A stretch of 64,000 nt of DNA, taken from IMG/VR virus record IMGVR_UViG_3300005056_000001, positions 1 through 64,000 of that record; one strand, 5' to 3'. A program made the translations under genes and the position numbers. This document shows positions 1 through 64,000 of this stretch, piece after piece. A model generated the notes under the pieces. It searched no databases and was not told the origin of the DNA. It saw nothing but the letters and a program-made list of their open reading frames with translations. How positions within the stretch are numbered: position 1 is the stretch's first letter; each line of letters begins with the position of its first letter.

Positions 1-865
1 CGGTACTTGTGGTTGCTAGATTAACGGTTATCACTTGCCCACTTAAATTAAGCGTGTCGTCGGTGGTGTCCGAAACAACTCCGCCAAGTGTTAGTGTGTC
101 ATGTATCGAAATATTCAATGAATCAATATCACCCTGAAGTTCTTCTAATGCTGCTTGCGTATCTGTACTGCTCAAATTCCCTGTTGGCACAACCGAAATA
201 CCACTTGCATCGGTTGTGACGATCTCTCTAATTTCCCAATTAGGAACACCATCATTGACATACAGGGCATCCTTGTTTTGTGTATCCACATATGATATCC
301 AACCCTCGCTTGGAGTTGTTCCAATCCAAACACTACCATTGAATTCTGCTATATCACCTTTTGTTGCACTATCCCATGCAGCATTTATGGTTCCAACAGT
401 AAAGTCAATAATATACCTGTCTCCCAAAACCTCTGTTGGTGGAACAAGGGTGCTATTTGCAATGTCGATAACCTTTTGTCTTCTGTTGTAACTAGACGTC
501 AATGCCGAAATATCGGTTTGGTTAGTCGTGATTTGATTGCGTTCGGCATTTGTGATAATGGCTCCCGAACCCGCATTTGTTACGTCATTAAATTCGGTCA
601 CACTATGCAAAGACGGGTCAAATGTACCGCCTCCAACAACAGGAACAAACTTTGTTGTTATGTCATCTAACAGATCTTCGAAAGTCGTGTAATCCCCATC
701 ATTAATCCAATCAACCTCTCTAATACGAACAAATGTACCGTCTTTCATTGAGAGTGTTGCAATCGGATTTTCATCACTAATGGCACTAATGAGGTCTATT
801 CTAATAAGTCGTGCAGTCGGCCCATATCTCATCCATGAACTCCCAACTGCTGTGAATAATGACAT
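1..865 (-). CDS. DUF2793-domain virion/tail-fibre-like protein (runs off the window edge; missing from ORF track)
   Basis: Manually translated open frame from ATG at 865 (MSLFTAVGSSW...) to the edge; contains PPTEVLGDRYII...AAWDSATKGDIAEFNGSVWIGTTPSEGWISYV, matching the DUF2793 pattern. Confidence 0.75.
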   Translation of the reverse strand, partial: MSLFTAVGSSWMRYGPTARLIRIDLISAISDENPIATLSMKDGTFVRIREVDWINDGDYTTFEDLLDDITTKFVPVVGGGTFDPSLHSVTEFNDVTNAGSGAIITNAERNQITTNQTDISALTSSYNRRQKVIDIANSTLVPPTEVLGDRYIIDFTVGTINAAWDSATKGDIAEFNGSVWIGTTPSEGWISYVDTQNKDALYVNDGVPNWEIREIVTTDASGISVVPTGNLSSTDTQAALEELQGDIDSLNISIHDTLTLGGVVSDTTDDTLNLSGQVITVNLATTST

Positions 866-902
866 ATTTTATATTTTAATTATGTGTTATTTTTAATTGG
901 TA

Positions 903-1172
903 CTATGCATCAATCAACAAGGCTATTCTTTCGCTATACGCTGTTGCTGTGGCATCGGGTTCGATTGGTGTTCCTAGTACAGTTTTGATAAAAATCTTAT
1001 AGACAGAGGCACGTGTGGCCTTTAATGTATAAGTTACTGAATCACCGTCATCATTAGGATTAATGCTTCCAATGTCACCAAAAGTAAGGGATATAATACG
1101 CCCCTTGTCCTGTAATGTGACATAACCATCTACAACAACGGTTGCTATTTGTGTTTCTCTGTCAAATACCAT
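903..1172 (-). CDS. hypothetical protein, probable virion operon
   Basis: ORF; start chosen at MVFDRETQ, just downstream of a GTACATA motif. Confidence 0.6.
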   Translation of the reverse strand: MVFDRETQIATVVVDGYVTLQDKGRIISLTFGDIGSINPNDDGDSVTYTLKATRASVYKIFIKTVLGTPIEPDATATAYSERIALLIDA

Positions 1173-1237
1173 AGGTATGTTTTTTATGTATGTACCATTG
1201 CATTGATACATATACAAAAACCATTAAACCTAAACAC

Positions 1238-2236
1238 ATGAAAGACACTTCCATATTGGACGACGATTTTATCATACAAACACACGATGTAAAGACAAGC
1301 GAAAATGAATCGTTTCTAAACCCCACAAACAACAACATTGACATACTATCCATATGTGGCGCATCCACGGCAGGAGCAGGTGTTAGCGGTGCCTGTGAAT
1401 ACGTCACAGACAAGGGATACAAACCAACACACCTAATAACAGTAAGTTATGGCAGTGTTATATCCTTACCATTGCTTCTTGGGAAAAAAGAGGCAATCAA
1501 GCAGGTCAGCCTAAACCTGAATCACAAACAATTCTTTAGAGTGTCCCCTATGACAAAAAAAGGCAACATATCTTTTTGGGGTCTAATGAGGATTCTTGGT
1601 TCTGTTGTGGCACCCAATAAAATAAAATCCATAGGGGTACAAGATGTCCAAGGATTATTAAAGACGCACGTTTCAAAAAAAGAGTTCTATGACTACCAAA
1701 AGTCCGACAAGGCAGTGATATATATTTGTACAGTCAAGGCCTCCACAATGGAGCCTGTTCTGTTTAATATCAAGGATCGTAGTGTTACATACCAAAGATA
1801 CCTAGACATCGTTTCTGCAAGTTCTAGGATCCCTGTTTGGACACAGCCAATGGTTATTGACGGCGAGGAGTATTATGACGGAGGAATTACAGACATAAAT
1901 GCCTCATGTCTTCTGTTAGACAAGTTCAAGGACAGCGGTCAGAAAGTGAATGAATTGGTTTCAATCTACCCTTTTGGACGTGGCAACAAAGTAGAAGGCA
2001 AGACCATAAAAGGCGTGTTTGGGGCTATCTTTTGGCTCATAGAAACCCTCATAAAGAATGTCGGCAAGAACGACACACTCGAAGAAATGTTTAAGTGTAA
2101 AAACAGGGACATAAAACTTTCACAAATTCACATACCAAAAATATTGGACAGTCTTTATGATGTGGACAAGCCTAGGCTCCTGAAGCTTTATAATTTGGGG
2201 TTGCAATCTGCCAAGGATAATTTTAGAAAATGGTAA
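1238..2236 (+). CDS. patatin-like phospholipase
   Basis: Oxyanion loop ILSICGASTAG, nucleophile elbow TVSYG (variant GxSxG), ASSRIP, and catalytic YYDGG; start at MKDTS. Confidence 0.85.
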   Translation: MKDTSILDDDFIIQTHDVKTSENESFLNPTNNNIDILSICGASTAGAGVSGACEYVTDKGYKPTHLITVSYGSVISLPLLLGKKEAIKQVSLNLNHKQFFRVSPMTKKGNISFWGLMRILGSVVAPNKIKSIGVQDVQGLLKTHVSKKEFYDYQKSDKAVIYICTVKASTMEPVLFNIKDRSVTYQRYLDIVSASSRIPVWTQPMVIDGEEYYDGGITDINASCLLLDKFKDSGQKVNELVSIYPFGRGNKVEGKTIKGVFGAIFWLIETLIKNVGKNDTLEEMFKCKNRDIKLSQIHIPKILDSLYDVDKPRLLKLYNLGLQSAKDNFRKW

Positions 2237-2240
2237 AAAC

Positions 2241-2270
2241 AAGAAAGGCTCCATAATTGGAGCCTTTCTT
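2241..2270. terminator. bidirectional intrinsic terminator
   Basis: AAGAAAGGCTCCA-TAAT-TGGAGCCTTTCTT between convergent genes; same core as 24027-24054. Confidence 0.8.
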
Positions 2271-2299
2271 GTTTTGTTACTTGTTTTTTACTTTCTTGT

Positions 2300-2623
2300 T
2301 TACTTTCTGCCTTCTAGTACCGACATGTACTTTAGTGCCAATCTTAGACTCATCTTTATCAAGTCATTTATACGATCCTTATATGATTCGGATACCGCCC
2401 AAAGCACCGATTCGAACATTTCTGCATAAAGCCTTTCAGATTTCACCATATTTCTTAGAAGGTTGCTGTCAAAGTCACGCATTGTAGCACCGTCAGGTTC
2501 TTCTTTTAGTCCCTCTGTCACAGTCGCTCTCAATACCTTTAGTTCATCATGACTCAATGCATATGCCTCATGACTAACCAATTGTTCTTTTGTTGCATTT
2601 TCTAATTTTCTGTTGTCGAACAT
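2300..2623 (-). CDS. hypothetical protein
   Basis: ORF preceded by a host-type promoter. Confidence 0.7.
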   Translation of the reverse strand: MFDNRKLENATKEQLVSHEAYALSHDELKVLRATVTEGLKEEPDGATMRDFDSNLLRNMVKSERLYAEMFESVLWAVSESYKDRINDLIKMSLRLALKYMSVLEGRK

Positions 2624-2662
2624 AATATATTTTTTTAGTTTTAATTAATATTGATTGCCTTA

Positions 2663-2724
2663 CAAATATAGACAAAAAATCCATACCAAAAAATATGGAC
2701 ACGGATTTTAACATTTCTTTAACA
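2663..2724 (-). promoter_or_regulatory. Bacteroidota-type promoter (-7 TATATTTG) with terminator-like hairpin and upstream TTAACA-N5-TTAACA box
   Basis: caaatata at 2663-2670; hairpin aaaatcc..ggattt; direct repeat at 2708-2724. Confidence 0.75.
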
Positions 2725-2747
2725 TTTATTTTTTCTTGCCTCAAAAA

Positions 2748-3335
2748 CTACACAATCAATCGTTTTTGATAAAATTCAATCTTTTCCTTAATGCTTGCAT
2801 TGTGCAACTCGATGTCAATGGGGATAATTGTTAATTTATCACAACTCAGTGCCTCGTCAAAGGCTTCTTTTTTTGTATAGACACCTGCATTGGTTTTGTA
2901 AGTAGTGTACCCGCATGAATTATCACAATAGTAAGAATAGCCTTTTTTGACGTAGCAAAATTTAACTGAGTCGTTGTCTAGGATTTCATTCAAGTCCGAC
3001 ACACGTTTTCGCTCGGTCTTAATTTTTTCTATACTTTCTAGTGTGAGTTCCTTTTTCTCAAACGAATACATGTCCATTTCCTTGGCCCTCAAGACAGGAA
3101 TATTAAATAGCGTAATCTCCGAACCACTATCCGTGTCAACCATGGTCTCGTATTTTATTTGCTTGAGGATATCATTTTTGGCCTTGCCCCTGTCTGTGGC
3201 ATATCCATAGAATTCGGAGTGAAAAAATCCATCCTCGATTTTTGACAGGTTTAGCCTCCAACACTTGCTGACCATTTTATATTCTTGTGTCTTGTTTTCT
3301 TGTGCCGTATCCGTTGAATAATTAGTCGTATCCAT
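2748..3335 (-). CDS. hypothetical phage protein
   Basis: 195-aa ORF with a C-terminal YY.DNS.GYT...AGVYT..EA motif. Confidence 0.7.
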   Translation of the reverse strand: MDTTNYSTDTAQENKTQEYKMVSKCWRLNLSKIEDGFFHSEFYGYATDRGKAKNDILKQIKYETMVDTDSGSEITLFNIPVLRAKEMDMYSFEKKELTLESIEKIKTERKRVSDLNEILDNDSVKFCYVKKGYSYYCDNSCGYTTYKTNAGVYTKKEAFDEALSCDKLTIIPIDIELHNASIKEKIEFYQKRLIV

Positions 3336-3458
3336 TTATACTTTTAGTTTTTAATATACCTTTATTTATATATGATGGCTTTTTTGGGTACCCAAAGAGA
3401 ACGTGTACGATAATTCACAAAAAAATGAAAAATCGTACACGTGGAATTGTCGTACATA

Positions 3459-3947
3459 TTATACATCTCTTTTTAATTCCTCCCTTGTCCAAACAATATC
3501 CACCAATTCCTTTCCGAAATCGACAATGTATCCGTCGGGTCTAATTTCTTCGATAGATCCTGAACACTCCCATTCGCCAAGATGTCCACCGCTTCTTGAT
3601 ACAATCTCGGCATTGGGGAGATTAACTTTAACCGACTCACCCATCAACAACACGTCCTCGTGGTTGGCGGCATTTTCTTTTGTCTGAAAGTCCACAAATT
3701 CCCATCTGATACAATCATACCCCGAAAACTCGTTGAGTCTATGAAAATTGTAGTGTTTCCACCTTGTAATAAAGCAAGTGATGTCTCTTGCCAAATATTC
3801 GGGTTTGTCGCTTGAATACGCATGTTTTGCGATTACTATTAGTGGTGCGGACAACAAGTCTTTTGTTGCCACAAAGTCAAAATATACTAGAGACTTTTTA
3901 TACTCTTCTTTGCGTTCTTCGCTTGTGTAGAATGGTTCTTTAATCAC
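3459..3947 (-). CDS. hypothetical protein
   Basis: ORF in a co-oriented run. Confidence 0.65.
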   Translation of the reverse strand: MIKEPFYTSEERKEEYKKSLVYFDFVATKDLLSAPLIVIAKHAYSSDKPEYLARDITCFITRWKHYNFHRLNEFSGYDCIRWEFVDFQTKENAANHEDVLLMGESVKVNLPNAEIVSRSGGHLGEWECSGSIEEIRPDGYIVDFGKELVDIVWTREELKRDV

Positions 3948-3957
3948 GATTTATTTT

Positions 3958-4491
3958 TTAATTGGTTTTAAATTGAATATATGTTGCGACATCCTTTCGT
4001 CCTGTTTGTCTCTCTATTGCCTTTATGATTGCTTTTTGACAAGGTTCTGTCCAAATTTCTACATGTCCATTACGGTGAACATCCAACATTAGAGGGTATA
4101 TATATTCATCAAAATCCAAACCGCTCACATCGTGTTGCATCAGCACCGCAGCAGCTACGATTTTGGCAGCGGCCTCGTCACCCTCATTGGTAGCCATATT
4201 ATAATCCTCTACAACTTCACCAATAATAGGCTCCTGAGAATCCCAACCATATTTCCATACAATGTTAGCAACACCAATAAATGACGAAAGGTGTGGACGC
4301 TGATACTTGTTAAATCCTTCCATAAACAGTGCGGTCGCCTTTGCTAATTCGCTAGGTGTCACATTGCCTTCCATTTGTGTGACCGTGACCCCGTTTGATA
4401 GGTCTACATTTGTTCTGAACTCGAATTTCCCCATTAAACGAACCACCTGTCGTTGGCATTCTTTTGAATCGTATTTATAATCGTTATTCAT
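3958..4491 (-). CDS. hypothetical protein
   Basis: ORF in a co-oriented run. Confidence 0.7.
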   Translation of the reverse strand: MNNDYKYDSKECQRQVVRLMGKFEFRTNVDLSNGVTVTQMEGNVTPSELAKATALFMEGFNKYQRPHLSSFIGVANIVWKYGWDSQEPIIGEVVEDYNMATNEGDEAAAKIVAAAVLMQHDVSGLDFDEYIYPLMLDVHRNGHVEIWTEPCQKAIIKAIERQTGRKDVATYIQFKTN

Positions 4492-4573
4492 GATTTATTT
4501 TTTGATAGTTTTGTTAAATTAAGCACATTAAGCATATGTTGGTTGTGGGCATGATTCAAGTAAAACAAGAATG

Positions 4574-4849
4574 TTAACGCCTTATTGATTTTACAGGAAA
4601 CGACCAACCAATAGAACTGTTTTCATTAAAACCAACAGTCTTGTACTTTGTTCCTTTTTTGATTATACAATAATTGTATATATTTTTATGGGTGAATGTG
4701 TGAGGATTTGAACTTATAGATTTCTCGCCACAACCAAATTTCTCGACAACCTCCCAATTCAAGAATTTCTCGACACATAAACCATGTGTGTATGCATCGT
4801 GTGGAAGCCAATCCGATAATAATTCCATTTTTTTAATCAAGATTTTCAT
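4574..4849 (-). CDS. hypothetical protein
   Basis: ORF in a co-oriented run. Confidence 0.65.
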   Translation of the reverse strand: MKILIKKMELLSDWLPHDAYTHGLCVEKFLNWEVVEKFGCGEKSISSNPHTFTHKNIYNYCIIKKGTKYKTVGFNENSSIGWSFPVKSIRR

Positions 4850-4872
4850 ATCGTCCGATTTTATTCTGATTT

Positions 4873-5274
4873 TTACATTGGTGAATAATTAAAATAACTC
4901 TGACATTGTTGTTGCTCCTTTAGGATTATTCTATTATTTAAGGAACTAAAGGCAGGTTTCTCAATGTTTTTTGCCCGTAAGCGTTTAATCTTATCCACAG
5001 AATTCATGAACTTCTTTATCTTGTCAATAGCCTCGATTTTTGTGGTACAAATACCCATAAAAGGAGCCATATTAGCAGCCCCGAAAGCAATTGCGTGTTC
5101 CCACCCAACAACCATGTTTTCTACCATCACAAAAAACCGTGATAGTGGTACATTATTTTTGTTCCTGTGGTTTCCACATAAATTCCATTCGTCCTTGATA
5201 ACCTCATACACCTTGAATGTTAGCCCGTCGATAATTTGTGTAAAAACTGCATTGGAAAGTGTAGGAATGTTCAT
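4873..5274 (-). CDS. hypothetical protein
   Basis: ORF downstream of the promoter at 5323-5384. Confidence 0.7.
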   Translation of the reverse strand: MNIPTLSNAVFTQIIDGLTFKVYEVIKDEWNLCGNHRNKNNVPLSRFFVMVENMVVGWEHAIAFGAANMAPFMGICTTKIEAIDKIKKFMNSVDKIKRLRAKNIEKPAFSSLNNRIILKEQQQCQSYFNYSPM

Positions 5275-5322
5275 AGTAATCTATTGGTAGTGTGAAAAAG
5301 AATATTTAATAATATTGTCCTA

Positions 5323-5384
5323 CAAATATAAGGAAACATAAACCAAAAACACAACAAAACCGAAAGCTTAACGTTTTATTAACA
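5323..5384 (-). promoter_or_regulatory. host-type promoter with TTAACG-N5-TTAACA box
   Basis: caaatata at 5323-5330; box at 5368-5384. Confidence 0.7.
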
Positions 5385-5437
5385 TTTCAAACCATGTCTC
5401 CTACTTATCAGTGTCGTTGACCTGTGTAATATCTTTT

Positions 5438-5755
5438 TTAGATTGATCCTTTTGTCTTTTCCAAAAAAAACCTTGCAAAAAATAATTTCCATAAAACAAT
5501 TCGGTTCGTTTTTGAAAGCCCTGCCTTTGACATTGCCCTTTTCATGGCAACCTTACATCCATGCATCTGATTGTCTTTGTCTTTGTCATGTTTAACCGCC
5601 GTTCCTTTGCCTACCACGTCGCCATTCAGCAATACTTCACAGTCGGTTGTTGGTGGCCAAGCTTTTCCGATTCCGTTGTAATGTACATACGGACAAGATC
5701 TCCTGAAGGTTATTTCTATGGTATTATTATAGGGTGTTGTATGTGTCACTTTCAT
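5438..5755 (-). CDS. hypothetical protein
   Basis: ORF preceded by a hairpin/promoter cassette. Confidence 0.7.
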   Translation of the reverse strand: MKVTHTTPYNNTIEITFRRSCPYVHYNGIGKAWPPTTDCEVLLNGDVVGKGTAVKHDKDKDNQMHGCKVAMKRAMSKAGLSKTNRIVLWKLFFARFFLEKTKGSI

Positions 5756-5783
5756 GATTATATATTTTTGTTTATAATTTACT

Positions 5784-5838
5784 CAACAATATTAAACAAA
5801 AAAATCCGTACCACCAAATGATAGCACGGATTTTTAAT
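5784..5838 (-). promoter_or_regulatory. terminator/promoter cassette, near-identical copy at ~6264-6318
   Basis: caacaata..aaacaaaaaaatccgtaccaccaaatgatagcacg occurs twice, 480 bp apart. Confidence 0.7.
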
Positions 5839-5869
5839 ATAGTGGGCAATATCTAAGGATATAGTTAGC

Positions 5870-6232
5870 CTAGTCACGATTGTATAATATTCTTAAACAG
5901 TCCTTTAGCGCCTCGACCTTGCCAAAATTAACCGAGGCCGCATTGTATGTGGTGTCGCTGTAGGTGATATCCTTTCTACCATCCCACTTTTCCAACTCGT
6001 CTTCGGATTCTTTTAGGTGGTACTTAATTGAGTTTATATGGTTTCCTTTAGAAGGTTCCGTAATAATACAATAGTGTGTGTAGTCGGAGTCTAGAAGATA
6101 CCCACCATCATCTCCCTTGAATGTCTTATAGTTATTCGTCATGCTCCCCTTGAGAACACTGCCATCGTGTTTCCTAACCAATACAGGCGTGTCACGCTGT
6201 ACCATGTTGTCCTTTACTTCAATCCAATTCAT
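5870..6232 (-). CDS. DUF551-like protein
   Basis: N-terminal MNWIEVKD...PVLV and THY motif typical of DUF551. Confidence 0.55.
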   Translation of the reverse strand: MNWIEVKDNMVQRDTPVLVRKHDGSVLKGSMTNNYKTFKGDDGGYLLDSDYTHYCIITEPSKGNHINSIKYHLKESEDELEKWDGRKDITYSDTTYNAASVNFGKVEALKDCLRILYNRD

Positions 6233-6324
6233 TTGTATATATTGTTGTTTGTGAACATTTTTTCAACAATAGTAAACAAAAAAATCCGTACCACCAAATG
6301 ATAGCACGAATTTTTTTAATAAAA

Positions 6325-6451
6325 GGACGATACATCGGATTCGAACCAACAGCCCGCCATTACCTCGAGTAGCAAATAGACTACCCTCGACTTTGCAGAA
6401 TGGTTTACATTTCTGCTTTCATACACTTTCCAAGTATGTAGGTGTCGCCCC
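6325..6451 (-). ncRNA. tRNA-like non-coding RNA without a canonical anticodon arm
   Basis: Terminal stem GGGCGACAC/GTATCGTCC; D-like arm CATAC-TTGGAAAGT-GTATG; two further hairpins; T arm GTTGG-TTCGAAT-CCGAT. Confidence 0.65.
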
Positions 6452-6452
6452 T

Positions 6453-6749
6453 TTACTCTTCCAAACCAAGTTTAGCTAGAATAGCAGAAACTTTATTAGA
6501 TATTAATTTCGCAACACTTTCTTCTACCTTTGTCTGTATTTTGTAGGTTGACACTTGGTTTCTTATCGCATGCCTTAATACCTCGGTTGTTTGTTTTTCA
6601 ACTTCGCCTACGATATCGAAATTATCAATAGCCTTTTTTACACCCTCCTGTATTTTTGCCTCAATGTCTTTGTTATTCAGCACAACCTGACTCATGATAC
6701 TTGATGCTGCCACTTCTATCTCAAACTTTACTTTAGTCTCACCCTTCAT
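6453..6749 (-). CDS. hypothetical helical protein
   Basis: ORF. Confidence 0.7.
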   Translation of the reverse strand: MKGETKVKFEIEVAASSIMSQVVLNNKDIEAKIQEGVKKAIDNFDIVGEVEKQTTEVLRHAIRNQVSTYKIQTKVEESVAKLISNKVSAILAKLGLEE

Positions 6750-6791
6750 TTTGTTTTTATTTTTATTTTTATTATCCTATTAAATATTTAC

Positions 6792-7856
6792 CTAGAATAG
6801 CAATGAAATATCCACTCCCGTCTGTGCAAGAACCTCTCTTTCGATCTCGTCCCAAATGAATATATTATTGATTTGGGAATGCCCCTCGTCGATCAAGTCT
6901 CCTAGGCGGGCTTTGATTCCATCTCTAATACTGTGGGTGTCCTTGTTGTCTGCACATACAGTACTAATCATTGCATGCAACACAAACATTGATTCCCTGT
7001 TGTCCATCCCATAGGTCGGGAGCAAGATATCGTCAACCGAAATGAATTGCCCATGTTGTCCATATCTAAAAAGAATATTCCTGAAGTTGGGTATTTTTTT
7101 GATGTTTTGTTTGTGGGTGACGTTCCAATGCTCCATAAACAGTGTCACCGAAATTGCCAACTTGGTGGGTGATGGTTCCTTGGTAACCGCAACGATCACC
7201 GTGGGACTAGCAAGATCGTCTACGCCATAAAACTCATATCCGTTGGTATTGAAGGTAATAGGAGTACCCTTTTCTTTTTCTACAATTTCGCCGTCGCTTA
7301 TATCGCCAACACTGCTCAAATATCTATTGGCAGAATCTTTTGAGTCAAAATAGCCATCGTCTGTTGTTAGTATGGATATCTCTTTCCCGTCAATAAAAAT
7401 GGTGCTATCTGTAAAGTCCTCTACCATGACAGGAGACAATTTTGTTTTAAGATCCTCGTTGTTTAGGTTGTTTAGGTGATACCAAACATACAACGTTTTT
7501 TTGTTGTACGGACAACCCTCGCAAATCTCGGTATTTCTTAGACTTCTTCTTCCGCTGTCGTCTGATGTGTTAATTAGGCTATTAACAAATGCATATGCAT
7601 TTTGTTGTTGGTCAAGATTGCTGTATAGTTTAGGAATGTATTCCTTCCATGCCACAACCTGTTCCATGCTCTTTAACAAGGCCGACACAGGGGATTGGGT
7701 GTTGCTCATGGCATCATTTGAATAGGAGTTTAAAAATGTATCATCCTCTGTGTCATAACATATCGTAAATTCTCTCCACCCGCCCTGACACTTGGCATCG
7801 CCTAATTTTGAATGTATCTCCCATTGTTCCCAAATATCACAGACTCTTTTTTCCAT
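6792..7856 (-). CDS. hypothetical protein
   Basis: 354-aa ORF, translationally coupled to the upstream ORF. Confidence 0.8.
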   Translation of the reverse strand: MEKRVCDIWEQWEIHSKLGDAKCQGGWREFTICYDTEDDTFLNSYSNDAMSNTQSPVSALLKSMEQVVAWKEYIPKLYSNLDQQQNAYAFVNSLINTSDDSGRRSLRNTEICEGCPYNKKTLYVWYHLNNLNNEDLKTKLSPVMVEDFTDSTIFIDGKEISILTTDDGYFDSKDSANRYLSSVGDISDGEIVEKEKGTPITFNTNGYEFYGVDDLASPTVIVAVTKEPSPTKLAISVTLFMEHWNVTHKQNIKKIPNFRNILFRYGQHGQFISVDDILLPTYGMDNRESMFVLHAMISTVCADNKDTHSIRDGIKARLGDLIDEGHSQINNIFIWDEIEREVLAQTGVDISLLF

Positions 7857-8074
7857 TAGTAGCTTTTTTCGTTCTCGTTTAGTATGGCATCATAATTATC
7901 CTTGATGTAGTCAAGGAGATGTTCATTATGTTTTCTTTGTAACGTTTTTTCACACCACAAAAACCAATACGACGGGGCGTCTTCTAATGTTTTTCCGATA
8001 TGTTCCCCAAATTGGATGACAGTATCATCGTCATAAGGAAGATTGTCGTCTGTGGTCTTGGCAAATTTTTGCAT
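7856..8074 (-). CDS. small exonuclease-X C-terminal/DUF3820-like domain protein
   Basis: FGEHIGKTLEDAPSYWFLW resembles the FGK(H/Y)KG....VP..YL.W motif. Confidence 0.6.
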   Translation of the reverse strand: MQKFAKTTDDNLPYDDDTVIQFGEHIGKTLEDAPSYWFLWCEKTLQRKHNEHLLDYIKDNYDAILNENEKSY

Positions 8075-8122
8075 TATTTTTTGTTTTTTGATGAGGCGAT
8101 TGTCTTGCCTCGATTGTTTTTG

Positions 8123-8482
8123 TTAGGTTTTTATTAAAGCATCAATAGATTTGTTCTTTCCCATAAGATCCGTGTCAATAGAAAAATATGCCTTGTTCGT
8201 GAGGTGTGTTGCGATAAATCCACCAATAGTCACAAAATGTTTTGAGCCCAAATGGGTTCTTGTGTCGGCATGCTCATGCTTACAACACGGTGTTGTGAAG
8301 TCCGTACAGTCATGGTATTCCTTTTTGTCTTCTACTTGACCAAAGTCATATACCTGCCCACAATGTTCGCATATAACAGACTCCTCGCATAATGTATGAA
8401 AGAATTTAACCTCTTGGTAAGCCCCGTGTCGGCCAAGTATTCGAATGGTATCGCTTGAAATTTTTACAGTAGTCTTTTCCAT
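8123..8482 (-). CDS. hypothetical protein with putative Zn ribbon
   Basis: CEHC...PCC motifs. Confidence 0.6.
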   Translation of the reverse strand: MEKTTVKISSDTIRILGRHGAYQEVKFFHTLCEESVICEHCGQVYDFGQVEDKKEYHDCTDFTTPCCKHEHADTRTHLGSKHFVTIGGFIATHLTNKAYFSIDTDLMGKNKSIDALIKT

Positions 8483-8550
8483 AATTGATTTTTGTTAAAC
8501 TAATATTGGTAATGTATAACAAAAATACGACAATAACTAAAAAAGTCGTA

Positions 8551-8751
8551 CTAAAAAAGTCTTCCATGGTAAGTAATACCATCCTTGGTTATTGTTCCTT
8601 CGATGGTTCCTGCTTTTGTACCTGCTTTAGTCAGCTTAAATGTGCCATTACTAGATTTTTCGTAAGCAGTTAAAGCACGGAGCATGTCGTCTTTGTGATA
8701 GCACTTATAGCCCTGTAATATAAAATTATTTTTGTCTTCCTTTAATGACAT
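8551..8751 (-). CDS. hypothetical protein
   Basis: ORF whose start lies inside a 22-bp tandem repeat. Confidence 0.6.
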   Translation of the reverse strand: MSLKEDKNNFILQGYKCYHKDDMLRALTAYEKSSNGTFKLTKAGTKAGTIEGTITKDGITYHGRLF

Positions 8752-8794
8752 AGTTATTGTTCTTTAATGACATAGTTATTGTTCTTTAATGACA
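8740..8794. repeat. 22-bp tandem repeat x2.5
   Basis: ctttaatgacatagttattgtt at 8740 and 8762, partial copy at 8784. Confidence 0.9.
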
Positions 8795-8803
8795 CGATTA
8801 CTG

Positions 8804-9088
8804 TTACACGCAACCAATCTCAATGCGATTGGCAAGTTCAACGATAGAATCAATGGGCATAATCATCGGCAAATATACCGTACAATTGAAGCTGTCAATC
8901 TCGGTACCCTTTCGGTCGTCCAATATAAGAACAGCCCATCCTTTTGTGTTAAATAGATTTACGCTGTCGTTGAAGCGTTTTGTTTCGCCATCAAGATTTT
9001 TTGTACCAAGATTGGAATATAACACAAATGTTGCAATTGCTCCAAGGGCAAAGGTGAATTTTAAAACTGTTGTATAAGCACTTTTCAT
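8804..9088 (-). CDS. hypothetical membrane-anchored protein
   Basis: N-terminal hydrophobic segment. Confidence 0.6.
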   Translation of the reverse strand: MKSAYTTVLKFTFALGAIATFVLYSNLGTKNLDGETKRFNDSVNLFNTKGWAVLILDDRKGTEIDSFNCTVYLPMIMPIDSIVELANRIEIGCV

Positions 9089-9305
9089 GTTTTACTTTTT
9101 ATATGTGGTTAATTAATCATTATGACAAATGATTAGCATAACATAACGTTAAAAATGATGTTTAATATATTTACCAAACGACAAAGAATTTAGCAGGAGA
9201 ATAATTATCTCTCAAAGTAGAATGTATCGAAAAACCATTCGGGTTTTTCATAGATAATATGTTGTCTAAAATACCAACTATTGCCCCGAAAAGATAACAT
9301 CTTGT

Positions 9306-9956
9306 CTAATGCTCGTGATTATCGTCTTCGAAGTCGTGAGAAGCCTTTTGGGCCTGTTCGTGTTGGTTGCAATCATAATCGTTTTGGTCATAGCCAACAT
9401 AACGGGTGTAATTTAGCCTGTTGTATAGCATATATTTTTCGCTGTCTGAGCATTGTATCCTAGTGACGGTTATCTTTGTATTGTTTAATACTTTGCAAAG
9501 GTGTAGGGTATTGTTTTTCATCAATTCAAAGTCTTTTGAGTTTTTGATTGAGTCTAGCCATTCCATAACAACCAATGTGTCTGCCATTGCAGAAAGTCTG
9601 ATATGGTTCTTGTTTTGTATATTTTTTGGATTGACAACGCATAATTCATCTTTTTTGGCATCGTAAGAAAGTGAATACTTTTGCCAACCAATAGTACTCA
9701 AGGGATTGTTGCTTTGTGGACGGAATACATTTACCAATGCCGCCAATCTATAATACCCGTCTACAATTTTGTCGCCCGAGAAGCTGTCTCTTCTTAGTAC
9801 TATTGTGCCAATAGGCAGTCCACGCTTGATGGTGTCCAACAAGTCTTGGGTGAATGTGGAGGGTGGCAATTGTTTTTTTGATGCGGTTATGCGCTTTTCG
9901 CATATACGATTCAGTATATCAAAAAGGGATGTTTGTGTTGTTTCTGTTCTTGGCAT
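9306..9956 (-). CDS. DUF262 (GmrS/ParB-like) domain protein, stand-alone
   Basis: LLDTIKRGLPIGTIVL, IVDGYYRLAAL (DGQQR variant), LYNRLN. Confidence 0.7.
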   Translation of the reverse strand: MPRTETTQTSLFDILNRICEKRITASKKQLPPSTFTQDLLDTIKRGLPIGTIVLRRDSFSGDKIVDGYYRLAALVNVFRPQSNNPLSTIGWQKYSLSYDAKKDELCVVNPKNIQNKNHIRLSAMADTLVVMEWLDSIKNSKDFELMKNNTLHLCKVLNNTKITVTRIQCSDSEKYMLYNRLNYTRYVGYDQNDYDCNQHEQAQKASHDFEDDNHEH

Positions 9957-10038
9957 TGTGTTTTTGTTAATTGGTGATTGTGCAAAGTAATAAAAAAAAT
10001 CCGTCCAACGAAATGTTAGACGGATTTTAAATTCTTTG

Positions 10039-10335
10039 TTATGAGTTTAAGTATGTACACTTGATATCAGCCATACGAGAAGCTGTTATAATCACAACTG
10101 TTCTACACCTAGTACACGTCTGTTTTTGTGTTCCTATATCATCAATATCTCCTTGGTAATGCATTTTACCCTTACACTTCACTTCTTTGTCAACTTCATT
10201 ATGTTGAAAAGCATGACTTCTTGGGTACTGTGTGTCTAAATAGTCCTGATACAAATTGTACACTATCGCAATTGCACCAAGACAAGCAAACGTTCGTATT
10301 GCCCAATGAGCAAATAAAATATCTAAAAATTCCAT
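10039..10335 (-). CDS. membrane protein with C-terminal Cys motif
   Basis: N-terminal TM segment; CTRC. Confidence 0.6.
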   Translation of the reverse strand: MEFLDILFAHWAIRTFACLGAIAIVYNLYQDYLDTQYPRSHAFQHNEVDKEVKCKGKMHYQGDIDDIGTQKQTCTRCRTVVIITASRMADIKCTYLNS

Positions 10336-10429
10336 ATTATACAGTATTATCTAGTTAACAATTATTGATAACTTGTGTGCTAGAATTCGTTATAATCAAA
10401 AATCTCCACATCTAGCCACTCACGTTGTG

Positions 10430-10624
10430 CTATCCCGCCTCTCTCATCAAGTCGCAGATTGCGTTTGAGCTTCTCGTCAAGCCTCTCTTATAAGCCGATC
10501 GTTGCTCTTCTTTTACATGCGCATAGATTGCAGATCTAATGAGTTTTTGTTTCTCTTCGTCAGTTAGGTCTTGATTCTTTTTTAATCCGTTGATCGCTTC
10601 GATTTTTGCCATTAAATCATCCAT
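10430..10624 (-). CDS. hypothetical protein
   Basis: ORF; start MDDLMA. Confidence 0.55.
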   Translation of the reverse strand: MDDLMAKIEAINGLKKNQDLTDEEKQKLIRSAIYAHVKEEQRSAYKRGLTRSSNAICDLMREAG

Positions 10625-10723
10625 GTTATTATCTTTTTGTAGGTTATTATTGCGTTTTGTAAATTTTTTAAAACAATTCCTTATCACTAAAAATTCTGTT
10701 CTTAGTGCTTTCGGCTCCTTACC

Positions 10724-11023
10724 CTAGGAATTTCCTCTAGACTCCTTAGAAATCTTATTAAACATTTCTCGTCCCATATAGGCAGGAGAAAACTCTGCAT
10801 ATCTTTTTGTTTTATATGGCAACATGTGAGGCTTTCCCATCACACTAACAACCCCCTTTTCCTTGAAGAATGAAAGTGTAGCCTGTACGTCGTCGGGATG
10901 AACAACCACCAAAACACCTGCCTTGATAGAGCCTTTTCCTTGTATACACCTAAGTGTTTTTATTCCTAGACTTTTTAATCCTTGCTTCATTTCTTTGGCA
11001 TCTAATCTTAAAGGAGCTTTCAT
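10724..11023 (-). CDS. hypothetical protein
   Basis: ORF; start MKAPLR after a duplicated promoter. Confidence 0.65.
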   Translation of the reverse strand: MKAPLRLDAKEMKQGLKSLGIKTLRCIQGKGSIKAGVLVVVHPDDVQATLSFFKEKGVVSVMGKPHMLPYKTKRYAEFSPAYMGREMFNKISKESRGNS

Positions 11024-11045
11024 TTTTATATTTTTAAAGTGTGAC

Positions 11046-11088
11046 ACAAATCTACAACAAGTTTTACGATTACGCAAGTTTTACGTAA
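11046..11088 (-). promoter_or_regulatory. duplicated 43-bp promoter (second copy 11434-11476), -7 TAGATTTG
   Basis: acaaatctacaacaagtttt...ttacgcaagttttacgtaa occurs twice. Confidence 0.75.
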
Positions 11089-11098
11089 GATTGATGTT

Positions 11099-11392
11099 TT
11101 AATAATCGGAATATGGAATATCGAAAGACGATGCTAACACGTTAGGTGTAAAGTAAGGGCTTTGTTTTGTTGCCTCAATTACTCTAGTTCGTGTTAGAGT
11201 CACCTTTCCTTTTACAACCTTCATGGATTCAATTTCTTCAGCATCGTAAGTCGCCAATGATTCCATCATAACCCCGTTTTCGGTAACCTCAAGAACGGTT
11301 TCGATTATCTTCTTGTCGGCAAAAATACACCAATAAGAAAGTATTGTACCTTTTATTGCCTCAATTGTCGTGTTGCCTACTTTGGTTTCCAT
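11099..11392 (-). CDS. hypothetical protein
   Basis: ORF; start METKVG. Confidence 0.65.
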   Translation of the reverse strand: METKVGNTTIEAIKGTILSYWCIFADKKIIETVLEVTENGVMMESLATYDAEEIESMKVVKGKVTLTRTRVIEATKQSPYFTPNVLASSFDIPYSDY

Positions 11393-11626
11393 ATTGCCTA
11401 CTTTAATTTGTTTACGTTTGATTACTTGTTGATACAAATCTACAACAAGTTTTTTAATTACGCAAGTTTTACGTAATTTATATTTGTTTTATTTAAAACT
11501 TTCTTCAAAAACAACAAAAATCCGCCACTCCGAGTGTGTAGGAGTGGCGGCTTAAAATGTCGTGTGTTATACTGTCGTGTTTATGATTGGTGCTATCGTA
11601 CCTCTTCGTATAGTATACCATACGCC

Positions 11627-11965
11627 TTAAAAATTCATCTTTATACCATACGTCTTGTACAGACTGTCTATTGTATAAATACCGATCACAGGCGGTTTGT
11701 CGGGGTATTCGGCAATGGCATGGTATTCGTTCTTTTGTTCACCATCCTTCTTGTATGTCAATTTTCGAACCAAGAGTATTATGTCTTCATTACTGAATTG
11801 TATATAATTTCTACACTTCACGTCTTCCGAAAAACCCCCGAACGACTCGACGGTGTCCTTAATATAAACACATTCAAACTTCATTGGCTTGGGGTTGATA
11901 CGTGTAATCATTTGAAATGGCATATCGTCTGTTTTTAAACATCCCAAGAATAAACCTTGGGACAC
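11627..11965 (-). CDS. hypothetical protein (start uncertain)
   Basis: ORF. Confidence 0.55.
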   Translation of the reverse strand: MSQGLFLGCLKTDDMPFQMITRINPKPMKFECVYIKDTVESFGGFSEDVKCRNYIQFSNEDIILLVRKLTYKKDGEQKNEYHAIAEYPDKPPVIGIYTIDSLYKTYGIKMNF

Positions 11966-12561
11966 AATTCTTTAATCTTTTTATAGGCAGCCAAAAATTC
12001 TTCGGTTTGGTATTTGTCCATGGGCATGATCTTCTGTATATAGGACAAGACTGCATTATAACCACCGCCTTTGTTAAATTCGACAAGCACAGGAACAGCC
12101 CATTCACAATCCAAAACATCAAATCCGACCACACAACATGATGCCTCAAAAAACAAATCATTGGCATTAAGATATAATGAGGTTGTCGACTCGACCAAGT
12201 CCTTGTATGGGTTGTCATTGCTCTCCCAATCAATAGCTTCTTCTGAAGAAGTCTCGTTTGGTGGATATTTTTGACTAATAAAAGGCATAGAAGGGAATAG
12301 CCGTTTATTTAGTTCTAAAAACCTGTCCCCATTGGACATAAAATTTCTGTCTTTATCTTCTTCATATGGACACACAAATGTTAGTGGTTCGTCTAGCAGA
12401 TTATTACCCCTAGAAAAGAAGGTCTCGATCCATAGGTGTGAAAATCTATCCTTATCCTCTTCCCAATTTCCCGTCATTTTATAGACACCCTCGATCTCGT
12501 CACTTTCTAAATGTTTGTCATACGTACTCTTTATAAGAGATTTGTAGCAGAATCCTATCAT
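11935..12561 (-). CDS. hypothetical protein
   Basis: 208-aa ORF. Confidence 0.7.
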   Translation of the reverse strand: MIGFCYKSLIKSTYDKHLESDEIEGVYKMTGNWEEDKDRFSHLWIETFFSRGNNLLDEPLTFVCPYEEDKDRNFMSNGDRFLELNKRLFPSMPFISQKYPPNETSSEEAIDWESNDNPYKDLVESTTSLYLNANDLFFEASCCVVGFDVLDCEWAVPVLVEFNKGGGYNAVLSYIQKIMPMDKYQTEEFLAAYKKIKELCPKVYSWDV

Positions 12562-12573
12562 TTTTTATCATTT

Positions 12574-12957
12574 TTAACTTGCAAAATCAATGGCAACTAT
12601 TTTGTTATTGAGCATACCAAAGGAGTCCATTTTTTCTTCTATCGGAAATTTATATTGATTGTTGTCACCAAACTTTATAAAATTGTCATAATCGAAGGCG
12701 AACCAATCTTTTCTTGTTATCTCGTCACATCGTGGACATATATTCAGAAAACCTCCCCACACAGAAAAATAGATCGGACAAAGCTTGGATGTGTTGTCAC
12801 CTCCTGTCCATTCCTTTTCTGACATATTACCAAGCAGACCCAACAAAAACCCTTTCCATGAGCCTAGTATCGGGAACTTGAAGGCCAATCTTTTTGTCAA
12901 AACAACACACCTACTATGTCCGCACCTCATGGTCGGTCTATATCTATAACCTCCCAA
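12574..12957 (-). CDS. minimal protein-kinase-like fold protein
   Basis: GHSRCV...AFKFP, NMSE, EEKMDSFG, VAIDF in kinase-subdomain order. Confidence 0.5.
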   Translation of the reverse strand: MGGYRYRPTMRCGHSRCVVLTKRLAFKFPILGSWKGFLLGLLGNMSEKEWTGGDNTSKLCPIYFSVWGGFLNICPRCDEITRKDWFAFDYDNFIKFGDNNQYKFPIEEKMDSFGMLNNKIVAIDFAS

Positions 12958-13247
12958 TCTGTGGCATCATGGTCTTTGGTGAATATACCCACATCTTTTT
13001 TTGGACTAACCCATACATCATTGTTGGTTTTTATGTCAACATTGTCTTTTGTGGAAAATAGTCTCCAACGGGTGTATAATACACTTTCACTTGTGCCAAA
13101 ATCAAACATTTTAAACTTGCGTGTGTCGTTTTTTCGTTGGACTATTTTGCCGTCTTTCATTTCTTGCTTTGCCCAATTCCATGAACCCCTAAGCGAATAT
13201 CGTATGACAATCCAATCACGGACTGAAACAACTATTTTCTTAATCAT
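12927..13247 (-). CDS. Tad2/DUF2829-like protein (paralog 1)
   Basis: WNWAKQEMKDGKIVQR...DHDATDWEVI. Confidence 0.5.
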   Translation of the reverse strand: MIKKIVVSVRDWIVIRYSLRGSWNWAKQEMKDGKIVQRKNDTRKFKMFDFGTSESVLYTRWRLFSTKDNVDIKTNNDVWVSPKKDVGIFTKDHDATDWEVIDIDRP

Positions 13248-13534
13248 GTCTCACATTTTGGGTGTATCGGAAGATGTCTCCACCAATAAACATAATAATA
13301 ATCAATGTTGGACTCCAATAGCTCACCCTCTTGATTAATCCATGCCTCATTCGATTCGCTATCTGTATAAATCACAGAAGTTGGTAGTTCGCCAATATCG
13401 TAGTATTCGAAAACATCTTCTATCGTTGCTATTGTGGTGTTAAATTTACCGAACGTTGATTTTTTATATAAAACCAACACTTCAACTCCCTTTTTTGGAA
13501 GATTATCCTTTGTTTTTCTTATCCATTCTTTCAT
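13244..13534 (-). CDS. DUF551-like protein
   Basis: MKEWIRKTKDNLPKKGVEVLV...VYWWRHLPIHP. Confidence 0.65.
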   Translation of the reverse strand: MKEWIRKTKDNLPKKGVEVLVLYKKSTFGKFNTTIATIEDVFEYYDIGELPTSVIYTDSESNEAWINQEGELLESNIDYYYVYWWRHLPIHPKCET

Positions 13535-13535
13535 A

Positions 13536-13814
13536 TCAATAAAATTGTGGCAGGTTATTATCCCACTCAAAAACCTCCCAATCGGTTCTTTTGAGGGTCT
13601 TTAAAAATATATTGGAACTGCTCCAATTGGAGTCCTCCTTGTTGTCGGAAAAGTCCCACACAATTCTTTGGTTTTGTGGGTTGTCAAGTTTATACTTTAT
13701 GGTACCCAAGGCAGAGGCGGGTCGAACAATCCGACCTGCCTCCATCTGTCTAAGTGCCCACTTCCATGTGCCTCTTAATCCAAGTGTGTTTGATATAGTA
13801 TTTTTAATTGACAT
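13536..13814 (-). CDS. Tad2/DUF2829-like protein (paralog 2)
   Basis: WKWALRQMEAGRIVR...W...LKRTDWEVF. Confidence 0.5.
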   Translation of the reverse strand: MSIKNTISNTLGLRGTWKWALRQMEAGRIVRPASALGTIKYKLDNPQNQRIVWDFSDNKEDSNWSSSNIFLKTLKRTDWEVFEWDNNLPQFY

Positions 13815-13866
13815 TGATTGTATGGCTGTGTTTTATGCGTCCAATTTGTGTTTATTCGCATCCTCC

Positions 13867-14100
13867 CTAGTCTTGCAATGTGGATTGAGGCATGTCATCC
13901 TGAAGCTCGGACAATGCCTCAATCAATTCCGACAAACTTTCTCGGGTCAAGTAAAGAGATGCAACCTTTCGATTCGATCGTTCTTGAGTTTTTTCGGTTA
14001 TCGTTAAAATGATTGGCAACGGCCCACTCTTCTCCTCCACACACAGGGTGTTTTCAATAGTTCCAACATTGTCGAATGAGAATTTTGTTTCTTTTTTCAT
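13867..14100 (-). CDS. hypothetical protein
   Basis: ORF. Confidence 0.6.
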   Translation of the reverse strand: MKKETKFSFDNVGTIENTLCVEEKSGPLPIILTITEKTQERSNRKVASLYLTRESLSELIEALSELQDDMPQSTLQD

Positions 14101-14110
14101 TGTGTTATTA

Positions 14111-14596
14111 TTAATTATGTTTATTGTTGACTGTAATTATTTCTCCTAACTCTTCACTGTAGTGTAGATTGTTGACCAAAAGTAACTTTGACAAGAACTC
14201 GTCAAAGTCGTCGGTAATAATCAAACTAATTGTATCTTTTATGCCTATAAACAGATCAATCTCTCTGTTTGGTTTATCTATGTACCCTGCTCCGATGATA
14301 GCTCCGCACTGTAAAAGAAAGAGTGTTCTTGTGGGTGCCCTTGGATATTCCTTGTCAGTTGTATAGTTGTCCCCACACTTGGCATCTTTTCGGCATTCGA
14401 CTAACCCCCTCAGTAGCACACATATTTGCATGAACTCTGTATGATTAAGTGTAATAACTAGTTCGATTGGTGTGTCTTTGCTCCCCTCTTTTCGGGTTTC
14501 ATTAGACCTTACTCCTACTTGCACACATCTACCGTTTTTTAGTGGGTACATCGTGACCGTTACGGGCTCTGTTTCGAATATCGTTTTAATTATCAT
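14111..14596 (-). CDS. hypothetical protein
   Basis: ORF. Confidence 0.65.
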   Translation of the reverse strand: MIIKTIFETEPVTVTMYPLKNGRCVQVGVRSNETRKEGSKDTPIELVITLNHTEFMQICVLLRGLVECRKDAKCGDNYTTDKEYPRAPTRTLFLLQCGAIIGAGYIDKPNREIDLFIGIKDTISLIITDDFDEFLSKLLLVNNLHYSEELGEIITVNNKHN

Positions 14597-14619
14597 ATAT
14601 AATTATTGTTTTATTTTGT

Positions 14620-14901
14620 TTACTCCTCAAATTTCCATGTTCTCCAATCATCGGGTAATACCGTGCCCCTAGTAAAAATAATAATCGGAGTTTCTGTACC
14701 GTCACGGTTTTTAATGCTTTGAATATTCTTACCTTCCTCAAAACGAACGTCTCCGTATGTTTTGAGGGCCTTTAGTATGGCATCTTTGGTGAAATGTAAT
14801 GAGGTATTGATATTATGCACCTCCATACTCTCCTTTAAAATCTCTTCTCTTATCTTTTTTTCCAATTCCTCGGCTGTGCGGTTTTTAATCTTGTTTTTCA
14901 T
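14620..14901 (-). CDS. hypothetical protein, paralog of 14922-15242
   Basis: Shared ELEKKIRE.ILKE.M..HNIN.SLHFTKD.ILKALKT. Confidence 0.7.
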   Translation of the reverse strand: MKNKIKNRTAEELEKKIREEILKESMEVHNINTSLHFTKDAILKALKTYGDVRFEEGKNIQSIKNRDGTETPIIIFTRGTVLPDDWRTWKFEE

Positions 14902-14921
14902 GTGTCCTGTTTTTGTTTGGT

Positions 14922-15242
14922 TTATTCGCAATCCACATCTCCAAATTCTTCGATTCTTATACCCGACGGAGACACATAATCAAAATATACGTCAAGGGGA
15001 GTATTCGGGCCTTCAATAGGTACAATACTGTGTAGCACACCCTCAACAGAAATGTTACGGTTGAGGGTGGTGGTCTTCCCATCAACGATTGTTTTCAGGG
15101 CCTTTAGTATGTCGTCTTTGGTGAAATGTAATGAGTCGTTGATATTATGACCATCCATACCCTCCTTTAAAATCGCTTCTCTTATCTTTTTTTCTAGTTC
15201 AGCGCACATCTTCAATTTGAGTTCCTTTGTCGTTTTGTCCAT
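14922..15242 (-). CDS. hypothetical protein, paralog of 14620-14901
   Basis: Same N-terminal block, unrelated C-terminus. Confidence 0.7.
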   Translation of the reverse strand: MDKTTKELKLKMCAELEKKIREAILKEGMDGHNINDSLHFTKDDILKALKTIVDGKTTTLNRNISVEGVLHSIVPIEGPNTPLDVYFDYVSPSGIRIEEFGDVDCE

Positions 15243-15290
15243 CGTATGTTATTATTAAAAAAAGAGTTTCCATTCAAGAACCTAACGCCA

Positions 15291-18200
15291 TTAAATCAGG
15301 TATTTCTCAAATTCGTAGAACTTCATATTGTCGTTTCCGTAAGTCTTGACAATGTTGTCCATAATGTGTCGGTAATCGCTTGGCAATATCCTAAGCCTGA
15401 CATCACGCTCCTTTGTGTGTGGATTGGTCTTGATTATGAAGAATGTTTTTAGGTTTTCTTCCACACGGTTTTCCAAACGACTTCTGTTGTAGTCGGATAT
15501 CGTGGAAATGCCCTTGACATCATTGTTCATGAGTACCATCGTGGCTAGTTTATAGACAGACATTTTTAGCTTTGCGTATGTGTCTTCTGATATGACATAA
15601 TTGATTTTTGTAAGTGACTCATATGCCTCGAACATTTTCTTTTTGGTGTCCTCGGCAATCCCAATTGTTGATTGGGTATTTGGTTTTGTGTTGTTTGATA
15701 GGTGGAGTGTGATGTCCTTTATCATCTTCTTGCGAATTTTATTTTCTGCACTTTCGAGTGTTTCTATATGACTGCTCATACGTTTTCCTCTTTTTGCCAA
15801 TGCCAATCTTTCTAGCTGTTGAACAACCATAATATAATTGTCCAATATGTCATAGTTCCTGAAGTCGATCAGGTTACTGAACCTTTCTAGTTCGGCAATC
15901 ACCAACCCGTCGGATTTTTCGTTCATACACATGTCAACCAAAATGGAAAAGTTTTTTGGGTTATAGGCATACTGTTTGGCAATGGGCAATAATTTGCTTG
16001 TAATGTTCTTTAGTCGCTTGTGATGTTTCTCGGGATACTCTATAAGCAAGGTCGCACCGTCTCCTTGGTTTATGGTGATTTTATTGTTGTTGCTTGGTAC
16101 CATTTCGGTTTTGCAGGAGCTAATAAAGGACTCAATGTCTTTTGGCTTGGTGGTCTTCAGGAACTCATGAATCTCCTTGGCAACATCCACAGAAAACTTC
16201 TTACGCTCCTCTGAATTCTCGGAACGGCTTTGTTCGATTGCGCCAACAATATGCGGCTCGTCAATATCAATATACGTGGTATTAACACTATTATAATTAT
16301 AGTGTTTTTTAAACATATTGGCAATATATCTAATGTTGGTACCAAGTCGGTTATATTGCTGCTCGGCAATATATCTAAGTACCATTAAATTGTCTTGGAC
16401 AACCTTAATCTCTCCCATGTAGTCTTCATATGTGTAGGTAAACCTTTTGCTAAGGTCTGCCCAAATCGCAATTTTTTGTTGCTCGGTTATTTTTTCGTCA
16501 TTTAACGAAATGTAATGATTGAAATATGCCACACACTTGTCGTCGCTGATTCGGGCCCGCATTTCTCCGTCAATAACCTTGTGTATGCCCTTTAGGAAGC
16601 GATAATCAAGATTGTTGTTATAGTCTCGTTTTAGCTCATAGTATTTCTTTTTATTTTTTTCGGTTTCGTTGTAAACAGAACGGATAAGCGATGTGTTGAT
16701 ATTTTGCTTTCTAAGGCGGTTTCCGAATTGCTCAAGTGTTTGTGCACTATATTTTGCAAAGGTCGAAATAACCTCAATATCTTTGTCCTCCGACAAGTTT
16801 TTAATATCCACACCAACAGACAAGTACACACTACAAAATAAAACCTTGATGTCATTAGGAATCACGGATTGACCGTTGATTGCCTTGGATGTCACACTGT
16901 CCTTGGTGGCCCTTTTGTAGTAATGCCAATCATCTTTTGTCAACGGGTCGCTGTCCATGTGTTCAAGATGGGCATTAATACCCATAACAATTTCCTCGGC
17001 CCGAAAAGATCCCTCGTCTGTTGGACAAATAACGGTTCGATTCTCGATCATGGCCGTGGCAATCTTTTTACACAACAATGTTTTACAGTCCTTGCTAGAA
17101 TTTGTAAGGATGATATTCATATTCTTTTGTGATTGATGCGGAATCTCCAATTTAATATTCCTGACCTCGATTTTTTTACCGCCGTGCTTGACATCCTTTT
17201 CACACATACGAAAAAGGTTGACCTCATAAATATGGGTGCCCGTCATTCCTATAATGAATGGCACTCTTTCGTATGGGTTTTCTTCTTTGTATTGCAACAC
17301 CTCACGAATTCTTTTCAGGGCCATAGTACAGACCGAGTCGGCATCTGCACTACGAATTGTTTCGGTTGCCAATATGTGAATCTCGTCAATTGCAACATAA
17401 TCATAATTTAGCAACAATTCAACATCCATTCTTGAGAACTTATCAAAAGTCACAACAGACGATGTGCCCACCTTAAAGGCTTCCATCATTTCTTTGTTGT
17501 TCTTTGAGCCCGAAAACGGTTTGAATGCCTGTATTGCAGCCACCCAATCCTCTTTTTCTGAGGGGTGCAAATTTTTGTTGTTCATTATTATGTCAATCTC
17601 CCTGTTTTGGGCCTCCATACCAAACTTGGAGTCCATTGGTGCCGTGTAGGGCATAACCAATAAAACCCGTTTGCTGTGCTTTGTTGCCAACTCGGTGAAA
17701 TATGTCGTCTTGCCTGCCCCTGCACGGGCATTGATGTAATTAAAACAGCGTGTGTCAAGAAACTTTTCTAGCAATGGTGCATAGTCACTCATGTAGAATC
17801 CACCCCCAATATCTTCGGGAACAATTTCAATGTCCATATTCATCGGATTTTTGTCTATGAGCAATTGACATGCATTTTTGTAGTTCAAAAATTTGAAATC
17901 GCTGTCGGTAACAACCTTGTCGTTTTGTAATGACAGCACGCTCGCAACCAATTTGGCAACTTTTCCGACTTTTGGGTCAGTACTTTCCATCTGTTTATAG
18001 TACTGTTGTTTAAAATTGGGCAAACCTTCCTTTGTCAGAGTTTGCTCCATTCTTCGAATATACAAACCGCTACTTTTGAACATTTCTATACCCACCTTTC
18101 TGTGTATAGAAGATTTGGTCAGGTAGGTATTTCTCCATGGACACTCGCCGTCATCAAATAGGTGTTCTTCCCATTCATGCGAGTCGTGGTGCGATTTCTT

Positions 18201-20543
18201 TACCTTGACAGAACAAAGAACCTTCATGATGTCCAAATACTTTGAACGTATATTTTTATATACCTCTTTTGGTTTTCCATACGAGGACAGTTTCTCTAGG
18301 TCGTCGCTGCTTGGGTGTTGTTCGCAACTGATTCCGAATTGTGAATTAATCAACCCCTTTAGCAGACTACCAACCTTCATTCGTTTGATGTGGTACTTAA
18401 AATCCTCGGCTTTCCATGCATCCCAATCATCATACTGTATCGGACGGATCAAAGAAATATCAACCTCGAACAAGTCAAACGCCACATCGTCAAAAAGTTT
18501 ATTGTCGTATGCCCCACGGTTTCTATTGACTCGTGCAATAACCTTCTTGTCCAATTTTCGCATCTCACGTATCTCTGACGAGTTTAGCTTTATATTGAAA
18601 CTGTCTGTGGTTTCGACCAAATATCTAAGGTCTGAAGAGCCCGACAGAATATATCTATAATTGTCAAAATTCTTGGACAACGGTTTTAGGTTTTCGCCCA
18701 AACGTTTTTTTACTACTGCAAGGTTGCTGATCTTAATGTTTGTGATATAACACATAGGGATTGCAGACAACACAAAATATTGTTTGTGGTGCATATTGAC
18801 AAACGTCTCGTCGCTGTGTATCAAGGCGATTCCTTGTTCTATTTTACGCATTGAACCATCAAGAATTGTGTCACCACCACCCTTTTTGACCAATCCACCA
18901 ATTGATCCGTCGTCAATTGTTAGCGTTTCGCCAAAAAAATCATGTAGTTCTACATCCTTCAATACTTCCATAACCAAAGTAAATGCATGCGCATAGCCTA
19001 ATTCCTGCAACAACAACGACGATTCGCTATCCTTTTCGGTGTACCTTGGCAAGACTCCGTTGCCTCCCTCCCTGTTCATTGGGGGCGGTTGTAAATACTT
19101 AAAAATGACATGAACCCCTGTTCCTGAAACAGATAGTTTTGACATAAGATAAGGCTCACAGTAGGTATTCGAAAGCCGCTCATGTAGGTATTTTAGTACA
19201 CGAGAGGCAAATTGTTGCTTAACCTTTAGACTTTGTCCCACTCTTTCAATGACGGGTACCAAGGATTGTGTAAATTTTAAATCTAGATCTAAAAATATTA
19301 GACCATTACACATCTCGGCACCAATTCCGAATTTTGTATTCGGTCTTACAGGGGAATGTGTCTGAAACAAGAATGCAATCTTGTCGGACTTAAGGAATTT
19401 TCCGTCAAGAACATAGGGCTCCACAAGATTAAATATCTCTTGTGTGACACCAAACACTTTCTTTGTGTGACTCGCATTCTTGATAGAAGTCGGAAGTGCC
19501 AAAGCAGAAAAACATTCGATTAATTCGCCTATTCTGTAACTGTTGTTGTAACTGCTGACTTTTGTTAGACACTCTTCCCATGTCTCTTTATATTTGGAAT
19601 TTCTAAAGAACGTTTCTATCTTTTTTGTTGATATACTAGAACTATTACAATACGTGAAATATTTCCCTAGCAACGGGAATGGGCTGCTAAACTTTTTTCT
19701 TGCATCCTTTGTGAATAACACGGCAACCTCTGAAAAGCGTGTACCAAAAAACTTTTCTATGGTGTGTGGAAGCTTTAGTTCTTCTTTTTTTCGTAGAAAT
19801 GCCTTTTGTGTGCTGTCGTGGCCCATCTTTGCATAGTCGTATTTGCTGTTGTAGCTTTTTGTCAGGAACACCAACTCGAGTAATGAAAGAAATTCGGTGG
19901 TACCCTCTTCTTGGTTGTTGTTCAGAGACCTGCTAGTCGAGCTTTTTGCATTTTTTGCGGTGGTGTTAATTAGGTTTTTAAGACCGAACCTAGGGTTTGT
20001 TATCTCAAGAAGTGTCTGTATTCCTATACCATTTTCCTCGCAAAAATCCCGACCCTCGTTCGTCATTAACTTTTTGTGGAGCGCACCAAACACCTCAAGC
20101 AATTCGTTTTCGGCCTTGATGTTGTTCTCAATACCATAATCATACTCAAGCCCTTGTTTGTTGTATGGCAATTTTGTCCATTCTTGAAATAGCGGTCTCT
20201 CGAATCCTATCTCGTCCATGAATTTGGCAGACAGCCTTTCGCCTAGATCTCCACGTTTTTTGGCTGTTTTATAAAAATCCCTGTCGATTGACGAGTAGCG
20301 GTAACACTTCAAGAATGCGATCGTGTAAAGAACGGCATCTGCCATATCCAATCTAGACAATCTTAGGGTGTATTTGTTCTGAGTAGGGTCGCTCAGTTCG
20401 GTTTTGCATATGCCGTCAACCTTGTAATTATAAAACGCCATTGTGGCACCGCTCAGAATAGTTTCCTCTAACAAAGACACATCAAGTTCATTGCTGTTTT
20501 TGTTAAAAAAAATTTTCTTTGCAAGCATCCAAAATGAATTCAT
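15291..20543 (-). CDS. AEP primase-polymerase fused to SF2 (origin-binding-type) helicase
   Basis: AEP motifs LIFLDLD and SVSGTGVHVIF; SF2 motifs ARAGAGKTT, AIDEIH, GMTGT, SVGVDI, QFGNRLR. Confidence 0.8.
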   Translation of the reverse strand: MNSFWMLAKKIFFNKNSNELDVSLLEETILSGATMAFYNYKVDGICKTELSDPTQNKYTLRLSRLDMADAVLYTIAFLKCYRYSSIDRDFYKTAKKRGDLGERLSAKFMDEIGFERPLFQEWTKLPYNKQGLEYDYGIENNIKAENELLEVFGALHKKLMTNEGRDFCEENGIGIQTLLEITNPRFGLKNLINTTAKNAKSSTSRSLNNNQEEGTTEFLSLLELVFLTKSYNSKYDYAKMGHDSTQKAFLRKKEELKLPHTIEKFFGTRFSEVAVLFTKDARKKFSSPFPLLGKYFTYCNSSSISTKKIETFFRNSKYKETWEECLTKVSSYNNSYRIGELIECFSALALPTSIKNASHTKKVFGVTQEIFNLVEPYVLDGKFLKSDKIAFLFQTHSPVRPNTKFGIGAEMCNGLIFLDLDLKFTQSLVPVIERVGQSLKVKQQFASRVLKYLHERLSNTYCEPYLMSKLSVSGTGVHVIFKYLQPPPMNREGGNGVLPRYTEKDSESSLLLQELGYAHAFTLVMEVLKDVELHDFFGETLTIDDGSIGGLVKKGGGDTILDGSMRKIEQGIALIHSDETFVNMHHKQYFVLSAIPMCYITNIKISNLAVVKKRLGENLKPLSKNFDNYRYILSGSSDLRYLVETTDSFNIKLNSSEIREMRKLDKKVIARVNRNRGAYDNKLFDDVAFDLFEVDISLIRPIQYDDWDAWKAEDFKYHIKRMKVGSLLKGLINSQFGISCEQHPSSDDLEKLSSYGKPKEVYKNIRSKYLDIMKVLCSVKVKKSHHDSHEWEEHLFDDGECPWRNTYLTKSSIHRKVGIEMFKSSGLYIRRMEQTLTKEGLPNFKQQYYKQMESTDPKVGKVAKLVASVLSLQNDKVVTDSDFKFLNYKNACQLLIDKNPMNMDIEIVPEDIGGGFYMSDYAPLLEKFLDTRCFNYINARAGAGKTTYFTELATKHSKRVLLVMPYTAPMDSKFGMEAQNREIDIIMNNKNLHPSEKEDWVAAIQAFKPFSGSKNNKEMMEAFKVGTSSVVTFDKFSRMDVELLLNYDYVAIDEIHILATETIRSADADSVCTMALKRIREVLQYKEENPYERVPFIIGMTGTHIYEVNLFRMCEKDVKHGGKKIEVRNIKLEIPHQSQKNMNIILTNSSKDCKTLLCKKIATAMIENRTVICPTDEGSFRAEEIVMGINAHLEHMDSDPLTKDDWHYYKRATKDSVTSKAINGQSVIPNDIKVLFCSVYLSVGVDIKNLSEDKDIEVISTFAKYSAQTLEQFGNRLRKQNINTSLIRSVYNETEKNKKKYYELKRDYNNNLDYRFLKGIHKVIDGEMRARISDDKCVAYFNHYISLNDEKITEQQKIAIWADLSKRFTYTYEDYMGEIKVVQDNLMVLRYIAEQQYNRLGTNIRYIANMFKKHYNYNSVNTTYIDIDEPHIVGAIEQSRSENSEERKKFSVDVAKEIHEFLKTTKPKDIESFISSCKTEMVPSNNNKITINQGDGATLLIEYPEKHHKRLKNITSKLLPIAKQYAYNPKNFSILVDMCMNEKSDGLVIAELERFSNLIDFRNYDILDNYIMVVQQLERLALAKRGKRMSSHIETLESAENKIRKKMIKDITLHLSNNTKPNTQSTIGIAEDTKKKMFEAYESLTKINYVISEDTYAKLKMSVYKLATMVLMNNDVKGISTISDYNRSRLENRVEENLKTFFIIKTNPHTKERDVRLRILPSDYRHIMDNIVKTYGNDNMKFYEFEKYLI

Positions 20544-21125
20544 ATAGCGGTTTTTGGTTATGGGATTAATAGTAGTACTGTGATGTGTATCTTTAATTCA
20601 TTATGCAAAGGTAATTTTATAACGCACAAATCCAAAATAATTCTTTAAATACTTAAATTAAAAATAATCATATATAATAAAATCAATAACCAAATGTGTC
20701 ATTTTAAAACATTTTGGTTCATAAGTGAAACAATTTGTTTTCGTATTGTTTTAATTAGTATACTTACTGTTATTAGGGATTTTGCCCAAAAAGCCTAGTA
20801 ACAGCTATGGTACTCTAGCCCTTTAGATGTCGTGGTTACAGCACGGCAAATGTTAACATATATAAATAAAACACAACAACGTTTAAAGCGTGCCAAGGTA
20901 GATAGAAACAAATTGTTTTATCAAAAAACGCCATATTATAAATATACATATGTGTTATAGGTCTTTTTTTTCATTTCGTATTTTTGACCACCAAGCAAAA
21001 GAGCCTGCAACGCCTTTATATATCGCACTTATACAAAAATACATAATATGTTATTTTTGGTGTCTCCCTATAAAACCTAAAAAGAATAATAAATCATAAA
21101 TAGGTACATACAATAAAATCAAAAA
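20544..21125. other. long AT-rich divergent intergenic region, candidate replication origin/control region
   Basis: About 580 bp without a credible ORF; -7 element TACCTTTG at 20606-20613; inverted AAACAAWTTGTTT-type sites at ~20728 and ~20906; central hairpin. Confidence 0.4.
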
Positions 21126-24014
21126 ATGCCACTAGAAAATGTAAATCTTAGTAGTATATCAGACAATGTACTAATGTATGTCACACAGTCGCAGGAGTCA
21201 AAAACCTCGATGTCTTCCATACTGACCTCTACAAATGTACCGATTATTTCAAGCATTAACAAGGCTTCTGCATCTGCCATGTCAGAGATTAAAAAGCAAA
21301 CAACGACAATGATTGAGATGCGGACTAGTATGTCTATCATGGCAGAAATGATGTCTGTTCAAAATGATTTACTGTTCGACTATATGGAGTCACCCACCAA
21401 TGGAGCGACCGCCGAAATTAAAGTCGTTGTCGAACACCCTCCCAACCCCGCAGCAGCAGAACTGAAAATAATCATAGGAGCAGGGCCAAACGCAGACAAC
21501 CTAGTCGAGGAGCTTAGTGTGTTAACACAAAACGAGGGGGGCTTTCTTCGTGTTGTTCAACATTTTTCCACGCTTGGTGACACACTTCAGAATAAGTTTT
21601 CGAACCTTAGCGGATCCATGGCACAATTACAGGCAATGACCGAACAGGCAAATGAATTGAACCAAGCCTCAGAAGGAGGAAGCAGCAGCAAGGGCATGTT
21701 AATTGCGGCAGGTGCAATGGCAGTACTAGGATTGGCGGTAATGGCACTAGGACAGGCTTTGAACCCCATGACAGTTGTTGGAATAATAGGAGCAATGGCG
21801 TTGCTAAATGTGGCATCCCGTGGATTCACAGAAGAAGCAGGCAAGGGTATGTTATTTGCATCTGCCGCAATGGTCGTATTCGCCTTGGCCACAAAGGCTT
21901 TTGAGTTCATTAATTATAGTGCCCTATTCAAGGGTGTATTGGCAATGGGTGCGTTTGCCCTTGCGATAGGAGGATTGGCCATGGTGACCAAGGGTACCGA
22001 TATGGTCGCAATGAGCAAAGGATTGATATTGGCATCTGTAGCCATCGGAATACTTGCACTGAGCACCATGCTTTTTGAGACTGTCACACCAACATCCATA
22101 ATCAAGATGGGACTTTCGTTGTTTGCGGTTACTATTGCACTAGCAACACTTGGCAAGGTAAAGGGTATCACAAAAGGCGCAGCAGGATTGTTAATTGCCA
22201 CGGGTGCCGTTGCGTTATTGTCGTTCTCGATATCCATGTATGACGACGTTGAGTTCACTTCGATACTCAAGGTCGGTGCAGCATTGGGTGTTGTATCAAT
22301 CGCATTTTACTTTATGGGACAGGTGGCAGGAGGGATAATCAAGGGAGCATTGACAGGGGTTGTAATGGCGGGCAGTCTAATAATTCTAGGATATGCATTA
22401 AAACAAATATCAAGCGACGATATTGACCCCATGAAAATTCTTAAATTTGGGGCAATAACAGGGGCATTGGCGGCAGGATATACAATAATAAGCCTTGCAA
22501 CACCCGCAATATTAGCTGCTGCCGTTGGTATTACTGCGATCGGTGGTTCAATGTTGGTATTGACACTTGCACTAAATCAGGCGGCAGATGTTAAATTAGA
22601 CGAGGAATCAGGATCAAGATTTGTCGAGGCAGTAAGACAGGCAGGCAAGGCAATGAACGTCCTTGCATGGGACATCGGAATTGTGACAGCAGGAAAGGCC
22701 GCATTGGTTGCGGTTCCTATGGCGGCGGCAATAGTCCCATTGGCCCTTAGTTTCAAACTATTGTCCAACACCAAAATGCCTAGTCAAAAAACTGTTGATA
22801 GCTTTGGTAATGCAGTCAGGGGTATTGCCGACACAATTAGCGGTATCGGAATTGTACAGCTTGGAAAAATAGGCATTGCAACACCCATGCTTATTGGTAT
22901 GGGACTGTCAACAATAACGATGGCCAAGTCTATTAGCTCCTTTTCAAGAATATCCGAGAACCCCGAGGTTATTCAGATGGCCGTTATGGGCGTAGACCAA
23001 TTCATTACAGGATTTGCCTCGACCATGGAAAACAACCAAGGCAATTTCGAGAACATGAGAGGCGGTATCAGGAGCTTGGTAGGTATCAGTGGCTTAATGT
23101 CGGGCGTTGCAACGGGTGTTCAAAAAATGGCCAATCTCGAGTTTACCGAGTCTGAAGTCGTTAATGGGAAGTTAGTGGTCAAGAGTACCCGTAAAATGAC
23201 CACCGATGATTTCAAGAATATGGGAACATCACTTGGAATGGTTATTAATGCACTAACCGAACCACTTGCCAAGGTGGGCGCAAAAGGGAGTGGTGCCACA
23301 TTTTCACTTTTTGGGTATGATGTATTTGCCGTCAATTCAAACGAGGTACAACAGGGTATACAGGCACTTTCAGGAATAGGAAACGTTTTTAATCCTATTG
23401 TGAATGTAATAAAAACATTTTCTGAACACGGTATAGACGCCACGAAAGTCGAAGCGTTTGGTACACTTCTTGGACAATTACTAGGCAGTATCACAAATAC
23501 AATACATTCGTTTGTTCTTGGCGAGGACTCTGATGCCAAATTAGACACGCTTGAACGTTATAGCGGAATCACACAACAATTTTTTGGATTCTTTGGGGCA
23601 ACAGACCTAAGCCCTGCGGTAACAGCCGTCGGACAGTTGGGCGAGAATCTTCTAATGGTCAAGGATGCGCTTAATGAGATTGACATTGACAAGATGAAGC
23701 TCCTTAACGATATCGTTTGGAACACAACACATTTTGAGGAGGCCAATATTGAAATGATGATGAAGCTAATACAAGAGTTGAAAAACTTAATGGGTGTGGT
23801 TGCAAAAAGCGGCGGAGGAGACACGGTAACCGACTCTAGTAGTGTGGGTGACACAACAACAAATGTGTTGACAGAAGAAGACACAGGCACAGAGACCGAT
23901 GTGGTCAAGACAGACAAGAAGTCTGCCTCAATGGATACAAGCAAAATTGAAAGTCTGTTGGGTGATTTGATTGATGTGTTCGACCGTACAGTCAGGGTAA
24001 AGGTAATAGAGTAA
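21126..24014 (+). CDS. tape-measure-like virion protein
   Basis: 962 aa, Ala/Gly-rich with periodic hydrophobic helical repeats; GTACATA motif upstream. Confidence 0.6.
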   Translation: MPLENVNLSSISDNVLMYVTQSQESKTSMSSILTSTNVPIISSINKASASAMSEIKKQTTTMIEMRTSMSIMAEMMSVQNDLLFDYMESPTNGATAEIKVVVEHPPNPAAAELKIIIGAGPNADNLVEELSVLTQNEGGFLRVVQHFSTLGDTLQNKFSNLSGSMAQLQAMTEQANELNQASEGGSSSKGMLIAAGAMAVLGLAVMALGQALNPMTVVGIIGAMALLNVASRGFTEEAGKGMLFASAAMVVFALATKAFEFINYSALFKGVLAMGAFALAIGGLAMVTKGTDMVAMSKGLILASVAIGILALSTMLFETVTPTSIIKMGLSLFAVTIALATLGKVKGITKGAAGLLIATGAVALLSFSISMYDDVEFTSILKVGAALGVVSIAFYFMGQVAGGIIKGALTGVVMAGSLIILGYALKQISSDDIDPMKILKFGAITGALAAGYTIISLATPAILAAAVGITAIGGSMLVLTLALNQAADVKLDEESGSRFVEAVRQAGKAMNVLAWDIGIVTAGKAALVAVPMAAAIVPLALSFKLLSNTKMPSQKTVDSFGNAVRGIADTISGIGIVQLGKIGIATPMLIGMGLSTITMAKSISSFSRISENPEVIQMAVMGVDQFITGFASTMENNQGNFENMRGGIRSLVGISGLMSGVATGVQKMANLEFTESEVVNGKLVVKSTRKMTTDDFKNMGTSLGMVINALTEPLAKVGAKGSGATFSLFGYDVFAVNSNEVQQGIQALSGIGNVFNPIVNVIKTFSEHGIDATKVEAFGTLLGQLLGSITNTIHSFVLGEDSDAKLDTLERYSGITQQFFGFFGATDLSPAVTAVGQLGENLLMVKDALNEIDIDKMKLLNDIVWNTTHFEEANIEMMMKLIQELKNLMGVVAKSGGGDTVTDSSSVGDTTTNVLTEEDTGTETDVVKTDKKSASMDTSKIESLLGDLIDVFDRTVRVKVIE

Positions 24015-24026
24015 AAGCAAAGAATA

Positions 24027-24054
24027 AAAAAGGCTCCATATTGGAGCCTTTTTT
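24027..24054. terminator. bidirectional terminator
   Basis: aaaaaaggctccatattggagccttttt between convergent genes. Confidence 0.8.
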
Positions 24055-24403
24055 ATTCTTTGAAATATTCCTTTTCGTTAAAGTCTTTTTCGTTATCCGA
24101 ATCATAAACACATCTAAACTTAAGAACCCGACCACGATATTTTTGTTCCATCACCAATGTTATTTCATTGGTTGTTTGGGAATTGAAGTCGCTCAGATTT
24201 ACCATATTCTTTGACTTCAGATATCTGCCATAACAATACTCACTGTCTCCGACATGTAAAAATATTTCGGGATTCTTTTCGTACACCAACTCTTCCCACA
24301 TTTCAAAGGAAATGTCAGGGTGATCTCGTTCGTAGCCATCATCAAGCAATATACGAATACGCTCGGAGTCCGAATTTATATGATCGCTTGATTTAGTTTT
24401 CAT
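24053..24403 (-). CDS. hypothetical protein
   Basis: ORF. Confidence 0.65.
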   Translation of the reverse strand: MKTKSSDHINSDSERIRILLDDGYERDHPDISFEMWEELVYEKNPEIFLHVGDSEYCYGRYLKSKNMVNLSDFNSQTTNEITLVMEQKYRGRVLKFRCVYDSDNEKDFNEKEYFKE

Positions 24404-24806
24404 TGGGGTTTTTGTTTTCATCATTACCCTCTGTTTCTGTTTGAGGATTTTCTATAACAATATCCACAGTTTCCTTTGGAGCATTGTCCGTTTCTGTGTC
24501 CGCCAAATTCTCGTGTGTCTTGGCTATTCCTGTGTGTACATCCACGGCACAACTGTCTGTTAAATTATCATCGACCGCCACATTATCCTGCTCGTCAAGT
24601 TTGTCAATCTTATTTTTATCCTCCAACTTGGCTTGTTCATAGGAACCTATCAGTGTTCGTAGGTGTGTTCTTAATGCCTCTACGCCTCGATGTCTTGCCG
24701 CCATATGTTTCATTTTCATTATGGAACCCTTTGCCAATTCCAATTCTGTGTCATCGGCAAGAACCGTAATGTTCAAGATATTTGAAGTTCTGAATTTTAT
24801 GCTCAT
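24393..24806 (-). CDS. hypothetical protein with acidic tail
   Basis: ORF. Confidence 0.65.
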   Translation of the reverse strand: MSIKFRTSNILNITVLADDTELELAKGSIMKMKHMAARHRGVEALRTHLRTLIGSYEQAKLEDKNKIDKLDEQDNVAVDDNLTDSCAVDVHTGIAKTHENLADTETDNAPKETVDIVIENPQTETEGNDENKNPNEN

Positions 24807-24810
24807 TATT

Positions 24811-25344
24811 TTATGTATTTACTATGTGATATGGTGGCATAACGCCCCCACTAAGGTATGATGCAGCATCCAATGCCATTTTTATTTTTTCCTTTGGTTT
24901 TATATTATCCTTCAGTGCAAATAGTGCCCCCTTGGCATAGTACACCCCACACCCACAACAATTATATGAGTCGGTAGATTCTCCGACCTGAAAGTCCCAA
25001 CCAATCTCAAAAAGTCTGTCCTTATACCCGACTAAAAAAGTCCCACCTTCATCTGCCCCGTTGTTGGTGGTCAGAAATCCTCCTTCACTAAAACATTTTC
25101 GCAATTCGGTTGCAAAAAGTGTGCACATATACTCAAACACCTCCATATCTTTTACAGGAGGAGGCTTAAAAGAGAATTGTAGAAGTTGTATCATTCGAAA
25201 TGATGTGGTACAGCCAAAAATGAATTTGCCGACCTTAAATACCTTTTTGTCTTTTCGTATAGTAACATCAAGACCCGACACACCCGCCGAGTCTCCGCCT
25301 ATATAAACTTTTTTATTGTGAATAACCCCGACAATACATGTCAT
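24811..25344 (-). CDS. HslV/proteasome-beta-like Ntn peptidase
   Basis: M-T-CIVG start (Thr nucleophile), IGGDS, KVF, GCG..YAKGAL. Confidence 0.8.
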   Translation of the reverse strand: MTCIVGVIHNKKVYIGGDSAGVSGLDVTIRKDKKVFKVGKFIFGCTTSFRMIQLLQFSFKPPPVKDMEVFEYMCTLFATELRKCFSEGGFLTTNNGADEGGTFLVGYKDRLFEIGWDFQVGESTDSYNCCGCGVYYAKGALFALKDNIKPKEKIKMALDAASYLSGGVMPPYHIVNT

Positions 25345-25494
25345 AACATTTTGATTTTTACATTGAACATAATAGAATTTATGATATTTTTAGGGTTTTG
25401 TACGAACATACCCCTTGTTATTAAAAATAGTCATGTGATCAGATCACATGACTATTAACGTTAATAACTTTTAAATGTCACAAAGACTTGCCTG

Positions 25495-25941
25495 TTATCC
25501 TCCACAAAGCCCACATTCACATTTATTGCTGCAATATGTGTACTTTCCGTCAAGTATATTATTAATCTCAATACTCAGTAACAATAAAACACGTTCTGTG
25601 AGCCTGTTTTCAGATTCCCGTGTTATTTCACTTGCCTGCCACCGTCCTTTTCTGTACAGTTCTATATCGACGCTAAACCGTGTTTTTTCCAAAAATGAGT
25701 CGGGACGCTTATCTAGTACCACACGACTTTCGCCTTCAATGACATCCCAAATAAAATATTTATATTCAATGAGATCATCGAGTCTCCCATAAGACGCATT
25801 AGGAATTTTAGTTAGATTGCATATGAAAATCCTAAGCGACAACACAGAAACCATATTCTCAATGATTTCTCCGTTGTCTTTCTTGTTTTTAAGCCGAATC
25901 AAGTCGGGTATTATGTCGATCACAACACAACCTTTTCGCAA
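25495..25941 (-). CDS. hypothetical protein with Cys-rich C-terminus (start uncertain)
   Basis: ORF ending CSNKCECGLCGG. Confidence 0.55.
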   Translation of the reverse strand: MRKGCVVIDIIPDLIRLKNKKDNGEIIENMVSVLSLRIFICNLTKIPNASYGRLDDLIEYKYFIWDVIEGESRVVLDKRPDSFLEKTRFSVDIELYRKGRWQASEITRESENRLTERVLLLLSIEINNILDGKYTYCSNKCECGLCGG

Positions 25942-26108
25942 TCATTAACCGAGATTCCGTGTTTTTTATACACACCCTCACAAACGATAAACATTCGTTC
26001 ACGTGCCTTGGGGTGTACCAAAAACATTTCTCCTATCTTGCCATAATACCAATGATCTTTGTTTGTGTCTATTGTTATACGGACTCTTTTCCATTCGTGT
26101 GCTTTCAT
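25920..26108 (-). CDS. hypothetical protein
   Basis: ORF; start MKAHEW. Confidence 0.55.
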   Translation of the reverse strand: MKAHEWKRVRITIDTNKDHWYYGKIGEMFLVHPKARERMFIVCEGVYKKHGISVNDCEKVVL

Positions 26109-26208
26109 AATTGTTTTTAGTTTATGTAATATTACAAAAAATAAACCAAAAAAAAGAATATTGACCAACATTTGTACATATCACAACGTTAATCAATAAA
26201 AGAGAACT

Positions 26209-26889
26209 ATGAAAAACAACAAACTGAATTTATTATTTGGGGCAATATACACTATACTGTTGTGTGTTGTATTTACGGTAATATACAAAACAAAGGTCGG
26301 CAACCTCCTTGCTTCACAGTCAGAAGCACACATGCTCCAATTGACCATGGTTCGTGACTCCTTGTATGCCGAGAAACTGCACCGCATAAACACAGAAATA
26401 CTTGTGGCAGATTTAAATGCCGCAATTTCTATATTACCCGACACGGCATCACACAACCAAATGAAACGTCAAATCGACACATTTAAAAGTGTGGTTCAGT
26501 CACAATACGATGACAATCTTGCCCTAGTAAGAAAAATTAGAAGACTATCCAACACCAACAAACAATTGTTAAACACAAAAATCGTAAAAGATGATCCAAA
26601 AGATATTATACAAAAGTTCTTGGATGGACACAGCTCGATTGTTCAGCCACCAAAAAACACAGCATACACGAGTCCTCAGATTCATGTTCACATTCATAAT
26701 TACACTAACGGTACTAAGCAGCACAAGGGCAACATCAACACACACAACACCGAGCCAAGCTACACAAGCGAGCCAAGCTACACAAGCGAACCGAATCGAC
26801 ACGCTAGGCCCGACGGACAGCTTGGTGTACACAATCCCGATCAAGGACAGCCTAACACTAACAAGAGCCCAAGCAAAGGTAATCTATGA
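26209..26889 (+). CDS. N-terminally anchored coiled-coil membrane protein (possibly i-spanin-like)
   Basis: N-terminal TM plus coiled coil; GTACATA upstream; overlaps the next ORF. Confidence 0.55.
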   Translation: MKNNKLNLLFGAIYTILLCVVFTVIYKTKVGNLLASQSEAHMLQLTMVRDSLYAEKLHRINTEILVADLNAAISILPDTASHNQMKRQIDTFKSVVQSQYDDNLALVRKIRRLSNTNKQLLNTKIVKDDPKDIIQKFLDGHSSIVQPPKNTAYTSPQIHVHIHNYTNGTKQHKGNINTHNTEPSYTSEPSYTSEPNRHARPDGQLGVHNPDQGQPNTNKSPSKGNL

Positions 26890-27283
26890 ACGATTGGTGA
26901 GCTATGAAAGACTCAGGTACAAGCTAGAGCAAATAGACAGCATATCTGCCATGTTGGAAATAAAACTATCCGACACAAAAATAGACAGTTTTTTTAAAAT
27001 TCTCCAAACAAAAAATAGCGAGCTTGCAACAACACAGCACAACCTACGAATAAAATTAAAGGCATCAGAAGTTCAATCACGTTATTGGGAGTCCGAATAC
27101 AAGACAGAACAAGAGGCACATACCGACACACACGAGCTTCTTGAGAAGTATAAACACAGGCTCAACAAAGTAGAGCTCAACCTAAAACAATCAAACCAAA
27201 ACAAAAAGACAGTTTTACTTGTGGCAGGTTCGGTTGTTGTGGCCCTGATTGGTGGGATTATCATTGCATCTGTCATAAAATAA
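26591..27283 (+). CDS. coiled-coil protein with signal-like segment and C-terminal TM (start uncertain)
   Basis: FMFTFIITLTVLSS hydrophobic segment; C-terminal VLLVAGSVVVALIGGIIIA. Confidence 0.6.
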   Translation: MIQKILYKSSWMDTARLFSHQKTQHTRVLRFMFTFIITLTVLSSTRATSTHTTPSQATQASQATQANRIDTLGPTDSLVYTIPIKDSLTLTRAQAKVIYERLVSYERLRYKLEQIDSISAMLEIKLSDTKIDSFFKILQTKNSELATTQHNLRIKLKASEVQSRYWESEYKTEQEAHTDTHELLEKYKHRLNKVELNLKQSNQNKKTVLLVAGSVVVALIGGIIIASVIK

Positions 27284-27299
27284 GTCCTGACACAACAAT

Positions 27300-27333
27300 A
27301 AAAAATGGGTAGCAATGTTGCTACCCATTTTTT
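27300..27333. terminator. bidirectional terminator
   Basis: aaaaatgggtagcaa-tg-ttgctacccattttt. Confidence 0.8.
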
Positions 27334-27344
27334 ATTTACACATA

Positions 27345-27743
27345 TTAATCTTTCCACATATCTGCCAACTCAAAAACCTCGTCAATGTTGTCCAAGAAGC
27401 TTCGGAGCGATATTTCTTTTTGGAACGTCATATTAAGATCCGTGGCCTTATCTGTTGTGGTCGGGAAAAATGCTCCCGAATATATTTTACCTTCTTTTTT
27501 TGTGGTTGTGACTTTCTTGCGTAGAGTGACACTGTAATACAAACCAAGTGCCGACGTATCGTTTGTGAATTTATAGTTTATCCTAACGACAACCCCTTTA
27601 ATGGACATGTAAATAACCAACCTGTTATCAATATCAGCGATTATACAATCCTTGTGGCATCTTTGTACAAACACGTCTGTTGTAACACATATAATTCCAA
27701 ACTTCTCAAGCTCTGTCGTTATTAATTTTTTCATTTCGTTCAT
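27345..27743 (-). CDS. hypothetical protein
   Basis: ORF. Confidence 0.65.
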   Translation of the reverse strand: MNEMKKLITTELEKFGIICVTTDVFVQRCHKDCIIADIDNRLVIYMSIKGVVVRINYKFTNDTSALGLYYSVTLRKKVTTTKKEGKIYSGAFFPTTTDKATDLNMTFQKEISLRSFLDNIDEVFELADMWKD

Positions 27744-27799
27744 TGTACCTTACTTTTATTATTTTTATTTAGTGATTTCACCTTTATAATTTCTGTGTA

Positions 27800-28510
27800 T
27801 TAAGACAACACCGAGTTTGTGATTCGGTGCCTTATTAATTTAAGCTTTTTTCTGTACTCGGTCATGTCATCGAGATCGTCTTTGCTCAAAAACTCCTGAA
27901 AATTATTATTGGCAAAGGTCTTCAAAGACCCGATAATGTCGTCCAAGGCCTCGACGCTTTCATCTGTAGCAAAGAATTTGTTGTGTAGGAGCCCATGAAC
28001 AACAAGTATATCAATCGCCTTTACCTTACCGTGTAGCTTCATGAACCTATCAAAAGCATCAACGCTTTTATTTTCATTAACCCTATTATACAAAGACTTG
28101 ACATCAATATTTTCTAGATTTGAAATCACATTCCTGACAGCACACTCAAACCTTGCGTAATTTGATATCCCCGAGTCAAAGCGATATCCGATAACATTTT
28201 CCATAGAATCTCCAATGGATATTTCAACACGTGTGAGATTAATCCCATTGTTTTTACACACACTTTCGATTGTTGTCATCAGCAAGGAACTTATGACATC
28301 CTTTTCAAATAAATGCATAAACAACAATATTATTTCCTTTGAAACGCCCAAGTGAAAAACAAAGTCTCCCTCAAAGGTAAAATCAAATCCATGAAGTTGT
28401 TTAACCCTAAGGACATCACCTTTATTTTCGGTTTCGATTGTGAAACTATAATACGTATTATAGTTCATCCCTTCCTCCAAGTCATTAAGACTAATTTTTA
28501 TTGTTTTCAT
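27800..28510 (-). CDS. hypothetical protein
   Basis: 236-aa ORF. Confidence 0.7.
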   Translation of the reverse strand: MKTIKISLNDLEEGMNYNTYYSFTIETENKGDVLRVKQLHGFDFTFEGDFVFHLGVSKEIILLFMHLFEKDVISSLLMTTIESVCKNNGINLTRVEISIGDSMENVIGYRFDSGISNYARFECAVRNVISNLENIDVKSLYNRVNENKSVDAFDRFMKLHGKVKAIDILVVHGLLHNKFFATDESVEALDDIIGSLKTFANNNFQEFLSKDDLDDMTEYRKKLKLIRHRITNSVLS

Positions 28511-28513
28511 TTC

Positions 28514-29185
28514 CTAGTAATTTTCTCCTAATTTATTTAATTTAATTTCAATCTCATCCAACTCCTTTACTATATTGTCTTCCTCCTGTTCTCCTTGTTT
28601 TTCTGCCAACCTTAGCAGAATTTTCCCACGCTCTTCTGTTAGTTCCGCTTTTTGTTTTTTGTGATTGTCTTCGTGTTTGGTTGTAGGTATGTGTATTTCT
28701 GTCTGTGGGCGGTTTATGAGTATTTCTGTATTTGGATTGTCCTTCAAGAAATCGGATAATTTCTTAGAATATATTTGTTGATTAATATGAAACTGACTCA
28801 TTTTAGATTCCGTGGGAGGCGTCTCTTTTTTGTCGATTCTCCGACTAAAAGCGGCACCCATACTATCAACCTTCCCCCCGAGAGTGTCCATGACACCCAT
28901 AACACCATCAAGTACATTACCCAACCTGCCATACACACTAGAAGGCGTTGACGAGTTCTGTATTGCCTTGGTAAACAAGGACACAACACCGTTTATGCAC
29001 CATTTTGATAATTCTATGGCCTGCTCCACAGTCCATATCACAGCCTTTAATAAGACAGGAAATACGAATTTAAATAATTCGACTACGCCCTCAAATATTG
29101 TGGCCAACAAAGAAAAGAATGCTTCGGGTGCCAATATTAATATCAGGATAAAAAATACGATACAGATTAGGAGTGTTGTGGTCAT
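28514..29185 (-). CDS. hypothetical membrane protein
   Basis: Hydrophobic N-terminus, coiled-coil C-terminus. Confidence 0.7.
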   Translation of the reverse strand: MTTTLLICIVFFILILILAPEAFFSLLATIFEGVVELFKFVFPVLLKAVIWTVEQAIELSKWCINGVVSLFTKAIQNSSTPSSVYGRLGNVLDGVMGVMDTLGGKVDSMGAAFSRRIDKKETPPTESKMSQFHINQQIYSKKLSDFLKDNPNTEILINRPQTEIHIPTTKHEDNHKKQKAELTEERGKILLRLAEKQGEQEEDNIVKELDEIEIKLNKLGENY

Positions 29186-29203
29186 AATTTATAATTTTTT
29201 GTA

Positions 29204-29842
29204 TTAGCTGATATAGAATCCGTTTTCTTGGCACTTTTTTATTAATTGCTTGATGGCCTCTTTTTTGGTGCCATACTCGTTTATGATGGCCAATTCAATG
29301 TTGTCGTTGCTATACATACCAAGGAGGCGTATTGTGGCATTTTCTTTGTCTAGGAACGCTACCATAGACTTTGCAAGACAATCCGTGGGGGATATATCCA
29401 ATGATCCGTCCGAGGGTTGATTGGAATCGACAAGCAAATCACACAGATTAATATCCATCTCATAAATATCCTCCATAAGATATTCGATTATATTTGTGTT
29501 GTCGAATTTTAGATATTTGGTACTGCCGTTATCATCAAGAACAACCAATTGGATATTATGCTTTTTGCAAATATATTCAATAATCTCCTCGTCAGGTTCA
29601 TTGCGATACGAGGCATTCAATACAATGGCAACATTTAGCTTGTCGTCACAGGTGTTTTCCATGCCTACAGCCATTGTGTGACCCGACACTCCAAGCATGT
29701 GATTGTGCGTATCACGGCCTATTTTGTCGGTGTGTATTGAAGTGGTCAATGTGATTCCGTTAAATTCCACAATCTTACATTCGCCTAAACGAATATTATT
29801 CCACATTTCTTCTGTGCTAATTTTTTTATAAAGCGTTTTCAT
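29204..29842 (-). CDS. hypothetical protein
   Basis: ORF. Confidence 0.7.
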   Translation of the reverse strand: MKTLYKKISTEEMWNNIRLGECKIVEFNGITLTTSIHTDKIGRDTHNHMLGVSGHTMAVGMENTCDDKLNVAIVLNASYRNEPDEEIIEYICKKHNIQLVVLDDNGSTKYLKFDNTNIIEYLMEDIYEMDINLCDLLVDSNQPSDGSLDISPTDCLAKSMVAFLDKENATIRLLGMYSNDNIELAIINEYGTKKEAIKQLIKKCQENGFYIS

Positions 29843-29880
29843 TATTATGTTTTTTGAGTTACTATGTTGTTTTTGAATTA

Positions 29881-30477
29881 TTATTTATCCGTGTCTAGTG
29901 ACATCAGAAATTCCGTGAGGCGTTTATGGTCACCCTCTATTTTATTGGTATACGCAACCTCTCCTAGTTCATACATGAGACCCAAGGCTTTTACGTCTTT
30001 TTGGTAGGCAATTCCGTTGGTCAATATCCCGAGTACAATTTTATTTTCTTGGATATTAATTTTTTCAGACCATGTTAACTCATTGGAGTTGTTTATGCTC
30101 GTGTGTATATTGACAAGATTTTCGAACCATTGGTATAAATTGTCAATTGCGTAAATTGCATCATAAATACTTTCTATTATAGAATCTGTCCATACAAAAG
30201 TGTTTGTGCAATCGCTTTCGACTTTCATTTCACCATCAAAATCAAGATAGAATATACCACTGCTGTATTTTGTTATATTCAAATCGCATGGTTGTGGATT
30301 GAATAAAAACCGTCCGCTAATCGCATCACCGATAGTGCTAATAGACACACTAGACACTATACAGTCCCCAAGTATCGTTGGTCTTTTATCAACAGGAAAG
30401 TAAAATCTCGAATTACCTTCTACTGTAACATTTTCTATTATACCTTGGATGTATTGTATCTTTTTTTGGATGGTCAT
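29881..30477 (-). CDS. hypothetical protein
   Basis: ORF downstream of a promoter with TTAACA box (30502-30563). Confidence 0.7.
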   Translation of the reverse strand: MTIQKKIQYIQGIIENVTVEGNSRFYFPVDKRPTILGDCIVSSVSISTIGDAISGRFLFNPQPCDLNITKYSSGIFYLDFDGEMKVESDCTNTFVWTDSIIESIYDAIYAIDNLYQWFENLVNIHTSINNSNELTWSEKINIQENKIVLGILTNGIAYQKDVKALGLMYELGEVAYTNKIEGDHKRLTEFLMSLDTDK

Positions 30478-30567
30478 GATTATTATTTTATTAACAATAC
30501 TCTAATATACAACAGTTTTTTGAATACACAAGCACATCGGACTATATTAACATTATTTTAACACTTT

Positions 30568-31182
30568 CTATTTTTGGCTGTCACGGCGTGTTTTTACTGT
30601 AGGCTTAAACATACCCGAGAATATTAAACCACCTGCAAGATCCAACATGAGATCATCAATCTCGCCACCATGAAAATCTTTTAGCCAATCAAAAACATTG
30701 GATACTGTGTGAATTTGGGTTGGAGTGTATTCCTTGGTGATAAAATCAAGTTTTGGAAGATGCTTTTTGTCTGCAATTAATACAGAAAGACTCATGGAGC
30801 CGTCAATGATAAATTTCATGTGCTCACCTGTCTTGTATGCGAAGTAGCCTTGTAATACAGGTTTATTGTCATAATTGGCAATATCTGTTGTGTCTTCGCC
30901 CTTGATTAGTTTTAATTTACCTTTTGTGTTTGTGATAATTTTTGCGATATTGGTACTATTAACATCCCATAATGTACTGTCAGACATTTTTTGACACCCC
31001 TTAATGTCATACATAACGCCGTCAATATGACATATATCAAACTCTTTCATGCTTGACATTGGATTGTGTGCCACGACAAAGCTATTTTCGATATCCAAAC
31101 CCGAAACCTTGAACATGTTGTTTACTTGCTCAAGAGAAAATCCGAGTGATTTTAGGTATTCGATTGTGGTTAATTTTTTCAT
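30568..31182 (-). CDS. hypothetical protein
   Basis: Start MKKLTT after the promoter at 31221-31281. Confidence 0.7.
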   Translation of the reverse strand: MKKLTTIEYLKSLGFSLEQVNNMFKVSGLDIENSFVVAHNPMSSMKEFDICHIDGVMYDIKGCQKMSDSTLWDVNSTNIAKIITNTKGKLKLIKGEDTTDIANYDNKPVLQGYFAYKTGEHMKFIIDGSMSLSVLIADKKHLPKLDFITKEYTPTQIHTVSNVFDWLKDFHGGEIDDLMLDLAGGLIFSGMFKPTVKTRRDSQK

Positions 31183-31220
31183 GTTTCGTTGTGTATTAAT
31201 GATTACTATTGATTGCCTTA

Positions 31221-31281
31221 CAAATATAGGCAAAAATCCGTACCTAAAAGAATAGATACGGATTTTAACATTTCTTTAACA
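31221..31281 (-). promoter_or_regulatory. host-type promoter, hairpin and TTAACA-N5-TTAACA box
   Basis: Near copy of 2663-2724. Confidence 0.75.
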
Positions 31282-31288
31282 CTTTATA

Positions 31289-31582
31289 TCATAACAGATT
31301 CAACTTACGCTGCAATTCGCACAACACAGCCATTTTCTTCACAATACTAGAATGATCAGGAGGAAAATTTTCTCTGAGTTTATTTACCCGACCAAGCACA
31401 CGATCAAAAATATATGATAGCGCAGCCTTATTATTATCAAAACATTTCATTCCGTTGGACTGTAAATCCCATGAAGACTTATACCCCTTTGGAGTAAACC
31501 TGTCGCAGTTTTCTGAAAGTGTACCAAACACCCTGTTAGAGCTATTTTGTTTTGGTTCTACAAAAAAGTAAAATTTATCCAT
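31289..31582 (-). CDS. hypothetical protein
   Basis: ORF. Confidence 0.6.
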   Translation of the reverse strand: MDKFYFFVEPKQNSSNRVFGTLSENCDRFTPKGYKSSWDLQSNGMKCFDNNKAALSYIFDRVLGRVNKLRENFPPDHSSIVKKMAVLCELQRKLNLL

Positions 31583-31606
31583 ATTATTTTATGATGTTTT
31601 TTGGCT

Positions 31607-31933
31607 TTACACGCCATAGTGCTTTATCGTTTCGGGATGCACCGAAACATTTTTAATCTTCAATATATCCACAAGGTGTTCGCTGTCGGGTTCGTCAGAC
31701 AATGGCAAAACAAGTTTCCCGTCCAAAAACTCATACGTACCTTCTTGTGTATCATAAATTCCCTCCGAAAAAATAAGGTCTCTATGTAGAATCTTAAAGA
31801 TTTTTGAATAAGCCCCTTTATACATCCTAGAAACTCCCCTAACCAACTCGTAAGGGTCACCTTTGATTTGTATTAGGAGCTTAAATTTCGGTGCTGCTAC
31901 TAACTCTTGTATTGGTCTTTGTACTCGTTTCAT
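31607..31933 (-). CDS. putative internal head protein (MKRVQ leader)
   Basis: MKRVQRPIQE leader. Confidence 0.5.
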   Translation of the reverse strand: MKRVQRPIQELVAAPKFKLLIQIKGDPYELVRGVSRMYKGAYSKIFKILHRDLIFSEGIYDTQEGTYEFLDGKLVLPLSDEPDSEHLVDILKIKNVSVHPETIKHYGV

Positions 31934-32058
31934 GATTGGTTTTTTACATGGACTAATCTATATGATCAGTCGTAACAATACTCAAATATACAACACTTTT
32001 TGAATATCTAGGCATTTTGCATTATTTTAACATTTCTTTAACAAAAATTACCCTACAA

Positions 32059-32490
32059 TCATTTCGGACTAGGCAACAACTCGCTCTTCATTGCCTTGAC
32101 ATAATCCCTAGACAGGTTCCGATTGAATTGAGGGGTGTATTCCCTGTGCTCGATGGCATAATTAACAGTATCAATAAGAGACTGTACCACATTGTTATCA
32201 AACATAAATCCATTATCTCTCAAATAGATGTTATCAAAAAGTTCGTCGGTAAAGTCGTGTTTACCATTATTGATTCTGTCATACCGTACCGCCTGACGTT
32301 GTGTTAGAACCGCAAGCATTTGGTATAAATTCTTGGTGCTTTTTTCTTGTGCCTCCTTGTTGTAATTTTTCTTTGGAGACAAGAATGTTCTTATATATAA
32401 AACAACATCCATATAGGACATGTATTTTATAAAGTCAGGAATCTTTGATTCGTTGGTATTCACACTTGCTGTTTTTTGTACTCGTTTCAT
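32059..32490 (-). CDS. putative internal head protein (MKRVQ leader)
   Basis: MKRVQKTASVNTNES leader; GTACATA upstream. Confidence 0.5.
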   Translation of the reverse strand: MKRVQKTASVNTNESKIPDFIKYMSYMDVVLYIRTFLSPKKNYNKEAQEKSTKNLYQMLAVLTQRQAVRYDRINNGKHDFTDELFDNIYLRDNGFMFDNNVVQSLIDTVNYAIEHREYTPQFNRNLSRDYVKAMKSELLPSPK

Positions 32491-32522
32491 GATTATTTTT
32501 TAAGATATGTACAGATTAAAAC

Positions 32523-33158
32523 CTAAATAAATATTCTAAAGTTGGTCTGAATGTGATTATTAATAACCTGCTTGATGTCGCTATACTGCTTGGTCAAGTC
32601 TTGGATACTAGCCCATCCTTTGATTTCCCCCGCAGGAACTTTTCGGATAACCTCCAAAAAACCGTGGAGCATGGCATCCGTGTCCAACATAAGAAATTTT
32701 GAAAGTGGATAGGACAATTTTCCTGTTTTGTATCCAATAAATATAGGACAACTATCCGAAACCTCGGCAGTTTCCTTGTAGTCAAAGCAAAAAGACAAGG
32801 AATCATATTCTCTTAGCTTAGTATATAGGTCTTTGTATTGAGCCAACGACAGATAATCTAGTCTGTCAAACGTCCGAACACTTTGATTGGTGTCATTGAG
32901 CATTCGGAACGCCGTAAGCAACACATAGGTATCGTTTTCGTCCTTACAGACATAGATGTCGGTTCCTTTATTAATACCAACAGGATTTGTTGGTGTCAGA
33001 TACATAACCCTGTCGGGTTGGTATCCGTGGCCCGCACATGTTTTTTCTATTCTGTCGGATAGTCCCTTACCAACCTGTCTGAGCTCAATCCCGTTAGGAT
33101 TCGTGATTTTGCGTTCGCACATCATATCACGTGCATGTTTTGTTATAAAAAATTCCAT
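32523..33158 (-). CDS. hypothetical protein
   Basis: ORF with N-terminal ITKHARDMM.ER motif. Confidence 0.7.
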   Translation of the reverse strand: MEFFITKHARDMMCERKITNPNGIELRQVGKGLSDRIEKTCAGHGYQPDRVMYLTPTNPVGINKGTDIYVCKDENDTYVLLTAFRMLNDTNQSVRTFDRLDYLSLAQYKDLYTKLREYDSLSFCFDYKETAEVSDSCPIFIGYKTGKLSYPLSKFLMLDTDAMLHGFLEVIRKVPAGEIKGWASIQDLTKQYSDIKQVINNHIQTNFRIFI

Positions 33159-33312
33159 TTTAATTGATTATTGCTCCATCGAGCGATTGTTTAATTCCTG
33201 ACATTTATGTCGTCAGGATCATTGCCTTACAATAATAAGAAGAAAAATCCATACCAACAAGTGTTGGTATGGATTTTAACGTTTAATTAACACTTCGTGT
33301 GGATAACCGACA

Positions 33313-33612
33313 CTAACCGAATAAATCGGATCGCTCATGTGGTTTGTCAAGCCACACATCACATTCCTTGGCTGCCTTGTCACCCATCAATTTGGCATCA
33401 TGCAGCGAAACACAGGATATTTTCACAACAGGGTCACGCTTACACATTATCGGCATAGACCAAGAATCCATATATTCAACAACAAATCGTGAAGGTTTGT
33501 CATTGTATTGGACAATGATAATCTCATACCTGTTGCCACAGTCCCACATTAAATATGTGTCGGCCTCTTTTGGTTCCTTTATCCAATCTGCATGGTATGT
33601 GTGTTTTTCCAT
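33313..33612 (-). CDS. hypothetical protein
   Basis: ORF; start MEKHTY. Confidence 0.6.
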   Translation of the reverse strand: MEKHTYHADWIKEPKEADTYLMWDCGNRYEIIIVQYNDKPSRFVVEYMDSWSMPIMCKRDPVVKISCVSLHDAKLMGDKAAKECDVWLDKPHERSDLFG

Positions 33613-33631
33613 TGTGTTATTTATGGTTGTG

Positions 33632-33835
33632 TTAATAATCGCCATTATCAGAGAAAACAACGGATTCTTCATCTACCGAATATGATCTTATCCGTCCTGC
33701 ATCAATATCATCCGATAGACCTATCTTGATTCGTTCGTCCTGTATTAAGCCCTTGGCCTGTTCAAAAGATTCTGCAACCACGGTTACTTGGGCACTCACG
33801 TACATTCCGTTACCTACCCATATATAAATTTTCAT
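33632..33835 (-). CDS. hypothetical protein
   Basis: ORF. Confidence 0.6.
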   Translation of the reverse strand: MKIYIWVGNGMYVSAQVTVVAESFEQAKGLIQDERIKIGLSDDIDAGRIRSYSVDEESVVFSDNGDY

Positions 33836-33847
33836 AATTAGTGTTGT

Positions 33848-34384
33848 TTATTCTTGTGGAATACTACAATCAAGCTCCTCTAATTCCCCCACAACATCAA
33901 GCCCCAATTGGGCAGCCTCTGCGTTGGTTTGTTCCATGGCAGTTGTGTCATTGTCGGACTCAAAAATTAATGTGATTCCGTTGCTAAGATTTTGTGTGTA
34001 TGACACAACCATACTCTTATCAAGGGCGAGCCAAGCATTCCATGCATCACCACAAGAGTCCCACAGGATATTATCACGATTTTCGTCATGCAATATATTG
34101 CGATGGTGGTCGGATAATTTTCCGTCTTTTCCTAATAGTTGATTTTCTGTCTTCAAGACCCAAAGAGGATTACCATCTTTTTTAGAAACTGCCTCAATGA
34201 TTACATTTCTGTTTGTGACAGGACACTTTCCCATGTCAAATTTTGTGGCTGTTTCTAGCCATTCAGATTTAAGCATATTTTTTGATTTTGACCATACACA
34301 CAAGGCGTAACTTGGTCGAATAATAAAAATCTTGTACATATATCCACCTATACAAGATTTTATATAATGTATAAAGCGAGACAC
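33848..34384 (-). CDS. hypothetical protein
   Basis: ORF. Confidence 0.65.
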   Translation of the reverse strand: MSRFIHYIKSCIGGYMYKIFIIRPSYALCVWSKSKNMLKSEWLETATKFDMGKCPVTNRNVIIEAVSKKDGNPLWVLKTENQLLGKDGKLSDHHRNILHDENRDNILWDSCGDAWNAWLALDKSMVVSYTQNLSNGITLIFESDNDTTAMEQTNAEAAQLGLDVVGELEELDCSIPQE

Positions 34385-34397
34385 TGCTCATCAATTA

Positions 34398-34652
34398 CTA
34401 TTTAAAATAGAAATTATTGGGTAGTTTATTTTTACAGGCTGTACCAATCATAAAAACTCCCATGTCGCCTTCGAAATCGTCTTCCGAACTAACCAAATTT
34501 GAGCCATTGTCTACCAAGTGCACCCAATACTTAGGTTTTTTGATAACCTTCCCACAGCAAATACAGGCATTCTCAACCCCCTCGTCATAATCATCCGACT
34601 GTATATCACTTAGAGGGATTTTGAATATCCACCTATTAATAGCATTGCTCAT
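34398..34652 (-). CDS. hypothetical Zn-binding protein
   Basis: CICCGK...GTAC. Confidence 0.6.
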   Translation of the reverse strand: MSNAINRWIFKIPLSDIQSDDYDEGVENACICCGKVIKKPKYWVHLVDNGSNLVSSEDDFEGDMGVFMIGTACKNKLPNNFYFK

Positions 34653-34740
34653 GATTTTCTGTTTAAAAAATGTTCTACCGTATTGGTATATTCAAATGTA
34701 CAACAAAAAATCCAAAGTGTTTAATTTTAATGTATTATTT

Positions 34741-35013
34741 TTACCATTTGGCAATAATATTCAATTTCGGATGAACAACCTCATAGTCGGTATGCTGTTC
34801 TCGTGTCAAATGATGCGTGGCGTCTTCCCATACGGCGTCTTCTAAATCCCTTGAGAATGTGCGTCGTAATAGGGCATTTTCGGGCGTATCAATACAGAGC
34901 TTAAGAGTGCCTGTCCAATGTTTACACCTCACAATTCTGCCTTTAAGCATTTGGTGTTTAGCCCATGACCAAGAACCCTTTAATCCAAATGTTATTATAA
35001 TCCATTTTTTCAT
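34741..35013 (-). CDS. Tad2/DUF2829-like protein (paralog 3)
   Basis: WSWAKHQMLKGRIVRCKHWTG...W...EQHTDYEVV. Confidence 0.5.
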   Translation of the reverse strand: MKKWIIITFGLKGSWSWAKHQMLKGRIVRCKHWTGTLKLCIDTPENALLRRTFSRDLEDAVWEDATHHLTREQHTDYEVVHPKLNIIAKW

Positions 35014-35034
35014 TGTGTTGTTTTTTTATTGCCC

Positions 35035-35343
35035 TTACAAAACACTTTCGGTATTCTTAATAAGAATCTCGAGCGCAAGATCCGTGAATAGTTGATTCCC
35101 GTGATATGTAAACTGTGCAACATCAACATCCATGGCTCCAATACCACTCATAACCATCTTGGTTGCCACTAGCCAATCCACACCCTTCGAAAAGTATTCA
35201 ATCTTTTTTGAGACATACAAAAAGTCGTCTTCAGGAACCTTCATTACGGTTTCTACAACCCTAAATTGATGCTTATACTTCTCGCCAAGCTCAAACTGTG
35301 GCACCAAGCCGATTTGTTTTAGATAATCTTTTAGTAATTCCAT
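35035..35343 (-). CDS. hypothetical protein
   Basis: ORF. Confidence 0.65.
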   Translation of the reverse strand: MELLKDYLKQIGLVPQFELGEKYKHQFRVVETVMKVPEDDFLYVSKKIEYFSKGVDWLVATKMVMSGIGAMDVDVAQFTYHGNQLFTDLALEILIKNTESVL

Positions 35344-35522
35344 TAGTCCACAGTTTTTACCCTAACCGAGCCGTTACCAATCGCCAATTCAAGTTGACCT
35401 TCCATATCCGATATGCCTGTGTCGGGGAATTCGACATCCTCCCAACAATATCCAATAAAAGATTGGTATTTAAATCCGCCAACAAATTCTTCTTTTTTGG
35501 GTACTCTGTATCCTTTTTTCAT
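35343..35522 (-). CDS. small hypothetical protein (59 aa, below ORF-track cutoff)
   Basis: Manual translation MKKGYRVPKKEEFVGGFKYQ...VKTVD; TAATG coupling to the next gene. Confidence 0.6.
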   Translation of the reverse strand: MKKGYRVPKKEEFVGGFKYQSFIGYCWEDVEFPDTGISDMEGQLELAIGNGSVRVKTVD

Positions 35523-35545
35523 GCCTTATAATAATTTTTATCTGC

Positions 35546-36013
35546 TTATAATAATTTATACCTTCTTTCGCCCTGCATTTTTTCAATAGACGAAACCGTG
35601 TCAGAGAAATATATAATACGTCCCAATTCATGGTCTTCGTGTCCAAGAACAGTTGCAAGGAAGCGTATGGCACCCTCAAAGTCTTGTCCTACGATTGTGT
35701 CATATGCAGCATCGTTTTCCAAGACGGGTGTAATTTGTTTCCATTGATCATCAAAGCCTTCACAACCCAACGTTTCAAGAAACATATGAAAACAGACCTT
35801 TTTTACATTGCTCATGGCCTCAAGATACATTCCTTGTATTTTGGTTGTGTCTCCGCTCAGGTCTTCAAACAATGAAAGCCATTTCATAAAGAAAGGATTG
35901 TCTATGGCGCACATCATTTGACGATGGTCAAAACCCTCGTCCTTTAGAAATCTGTAGAGGTTGAAATTTGGACGTATTGATATCCCGTTAATTATTGCTA
36001 TTGTGCTAGTCAT
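35546..36013 (-). CDS. hypothetical protein
   Basis: ORF. Confidence 0.65.
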   Translation of the reverse strand: MTSTIAIINGISIRPNFNLYRFLKDEGFDHRQMMCAIDNPFFMKWLSLFEDLSGDTTKIQGMYLEAMSNVKKVCFHMFLETLGCEGFDDQWKQITPVLENDAAYDTIVGQDFEGAIRFLATVLGHEDHELGRIIYFSDTVSSIEKMQGERRYKLL

Positions 36014-36095
36014 TTGGTTTATTTTATGAATTGTTTATGACAAAAAATGTACAAAAAGGAAAACGCTTGTATATTTTCCTTTTTGTTGAATGTGT

Positions 36096-36788
36096 TTATG
36101 GCAAATTTTCGATGTGTTCATCCTTGACAAGTGCCATATTTTCGTATCCGTATGTGTGTAAGGGATTTGAGACCCATCCGTCAACGTCCTCTTTTGGCTG
36201 AGAAAAGGTCTTGTCTGTGTATGGTGCCAAAATCCATGTTGCCATTTCTGCCATGTAGGTAAGCACAAAATAGTCGGCCTCTTCCTGAAATTCATCTTTG
36301 TAGATGTAAATTTGGTCACCTTCCTTGAAATCGTGGTCAGGATGTGGCTTCAGAGGGGCTATGTATTCTTTGTGTTCCTTGAGTGTCATTTTTCCGTCAG
36401 GAATGAAACTGTATAGAAAGTTTGGCTGTAATTTCACCTCTCCTTTCACCCATACCAACTCACCACTCTCGTTTCGTTCGAGTGTGATCTCTTGGTCGCC
36501 TGTACTTGGACTTGGTTCTCGTGACATTGGTGCCGTGTCGTAAACGGTTTCTGTCATAATGACTTCTCTGAATTCGTCCTGTGAATACACCTCAAAGTTA
36601 TTGCGATTGGTCTTAACAAGCCAATGACTTAACGGCACCGAAAACGAACCGTTCATATTCGTGATACACATCAAACCGTCAGCGTTCTCGACCTGACAAT
36701 CCTCCCCCACAAATTTTTGTACCTCATCTATATCGCCGACAATTAACATAGCATCGAGTCGATTTTTTAAATATATAAATTTACCCAT
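36096..36788 (-). CDS. hypothetical protein
   Basis: ORF; start MGKFIY. Confidence 0.7.
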   Translation of the reverse strand: MGKFIYLKNRLDAMLIVGDIDEVQKFVGEDCQVENADGLMCITNMNGSFSVPLSHWLVKTNRNNFEVYSQDEFREVIMTETVYDTAPMSREPSPSTGDQEITLERNESGELVWVKGEVKLQPNFLYSFIPDGKMTLKEHKEYIAPLKPHPDHDFKEGDQIYIYKDEFQEEADYFVLTYMAEMATWILAPYTDKTFSQPKEDVDGWVSNPLHTYGYENMALVKDEHIENLP

Positions 36789-36903
36789 AATAATATTTGT
36801 TACTAATTTTGTTGTTTGTAAACTGTAAACATACAAAAAATAATCAACAAAAAAAGGAAAATACAAAAGTATTTTCCTTTTTTACTAATATGTTTGTGCT
36901 GTG

Positions 36904-37656
36904 CTATACACAGATCAATGCATTAACGAATCGTTCGGTTGATGCAATGACAAGCTCCTCAAGGCTGTCGTGCTCAATAAACGGAATCGTATACGAATAT
37001 GTCATGACTTTTTCGAAGCGTAATCGTCCTGTTTTACGGGTCTCCAATACACGAAGGTCTAACGAGCATACTTTGCTCTCAAAAAGATTTAGCATTGAGC
37101 CCGCCTCTAGTTTTTGTATATCATGTATACTGTTACAATATGCCTCGTTTGATATCGCAATAAGGTCTAGGAGCTGTTCGTGGTAGTAGTTGGATTTTTG
37201 TGTTTTAAACTTGTCTTCCTGACCGCCCCATGTCCATGTACAATCCGTCTGTGTTACATATAGCCTGTCATTGTCCAATAATAATGTGTTGCCTTGTAGG
37301 TGTATATTTTCAAACCTTCCGATGTGTGTATTGACAAACGTCTCCAAAAACAAATCAAACGACTTCTTGTTGGAATCAATGCTTTTTGGTAGACTGACAA
37401 TTGCCTGTCGTTGGGCATGAAATTTAAAAACGTTTTGGCACCCATTGTGTTTTGTGGAATATAGTTTCCACAGACCGTCCTTTATTTTCTTGACGCTATA
37501 CGATATAGTGTCGCAATAGGGCGAATGGAATAAAATAACACCGTTGTTGTATGTTATACTATAACCATCATGTGTATACTCGCCTACTGCGATATTTTCG
37601 AGTGCTGTGGAAGCAATTGCCTCCATGAATTCTGATTTTCTAAGTTTTGTGTTCAA
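36904..37656 (-). CDS. hypothetical protein
   Basis: 250-aa ORF. Confidence 0.65.
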   Translation of the reverse strand: MNTKLRKSEFMEAIASTALENIAVGEYTHDGYSITYNNGVILFHSPYCDTISYSVKKIKDGLWKLYSTKHNGCQNVFKFHAQRQAIVSLPKSIDSNKKSFDLFLETFVNTHIGRFENIHLQGNTLLLDNDRLYVTQTDCTWTWGGQEDKFKTQKSNYYHEQLLDLIAISNEAYCNSIHDIQKLEAGSMLNLFESKVCSLDLRVLETRKTGRLRFEKVMTYSYTIPFIEHDSLEELVIASTERFVNALICV

Positions 37657-37733
37657 TTGTGATATGATTTTTTTTGTTTGTAATCAAATTGATGACACAA
37701 AAATAGGACTAAATATCAAGACCACAAAACTTT

Positions 37734-38066
37734 TTAGGCTATTATTTCAAAAAGAGGGGCGGAATTATGATTCCACCAATAGACATAAAACTCTACATCT
37801 TTAATTTTCACCTTTTTATACATATTTTCGGCAAATTTGTCTACGATTTCATCGAACAAAAACCAATCCCCGTCGTCAAATTCAAATCTTTTGCCTGCTT
37901 CGGCACAAATAGCCTCATAATTTTTCTTGGGGCTTTTGATGTTGGCAGAATTGATGATAATATTCTCACAAAACCATATGAATGCGTTAAGTACATGGGT
38001 ATCAGTAATAACGTGTTCGTTTAATATGTCTTTAAAATTGGCTCTTTTTGTTCCGTTGAATTTCAT
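37734..38066 (-). CDS. hypothetical protein
   Basis: ORF. Confidence 0.65.
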   Translation of the reverse strand: MKFNGTKRANFKDILNEHVITDTHVLNAFIWFCENIIINSANIKSPKKNYEAICAEAGKRFEFDDGDWFLFDEIVDKFAENMYKKVKIKDVEFYVYWWNHNSAPLFEIIA

Positions 38067-38104
38067 GTTGTGTTTTTATCAATAACGACATAAATCCAAG
38101 AAAG

Positions 38105-38698
38105 TTATCGAATTAAAATATTTGTGTTGTTACTCACCAAGTGTACATTTTCATATAACGTGCTAATCGTGAGTGTCAACGAACCATTAATAGTTTCGGA
38201 CGAGTTAGCATCAATCGTGACATCGTTGGCAACCGCATCAATTTTAATCACTTCAATACCCTGACCACCCTGACCGACTGCTGTCGATACATTGATCAAA
38301 ATAGGCCCACCCGTACAGTCACACTCTATAGACTCGTTCCATGTGGCCGAATAAGGAGAATCACCGCTATTCAGCGTAACAACAGTTTTGAGCGATTCTT
38401 TGCCTGTGATGGCGGTTTGGTTGTTGCCAATGTCGGTGACATTGGTTCCAATACTAACGCCGTTAGTTCCAATGTCCGTCGAATTGGTTTCGATATTATT
38501 TGCATTGGTTAAAATGGCTCCTGCATTTACAAGGATTGCTGCCTCGTTGGCGTTTGACAATGTGGCAACATCCTCCACAAAAGTTTTTATATTAGACCAA
38601 TTCGTGTCCAATGTTGCAGACGGCATTCTAAATGCAGGATTTAAATAGTCACCAATGTCGATTCTAAGGGTTACTGTTAGTGTTGTTGAAACTGCCAT
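38105..38698 (-). CDS. putative virion fibre protein
   Basis: Heptad I.TN..DI repeats then a beta-rich C-terminal domain (VTIDANSSETING). Confidence 0.55.
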   Translation of the reverse strand: MAVSTTLTVTLRIDIGDYLNPAFRMPSATLDTNWSNIKTFVEDVATLSNANEAAILVNAGAILTNANNIETNSTDIGTNGVSIGTNVTDIGNNQTAITGKESLKTVVTLNSGDSPYSATWNESIECDCTGGPILINVSTAVGQGGQGIEVIKIDAVANDVTIDANSSETINGSLTLTISTLYENVHLVSNNTNILIR

Positions 38699-38715
38699 GT
38701 TATGTTTATTTTGGG

Positions 38716-39819
38716 TTAGTCTGTGTAATTTTCGTCACTGTAATAGGTGTCCATATATGTACTTTCTTCTATTGGTGCACCCGTAATGTCTTTGTATGTG
38801 ATTGTAATGTCCATGTCTTTTGGGAATCCTTTTATTGTTCTATAGATTGCCAACGAATACACCTCGGTGTCTCCTGCCGACTCAAGGTCTTCCAATATCG
38901 TATACAATGTTCCGATCGGATTGTCCACTACTATGTCGTTTGTATTGACACCCTCGATCTGTTGGTGCATAATACTAGACATGAAGTGTAGGGCGTTTAT
39001 GTCTGTTCCTTCCAATGCCATATGGATTTCTTTTTGTGTCGGAACAGCAACAATAATTGTTGTTGGGACATCTTTTGGTATTGTATAGATTATCTCGCTT
39101 GGTAAAGGCACAACTACTTTTGTGAGTGCTTTTATTTCGCTTGGTGTGGTATATTCGGGTTCGCCACTTGTGGGCCCGAAATATGTATAGTAGGGCCAAA
39201 CACCGATTAAATCTATTTGTGCCGTATAAACGTCATCAAAAAATATCCCTGTCGGGTTCGGTGTTCCTGTGTTATCATTTTCTGTTGCGGCTCCCAAAAT
39301 GTCAACATTGACACTAAAATTATTTGTACCCTCCACAATTTGTTCGGTAAATATTAATGTCGATGGATTAATATTTACCGTTGTTGATGGTGTGTTGAAT
39401 TGAAACGGAAGAGCACCATCAAGACCCGTGGCATCGTTTAGTGTTACACTTGCCGATAATTGGTAGTTTGTTAATGTCAGACCTACCTCAAAGTGGTTAT
39501 CAACAATAGGCACCAATAAAGCATCATTTACCGTCAAGGCAACCGTTGGTAGTGTATACACAGGAGGAATTACACCAAAGAATATATTTGTCAATATCTC
39601 TAGTGCTGTTTGTGTGTCGATATCTGTTCCTACAGGAATGTTTCCTGCAAAATAATCGGTAACACGTGTTGTCGAAATTTGATTGGCCGCATTACTATCA
39701 ACATAATCCTTATTGGCAATATCGTCCCCTGCAACAGGAACACTAGGTACTTTTGCATTCTTGATTTTATTACCCCTAAAATCGTGGTTGTTTGAAATTG
39801 GAATATCCTTTTCGGCCAT
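38716..39819 (-). CDS. putative virion structural protein
   Basis: DFRGNKIKN...DIANKDYVD fibre-type motif; Thr/Val/Pro-rich beta content. Confidence 0.55.
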   Translation of the reverse strand: MAEKDIPISNNHDFRGNKIKNAKVPSVPVAGDDIANKDYVDSNAANQISTTRVTDYFAGNIPVGTDIDTQTALEILTNIFFGVIPPVYTLPTVALTVNDALLVPIVDNHFEVGLTLTNYQLSASVTLNDATGLDGALPFQFNTPSTTVNINPSTLIFTEQIVEGTNNFSVNVDILGAATENDNTGTPNPTGIFFDDVYTAQIDLIGVWPYYTYFGPTSGEPEYTTPSEIKALTKVVVPLPSEIIYTIPKDVPTTIIVAVPTQKEIHMALEGTDINALHFMSSIMHQQIEGVNTNDIVVDNPIGTLYTILEDLESAGDTEVYSLAIYRTIKGFPKDMDITITYKDITGAPIEESTYMDTYYSDENYTD

Positions 39820-39834
39820 TGTTACGTATGTTTA

Positions 39835-40374
39835 CTATTTTAATCTAATTTCGCCTGTTTCATTTTGTCCAAAATTGACGGTTACGGTTACGGCATCAGT
39901 GATCTCAACATGGGCACTTGTTGTGGTTAACGTGCCTGCAATGTCAATCAAAACCTCAACAGATGTCAGGTTTAGTGTGTGGGCAACCACCACCACATCG
40001 ACACCCGTAAATGGTTGTGTTAAAAATTCTTGTACTGTTTGTATAATCGCATATTTCTCGGGGTTTGTCAGGGGACTTTCGCCCACCAAGGCATCTACCG
40101 TGGTAATATAGAATGTTGTTCCGATACGTATGGCATTTCCAATAAAATACTGATTTAGTGGGTTGTACTCAAGAAAGTTTCCGATATCAATTTGTAGATC
40201 GCTCCAATGGATAGCGTTATCACCGACCTGTCCTGACTGTAGTCGGTATAGTTTGTCGGTGTCTGTCACCCATGCCAATTGGTCATTTAGCGGGAGAACA
40301 GCCCCACTGATCACATCCCCAACTATTTGGGCTATATTATCGGTGTATTGTAATATTTCTATGTTGCTTGCCAT
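39835..40374 (-). CDS. putative virion structural protein
   Basis: Beta-rich; first gene of a GTACATA-preceded operon. Confidence 0.55.
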   Translation of the reverse strand: MASNIEILQYTDNIAQIVGDVISGAVLPLNDQLAWVTDTDKLYRLQSGQVGDNAIHWSDLQIDIGNFLEYNPLNQYFIGNAIRIGTTFYITTVDALVGESPLTNPEKYAIIQTVQEFLTQPFTGVDVVVVAHTLNLTSVEVLIDIAGTLTTTSAHVEITDAVTVTVNFGQNETGEIRLK

Positions 40375-40410
40375 TTGTACAGAGTTGATTCAATTTGCGT
40401 TATATAATGT

Positions 40411-40818
40411 ATGTACAATTTCGATAAAGACCCGACAATAGCAGCCACCACCAAAGAAACTATGTGGCACCAAGGATACAACATCACGGATGATGTATTT
40501 AGGAGCACCCTACTGACTCACATAAACATGGCACACCACCAACAATATGAAAAAAAGTTGGCATTTGATTCGACAGGATTCAAGAGTCGGTGTGTTGTTT
40601 GTAAGGAGGACATGACTTTTAGGCCCGTATACAAAACTATTAGGGCTAGTATCTCAAGAATGGTCTGTGAAGGCTGTAAGGATGAACACCACCAAAAAAT
40701 GAAGGACGACGACTATGTTCAAAAAATGGTTGTTGTGTTGACAAACAGGAGCCTTGCAATGAGTAAAATTATTACTGCTAAAATATTCAATTTTTCATCC
40801 AATAAAGATTCAAAATGA
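40411..40818 (+). CDS. Zn-finger hypothetical protein (start uncertain)
   Basis: CVVC...CEGC; ATGA overlap with the RuvC-like gene. Confidence 0.6.
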   Translation: MYNFDKDPTIAATTKETMWHQGYNITDDVFRSTLLTHINMAHHQQYEKKLAFDSTGFKSRCVVCKEDMTFRPVYKTIRASISRMVCEGCKDEHHQKMKDDDYVQKMVVVLTNRSLAMSKIITAKIFNFSSNKDSK

Positions 40819-41444
40819 CATTAAAACCATTCAAGGGGAACCCGATAACAAGCACTCCACAAATAACACTAGGCATTGACCAATCCCTGACAAGCACAGG
40901 GATTTGTTTGCAGATATGTGGCACCAATTATATTGGGGTTATCCAACAAGACTATATGCGAATCGACGATATGTTCACAGGAATAGTACAGAAAGACACA
41001 GAAAAGGAGTCTCATGTGACGCTATTCAAGCATGAGCGTATCGAAAAACAAATTTTCGAAAGCGACACCTATATAAACCAAGTATTGATAGAAAACGGCC
41101 TAGACAAGTCCGACATCAAGGAAATTCGCATGGAGTCTTTGGCGATGAGTATGGTTTCACAGGGTTCTATTATTGATCTTGCCTTTGTTATCGACTCCTA
41201 TATAAACTACTTCAGGCGTGAATATCCGTCTGTAAGGCTACGCCTAGTGTCTGCAAAAACAGTCAAAAAGGATTATATTGGTTCCCAAAAGAAAAAGAAG
41301 AAAGGCGATCCTAAAATACATCCCAAAGAAAAGATGCTAGAAAAGTTCAACAAGGAATTTGGCACTAAAATGGCCACAAGAACCACAAAAAACCCTGACG
41401 AGGACGGTGTTGATTGTTATGTTTTGGCAAATAAGATCGTTTAA
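40815..41444 (+). CDS. RuvC-like Holliday junction resolvase
   Basis: LGIDQSLTSTG, catalytic Glu in IRMES, SAKTVKK, DEDGVD. Confidence 0.8.
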   Translation: MTLKPFKGNPITSTPQITLGIDQSLTSTGICLQICGTNYIGVIQQDYMRIDDMFTGIVQKDTEKESHVTLFKHERIEKQIFESDTYINQVLIENGLDKSDIKEIRMESLAMSMVSQGSIIDLAFVIDSYINYFRREYPSVRLRLVSAKTVKKDYIGSQKKKKKGDPKIHPKEKMLEKFNKEFGTKMATRTTKNPDEDGVDCYVLANKIV

Positions 41445-41558
41445 TTTCGATTTATTTTTCGGAGTCTCGGACAGACATTGGTTTTTTGGCGTTTTAATAT
41501 TAGCGGGTCAATTACAGGGCTCCATTCATAACATTCATAACATTAAAATATTCTTAAG

Positions 41559-42626
41559 ATGAATTTTTTCAAAAAAGGAAGAAAGGTTGCAAGTGCAGAT
41601 GATTACAAGAAAAGAGAAGAAGAAGCCGCAAAGAGCGACTTTGATGGTGTCTCTTGGAAAGACTCTGCCATCGAATTAAATTTTGGTGAAGAAATTGGAC
41701 TGCGTATCATTGGTGCCGCATTCGAGGGCGAAGATTTTGACGAAGAATTGTGTAATTACCACCACTTTGTTGAACACAAATCTTGCTATGCAGTAGGAGG
41801 ATTTGTTGATGGTCACAATCCTAGATACTATTCCACAAAAACCAATATTAAGACATCAGGAACAGAACCGCCTGCAAGAGCCTTCAAAAAGGTATGGGAC
41901 AAATGGGGCAAGGACTCTGTTCAATTGACACAATTCCAAGAAGTATTGGCACTCAGAGCACACCGAATGTATTGGGTTCAGGTTGTCGAATCAAAATTGG
42001 AAAAGTATCCTGTTGGGAGCATTTTCCGTTTTGCCTGTCCTAGAGACAAGGAAAAGAAATATTGGATGAGTCAATTATTGGACGGTGCAGCAAACCAAAA
42101 GCTAAACTCTTACGACCCATACGAAACCTATGCTGTCCACCCTCTTACAATCGCATGTACTAAAGGTGACCATGGTCGTGACTTTTCTACCTCAAAAATT
42201 GAATACCAATTACCTATGCTAGGTTATTTAGTTTCAAAAGAAATTGTAGAAAAAGTTGGCGGTAAATTTGTGCCATATGTTGATTACAACAAAACCACGT
42301 TCGAGGAATACCACAACGTCGTTCTGACGGACAAGTTAGACGACAAGGCATGGGAATGGTTGGCAATGCAAGAATTCATGAAACAACTATATGCAAACGA
42401 GGCAATAACGCTTGTTCCAAAGAACGGCGAAGAGCTCGAAACGTATGTTGTTGATTTATGCGAAACAATCAAAGACCTTTCGTTTTTCAAGGTTGACGAG
42501 GGTGAGGATATCGGAGATGATTCTGCAAGTGCCTACTTGGATGAAGACAAGAAGACGGATGCAACAACAACAGCCGCCACAACAACAACAGACGATGATG
42601 ACACAGGAGATGATTTGCCTTTCTAA
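41559..42626 (+). CDS. single-stranded DNA-binding protein (gp32-like)
   Basis: Aromatic-rich core; long acidic tail ending DDLPF; replication context. Confidence 0.65.
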   Translation: MNFFKKGRKVASADDYKKREEEAAKSDFDGVSWKDSAIELNFGEEIGLRIIGAAFEGEDFDEELCNYHHFVEHKSCYAVGGFVDGHNPRYYSTKTNIKTSGTEPPARAFKKVWDKWGKDSVQLTQFQEVLALRAHRMYWVQVVESKLEKYPVGSIFRFACPRDKEKKYWMSQLLDGAANQKLNSYDPYETYAVHPLTIACTKGDHGRDFSTSKIEYQLPMLGYLVSKEIVEKVGGKFVPYVDYNKTTFEEYHNVVLTDKLDDKAWEWLAMQEFMKQLYANEAITLVPKNGEELETYVVDLCETIKDLSFFKVDEGEDIGDDSASAYLDEDKKTDATTTAATTTTDDDDTGDDLPF

Positions 42627-42644
42627 CCAACAAGTTTTATCACA

Positions 42645-42687
42645 CAAAAAAAAAGATTGCAAATTAATTTGCAATCTTTTTTGTTTT
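42645..42687 (+). terminator. intrinsic terminator
   Basis: aaaaaagattgcaaat-ta-atttgcaatctttttt inverted repeat. Confidence 0.8.
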
Positions 42688-42758
42688 TACGCAAATTAGT
42701 GCTATTTTTGTAGAACACTACAGAAAGGATCTGTAACATACCCAAAAATAAGAACCGT

Positions 42759-43625
42759 ATGAACAATTCTGTTAAAAATAGCAATGGTACTATCCCACTA
42801 AAGGAACAAATAGCTTCCATAAGAAAAGTACTTACACAAGAAAATGTAAGACAGTCATTGGCGTTGGGCAAGCGACACGAAAACAAAGACCTGACCTCTG
42901 ATTTGTATACCTATGCCACATTCAGACTAGACAAATGGAAACCGACGGTCATCGACGGGAACCTAGAAGATACAGAGGTTATCATTAAGTTTTGGACAAA
43001 ACTCTTGTCTGATGGCGTAAAAAAAATACTAAGGCTCCAAACCTACCTGCCAACACTCCAAAAAATTGCGCTTGAAAACTCTCAACGTGCGGCCAAGACA
43101 TATATCATAAGATATAGAGTGCGTGACCTGACCTCTGATTTGTACCTATTGGCAATGAGCAGGCTCGGACGTAATTGGTTCCCGCCACCAACAGATTTGG
43201 AGGGTATCTCAAAGGCTTGGGGTGCATACCTAATATCATCATTCAGACATGTTATCGACACCGAACTCAAGGACGATGTCATAAAAAAATGTTCCAAGAA
43301 CGGAGAAACGTTTACTCTCATAAAACAATTCGAGGACGGATTTCCTGATTGGTTCGAGGGTTCAAGTCAAAAAAGAAATACCAAGGGGTTTAACGACATT
43401 TTGGATATCCTCAAAAAAGAGCTGACCACCATAGAATATGGTGTGTTACTAATGAGGAGCAAGATATTCCTGAAGCAAATGACTTTTGACAGCATTGCCG
43501 AATGGTTCAACAACAACCCTGCATTTTGGCATCTTGACATGACAAAGAGTAAGGTACACTCTTGCTTTAAAAAGGCCCAAATAAAGGCCCAAAAAGTACT
43601 AACAGAAGAAGGTTGCACACTTTAA
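42759..43625 (+). CDS. sigma-70-like factor, paralog A (duplicated sigma2-like segment)
   Basis: DLTSDLY x2; AWGAYL..SFR; sigma4-like LTTIEY..LLMR...MTFDSIAE...TKSKVHSCFKKA..K. Confidence 0.6.
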   Translation: MNNSVKNSNGTIPLKEQIASIRKVLTQENVRQSLALGKRHENKDLTSDLYTYATFRLDKWKPTVIDGNLEDTEVIIKFWTKLLSDGVKKILRLQTYLPTLQKIALENSQRAAKTYIIRYRVRDLTSDLYLLAMSRLGRNWFPPPTDLEGISKAWGAYLISSFRHVIDTELKDDVIKKCSKNGETFTLIKQFEDGFPDWFEGSSQKRNTKGFNDILDILKKELTTIEYGVLLMRSKIFLKQMTFDSIAEWFNNNPAFWHLDMTKSKVHSCFKKAQIKAQKVLTEEGCTL

Positions 43626-43634
43626 ACTAAGACA

Positions 43635-44429
43635 ATGGTTATAGAACAAATAGACATGTCCGAGGTAAAGGACATGTTAAATTCTCGGGTCATCAAGCAC
43701 ACGACAGCCCTGACTAAATCCTGTGGTGACATGTTTGGCACAAAGTTATATGAGATAGCCAACAACGAGGCACAAGAATGGATAGAACAGCACAAAAATT
43801 TATCACCAAGCGATTTGTATGTGTTGTGGGAAAAAAGACTTTCGTGTCATTCTGACAAAATTTCTAGCGTACACAAAGTATTTCCTGTTCTAAAAGAAAT
43901 AGCGATCGAGATGTGTACCTATTATGGCAACCACTATAATATAAATTATAATTATGGCGACCTAACAAGCGAATTATACATCTTGGCAATGAGCAGACTT
44001 GCCCGAAAATGGTTTCTGCCACAGGACAACATCGAGGGTATAAAGAAGGCATGGCGGGCCTACCTAAGAGATTCGTTTCGTTCGGTTCTCAAAACGGAGA
44101 GTAAAAGTGGTGTTATACCCACACACATGAGAAATGGCGAGTACTTTAGTCCAATGAAGGATTTTTCGGACGGGCTGCCTGATTGGATTTCTTTCGAGAA
44201 CCCTTCATCGGATAACGGGTACATTAACGATATGTTACAATTATTCAAGAATGTGCTGAGTCCCAATGAGTACACAATTTTAATAATGAGAACAGGAATA
44301 TATTTCCCGATAATGAAATACCAACACATTAGCGATTGTTTGTCGGAAATCGACAACAAGGAGTACACAAAAGGATACATCCATTATGTTTATAAAACAG
44401 CCTGTAAAAAATGTGTTAAATATTTATAA
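43635..44429 (+). CDS. sigma-70-like factor, paralog B
   Basis: DLTSELYILAMSRL, AWRAYL..SFR, LSPNEY.ILIMR...MKYQHISD...TKGYIH..YKTA.KK. Confidence 0.6.
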   Translation: MVIEQIDMSEVKDMLNSRVIKHTTALTKSCGDMFGTKLYEIANNEAQEWIEQHKNLSPSDLYVLWEKRLSCHSDKISSVHKVFPVLKEIAIEMCTYYGNHYNINYNYGDLTSELYILAMSRLARKWFLPQDNIEGIKKAWRAYLRDSFRSVLKTESKSGVIPTHMRNGEYFSPMKDFSDGLPDWISFENPSSDNGYINDMLQLFKNVLSPNEYTILIMRTGIYFPIMKYQHISDCLSEIDNKEYTKGYIHYVYKTACKKCVKYL

Positions 44430-44430
44430 T

Positions 44431-44718
44431 CTACACATCCATGAACATTTTTTCATAGTCGCCCTCGGATATCATATTGTTTTTTAACTTCCCCAAACTT
44501 CTGTAGGCGTTGTCCAATCTTTTTTTGGAGAACAAAAGCTTCTTTCTGACACGGTCGATAGATTTGCATTGGAGCCTTGTTATTTTTGTTAGGTCGCCAT
44601 CCAAACCCTCAAACATATCAAGCGTTTCTGTTGCAAGTAATCTGATTTCTTCGCATAAGAATTCTGCATCACGATAGGCATCGTTTTGTTCCTGTGGTGT
44701 AAGATTCTTTTTTGCCAT
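44431..44718 (-). CDS. hypothetical protein
   Basis: ORF. Confidence 0.65.
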   Translation of the reverse strand: MAKKNLTPQEQNDAYRDAEFLCEEIRLLATETLDMFEGLDGDLTKITRLQCKSIDRVRKKLLFSKKRLDNAYRSLGKLKNNMISEGDYEKMFMDV

Positions 44719-44726
44719 ACATCTCT

Positions 44727-46148
44727 TTAATTTATCGGTAATGATTGATTGCTAGATTGTGCCCAAACCGAAGGGAATAACGGAAGTAATACAATTGTTT
44801 CGGGAAGCAATGCTGTCCCGTCAGAATTTCCATACGTATAATAATGATTCAGCAAGTCATTCAATGCGATCACAATGTCCTCCACACTATCTTTTGATAT
44901 AGAAAAGTCAAACAATTGGTAATTTTCGAGGACAAACTTGTATCTGTCGTATATAAATTTTGTGTTAATAAATCCAAGACCCTCGGTGCTTAGCCAAAAC
45001 TTTGGATCCGTGAACAAAACAACGACCTCATCAAAGACCTCTGTTTTCATTAACGTTAAAGTTCTTTCAATGTATGTCGGCGAATATCCAACATCGGCAT
45101 CCAATATTTGTTGACAGTACTGTCTGAGAAAAGGATATGCCGTTGTTACAGGCGTAGAAAGTAGCTGTGTGGCTATTGTTATAGAGAGGCTATACAAATC
45201 ATCCAAGCTAAAAATCGTAAGCGATTGTGCCACATTTAGGGCAATTGCCTCTTCAACCGACAAATCTATAACAACACTCTCAATGTCTGCCGCCAATACA
45301 TCCACACCAATAACATCAAAATCAATCCCTGCATTACCAAGCGCAGTCTGTAGGGTTGCCGAGTCTGTAAACGATTCGAACTCTGATTGTATCACACCCA
45401 CCGCCGTATCAAAGGTTGCCTGATTGGGCAATGGTATAACAATATCGGTACTCATCAATGCATACAAATCAACCAACTCCGACGGGTTTATCACAGATAC
45501 AACCTCTGTTCCAAATTGCGACGAGTCCTCCACAACACGGTAAAACAAAAAATTGACATTAAAATCAGGATAAGAAACCCAATCCGAGCCCCCAATCCCA
45601 TCGCCCCATCCAACGATATAGTAGGCAAACCCTGTGCTCATCAATGATGTTGCCAATCCAACAGGAATGTTGCCATTAATACTTGCCACATCCTGAAATT
45701 CAGGAAACACATCCCCCGAAAACACAACAGTCTGATAGTTTGAATTGACAATTAAATCAACAATAGTTATCGAATAAATATCATGCCCCTCCTTTGCTTG
45801 TTGTCCGACCAAGCCATCAACACCATTGGCAGCTATTCCGTTAACCAACGGGAATTTACCCGCATATGGCGTGGTTTGTGACAGGTTATATTGATATACA
45901 GTTTGGTCACCATTTTCTGCCGTGACTGTTATTGACGAGGCTATTCCGTTAACAACAACCGATGCCTTGGCGTCGATTTGAAAATTCAGATTCGCAATAT
46001 CCTCTATCGTGAATAAAATAATTTCAATCGGGTCTGTTGAGGGAATAGGAAAATAAAAATTTACATTATTCCGAAGCATATAAACAGACTTCAATGTGCT
46101 GTCCGTTGAAATTATTCCTGATGACGGGTCTACTAATTTTATAAGCAT
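44727..46148 (-). CDS. putative virion protein
   Basis: Acidic protein; start MLIKLV 15 nt after GTACATA. Confidence 0.6.
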   Translation of the reverse strand: MLIKLVDPSSGIISTDSTLKSVYMLRNNVNFYFPIPSTDPIEIILFTIEDIANLNFQIDAKASVVVNGIASSITVTAENGDQTVYQYNLSQTTPYAGKFPLVNGIAANGVDGLVGQQAKEGHDIYSITIVDLIVNSNYQTVVFSGDVFPEFQDVASINGNIPVGLATSLMSTGFAYYIVGWGDGIGGSDWVSYPDFNVNFLFYRVVEDSSQFGTEVVSVINPSELVDLYALMSTDIVIPLPNQATFDTAVGVIQSEFESFTDSATLQTALGNAGIDFDVIGVDVLAADIESVVIDLSVEEAIALNVAQSLTIFSLDDLYSLSITIATQLLSTPVTTAYPFLRQYCQQILDADVGYSPTYIERTLTLMKTEVFDEVVVLFTDPKFWLSTEGLGFINTKFIYDRYKFVLENYQLFDFSISKDSVEDIVIALNDLLNHYYTYGNSDGTALLPETIVLLPLFPSVWAQSSNQSLPIN

Positions 46149-46229
46149 AAGGCTGTTTTCTAATATGTACAAAAATGCCCAACCAAAAGGGTCGGGCACA
46201 TTATAAAAGTTGTTATGTTAGGTGTTTTC

Positions 46230-47984
46230 TTAGGTAGCCATGGTACGTGCCAACCTTACAATCGACTCCTTTCCGAATTCCATAATAAAAAAGTGCTTGT
46301 CCCAATAGTAATCTGTAACATCGTAAATGTCCACATATGTAATAAAAGATGGCTTTATTTCATGCAATTTTAACTCACCCTTTCCTTCAATAAATGGCGT
46401 GCCATTGTCAAGGCCCATATTATTTATTGTGGCCCCGATATAACTTTGCTTACCCTTAACTCTTGGAAGAGTGATATGCAATCGCACAGCTTCACCCAAA
46501 AAGTTGTCGAAAAGTATATCATACAGACCTGTTCGGTATTCCATACTCTCTGTTAATTGTACCCGTTTCTCGCTCGTTGTTAATTGTACCCGTTTCATTC
46601 TTTCTAATAGTTTTTTTGATATTTTATCGAATCTGATTCCGTTATTTCCAAGTGCCACTTGATATGCCCTGACAATATCCTGTAGTGTAGGGATGGCAAC
46701 CGACTTAAAATTGTAATATCCTATATATTCCACACTTTCCTCGGTTCTTATGACCAAGGTTGATTTGTTTTGATTATACACGATTTTTTCATATGTCTCT
46801 TCATACATAGAACCGTCCATCCAACTATGCCCAACAACAGGAATCGTGTTTCCGTCTTTTATGGCCAATCCAATTAAATAGTTGGCATAGGACATAAGTG
46901 CCAATGTTTTACTTTTTGAATGATCACTGTCAAACCCCTCAAACATACCCCTACCCCCAAAATCATCATCCAAAGAAGGTGCCCTACTTGGTGTTTGGTT
47001 TATTTGGGCCATCCCCTCGTCCATGACCTCGTCATACCACTTGATGAATTCTATCTTATTCTTTGTCTTAAAGTTGTCGATAACACCATCCATAATCATT
47101 CTTCCTGTCATGAATTGGTCAAATTCGGGAGCATTCATTTCCTCTGCTGCTGCCGTCAGGTTCATGTGTATCATTTGGAAAGCAACAAACAGTTCTGATG
47201 TTGGCCAAATCTTACCAAGATCATCCAAGCCTTTTCTTTCGGCCTTTGTGAGTTCTTGTTCCAATACCTTTTTAATTGCAGAAATGATTATGTCGAACCG
47301 TTCGACCTCACTCAAGGGTTTTCTTGGCATTTCCTTTTCGATGGTTTTTAGGCCACGGTGATAACCACTCAGAACAGACATTTTGTCGAAGTCGCTCATG
47401 TCGTTGGCAAAACCATCCATGATAAGCTCGAGTATATAGGATTTTTTGTGTGGCTTCTTTGAGTATTGGTTAAAGTACGAAGTAAATTCCCCGTATGCCA
47501 CAAAATTTTCAATCTCAAGGTAATCCTCGAAGTCGCCTTTTCTTGTTTGTTTAAGCGCAGTCCTAAGCCCCTTCTGTAGATCATTTAACATGTCCTCGAA
47601 TTCCCTTTTAAGGTCTTTACCCTCAAACAATCCTCGAAGTCTATGACACACAACAGATTCTTGTATCATTTTTCGGTCAGTAAGAGCCTTGGTAAGTCGT
47701 GGTTTGGTTTGATTCAATTCGACCATAAAGCCTCTTTTTGATTTATCATCGAATCCATGACCAAGCAAATCAAGAAGTAATGCGGTGTCGTACTCAGACG
47801 AGAAAATCCGTGTATTAGAGTCCTCCACAAATTTAGAAAATATAATGACGTCTTCAATATTCCCCAAATTAAACATAACATCAATGACCGTTCTTGGAAC
47901 CCTAGACCGTTCAACGATTTTTAATGATTTTTTTATAGCCCTCTTGAGCGATTCGTATTTTTGGTTGAATTCCTGTACTAGCAT
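46230..47984 (-). CDS. putative internal head protein
   Basis: Repeated helical domains separated by xxE(S/G) sites; internal MKRVQLT..EKRVQLTES. Confidence 0.55.
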   Translation of the reverse strand: MLVQEFNQKYESLKRAIKKSLKIVERSRVPRTVIDVMFNLGNIEDVIIFSKFVEDSNTRIFSSEYDTALLLDLLGHGFDDKSKRGFMVELNQTKPRLTKALTDRKMIQESVVCHRLRGLFEGKDLKREFEDMLNDLQKGLRTALKQTRKGDFEDYLEIENFVAYGEFTSYFNQYSKKPHKKSYILELIMDGFANDMSDFDKMSVLSGYHRGLKTIEKEMPRKPLSEVERFDIIISAIKKVLEQELTKAERKGLDDLGKIWPTSELFVAFQMIHMNLTAAAEEMNAPEFDQFMTGRMIMDGVIDNFKTKNKIEFIKWYDEVMDEGMAQINQTPSRAPSLDDDFGGRGMFEGFDSDHSKSKTLALMSYANYLIGLAIKDGNTIPVVGHSWMDGSMYEETYEKIVYNQNKSTLVIRTEESVEYIGYYNFKSVAIPTLQDIVRAYQVALGNNGIRFDKISKKLLERMKRVQLTTSEKRVQLTESMEYRTGLYDILFDNFLGEAVRLHITLPRVKGKQSYIGATINNMGLDNGTPFIEGKGELKLHEIKPSFITYVDIYDVTDYYWDKHFFIMEFGKESIVRLARTMAT

Positions 47985-48031
47985 TTGTTTGTTTTAGTCA
48001 TGTTATGGGTTAACGTTTATGGTATATGTAC

Positions 48032-48073
48032 AAAAAACCTAAACCCCTCGAATTCGAGGGGTTTAGGTTTTTT
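48032..48073. terminator. intrinsic terminator
   Basis: aaaaaacctaaacccctcgaa/ttcgaggggtttaggttttt perfect palindrome. Confidence 0.8.
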
Positions 48074-48097
48074 ACAGACAACGTATTTTCTTGCAGA

Positions 48098-49072
48098 CTA
48101 GTCCAAAAGACCGTGCATGTCCACAATAATCAAAACCTTATTCTGTAACGACAAGGCATTCTTTTTTAGGTCTGCCTTTAATTTTTTAATGTCAAAATCC
48201 ACCTCAGACTCCTCGGCCCATTTAATGGCATCTTCGTCATTGGAAAACGTTTCCATGGTATCAAATTTTGAGTCTTTTGCCTCACGAATCTGTGATCTGC
48301 GACCTTTCCCTGCCAACATCTCACGAATCTCTCTACCACGGTCGCCATTGCCGTTATTTCTAATGGCTTTACGCTCCATGTAAGACCGTTTTAATTCTCT
48401 TTCGGAGTTGTCATTGCCGTATTTTTGGTAAGCCATGTCGTCATACCCATTTGTGTTCATGTCTTTGTCTCCGCTGTACATATCGTCTCCACTATAAAGC
48501 ATGTCGAAAGTCATGGTGTCATTGTCCATGTTCATATCATTTCTCATGCCACGACCCATGCCCATATCATTCTCCATATTCATGGCATTTCTCATGCCAC
48601 GACCAAAGTCCATATCTTGCGTCTCATAGTCATCCATATCATTTTCGAAGTCCATATCATAGTCGTCCATATCCATGGCATTGTCAAGAAAGCTGTCGGG
48701 GTTAAAATCCATACCCATATTGCTATACGTTGACTTGTATTCGTCGCCTCCATACTCCATTTCATCCACATCCTCGAATCCCATATAGGTAGAAACTAAC
48801 TCGTGTTCGTTGCCCATGTCATAATAAAACTCTTGTTCGCCACAAAGACACTCGTTGTAGTGCTTTGCCACGCTATCATAAGGACACACAATTAATTTGC
48901 CCTTGGAACTTCTTGTGATTATCACGTTTTTCAGTCCGCTTTCGGCAATTGCGTCTTTTACATTTTTCTTGTCCTCGTTTTTTAGTGATTTAAAAACGGC
49001 AGCACTTTTTCCTACTAATACTTCAAGAGCCTCTTTTAATTCTTTTTGGTTGGTAATCCTTTTAGTTGTCAT
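48098..49072 (-). CDS. low-complexity Met/Asp/Asn-rich protein, possible head scaffold/internal protein
   Basis: MDxDxM and GRGMRN repeats; triple GTACATA upstream. Confidence 0.55.
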   Translation of the reverse strand: MTTKRITNQKELKEALEVLVGKSAAVFKSLKNEDKKNVKDAIAESGLKNVIITRSSKGKLIVCPYDSVAKHYNECLCGEQEFYYDMGNEHELVSTYMGFEDVDEMEYGGDEYKSTYSNMGMDFNPDSFLDNAMDMDDYDMDFENDMDDYETQDMDFGRGMRNAMNMENDMGMGRGMRNDMNMDNDTMTFDMLYSGDDMYSGDKDMNTNGYDDMAYQKYGNDNSERELKRSYMERKAIRNNGNGDRGREIREMLAGKGRRSQIREAKDSKFDTMETFSNDEDAIKWAEESEVDFDIKKLKADLKKNALSLQNKVLIIVDMHGLLD

Positions 49073-49164
49073 TATTGTATATTTAATGTTTTTCAATACG
49101 ATGTATGTACCATTGGTATTGTGGTATGTACCATTGGTATTTTTGGTATGTACAAATGGAGGTG

Positions 49165-49989
49165 TTATAGTATTTTGTCTGAAAATTTAACCAAGTTTGA
49201 TTTAATACGCTCCATCATACGGGAACCTCCAAAGGAATCAAAATCAGGGGCTCTGTGTGGCTGTTGATCGTCTCCTCTGAATTCGGGGGCTTTCATTGGT
49301 TTGGTTGGGGACGGTGTGTTTTTGCCAAAGTGCTCGATTGCGGCATCCATGTGTATCTGCCAAATGTCCGACATAATATCAGGAGTAAATGCCTTGTAAT
49401 TATTTTCTACCTCTTTCCATCCATTGTGGAATGTTTTGCCGCCACCGCCACGCTCACCTGCCCTAGGCATTGTGTCGCCTGTATAGGCAATAACAGTAAT
49501 CATGTCCTTGTCAACACCACTCACGCCCTTAATGATTTGATGCACCAAAAACGTCCGTTTTCGTATTTTGGTTGTGGTCATTATTTGTAATCTTCCACCG
49601 TCCAATTTATTTACCTTAAGGTCTGTCATTCCGTTAAAGTCGTACTCCTTTGCTTGGGGTCTCTTACTTACACCAAAAGCTTTTTTTGCAGCATCTATGT
49701 GTACTTGGCGAATTTCAGACATGATCTCGGGACTAATTGCCTTGTAATGGTTTTCAACTTCTTTCCATCCGTTATGAAACACTTTCCCGCCACCGCCAAT
49801 CTGATTGGCACTAGGCATTGTGTCGCCTGTATAGGAAACGACCGTAATCATTTCTTTGTCAACCCCTCTCACAGACTCGACAATTTGATGTACCCAAAAC
49901 GTCCGTTTTCGTATTTTTGTTGTGGTCATTATCTGATATCGGCCACTGTTTAATTTGTCTACCTCAAGGTCTATTTCTTCATGTCTCAT
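49165..49989 (-). CDS. protein with tandem-duplicated ~110-aa domain
   Basis: QIMTTTKIRKRTF.VHQI...GGGGK.FHNGWKEVEN occurs twice. Confidence 0.75.
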   Translation of the reverse strand: MRHEEIDLEVDKLNSGRYQIMTTTKIRKRTFWVHQIVESVRGVDKEMITVVSYTGDTMPSANQIGGGGKVFHNGWKEVENHYKAISPEIMSEIRQVHIDAAKKAFGVSKRPQAKEYDFNGMTDLKVNKLDGGRLQIMTTTKIRKRTFLVHQIIKGVSGVDKDMITVIAYTGDTMPRAGERGGGGKTFHNGWKEVENNYKAFTPDIMSDIWQIHMDAAIEHFGKNTPSPTKPMKAPEFRGDDQQPHRAPDFDSFGGSRMMERIKSNLVKFSDKIL

Positions 49990-50108
49990 ATAAAACAGGT
50001 TTTTCCGAATGCTTCATGACTATCGGGGGTGTTTATTATGTACCAAAAAGAAATAACCATCCAAAATTGTTGTTGGATGGTTATTTCTTTTTCTCTAGGT
50101 GTTGTTTG

Positions 50109-50621
50109 TTATACATTAAACACAAGCCAAGCGATCGTTATGTCTTCCGATATTTCTTTACAATTAAGTGTGAATTTGTTTTCGTGTTCATATTTTAACC
50201 TTTTACGCACTACCTGTAATAAATAGGAAGGAGATCTATCTGTATTATCACTATCCAACTCAACAATTTTGTGTGCGAATAGCAACTGAATGGCATTGTC
50301 AATAATACGTGTTGTGTTACCAACAAATTGACCCTCAATTAAAAGAACATCATCGGTTACAGACACAGGGTCAAGAGGAGGCAATATTCGTAGATAATTA
50401 ACCTCGTCTTTTTTGTCAATATTTTCGACCATCCTATACATTTCAAAGTTTTCTAAAAATGCTTTCATTGGTGCAATATCGGATACCTTAATGATTTCGT
50501 CAAACTGTTCAACTCCTATTTTTTGTGTATAGTAGCTATTTGTATTGGTATCAACAAATTTTGCAATTAAATAGTCCCCCTCGGTGACTACATTGTTGAT
50601 CTTCATTACTCGTGTTTCCAT
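50109..50621 (-). CDS. hypothetical protein
   Basis: ORF; start METRVM. Confidence 0.65.
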   Translation of the reverse strand: METRVMKINNVVTEGDYLIAKFVDTNTNSYYTQKIGVEQFDEIIKVSDIAPMKAFLENFEMYRMVENIDKKDEVNYLRILPPLDPVSVTDDVLLIEGQFVGNTTRIIDNAIQLLFAHKIVELDSDNTDRSPSYLLQVVRKRLKYEHENKFTLNCKEISEDITIAWLVFNV

Positions 50622-50690
50622 GTTTATTTTTTTACTATAACGGTATTGTGTCGTTAAAGTTGTAAAATAATAAAACAAGAAGAGTTATTG

Positions 50691-50767
50691 TAGCGGAGAT
50701 GGGACTTGAACCCACATGTGACCAATTACGCTTTCAACGTGGTATAAGCACGAGACGTTACACCGCC
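50691..50767 (-). tRNA. non-canonical tRNA-like gene, anticodon TAT (Ile?), with displaced D-arm elements
   Basis: Acceptor GGCGGTG/CTCCGCT plus A73; T arm GTGGG-TTCAAGT-CCCAT; anticodon hairpin CGTG-CTTATAC-CACG only 8 nt after the acceptor strand. Confidence 0.6.
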
Positions 50768-50885
50768 ATGTAGTATAGCAGGGCTGATGATAGATTTATC
50801 ATCAGCCTTTAGTATCGTGTATGTATTGTGCTTGGTCATGATTTGTATTTTTAAATAGGTCTGTGTCGTATCTGTTATAAACTAG

Positions 50886-50972
50886 TAGAAGAAGTGGGAG
50901 TCGAACCCACACGAGTCGTTAGCTCCGAACGGTTTTCAAAACCGTGGCCACCGCCCATTGGCTTGCTCTTCC
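50886..50972 (-). tRNA. tRNA-Ser(TGA)
   Basis: ACGGT-TTTGAAA-ACCGT anticodon arm; long variable arm; TTCGA T loop. Confidence 0.85.
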
Positions 50973-51283
50973 TAATCTACAATACAACAACAAATTTCTT
51001 CAACTAATTGGGTGTCGTTGACAACATATGCGTTTCTTGATGGTAAAAATAAGAATGCCTTTGAATTGTTGACCCGTTCGATAAAGTCTGTTGTTATTAA
51101 ACCGTCTCTTACAGAAAAAATTTCTAGACTTTTCATTACACTTTCGGCAACAGCACTCACGGTTTCGTGTTTTTCAACAACTCTATTTTCGGAATCGCTC
51201 CAAAATACATGGGGACAGGAAACCTCAATAATCAATTCTTCCTTAATTCCATATTTTCCGACCAAATCATTCTTAGTAATCAT
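50972..51283 (-). CDS. hypothetical protein within tRNA cluster
   Basis: ORF. Confidence 0.6.
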   Translation of the reverse strand: MITKNDLVGKYGIKEELIIEVSCPHVFWSDSENRVVEKHETVSAVAESVMKSLEIFSVRDGLITTDFIERVNNSKAFLFLPSRNAYVVNDTQLVEEICCCIVD

Positions 51284-51354
51284 ATTGTATTTTGTTTTGT
51301 TTTGTTTTGTTAATAATCACATAACGCAATTATACAATATTTATTCAAAACTTG

Positions 51355-51437
51355 TGGGGGTAGAAGGACTCGAACCTACTCAGTCATAGACACTAGATTT
51401 ACAGTCTAGCACGGCTCTCCAACTCCGTCGCACTCCC
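51355..51437 (-). tRNA. tRNA-Tyr(GTA)
   Basis: CTAGA-CTGTAAA-TCTAG anticodon arm; long variable arm. Confidence 0.9.
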
Positions 51438-51545
51438 ATATTAACATGGTATATTTTTTCGATTATGACACTTTGTTTGGTTAAGCTATCATGGAAACTT
51501 TCCACGGAAGGGCTTCCACCTTCTTGTCTTCATAAAAGTTTCTTG

Positions 51546-51620
51546 GGCACATGACGGGATTCGAACCCGTGACCCTCGGTACCACAAACCGATGCTCTAA
51601 CCGTCTGAGCTACACGAACC
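51546..51620 (-). tRNA. tRNA-His(GTG)
   Basis: TCGGT-TTGTGGT-ACCGA anticodon arm; G-1 and C73. Confidence 0.9.
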
Positions 51621-51631
51621 ATATATTTTAG

Positions 51632-51704
51632 TGGAGCAGGAGGGACTTGAACCCACATCCTTCGCATTGCAAATGCGATGCTCAGCCAATTGAGCTACTG
51701 TCCC
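51632..51704 (-). tRNA. tRNA-Ala(TGC)
   Basis: TCGCA-TTTGCAA-TGCGA anticodon arm; G3:U70; A73. Confidence 0.92.
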
Positions 51705-51834
51705 GAATCCGACGCTATACTAAGGCAAAAACTGCCAATGACATGAAGCCAACGTTCATATAAGTCAGAAATTACTTTTTGTATCACTAATACAAAGGTT
51801 TTTACACAAAAGTTCCCCAACAATATAATTAAAC

Positions 51835-52125
51835 AAAAAAAACACCAACAAGCTAGTTGTTGGTGTTTAAAAAGAAGTTGTCATACGAGAAGTTAGAAAC
51901 GGTAAACACTATACCGCTCCCCCATACAACTTAAAAACAGGCGCAAGGTAATAAAAACAGGCGCAAACAGGCGAAAGTTTCTAAAACAGGCGCAAGAAGC
52001 AAAAAAAATCTTGATCGTTAGGATTTCGTGGGCTACACACGCCTTTTATTATAACCTTCAACCTCCTTTCGGTCAGTCTACTGAGCTTTGTTTCTTTATC
52101 AAAACAACCAAGACTTTTATATCAC
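51835..52125 (-). ncRNA. candidate structured ncRNA with four TT(G/T)CGCCTGTTT repeats
   Basis: -7-like element at ~52131-52138; no credible ORF; 3' stem-loop; terminator at ~51835-51870. Confidence 0.4.
51935..51995. repeat. AAACAGGCG(C/A)AA x4
   Basis: Copies start at 51935, 51955, 51965 and 51984. Confidence 0.9.
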
Positions 52126-52238
52126 TGTCACAATATATAACAACTTTATACAGTAAACGAATTTTTTGGGCTTTATCTTGAAAAAAAGATTGTTTTTTGT
52201 CATAGTCCGTAAAATAAGCGTTCTTATAGAAAGAAATA

Positions 52239-52718
52239 ATGACAACACAATTAATAAACCATCTTTCAAGCGAGTCTGAGCGTGTCGGTGCCTTGGATAC
52301 CATTTACTCACAAATGATTGTATCAAAAAGCCTGTCTGCCTATCCAAACTTTTCGGATTGGCTTTATAAAAAGGTTGGCCTTGGTATAGTCATGAACCAA
52401 AGGAGTATTGTGCTAAAATACATAAACAAAAGGCTTGTGGGCTTTGTCATACTAAAACATCACAAAGAGCATAAATTATGCACCTTTTTTATACTCGACA
52501 ACTATCGTAAGCAAGGAATTGGTCATAAAATGATGACGGAATCCATGGCATTTTTGAATACATTCGGGAATGTGCCTATTACGATAACAATGTCCGTGTT
52601 TGTTGTTTCGGATTTTAACAAAATTCTTACGAATCACGGTTTTGTCTTTGATTATGTCGTTCAATCCGAATACACAAAGGATGTTCCTGAGTACCACCAC
52701 ATCAGGCCCTTGTCCTAA
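52239..52718 (+). CDS. GNAT acetyltransferase
   Basis: KLCTFFILDNYRKQGIG acetyl-CoA motif A; HGF motif B. Confidence 0.8.
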   Translation: MTTQLINHLSSESERVGALDTIYSQMIVSKSLSAYPNFSDWLYKKVGLGIVMNQRSIVLKYINKRLVGFVILKHHKEHKLCTFFILDNYRKQGIGHKMMTESMAFLNTFGNVPITITMSVFVVSDFNKILTNHGFVFDYVVQSEYTKDVPEYHHIRPLS

Positions 52719-53065
52719 TCCCTTTTGAATGCACTTTTTCTCATCTTGAATCTATTGCATAACTTCTCAATAACACCGTCGGACAATTCACGGTCGCCCT
52801 TTAGTATATCCGAAACATGTTCTTCTGAAACATCCAATATTTTTGCCAAATCTTTTTGGTTTATTTTGTGGTCACACATTAGCGAATTAATCATTTCTAA
52901 TGGAGTACATTCGGTTTCGTCAAAACCATTTCTTGTGTCCCATTCATCAATAAACGTTTCCAATTCCTCTATTTTTGAATCATATAACACATCGTTCTTG
53001 TGGACATAGTCCTCTAACAGGTCACAATATCTATTATACATGTCAATATCTATTATTCGTTTCAT
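52715..53065 (-). CDS. HigA-like HTH antitoxin (orphan)
   Basis: YNRYCDLLE...IEELETFIDEWD...PLEMINSLM...QKDLAKILDVSEEHVSDILKGDRELS. Confidence 0.75.
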   Translation of the reverse strand: MKRIIDIDMYNRYCDLLEDYVHKNDVLYDSKIEELETFIDEWDTRNGFDETECTPLEMINSLMCDHKINQKDLAKILDVSEEHVSDILKGDRELSDGVIEKLCNRFKMRKSAFKRD

Positions 53066-53090
53066 TGCTAATTGGTTTAATTTTATTGTT

Positions 53091-53291
53091 TTAATTGGTG
53101 GCTTGTCTACAGTCAGAGACATCTAACGCTACCATCGTAAGACACAGCCATATGCTGCCTGTGGCATAGATAGATTGATAGATTATATTGGGTAGTTCAG
53201 GGTAAAAAACAGACAGTAAAAGTGCTGATGTTATGGTAACAATAGGTGGTAGTAACAATAATGCCCGTGTGGATGTTTTTTGTAGATTCAT
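53091..53291 (-). CDS. small two-TM membrane protein
   Basis: Two hydrophobic segments. Confidence 0.5.
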   Translation of the reverse strand: MNLQKTSTRALLLLPPIVTITSALLLSVFYPELPNIIYQSIYATGSIWLCLTMVALDVSDCRQATN

Positions 53292-53363
53292 AATTATTGT
53301 GTTTTTACGGGAAAGAATACGGAGGAACCACGGTCGAATATTTACAATGACCCCTCCGTATTG

Positions 53364-54143
53364 CTATACTCCCAATGTTCTTGTATAATTTTGAAATCTA
53401 AGCTTCACGATCTTGGTACGGTCACTATTCCTTAAGACAACACCCTCCGACCTCATTTTTGCGCTATCAGACAGAGCCACCAAGGTTTTTGGAACAACCG
53501 TATTAAGATAGTCCAAAATGGTTTGGTGATCGAAATTTTTGATATCAACAGGGAGCTGAGGAACCTGTGCAAAATTGTATTTTTTACAAAATTCTGTGAG
53601 TTCGGTGTTTGTGAGGAAGTCGTGTCCATACACAATACCGTTGTCTGTTTCGTATTCTCGGAATGACGAAATTTCTTTGATATCCAACTCAAGAATAGAC
53701 AAATCCTTGATTGTTATTACATCAAAAATACGACAGCCGTATTCATTCTTTGTTCCGTACTGTTTTGAGGCCTTACCAACCGATCCACCATAGAGCTCGC
53801 CATAAATGACGGTCAATTCCTTGAAGTCTGTCGGGAAGGTAACCATTTTTCTGAGTTCGTCAACGATATCCAAGGCAGAATTACGACATAGGTCTTTTGA
53901 ATATGTCAAAATCTCTTTTCTTGAACCAATCAAATATTCATTCCCCCAACAGATCATACGAAAATTTGTGCCATCAACCTTTTCCGAGCCACACAGCTCA
54001 TCGTCCAACGAAATGTCGGTTGCAAGCTCATTCGTCAACATACCCCTGTCACCGATTTTGTGGAGCGTTTTGATTGACGGATACTTGGTCAACGTATTAA
54101 TCTTGTCGATGCCATATTTTAAAACAAGTTCTTTTAATTTCAT
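53364..54143 (-). CDS. ATP-dependent RNA ligase (Rnl2-like nucleotidyltransferase)
   Basis: Motif I EKVDGTN, III YGELYG, IIIa IFD, IV EGVVLR, V KLR. Confidence 0.85.
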   Translation of the reverse strand: MKLKELVLKYGIDKINTLTKYPSIKTLHKIGDRGMLTNELATDISLDDELCGSEKVDGTNFRMICWGNEYLIGSRKEILTYSKDLCRNSALDIVDELRKMVTFPTDFKELTVIYGELYGGSVGKASKQYGTKNEYGCRIFDVITIKDLSILELDIKEISSFREYETDNGIVYGHDFLTNTELTEFCKKYNFAQVPQLPVDIKNFDHQTILDYLNTVVPKTLVALSDSAKMRSEGVVLRNSDRTKIVKLRFQNYTRTLGV

Positions 54144-54252
54144 TTTTACTTTTATGATTTGTTAATATTTTGATTTAGGCAAATATACAAAAAAGGCAGG
54201 ACAATGTATAATCATGTCCCACCTTTCTTGCGCAATATTTTTAATCAATATC

Positions 54253-56388
54253 TTATGCCTGATACAAATTACCGTCAGACCCAAACAAGATCACACCCTC
54301 CAATGTCGGAATTTCTCCGAGCGCAACAGAAGGGATACCCTTCTCACGGCATAAATCTGCCGTGTGGTTGAACAAGCTTTTGTTTGTGACAATAACACCC
54401 TTATAACCGTCAATGTCGGAAGGCGAGGCAAAATCACCGATAAAAATATCTTTTACATCAACTTCCATGGCATCATCAACCGAAAGATTAAGACCCTCGT
54501 GTAAAAGAGGCATGTCTGTGTCGAATGGTTTGATTTCGATGTTACCAACCATGTTTTTATATGCTGCCTGACTAATTTTGCCACACTGATAAAGATCCGT
54601 AAAATAGGCAACCTTGATACGCTTGGTAAGGATGGCAGGCTTTAGTTGGGTGATAATAATATTCCCCTTGTTGTTGACAATAAATTCCACAACACTTGCC
54701 TTTGTTCCAATTTCTCTTGCCTTCATCACCTCCTTGAGGTATGCAATTTGGTCGCCTGTCAGAACATCATAAATGTCACTACCGACAACATTCCCAAGAT
54801 TGTATTCGCTTGCGTCCCCTTGTACACACTCCCCAAATAGTCCTGTCTTGCCTGTAATCGGGTGGTGGTTATAAACAACCCCACCAACTTTAGACTCGAT
54901 ATATTCTTGGATACCAAGCGCAAAACCAAATCCCCATTCCTCGGGAAACGTGTTGTTGTCTTTTCCTTCCTTAATGATAGCCACAATTTCTGTTTTGAGT
55001 TCTTCTAATGTCACAACCCCAATATTTTTTGTTGGCAACTGACCCGATAGCGGCATCATAGGAGAAGTTCGAAGGATAATTTTTTTGCCCTCAAGACTTG
55101 TTACCCCCCTGAATGAGCACTTGGCAGCAAATGTGAAATCGTCAAGTGCCTCGAGTCCTTTTGTATAGATATCCTTGCACATATTCGAATTAAGTACAAC
55201 AAACACAGGAACCTCAGTTTTGCTATTCCCACGGAGATTTTTAAGATTTTGGTATTTTGTGCCATTCCACTTGTCTCCTTTGCCAATCATATTAAATTGA
55301 AAGATATCTTTTATGTTTCTTCCAAGCTCAAACCCTTTATAGCTTTCTGCCGCCAATGCCGCATAGACATCCGCCACTTTTACTTTGTTTTGGGAGCGTG
55401 AATCGACCACAAGTGTTTCCAAACCAAACCGAACATGCCATTCCAAGACGGTGTGTAGTTGTGAGATCGTTTCCATGCCGTGCATATGCCATGTGCCGTT
55501 TCTCATATAGAGGCAGTTATCCTTTTCCCATCCATTGCGCATTACGGCAGGCTCTAGATTATTTAGATGAACCAATATCTCATTTGCATCCAAATAAATT
55601 TTCCCTTCAGGATCCACCATTGCAGAAAAGCTGTGAAAGCCGTATGATTTGTTGTCATAGGAACAACCCGATTGCTGTCTTAATTGCTCGTTGCTCATGT
55701 ATCCCAATACATAGGCAGGAGTATAATCATAGCCATCAGGCATCCAATTGTCATGGATTTGGTTGTGTGGCGTTGTATTGAATGATGTCCCAAACAGCTC
55801 ATTTAGTGCAGCCAATTCGGAAATAAAAGCCTCCATTTTTCTTCTGTAAGAATGTTTAGGGAAAAGCAGTTCCTCCCACTCGTTTTCTTCAATCTTCTTG
55901 AAGTGTTTTGCAAGAACGTCCCTGTCGTATGAGTCGATTGGGGCAGTCTCGTATTCGGAGTCTTCCTTTTTTACAAAGTGTTTCGTAAGCAAATCCTTGT
56001 CATACGAATCAAGTATAGAACACTCCAACTTATTTTTTAACTCGACCAACTTGTCGCCTGTATTGACCATCCATGCAACATCATAGATTTCTTTTACAAG
56101 CTTTTCGGCCACCCATGTTCGGTTAAGCACCAAATGAGTTTCAGAATCACACAAAGAAAGAATCGCCTTCTTTTCTGTTTCGACGTGTGGATGGTCACTG
56201 AAGGTCATAAACCTCCGACCCTCAAGGATGTCAATATAGATAGCATCAGACAAACCATTTTGTGTGGCTTCTCTGAGCATGGATATTGCGCTCTTGACTC
56301 GAAGGTGTGTAAACTCCTCCCTTGCAACATATGTGATACGTTCTAATTCGGCCTTTAGGTCTACTCTTGGTATTGTTATGCTTTCCAT
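54253..56388 (-). CDS. PPDK/PEP-synthase-like ATP-grasp plus phospho-His swivel protein with unknown N-terminal domain
   Basis: KYQNL, VPVFVV, LRTS, SGQ, IQEYI, GGVVY...PITG, EF, TQLKP; swivel GVIVT...NHTADLCREKGIPSV. Confidence 0.7.
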   Translation of the reverse strand: MESITIPRVDLKAELERITYVAREEFTHLRVKSAISMLREATQNGLSDAIYIDILEGRRFMTFSDHPHVETEKKAILSLCDSETHLVLNRTWVAEKLVKEIYDVAWMVNTGDKLVELKNKLECSILDSYDKDLLTKHFVKKEDSEYETAPIDSYDRDVLAKHFKKIEENEWEELLFPKHSYRRKMEAFISELAALNELFGTSFNTTPHNQIHDNWMPDGYDYTPAYVLGYMSNEQLRQQSGCSYDNKSYGFHSFSAMVDPEGKIYLDANEILVHLNNLEPAVMRNGWEKDNCLYMRNGTWHMHGMETISQLHTVLEWHVRFGLETLVVDSRSQNKVKVADVYAALAAESYKGFELGRNIKDIFQFNMIGKGDKWNGTKYQNLKNLRGNSKTEVPVFVVLNSNMCKDIYTKGLEALDDFTFAAKCSFRGVTSLEGKKIILRTSPMMPLSGQLPTKNIGVVTLEELKTEIVAIIKEGKDNNTFPEEWGFGFALGIQEYIESKVGGVVYNHHPITGKTGLFGECVQGDASEYNLGNVVGSDIYDVLTGDQIAYLKEVMKAREIGTKASVVEFIVNNKGNIIITQLKPAILTKRIKVAYFTDLYQCGKISQAAYKNMVGNIEIKPFDTDMPLLHEGLNLSVDDAMEVDVKDIFIGDFASPSDIDGYKGVIVTNKSLFNHTADLCREKGIPSVALGEIPTLEGVILFGSDGNLYQA

Positions 56389-56515
56389 GATATTTTTTTA
56401 ATGCTATGTTATTGATTGATGTAAATGTATGCAAAAATATATTGTTATCAAAATGTATTTGTTGGTTTTAACATTTCTTTAACACTTCATATTGTTTTTG
56501 CGTTGGTTGAAATCC

Positions 56516-57433
56516 CTAAGAGAGGTATACCATGCTATCCACAAACCTCTTTGTTTTTGGTGGCATATATTCAATGTCATTACAGAACACATCCATACGC
56601 TCTAGCCGATCTGTGATAATGTTGTCCATTGTCTCAGGGAACGCCTTAATGTAATTATTGTCAAGAAATAACTTTTCTATGCTGTCTAGACCACCAATAG
56701 AGTCAGGAATTGTACTTATTCTGTTATCCGAGAAACACAAAAACGTTACATTTTTCAAATTTCCGATATTTGAAGGAATAGCCTCCAACTGATTAAAACG
56801 AAATATTGCATACTCAAGACGTTCTAAATCACAAAAGCTATCAGGAATCTTTTTTAACTTTGTTCCTTGGCAATAAAAATATACCAACGATTTGAGGTTG
56901 CCTAGGTTTTCGGATAGACGTTCTATGTTGTTGCGTCCAATATTTAAAGTGTACAACCTAGGCATTTCATAAATACTATCAGGAATACCTGTCAAAAAAT
57001 TATCGTCCAAGTCTAAACGTTCTAAATTCTCAAGATTACCGATACATTTATTAACAGACGACATCCTGTTGTTTCTAAGACAAAGAGATGTTAAACATCC
57101 AAGGTTGCCTATGGTGTCGGGAAGTGTTGTTATATGATTATTACTAAGGTGTAATTGTTTTAAGTTAGTTAAAAGCTCTATGCTGTCAGGAACATATTTC
57201 ACTCTATTCGAAGTTATTGAAAGCTCCTCCATGTCGTGTATATACATGACCAATGACTTCGGGACACAAGCCCTAGTGTCAAAAATATCATTATCCTCAA
57301 GCCACCCATTCAGCTTTTTATATGACCCTAAATCCAATTCGATATCGTTCGACTTTGCCAACTCAAACCCCAATTCTATATTCGACTCGTCGCCTGTTTT
57401 GAGCAAAGACATAATTTTTTCTTTTCTGTACAT
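56516..57433 (-). CDS. leucine-rich repeat protein
   Basis: About 9-10 repeats of a 23-aa LxxLxLxxNxLxxLPxxIxxL pattern. Confidence 0.9.
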   Translation of the reverse strand: MYRKEKIMSLLKTGDESNIELGFELAKSNDIELDLGSYKKLNGWLEDNDIFDTRACVPKSLVMYIHDMEELSITSNRVKYVPDSIELLTNLKQLHLSNNHITTLPDTIGNLGCLTSLCLRNNRMSSVNKCIGNLENLERLDLDDNFLTGIPDSIYEMPRLYTLNIGRNNIERLSENLGNLKSLVYFYCQGTKLKKIPDSFCDLERLEYAIFRFNQLEAIPSNIGNLKNVTFLCFSDNRISTIPDSIGGLDSIEKLFLDNNYIKAFPETMDNIITDRLERMDVFCNDIEYMPPKTKRFVDSMVYLS

Positions 57434-57445
57434 TATAATATATTT

Positions 57446-58105
57446 TTATAAAATATCAGCCTTCTTTGCGCCTTGAGCAAATTCTTTGCAATACATCAAA
57501 TCACTGTTAAGAATCCATTTCTTGTCACTCCCATGATAAAACATGGTTCGGTCACCCTCGACAGAGATTATGTCATTCACAGGAATAGCCACCACACATG
57601 TCCCATCGTTATAATAACGATGTGTTTTTGGTGTTCTCCTCCAACACATTTCATAATACTTGCTAGTAAAGGAATAAAACCTTTCGTTGTGAAACATTGC
57701 CTTAAATTCGATGTAGATTTCTTCGCCTGTCTCGGCACAAAAAATAGGAAATGTGTCGTAGTTAACAAAAAATCTTGGAACATCCTCCACAGCCTTTTGG
57801 TTGTCAAAATCAATCACATCCTTGTTCATGGGAGAGATAGAGTTCATGACATATCTAAAATCAACAAGATCATCTTTCATTGAGGACAAGGCATTGCTAA
57901 TTGTTGAGTCCTCAAGAAATGTGGTTGGCGTCTCACACAGCTCCTTAAATGTCGGGCTTTGCTTGCACATGGCATCCACACACATCTCCAAAAATTTAAA
58001 ATTTCCTTGCAACTGAATGTTGTTCAAGATATGCGACAGTTCGCCACATGTTGTCTTGTCTAATATATGTCTTGTTAGCTGCTTTTTTATTTTAGTATGT
58101 TCCAT
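57446..58105 (-). CDS. hypothetical protein
   Basis: ORF. Confidence 0.7.
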   Translation of the reverse strand: MEHTKIKKQLTRHILDKTTCGELSHILNNIQLQGNFKFLEMCVDAMCKQSPTFKELCETPTTFLEDSTISNALSSMKDDLVDFRYVMNSISPMNKDVIDFDNQKAVEDVPRFFVNYDTFPIFCAETGEEIYIEFKAMFHNERFYSFTSKYYEMCWRRTPKTHRYYNDGTCVVAIPVNDIISVEGDRTMFYHGSDKKWILNSDLMYCKEFAQGAKKADIL

Positions 58106-58210
58106 TGCTCTAGATTAAGATATTTTGTAATTCTTTCAAGACCCCAATATATAAAAAATTCCCCAAACAAAAAAGTCTGCACCAATAAAGATACAGACTT
58201 TAACGTTTTG

Positions 58211-58645
58211 TTAATACTTACAACCACCACGCTGCATACCACGCTGCATACCATGTTCTTCGACACAACCAATCACAAAATGACCGATTTGAATGTGAGT
58301 TCCTTCGTCAGAACAAACAAAGGACTTGTCGAACTTAACAATTTGTCCAAAGAATTTTTCTTTGTTTTTCATGTTTTTGTTAATCTCTTCAACACTTGTC
58401 TCCTTGTCTACCAATAACATACCAACAGGAATACACCCAATAGTAACCGAATCAATCGGATAAGTATTTCCGTAATTGTCTGATTGTGTCAAGTCTTGCG
58501 ACAGGTAGGCCGCAAAAAAAGGAATGTCATTAAATACTTGATTGTCTTCTGATTTGTCTTTTGCATCCAAAAATTTGTCCCATGATTTGTTAAATACATA
58601 ACAAGGGTCTCCTATATAATATAATCCTGCTTTCAGTATTGTCAT
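58211..58645 (-). CDS. hypothetical phage protein (GDPCY motif)
   Basis: YYIGDPCYVF...YPIDS..IG.IP. Confidence 0.7.
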   Translation of the reverse strand: MTILKAGLYYIGDPCYVFNKSWDKFLDAKDKSEDNQVFNDIPFFAAYLSQDLTQSDNYGNTYPIDSVTIGCIPVGMLLVDKETSVEEINKNMKNKEKFFGQIVKFDKSFVCSDEGTHIQIGHFVIGCVEEHGMQRGMQRGGCKY

Positions 58646-58795
58646 GATAATATGTTTTGCTTTTTTGATCCGATGATACCATCGGGTTGTTATTAATTAC
58701 AAGAACAATATTACAACAAAAAATCCGTACCCACAAGCGTGGGCACGGATTTTAACATTTAATTAACAATTATTTTTATCAAAACGTCATACGTA

Positions 58796-59371
58796 TCAAT
58801 CATTGAATCTAAACTTATAAACCAATGAGCTTTTTTCAAGGAAGACATAGTATACGATGTCCGACTGTGACAATTCCTCGTAGCGGACATCATCAATGCT
58901 TGGTATATTAATATTTGTCGTCGCATTACCAACAATCAACCCTCTTTGGGTTGTTGTTTTGGTCATATTTCGGTTGAGTTCGGCTTTGAATAACTGTGCC
59001 TTTAGAGATTGGTCATAAAGAGTAACCGAACAGTCTGAATCACCTAGCTTTTCCAACAGCTCGTTTAGATTTGTTGGGTTGCTGTAGCTTTTTAGGTTTT
59101 CAGAAATACTACCTCTGCCAATTTTATATTTCTTGTTCAGTGCATCAATTTCCTTCTTAACCTCTTTTATATATTGGTTATGAATAGCCGAACACTCATC
59201 CTTGAGGTCTGCCATCTTTACAATATCCTCGTCTAATGCTTTTTTGGCAAATTCGGCACCAACCAAGGACTGCATACTTTCTCTAATAATGTTGGCCTTT
59301 TTTTGTACCTCCTTAGAGGACATTTGGTCAAAACGTTTACTTTCGTTAAATACTTTAAATTTTTGTCTCAT
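58796..59371 (-). CDS. hypothetical protein
   Basis: ORF with N-terminal FKVFNES. Confidence 0.65.
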   Translation of the reverse strand: MRQKFKVFNESKRFDQMSSKEVQKKANIIRESMQSLVGAEFAKKALDEDIVKMADLKDECSAIHNQYIKEVKKEIDALNKKYKIGRGSISENLKSYSNPTNLNELLEKLGDSDCSVTLYDQSLKAQLFKAELNRNMTKTTTQRGLIVGNATTNINIPSIDDVRYEELSQSDIVYYVFLEKSSLVYKFRFND

Positions 59372-59395
59372 TTTTGTGTTTTATTGTTTAATACC

Positions 59396-59998
59396 CTATG
59401 TACAACTTTCGCCAAAACACTTTTCATACTCACCAACAATATTTTCCTTGTACAGCTTCTCGTAAATCTTTTTGTACTCGACCTCGTCATAGCTGTCGTC
59501 TTTTTTAACGGTGGCCTTGTGGGCTGCGCTTCGGGCAATGACATAGGTGGACTCATGAGCCGTCCATATACGGTCTTCGTGACCGTCTCTGTCCGAGAAT
59601 TGCTCAAGAACGTGCTTATTCTCATTAAAAACCGTGTCGTGGAATACCTCACGTTTCTTTTCTGCCCTCATAGTATTCTTGAAGCGCACATCCTCATCAT
59701 GAATATATTTATAAACCTTCTCAAGTGCCTCTTCGATTGTTTTACCATCAAAGCTTGCCATACCCCCACCCGTTGCTCTTGCATCAAAAACAGGATCGCA
59801 GTTTCCCCATTGTGCAATTCTTACAATAACGTTATAGATACTATCCTCTCCTAGGGAAAGAAACTCGGATGAACATGTTGAGATGCCGTCCCAAACACTG
59901 CCATCCTTCAAACCATCTTGGTATTTTTTCCATCCCTTGTCAACAAGATCCTTTATTTTTTGGATGTCAAACTTGGACGGTATATATGTAGTTTTCAT
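59396..59998 (-). CDS. hypothetical protein
   Basis: ORF. Confidence 0.7.
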   Translation of the reverse strand: MKTTYIPSKFDIQKIKDLVDKGWKKYQDGLKDGSVWDGISTCSSEFLSLGEDSIYNVIVRIAQWGNCDPVFDARATGGGMASFDGKTIEEALEKVYKYIHDEDVRFKNTMRAEKKREVFHDTVFNENKHVLEQFSDRDGHEDRIWTAHESTYVIARSAAHKATVKKDDSYDEVEYKKIYEKLYKENIVGEYEKCFGESCT

Positions 59999-60094
59999 AA
60001 TATTATTTTAAGTGTTCTAAAATTCTGTTTTTGTGTCGTGGGGTATTAATGTTATATTAGACACCAAGATACAAAAAGATTCCGATATATTGTA

Positions 60095-60346
60095 TTATAC
60101 TCTATATTTTTCAGGAAAATCAGGAAGTGGTTGCCATTCTATTGGTTCCCATCCCTGTCCTGCATTTTCTTGGGCCATTACCCATTTGTTTATGTTGCCC
60201 AAAATATAGCCCGTGTGTTGTTCGTATGATATTTTAGCAGCCACACCGCTTTCGAATAATGGCTGTGTAAGTCTTACGATAACAAGCACCATGGTGTCAA
60301 CAGGAGGAAGGGTTTTGTTTATGTCAATCCATTTGTTTTGCTTCAT
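60095..60346 (-). CDS. DUF551-like protein
   Basis: WIDINKTLPP...VLV...EWQPLPDFP. Confidence 0.7.
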   Translation of the reverse strand: MKQNKWIDINKTLPPVDTMVLVIVRLTQPLFESGVAAKISYEQHTGYILGNINKWVMAQENAGQGWEPIEWQPLPDFPEKYRV

Positions 60347-60361
60347 GTTTTTTCATTAAAA

Positions 60362-63328
60362 TTACACAATCTTAGAAGTTCCCCATGACAGACTTTTCTT
60401 GCCGTCATTGTCCTCGGTGCGCTCCATTAGATTATCAAACAAAGTCGAATCAATTCCAAATTCTTCAAATACTCCATCAAGCGTGGCGGTGTCTTTGGTT
60501 TTGATAAACTCGTTAATTTTTTCTTTGTCCATTAGCAGGGCCAAGATGTTTTTTTCTATTGTTCCGTCATACGACACGAAATGTACATCAGTATGATTCA
60601 CAGAATTATAACGAATGAAACGGAAATAAAACTGTTCCATTCTTGGGATATTCCATTGAAGACCCTCGATGATTACCTTGTCACAAGTCGGAATGTTAAC
60701 CGATGACTTCAGGGATTGTTGTGTGCATACCAAAATACCATTCTCTGTGGCCTCGAATCTGTCTAGGATTGGTTGACGCTTGTCGATACTTACGTCCCCT
60801 GTAATCACAAAAATTTGACGCTCAGGAAAAAGAATTGTAAGGTTTTCGACATATAGTTTTATGGTTTCTTTTCGGGTACATCCAATTGCAACTTTTTCGT
60901 CAAATTTTTGACACAATTGGGCAATTTTATAAAACTTGGTTGGTAGGTCTCCCTTGTAATCCGAAAATGAATTCGGGGTACTACATGCCTTGTACAACAA
61001 TTGCATTTGGCGAACTATTCTGAGGGCAGCATCTTTTCGTGTGCTGCCTGTTGACCCATAAAACTCGCTGATTATGCGGTGGAACTCACGGATTATCACG
61101 CCATAAATTCTTGCCTCATCGGCTGTTTGGTTCACATACTCTGTGTGTACCGTGAATTTTTCTCCTGCAATTTCTTTGAATTTTCTTGTTATGATTGATT
61201 GGTCAATGATCGAGACCAATTTGTCTTGATTGAAAACGTCTTGGTTTTGTTTCTTGATTCCAAAAACGGTTGCCTTGGAAGGATTAAAACAAGACTTGAA
61301 TTGTCCGAATCCCAAACGTGCCTTGTATGGCTGCATGTGGTTTTTATTGTCACGACTTTTTATGTCGCCTTCCTTGTTTTGGACATAGGTCATTTTACAG
61401 GAGTCCAACATATTCACAGAATTATTGAACAACAATTCTAATTGTGGGTATAGTTCTGTGATATTGTTTCTTGTGGTGGTTCCTGTTGCCAAAAACTTTC
61501 TTTTAACACGTCTAAAAATGTCACGGCTTGCACGAGATCGTTTTGATGTGTTTGAACAAATTTCGTCGGACTCATCCATGACAAGACAAACCTTATTACT
61601 CAACGACTTAACCAATTTTTGTAGCTCTTTTTTGAACTTGATAAGCATATTAAAACTAATCAACACAATAGAACCACTGTTTAAAATATGGCTTCTTTTG
61701 GTTATTATGGTATACTCCTCGCCCTGTGTATTCAAAAACTCTGTCCATGTTGTTTTAATGGCCAAAGAAGGAGCCACTATAAATGTTTTTTTGACTTTTG
61801 GTTGGTTGTATTTTGCAAATGCATAACACCCGCCCGTTTTTCCGCAACCCTGTTGCCAATTACAGATTGAATATTGTTTTTGTAAAAAAAGGTTTAGGTC
61901 ATGCGCCTGTATATTATTAAACTTACAGGTCACGGTTTTTTTGTTGCCTAATTTGTCGGTGTCTTCTCTCAGAAAACTAAAATCTTTTAACCATGCAGCA
62001 ATAGACTCACTTTGGGTCATTTCTGAAAATGGTGTTGTTATCTTTTTATTCTCTGCGATCTTGCGTGTGATCAGTTTATTGTATGGGTGGTCAAGATCTT
62101 TTGTCGGTATAAGGTTGGTACCCAACACCAAGTCGCTAAGGGAATACTTTTTCTTTTGTGCCTTTGGGGCCTTACCCTTGACAACAAAGCCATGACGGTG
62201 TTTTACGACTCTTAGAGTCTTGTTGGCCGCCTTTTTATTTTGGGTCTTAACAATTCTTTTTAGATAGGCAAGAACCTTGTTTTCGGTAAGCATTTTCTTG
62301 CTCCATTCGCTGTCCTCCATGCCCATTGGCTTGGTCTGTGTATTGAATTTTTCGATATACGAAATCGCACTGTCCAACTTGGCAGATATTTCGCCGTGTT
62401 GCTTGATTTCAAAAAGGTATTTCTTGACTCTAAACCCAAAATCATCATTTGTTAGCGACTTGTTAAACTCAAGACGTAACGCCGATTTAATATTGTGGCG
62501 CAATGCCAATTTCTTGGAAATTTCTGATTTTGTGCTAACACTATTCGTGTAAGGAACATCCTTGAGATGTTCGGACTTTTTTTGAAGATAGATAACCTTG
62601 GTATTATAATTCTTTACCCCCAAGGCACCAAAGGCATCATTTGTCAGTTGATATTGACCCACGAAATTAAACATCCTGTCTAGGTCATTTATTTGAGACT
62701 TATAATACATCTCGTCGCCAAGGTACGAAGTCGGAACAATGGCCGCCACAACCCCGCCATTTTTTAACATCTTGGCACACATTTTAAAAAACAGTGCATG
62801 GCTTCTGACATGCGTGTTTGTTTCGGTGTCGAACCACTCAAGACTAAAAGGAGGATTGCCCAACACGACATCAAACTTATTTTCGATGGTATTGTTTGGC
62901 AGACTTGCCTCGGTAAAGTCTGCATCAGGATACAGACGGTTGGCAACCTGCACAGACTTTGGACAAATATCCATCCCATGAAAAACGGATTCGTTAGGCA
63001 CAAAATTACAAAACACACCCATTCCACATGTCGGATCCACAATCAATTCGTTTGAGGCAAGACCCACGATATCCACAATATCACTTGCAATCATGGCAGG
63101 TGTATAAAATTGGCCATTCTCGACCTCCTTTTTTGCTGCCGAGTACTCATAGTAATTACGATAGTCTTTAAATTCTAAACCATGCAACCCTCCATCACCC
63201 GTATAGGCATTAAAAATTTGCTCATTGCTAATGGCAGCGGAATCCAATTGGATTGCCATTAAGATCTTACTATTGACCGTTTTGCGGTGGTCTTGTGGTA
63301 TTGTATCGGTAAGGATATTGTATTTCAT
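60362..63328 (-). CDS. N6-adenine DNA methyltransferase / SNF2-type helicase fusion (DarB-like)
   Basis: GQFYTP, DPTCGMG, NPPF; helicase QQGCGKT, MDESD, ATGT, SVNI, QFYFRFIR. Confidence 0.8.
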   Translation of the reverse strand: MKYNILTDTIPQDHRKTVNSKILMAIQLDSAAISNEQIFNAYTGDGGLHGLEFKDYRNYYEYSAAKKEVENGQFYTPAMIASDIVDIVGLASNELIVDPTCGMGVFCNFVPNESVFHGMDICPKSVQVANRLYPDADFTEASLPNNTIENKFDVVLGNPPFSLEWFDTETNTHVRSHALFFKMCAKMLKNGGVVAAIVPTSYLGDEMYYKSQINDLDRMFNFVGQYQLTNDAFGALGVKNYNTKVIYLQKKSEHLKDVPYTNSVSTKSEISKKLALRHNIKSALRLEFNKSLTNDDFGFRVKKYLFEIKQHGEISAKLDSAISYIEKFNTQTKPMGMEDSEWSKKMLTENKVLAYLKRIVKTQNKKAANKTLRVVKHRHGFVVKGKAPKAQKKKYSLSDLVLGTNLIPTKDLDHPYNKLITRKIAENKKITTPFSEMTQSESIAAWLKDFSFLREDTDKLGNKKTVTCKFNNIQAHDLNLFLQKQYSICNWQQGCGKTGGCYAFAKYNQPKVKKTFIVAPSLAIKTTWTEFLNTQGEEYTIITKRSHILNSGSIVLISFNMLIKFKKELQKLVKSLSNKVCLVMDESDEICSNTSKRSRASRDIFRRVKRKFLATGTTTRNNITELYPQLELLFNNSVNMLDSCKMTYVQNKEGDIKSRDNKNHMQPYKARLGFGQFKSCFNPSKATVFGIKKQNQDVFNQDKLVSIIDQSIITRKFKEIAGEKFTVHTEYVNQTADEARIYGVIIREFHRIISEFYGSTGSTRKDAALRIVRQMQLLYKACSTPNSFSDYKGDLPTKFYKIAQLCQKFDEKVAIGCTRKETIKLYVENLTILFPERQIFVITGDVSIDKRQPILDRFEATENGILVCTQQSLKSSVNIPTCDKVIIEGLQWNIPRMEQFYFRFIRYNSVNHTDVHFVSYDGTIEKNILALLMDKEKINEFIKTKDTATLDGVFEEFGIDSTLFDNLMERTEDNDGKKSLSWGTSKIV

Positions 63329-63427
63329 GCTATCTGTTTGTTTTTATGATAATGCTAAGGTAGTAATTTTTGGATAGGTGCAAGTGTATTTGGTTATTTT
63401 AACAAAATATTAACACTTGGGATGTGT

Positions 63428-64000
63428 TTAAACGTTTCGAGTTCCGCAATCCTTAACGATAAACCTGTCAACACCCCATAGCTTTGTAAGATGTTTTTTG
63501 AGCATACTCACATTTTTAATTCGATGGCCAATCGTCCATGTCTTTCGTTCACCATTGTAGTCTGCAAAATACTTTGTACAGGTGCTACGTGTTGAACTGT
63601 AAGGTTTTGATTTCCACGACTCACGTATTTTGTACAACACAAGACTTCCATCAAGACTTTCGAATTTTAAATAATTTTTTGCCTCTACATTACCATTTTC
63701 TGCACGTTTTCTGAATTCATTCATAAACATAAGTCTTGAATTCTTTAACGTCCCAAACATAGCAGCAATAAGTTCTATATTTGTCATGTCTCTCACATCT
63801 TCCTTCTGTACAGTGTAATACTTGTATAGTCTATGCTCATTGTCTTCTACCTTGTCAACGTTGTCTACCGAAATTGGGTTACCACGTTCCATCGAAACCA
63901 AAACTAAGCGTGATTCGATTTCCTTGAACGTTTCAAAAAGAATATTTTTATTGCTCCATATTTCAGAAAGACTATCAACAAACTTACATACTTTTCTTAC
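63428..64000 (-). CDS. hypothetical protein, 5' end beyond the window
   Basis: Frame stays open from 63901 to 64000. Confidence 0.6.
   Translation of the reverse strand, partial: VRKVCKFVDSLSEIWSNKNILFETFKEIESRLVLVSMERGNPISVDNVDKVEDNEHRLYKYYTVQKEDVRDMTNIELIAAMFGTLKNSRLMFMNEFRKRAENGNVEAKNYLKFESLDGSLVLYKIRESWKSKPYSSTRSTCTKYFADYNGERKTWTIGHRIKNVSMLKKHLTKLWGVDRFIVKDCGTRNV

What the first reader, a model, noticed from the sequence alone, without database searches (positions are those of the whole stretch)
54253..56388. Phage PPDK-like phosphotransferase lacking the pyruvate domain
Seen: ATP-grasp motifs and a terminal His-swivel domain (NHTADLCREKGIP), no pyruvate-binding TIM barrel, and about 350 aa of unknown N-terminal sequence. 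Some motifs deviate (TQLKP versus LQxRP). Established: this two-domain core is reused with other substrate domains in rifampin phosphotransferase and the glutamine kinase Cj1418. Inference: a kinase for a novel substrate, such as a nucleotide, RNA end or host protein. The neighbouring RNA ligase needs 5'-P ends and no Pnkp is visible in this window, but a promoter lies between the two genes.
Basis: partly seen in the sequence, partly recalled or inferred. Interest (0 to 1): 0.6.

Follow-up and report, generated by a model that had tools for sequence, protein, structure and literature searches.

The report
Orphan phage PPDK-like histidine phosphotransferase
A 368-kb jumbo phage encodes a very divergent relative of pyruvate phosphate dikinase that keeps the ATP-binding and phospho-histidine carrier domains but replaces the pyruvate domain with a 365-residue N-terminal region that has no known relatives; it is probably a kinase for an unknown target, and the proposed link to RNA repair is weak.

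Summary
The ORF is real: 54253-56388, minus strand, 711 aa. Residues ~367-711 are a PPDK-type ATP-grasp domain plus a His-swivel domain. Evidence:
- hhalign probability 98.9%, E 3.7e-17, to a clade of truncated phage-like PPDK relatives.
- AF2 core pLDDT 80-98; C. symbiosum PPDK Z 27.2 over 338 residues; rifampin phosphotransferase Z 24.3.

No PEP/pyruvate TIM barrel exists in the protein or anywhere in the genome. Residues 1-365 match nothing except one paralog at 71.9 kb.

His675, the Mg ligands E568/Q581, K378 and R440 are kept. Several near-invariant family residues are replaced: D321 to V, R337 to K, GGxTSH to KSLFNH.

The family is tiny: two paralogs and two metagenomic fragments among 1.84 billion representatives.

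The RNA-repair idea gets limited support. For it: an adjacent RNA ligase, the phage's only tRNA cluster 1.7-2.5 kb beyond the ligase gene, no recognisable Pnkp genome-wide, and one distant homolog also next to an RNA ligase. Against it: a strong terminator hairpin and a promoter-like box separate the two genes, the N-terminal region is acidic, and other phage PPDK-like genes lack ligase neighbours.

Verdict: a new variant of a known kind, acceptor unknown.

The parts
54253..56388 (-). ORF of 711 aa (P0001): a truncated, highly divergent PPDK-like protein
   Evidence: paralog and fragments
55744..56388 (-). Residues 1-215: mostly helical, acidic N-terminal region. It is poorly conserved against the paralog and contains a ~21-aa repeat, DSYDKDLLTKHF.../DSYDRDVLAKHF... 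(residues 127-147 and 153-173), present once in the paralog.
   Evidence: no family hit
55294..55743 (-). Residues 216-365: predicted alpha/beta region shared with the paralog (29% identity). Candidate acceptor-binding domain; fold unresolved (pLDDT 30-73).
54523..55293 (-). Residues 366-622: compact PPDK-type ATP-grasp nucleotide-binding domain. Kept: K378, R440, Q494, E520, E568, Q581. Changed: V566 for D321 and K583 for R337 (PPDK numbering).
54256..54522 (-). Residues 623-711: phospho-histidine swivel (PEP-utilizers mobile) domain
   Evidence: residues 625-711 match the pyruvate kinase C-terminal domain 2E28, Z 10.2
54364..54366 (-). Codon of His675, aligned with the catalytic His455 of C. 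symbiosum PPDK. It sits in the motif KSLFNHTADLCREKG instead of GGxTSHAAxxAR.
54186..54232 (-). A-tract/hairpin/U-tract terminator-like element directly after the stop codon of P0001
   Evidence: 97-nt fold -28.8 kcal/mol, z -5.3, 0 of 200 shuffles as good
54180..54187 (-). TATATTTG (TAnnTTTG, Bacteroidota-type -7 box) 44 nt upstream of the ligase ATG
   Evidence: a sigma-70-like hit also lies at 54210-54182
56432..56439 (-). TATTTTTG box 51 nt upstream of the P0001 ATG
53364..54143 (-). Downstream neighbour: RNA ligase (PF09414, 259 aa, motif I K55-VDGTN)
56516..57433 (-). Upstream neighbour: leucine-rich-repeat protein (305 aa), one of about 28 LRR genes in this genome
50885..51704 (-). The only tRNA genes of the genome (Ala, His, Tyr, Ser), 1.7-2.5 kb beyond the ligase gene

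Best explanation
P0001 is an ATP-dependent phosphotransferase of the PPDK/PEP-synthase/rifampin-phosphotransferase (dikinase) type that has exchanged the pyruvate domain for a new N-terminal module.

Inferred mechanism, by homology:
1. Mg-ATP binds the compact ATP-grasp domain (residues ~367-622; K378, R440, E568, Q581).
2. The beta-phosphoryl group is passed to His675 of the C-terminal swivel domain (residues ~623-711). AMP is released, and the gamma-phosphate goes to water or Pi.
3. The swivel domain carries the phosphoryl group to an acceptor held by the N-terminal region, most likely the alpha/beta part at residues ~216-365 that the paralog shares.

The acceptor is not pyruvate and is unknown. 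My ranking of acceptor classes: small molecule or metabolite about 0.45, protein about 0.2, RNA or tRNA 5' end about 0.15, glycan or other about 0.2.

Shown: fold, homology, residue conservation, absence of a TIM barrel, rarity of the family. Inferred: catalysis, the role of the N-terminal region, the class of acceptor.
For: - Homology of residues 371-688 to truncated PPDK-like proteins: hhalign probability 98.9%, E 3.7e-17. Profile hits to bona fide PPDK_N + PEP-utilizers proteins.
- Structure: PPDK Z 27.2 over 338 residues, RPH Z 24.3, PEP synthase Z 16.3, HpeI Z 12.3. Foldseek top hit is 1DIK at E 8e-15. The BFVD top hit is Bacillus phage G gp139, a two-domain protein.
- Residues kept where 63 distant relatives are at least 90% identical: G376, K378, R440, G449, Q494, G503, E520, G532, E568, Q581, H675, R681. 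In the alignment to 1DIK these correspond to E323, Q335 and H455.
- The same residues are kept in the paralog (39% identity by BLAST over the shared core) and in two metagenomic fragments, one nearer each paralog. This implies selection on both copies.
- Precedents for the same core used with other acceptors: RPH (PMC4844700) and the HpeHI, MarK, GWD, HapC and N-P kinases listed. VadK is a truncated PPDK that autophosphorylates on His with Mg-ATP (PMC13400623).
Against: - Several residues that are near-invariant in the family are replaced in all members of this small clade: D321 equivalent to V/L, R337 equivalent to K, the GG before the His to K/P/S-S/T, T453 equivalent to F/Y, and two Arg of the WxSxxxRAxxYR helix to D and P. 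The PDB holds K22A, R337A and T453A mutant entries of PPDK, so these are sites that have been studied.
- Both Pfam domains score below their gathering cut-offs.
- The N-terminal region could not be modelled (pLDDT <50 for most of residues 1-370). Its role as acceptor site is a guess from architecture alone.
- No expression data were found.
Confidence: 0.6

Rival explanations
1. RNA-end kinase for tRNA/RNA repair. The enzyme phosphorylates 5'-OH ends of cleaved tRNA or RNA through phospho-His675, so that the neighbouring PF09414 ligase can seal them. It would replace the missing P-loop Pnkp.
For: - The ligase is the next gene downstream.
- All four tRNA genes lie 1.7-2.5 kb beyond the ligase gene.
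- No AAA_33, PNK3P or cREC domain and no small Walker-A kinase was found in the genome.
- The distant homolog P0007 is two genes from a PF09414 ligase, and P0009 is six genes from a cREC cyclic-phosphate-processing gene.
- Jumbo-phage ATP-dependent RNA ligases usually travel with polynucleotide kinases (PMC7824862).
Against: - A terminator-like hairpin and a promoter-like box lie between the two genes.
- The paralog P0002 and the second ligase at 169.9 kb are not linked to each other's family.
- PF09414 is absent from Vibrio phage SIO-2, Stenotrophomonas phage DLP_3 and Rhodobacter phage RcZahn, and lies 22 kb away in Bacillus phage G.
- Only 1 of 14 related loci holds a ligase by a local HMM.
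- The two ligases are unrelated beyond family level.
- The N-terminal region is acidic, pI 5.3-5.4.
- No 3'-end healing enzyme was found either.
- No known dikinase in the literature I searched acts on nucleic acid.
Confidence: 0.15
2. VadK-like regulatory histidine kinase. The protein autophosphorylates on His675 and acts on or through a protein partner (host or phage), possibly recruited by the N-terminal helical region or by a neighbouring LRR protein, rather than turning over a small substrate.
For: - VadK shows that a truncated PPDK can work this way (PMC13400623).
- Both paralogs have an LRR gene immediately upstream.
- The long helical N-terminus is typical of interaction modules.
Against: - The genome has about 28 LRR genes, and P0002 sits inside an LRR cluster.
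- The two adjacent LRR proteins are not each other's closest paralogs, so there is no sign that a two-gene unit was duplicated.
- No binding test was run.
Confidence: 0.15
3. Catalytically dead derivative (pseudoenzyme) that keeps the fold for binding a nucleotide or another protein.
For: - Loss of the GGxTSH loop and of the D321, R337 and T453 equivalents, and of two conserved Arg.
- Sub-threshold Pfam scores.
- Extreme divergence.
Against: - The His, both Mg ligands, the Lys and the Arg of the nucleotide site are retained in every member at 32-61% identity.
- The replacements are themselves conserved within the clade, which fits an altered rather than a lost active site.
Confidence: 0.1

Closest known systems
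Pyruvate phosphate dikinase (C. symbiosum PPDK, PDB 1DIK/1KBL) and PEP synthase (2OLS)
   Same: - PPDK-type ATP-grasp directly followed by the His-swivel domain.
- Best structural match: Z 27.2, rmsd 3.5 A, 338 residues.
- K22, R92, E323, Q335 and H455 equivalents are kept.
   Different: - No PEP/pyruvate TIM barrel.
- A 365-aa N-terminal addition.
- The ATP-grasp is about 110 residues shorter (model 370-622 against PPDK 14 to ~380).
- D321V, R337K, and GGxTSH changed to KSLFNH.
- 14-18% identity.
Rifampin phosphotransferase (RPH-Lm, PDB 5HV1/5HV3; PMC4844700)
   Same: - The same ATP-grasp plus His-swivel pair used to phosphorylate a non-pyruvate acceptor; ATP gives AMP + Pi + phospho-product.
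- Z 24.3.
   Different: - In RPH the acceptor (RIF-binding) domain is inserted between the ATP-grasp and the swivel domain.
- Here the two are contiguous and the extra region is N-terminal.
- No similarity to the RIF-binding domain was detected.
VadK (Rv1127c) of M. tuberculosis (PMC13400623)
   Same: - A PPDK relative that lacks the TIM barrel; it autophosphorylates its catalytic His with Mg-ATP.
- A Nocardia protein of this architecture (P0016) appears among relatives of P0007.
   Different: - VadK is about 490 aa with no large extra domain and keeps the canonical motifs.
- P0001 has 365 extra residues and altered motifs.
- No direct sequence hit between them.
Phage-encoded 'pyruvate phosphate dikinase/kinase' genes (Vibrio phage SIO-2 group, Stenotrophomonas DLP_3/DLP_5, Rhodobacter RcZahn, Bacillus phage G gp139) and the metagenomic P0007 clade
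   Same: - Phage-borne truncated PPDK-like proteins without a TIM barrel.
- gp139 is the best BFVD structural match.
- The P0007 clade also has an N-terminal helical extension.
   Different: - They keep GGxTSH, D and R and pass Pfam thresholds.
- Their accessory regions are unrelated to the N-terminus of P0001 (hhalign probability <1%).
- P0001 is not found by tblastn in 50,697 phage records.
- All of them are functionally uncharacterised; papers treat them as metabolic PPDK (PMC9229204).
T4-type polynucleotide kinase-phosphatase (Pnkp)
   Same: Only the genomic setting: next to an RNA ligase and near tRNA genes.
   Different: Pnkp is a P-loop kinase fused to a HAD/PNK3P phosphatase. P0001 has neither fold.

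Membership tests
PPDK/PEP-utilising dikinase superfamily (ATP-grasp + phospho-His swivel) | PPDK_N-type ATP-grasp nucleotide-binding domain | tested here: met
   hhalign probability 98.9%; Z 27.2 to 1KBL. The Pfam PF01326 score is only 15 bits against a cut-off of 27.
PPDK/PEP-utilising dikinase superfamily (ATP-grasp + phospho-His swivel) | Swivel (PEP-utilizers) domain carrying the catalytic His | tested here: met
   His675 aligns with the invariant His (63/63) and with H455 of 1DIK. Residues 625-711 superpose on swivel-type domains. PF00391 scores 18.2 bits against a cut-off of 23.1.
PPDK/PEP-utilising dikinase superfamily (ATP-grasp + phospho-His swivel) | Nucleotide/Mg site residues (K22, R92, E323, Q335 of CsPPDK) | tested here: met
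   K378, R440, E568 and Q581 are conserved in all family members.
PPDK/PEP-utilising dikinase superfamily (ATP-grasp + phospho-His swivel) | Canonical GGxTSH loop, D321 and R337 | tested here: not met
   KSLFNH replaces GGxTSH; V566 replaces D (60/63); K583 replaces R (63/63).
PPDK/PEP-utilising dikinase superfamily (ATP-grasp + phospho-His swivel) | ATP-dependent autophosphorylation on His; AMP as product | not testable with these tools
   Needs biochemistry.
Pyruvate phosphate dikinase / PEP synthase proper | C-terminal PEP/pyruvate-binding TIM barrel (PF02896) | tested here: not met
   The protein ends at the swivel domain. There is no PF02896 match anywhere in the genome at E<=0.1.
Rifampin phosphotransferase | Acceptor-binding domain inserted between the ATP-grasp and the swivel domain | tested here: not met
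   The ATP-grasp (to ~622) is followed directly by the swivel domain (from ~625). RPH aligns only through its residues -1..318 and ~770-866.
VadK-type truncated PPDK | Two-domain protein (~490 aa) with canonical motifs, actinobacterial | tested here: not met
   711 aa with a 365-aa N-terminal addition and altered motifs. Only the architecture of the core is shared.
Glutamine kinase Cj1418 | Specific similarity to Cj1418 and its acceptor site | not tested
   No Cj1418 sequence or structure appeared in any search. It is mentioned only in the literature.
Polynucleotide kinase (Pnkp) | P-loop kinase domain, usually with a 3'-phosphatase | tested here: not met
   No AAA_33 or PNK3P match. The fold is ATP-grasp.

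The most novel reading that the evidence does not exclude
P0001 is the first polynucleotide 5'-OH kinase built on a dikinase (ATP-grasp plus phospho-His) scaffold. It would heal broken tRNA or RNA ends for the adjacent PF09414 ligase in a jumbo phage that lacks any P-loop Pnkp. Its paralog and the P0007 clade (one member also next to an RNA ligase) would extend this into a new class of RNA-repair kinases.
Probability: 0.12. Interest if true: 0.85.

Novelty: new variant of a known kind. Interest (0 to 1): 0.45.

Why it matters
The PPDK core is a reusable machine: charge a histidine from ATP, then swing it to a second site. Each new acceptor domain found so far has defined a new chemistry: rifampin inactivation, starch phosphorylation, N-P bond formation, aromatic catabolism and VadK regulation.

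This phage clade couples that core to an N-terminal region with no relatives in 5.8 billion protein clusters, and its active-site loop has been remodelled but is still conserved. Two diverged copies are maintained.

Finding the acceptor would add a new reaction to the family and a new phage strategy, whether host takeover, counter-defence or RNA repair. It would also help reinterpret the many phage genes now annotated as 'pyruvate phosphate dikinase' metabolic genes even though they lack the pyruvate domain.

Tried and rejected
- **Direct family scans.** Pfam, PHROGs, NCBIfam and PDB sequence searches on the whole protein gave nothing at normal thresholds.
- **Collection searches for relatives.** No relatives were found by the word-index protein search, tblastn in 50,697 phage records, or scans of viral, genome and metagenome contigs with the paralog alignment. 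A degenerate NHTADLCREKGI DNA pattern also found nothing. Related-locus scans with P0007 and its family alignment found nothing in viral contigs either.
- **First AF2 run.** With only two sequences it failed (pLDDT 33).
- **N-terminal region.** The Atlas feature and structure search gave TM <=0.34, which is not meaningful. hhalign against the accessory regions of the P0007 clade and of the SIO-2, DLP_3 and RcZahn proteins gave probability <1%.
- **LRR + kinase two-gene module.** Rejected as evidence: the genome has about 28 LRR genes, and the two adjacent LRR proteins are not closest paralogs.
- **PTP-like phosphatase at 58796-59371.** The weak Myotubularin hit (E 9e-4) is rejected because there is no CX5R motif.
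- **Second ligase at 169.9 kb.** Its neighbours are uninformative.
- **Sequencing runs.** Only small DNA shares in a subsurface metagenome study and no RNA run.
Full report
**1. Observation**

The window is the first 64 kb of a 368,109-bp virus record with direct terminal repeats, rated 100% complete: a jumbo phage. Its GC content is 38%. Its large helicase-containing protein is distantly similar (about 26% identity) to proteins of Tenacibaculum, Chryseobacterium and Sphingomonas jumbo phages. This suggests, but does not prove, a Bacteroidota host.

On the minus strand, 54253-56388 is an uninterrupted 711-codon ORF, P0001.

**2. Is it a PPDK-like protein?**

Standard family scans do not say so. 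Pfam, PHROGs and NCBIfam give nothing at E<0.01, and phmmer finds no PDB sequence. On fragments, PEP-utilizers (E 0.002) and PPDK_N (E 0.015) appear in the right order, but both are below their gathering cut-offs.

The genome holds one paralog, P0002 (581 aa, G000:71904-73649, minus strand). It is 39% identical by BLAST over residues 255-710 of P0001 and 37% in the full-length MAFFT alignment.

Because the word search and the family scans left the protein open, I used the exhaustive representative search with the two-paralog profile. Seven proteins out of 1.84 billion scored E<=0.001:
- the paralog itself;
- two short metagenomic fragments, P0003 and P0004;
- four distant proteins that all carry bona fide PPDK_N and/or PEP-utilizers domains. 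One of them is a complete three-domain PPDK (P0005, E 3.6e-7, profile positions 391-693).

One fragment lies on a 1-kb contig whose two reading frames together cover residues 376-711 at 51-61% identity to P0001. The other fragment is nearer to P0002, at 48%. Both paralog lineages therefore exist in other, unsampled phages.

A profile-profile comparison of this small family with the P0007 clade gives probability 98.9%, E 3.7e-17, over residues 371-688.

AF2 with a 68-row alignment gives pLDDT 80-98 for residues 372-711. That part matches:
- C. symbiosum PPDK: Foldseek E 8e-15; VIA Z 27.2, rmsd 3.5 A, 338 residues, model 370-711 against PPDK 14-508;
- rifampin phosphotransferase, Z 24.3;
- PEP synthase, Z 16.3;
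- HpeI, Z 12.3.

In BFVD the best match is Bacillus phage G gp139. In the ESM Atlas the matches are PPDK_N + PEP-utilizers clusters.

In detail: a PPDK-type ATP-grasp (residues ~367-622) is followed directly by a His-swivel domain (residues ~623-711). There is no TIM barrel in the protein, and PF02896 is absent from the entire genome, so this is not a split PPDK.

**3. Active site**

I compared P0001 with 63 distant relatives at the columns where those relatives are at least 80-90% identical, and mapped positions onto 1DIK using the alignment.

Kept in P0001 and its relatives:
- G376 and K378 (the GGKG lysine);
- R440 (the VRSS arginine);
- G449, Q494, G503 and E520;
- E568 (equivalent to E323) and Q581 (equivalent to Q335);
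- H675 (equivalent to H455) and R681.

Replaced:
- D321 equivalent to V566 (D in 60 of 63);
- R337 equivalent to K583 (R in 63 of 63);
- GGxTSH to K-S-L-F-N-H (GG in 63 of 63);
- S474E, R477D and R482P in the WxS...RAxxYR helix;
- G379Y and S446P.

The replacements are conserved inside the clade. I read this as a remodelled but probably functional site, while noting that K22, R337 and T453 are positions for which PPDK mutant structures exist (entry titles). Catalysis itself is inferred, not shown.

**4. The N-terminal 365 residues**

These residues have no match in Pfam, NCBIfam, PHROGs, PDB or the Atlas. They also show no relation to the accessory regions of other phage PPDK-like proteins.

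- Residues 1-215 are predicted helical. They diverge strongly from the paralog and contain a short internal repeat.
- Residues 216-365 are predicted alpha/beta and are shared with the paralog at 29% identity.
- Both parts are acidic, with pI 5.3-5.4.
- The model is unreliable here (pLDDT mostly below 50, with 60-73 around residues 300-350), so the fold remains unknown.

**5. Context**

The gene order on the minus strand is:
- a 219-aa ORF;
- an LRR protein (56516-57433);
- P0001;
- an RNA ligase (53364-54143; PF09414, E 2e-18; motif I KVDGTN);
- a 66-aa ORF;
- an HTH protein;
- then, after a GNAT gene on the plus strand, all four tRNA genes of the genome (50885-51704).

The 109-bp spacer between P0001 and the ligase folds into an A-tract/hairpin/U-tract structure (-28.8 kcal/mol for 97 nt; z -5.3; 0 of 200 shuffles as good). 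A TATATTTG box follows it, 44 nt before the ligase ATG. P0001 has TATTTTTG 51 nt before its own ATG.

Such TAnnTTTG boxes occur upstream of 55 of 526 ORFs, with a mode at 30-60 nt. That is only a mild enrichment. The two genes are therefore probably separate transcription units. This is an inference; no RNA data exist.

**6. The RNA-repair hypothesis**

In favour:
- Adjacency to the ligase and proximity to the tRNA genes.
- No AAA_33, PNK3P or cREC domain genome-wide.
- All Walker-A ORFs are helicase, ABC or AAA-type proteins.
- The distant homolog P0007 sits two genes upstream of a PF09414 ligase on a phage-like contig.
- P0009 sits six genes from a cREC 'cyclic-phosphate processing' gene. 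Iyer et al. link that domain to RNA ligases in jumbo phages (PMC7824862).

Against:
- The terminator and promoter-like box between the two genes.
- The paralog and the second ligase (169.9 kb) are not paired with each other's family.
- The window ligase and the L008 ligase share only family-level similarity.
- Of four isolated phages with PPDK-like genes, three have no PF09414 gene, and in Bacillus phage G the nearest is 22 kb away.
- A local ligase HMM finds a ligase in 1 of 14 related loci, although many of those loci are short.
- The accessory region is acidic.
- None of the characterised relatives found in the literature acts on nucleic acid.

I put this reading at about 0.12-0.15.

**7. 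The LRR neighbour**

Both paralogs have an LRR gene directly upstream. However, the genome has about 28 LRR genes, P0002 lies inside an LRR cluster, and the two neighbouring LRR proteins are not each other's closest paralogs. I do not treat this as a module.

**8. Comparison with what is known**

The core works like PPDK, PEP synthase or RPH, but the protein is not a PPDK (no TIM barrel) and not an RPH (no inserted acceptor domain).

The nearest conceptual precedents are:
- RPH (PMC4844700);
- VadK, a truncated PPDK that autophosphorylates on His422 with Mg-ATP and interacts with methylcitrate-cycle enzymes (PMC13400623);
- the HpeHI, MarK, GWD and HapC enzymes and the N-P-bond kinases.

Truncated PPDK-like genes are also present in 57 phage isolate records: Vibrio SIO-2-like phages, Stenotrophomonas DLP_3 and DLP_5, RcZahn, Bacillus phage G and others. 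They are annotated as 'pyruvate phosphate dikinase' or 'kinase' and discussed as glycolytic auxiliary genes (PMC9229204), although they lack the pyruvate domain. Their neighbours include thymidylate synthase homologs and PTP-type phosphatases. P0001 is far more divergent than these and is not detectable by tblastn against them.

**9. Verdict**

This is a genuine, selected and extremely rare clade of PPDK-derived His-phosphotransferases with a novel N-terminal module and a remodelled His loop. It is a new variant of a known kind, and the acceptor is unknown.

The general inference of a novel-substrate kinase is reasonable. The RNA-repair link is a minority hypothesis worth a direct test.

Noticed in passing
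G000:C1:71904-73649 (outside the window; L002:1486-3231, minus strand): Paralog P0002 (581 aa) has the same core and the same NHTADLCREKGI motif, with a shorter N-terminus. It sits inside a cluster of LRR genes (65-75 kb). Its downstream genes (110 aa and 162 aa) have no family.
   Followed up: partly
whole genome G000; in the window only 56516-57433: About 28 leucine-rich-repeat protein genes (103 LRR_8 matches) are scattered in clusters at 65-75, 99-118, 135-143, 187-192, 213-214, 255 and 306 kb. This is an unusual expansion for a phage.
   Followed up: partly
window 50885-51704 (-): The genome's only four tRNA genes (Ser-TGA, Tyr-GTA, His-GTG, Ala-TGC) form one cluster next to the RNA ligase region.
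   Followed up: partly
window 60362-63328 (-): A 988-aa fusion of an N6-adenine DNA methylase (N6_Mtase/Eco57I) with a DEAD/Helicase_C helicase.
   Followed up: no
L007 (JGI 3300068082, 203-kb contig), gene 6001-7131: P0008 is a minimal 376-aa ATP-grasp + swivel protein with an SHTAD motif. It lies directly after a Ter-type cluster: vWA-TerF, YAcAr, HAD hydrolase, PRTase_3, TerC, TerD.
   Followed up: no
L008 4098-7012; L020/L021; L023: In the P0007 clade a small ORF of 71-91 aa follows the PPDK-like gene directly, often overlapping it. In two loci a protein of about 435 aa precedes it. These may be partner subunits.
   Followed up: no
L013 (Stenotrophomonas phage DLP_3) and L014 (Rhodobacter phage RcZahn): The PPDK-like genes of these isolated phages lie near PTP-type 'tyrosine phosphatase' genes. 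In DLP_3 and SIO-2 they also lie near thymidylate synthase homologs. This recalls a kinase/phosphatase pair or a DNA-modification module.
   Followed up: no
L006 (NCBI GCA_040384045.1, 1030-bp contig): The closest homolog of P0001 (51-61% identity over residues 376-711) is split over two reading frames near position 640-650 of the contig. This could be a sequencing error or a real frameshift.
   Followed up: partly
window 55870-56010 (-), residues 127-173 of P0001: A tandem repeat of about 21 aa (DSYDKDLLTKHFVKKEDSEYE / DSYDRDVLAKHFKKIEENEWE) that is present once in the paralog.
   Followed up: no
G000:C1:169705-170403 (L019:5706-6404, +): A second, shorter PF09414 RNA ligase (232 aa, motif KYDGTN), 3.7 kb downstream of a C-5 cytosine DNA methylase.
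   Followed up: partly
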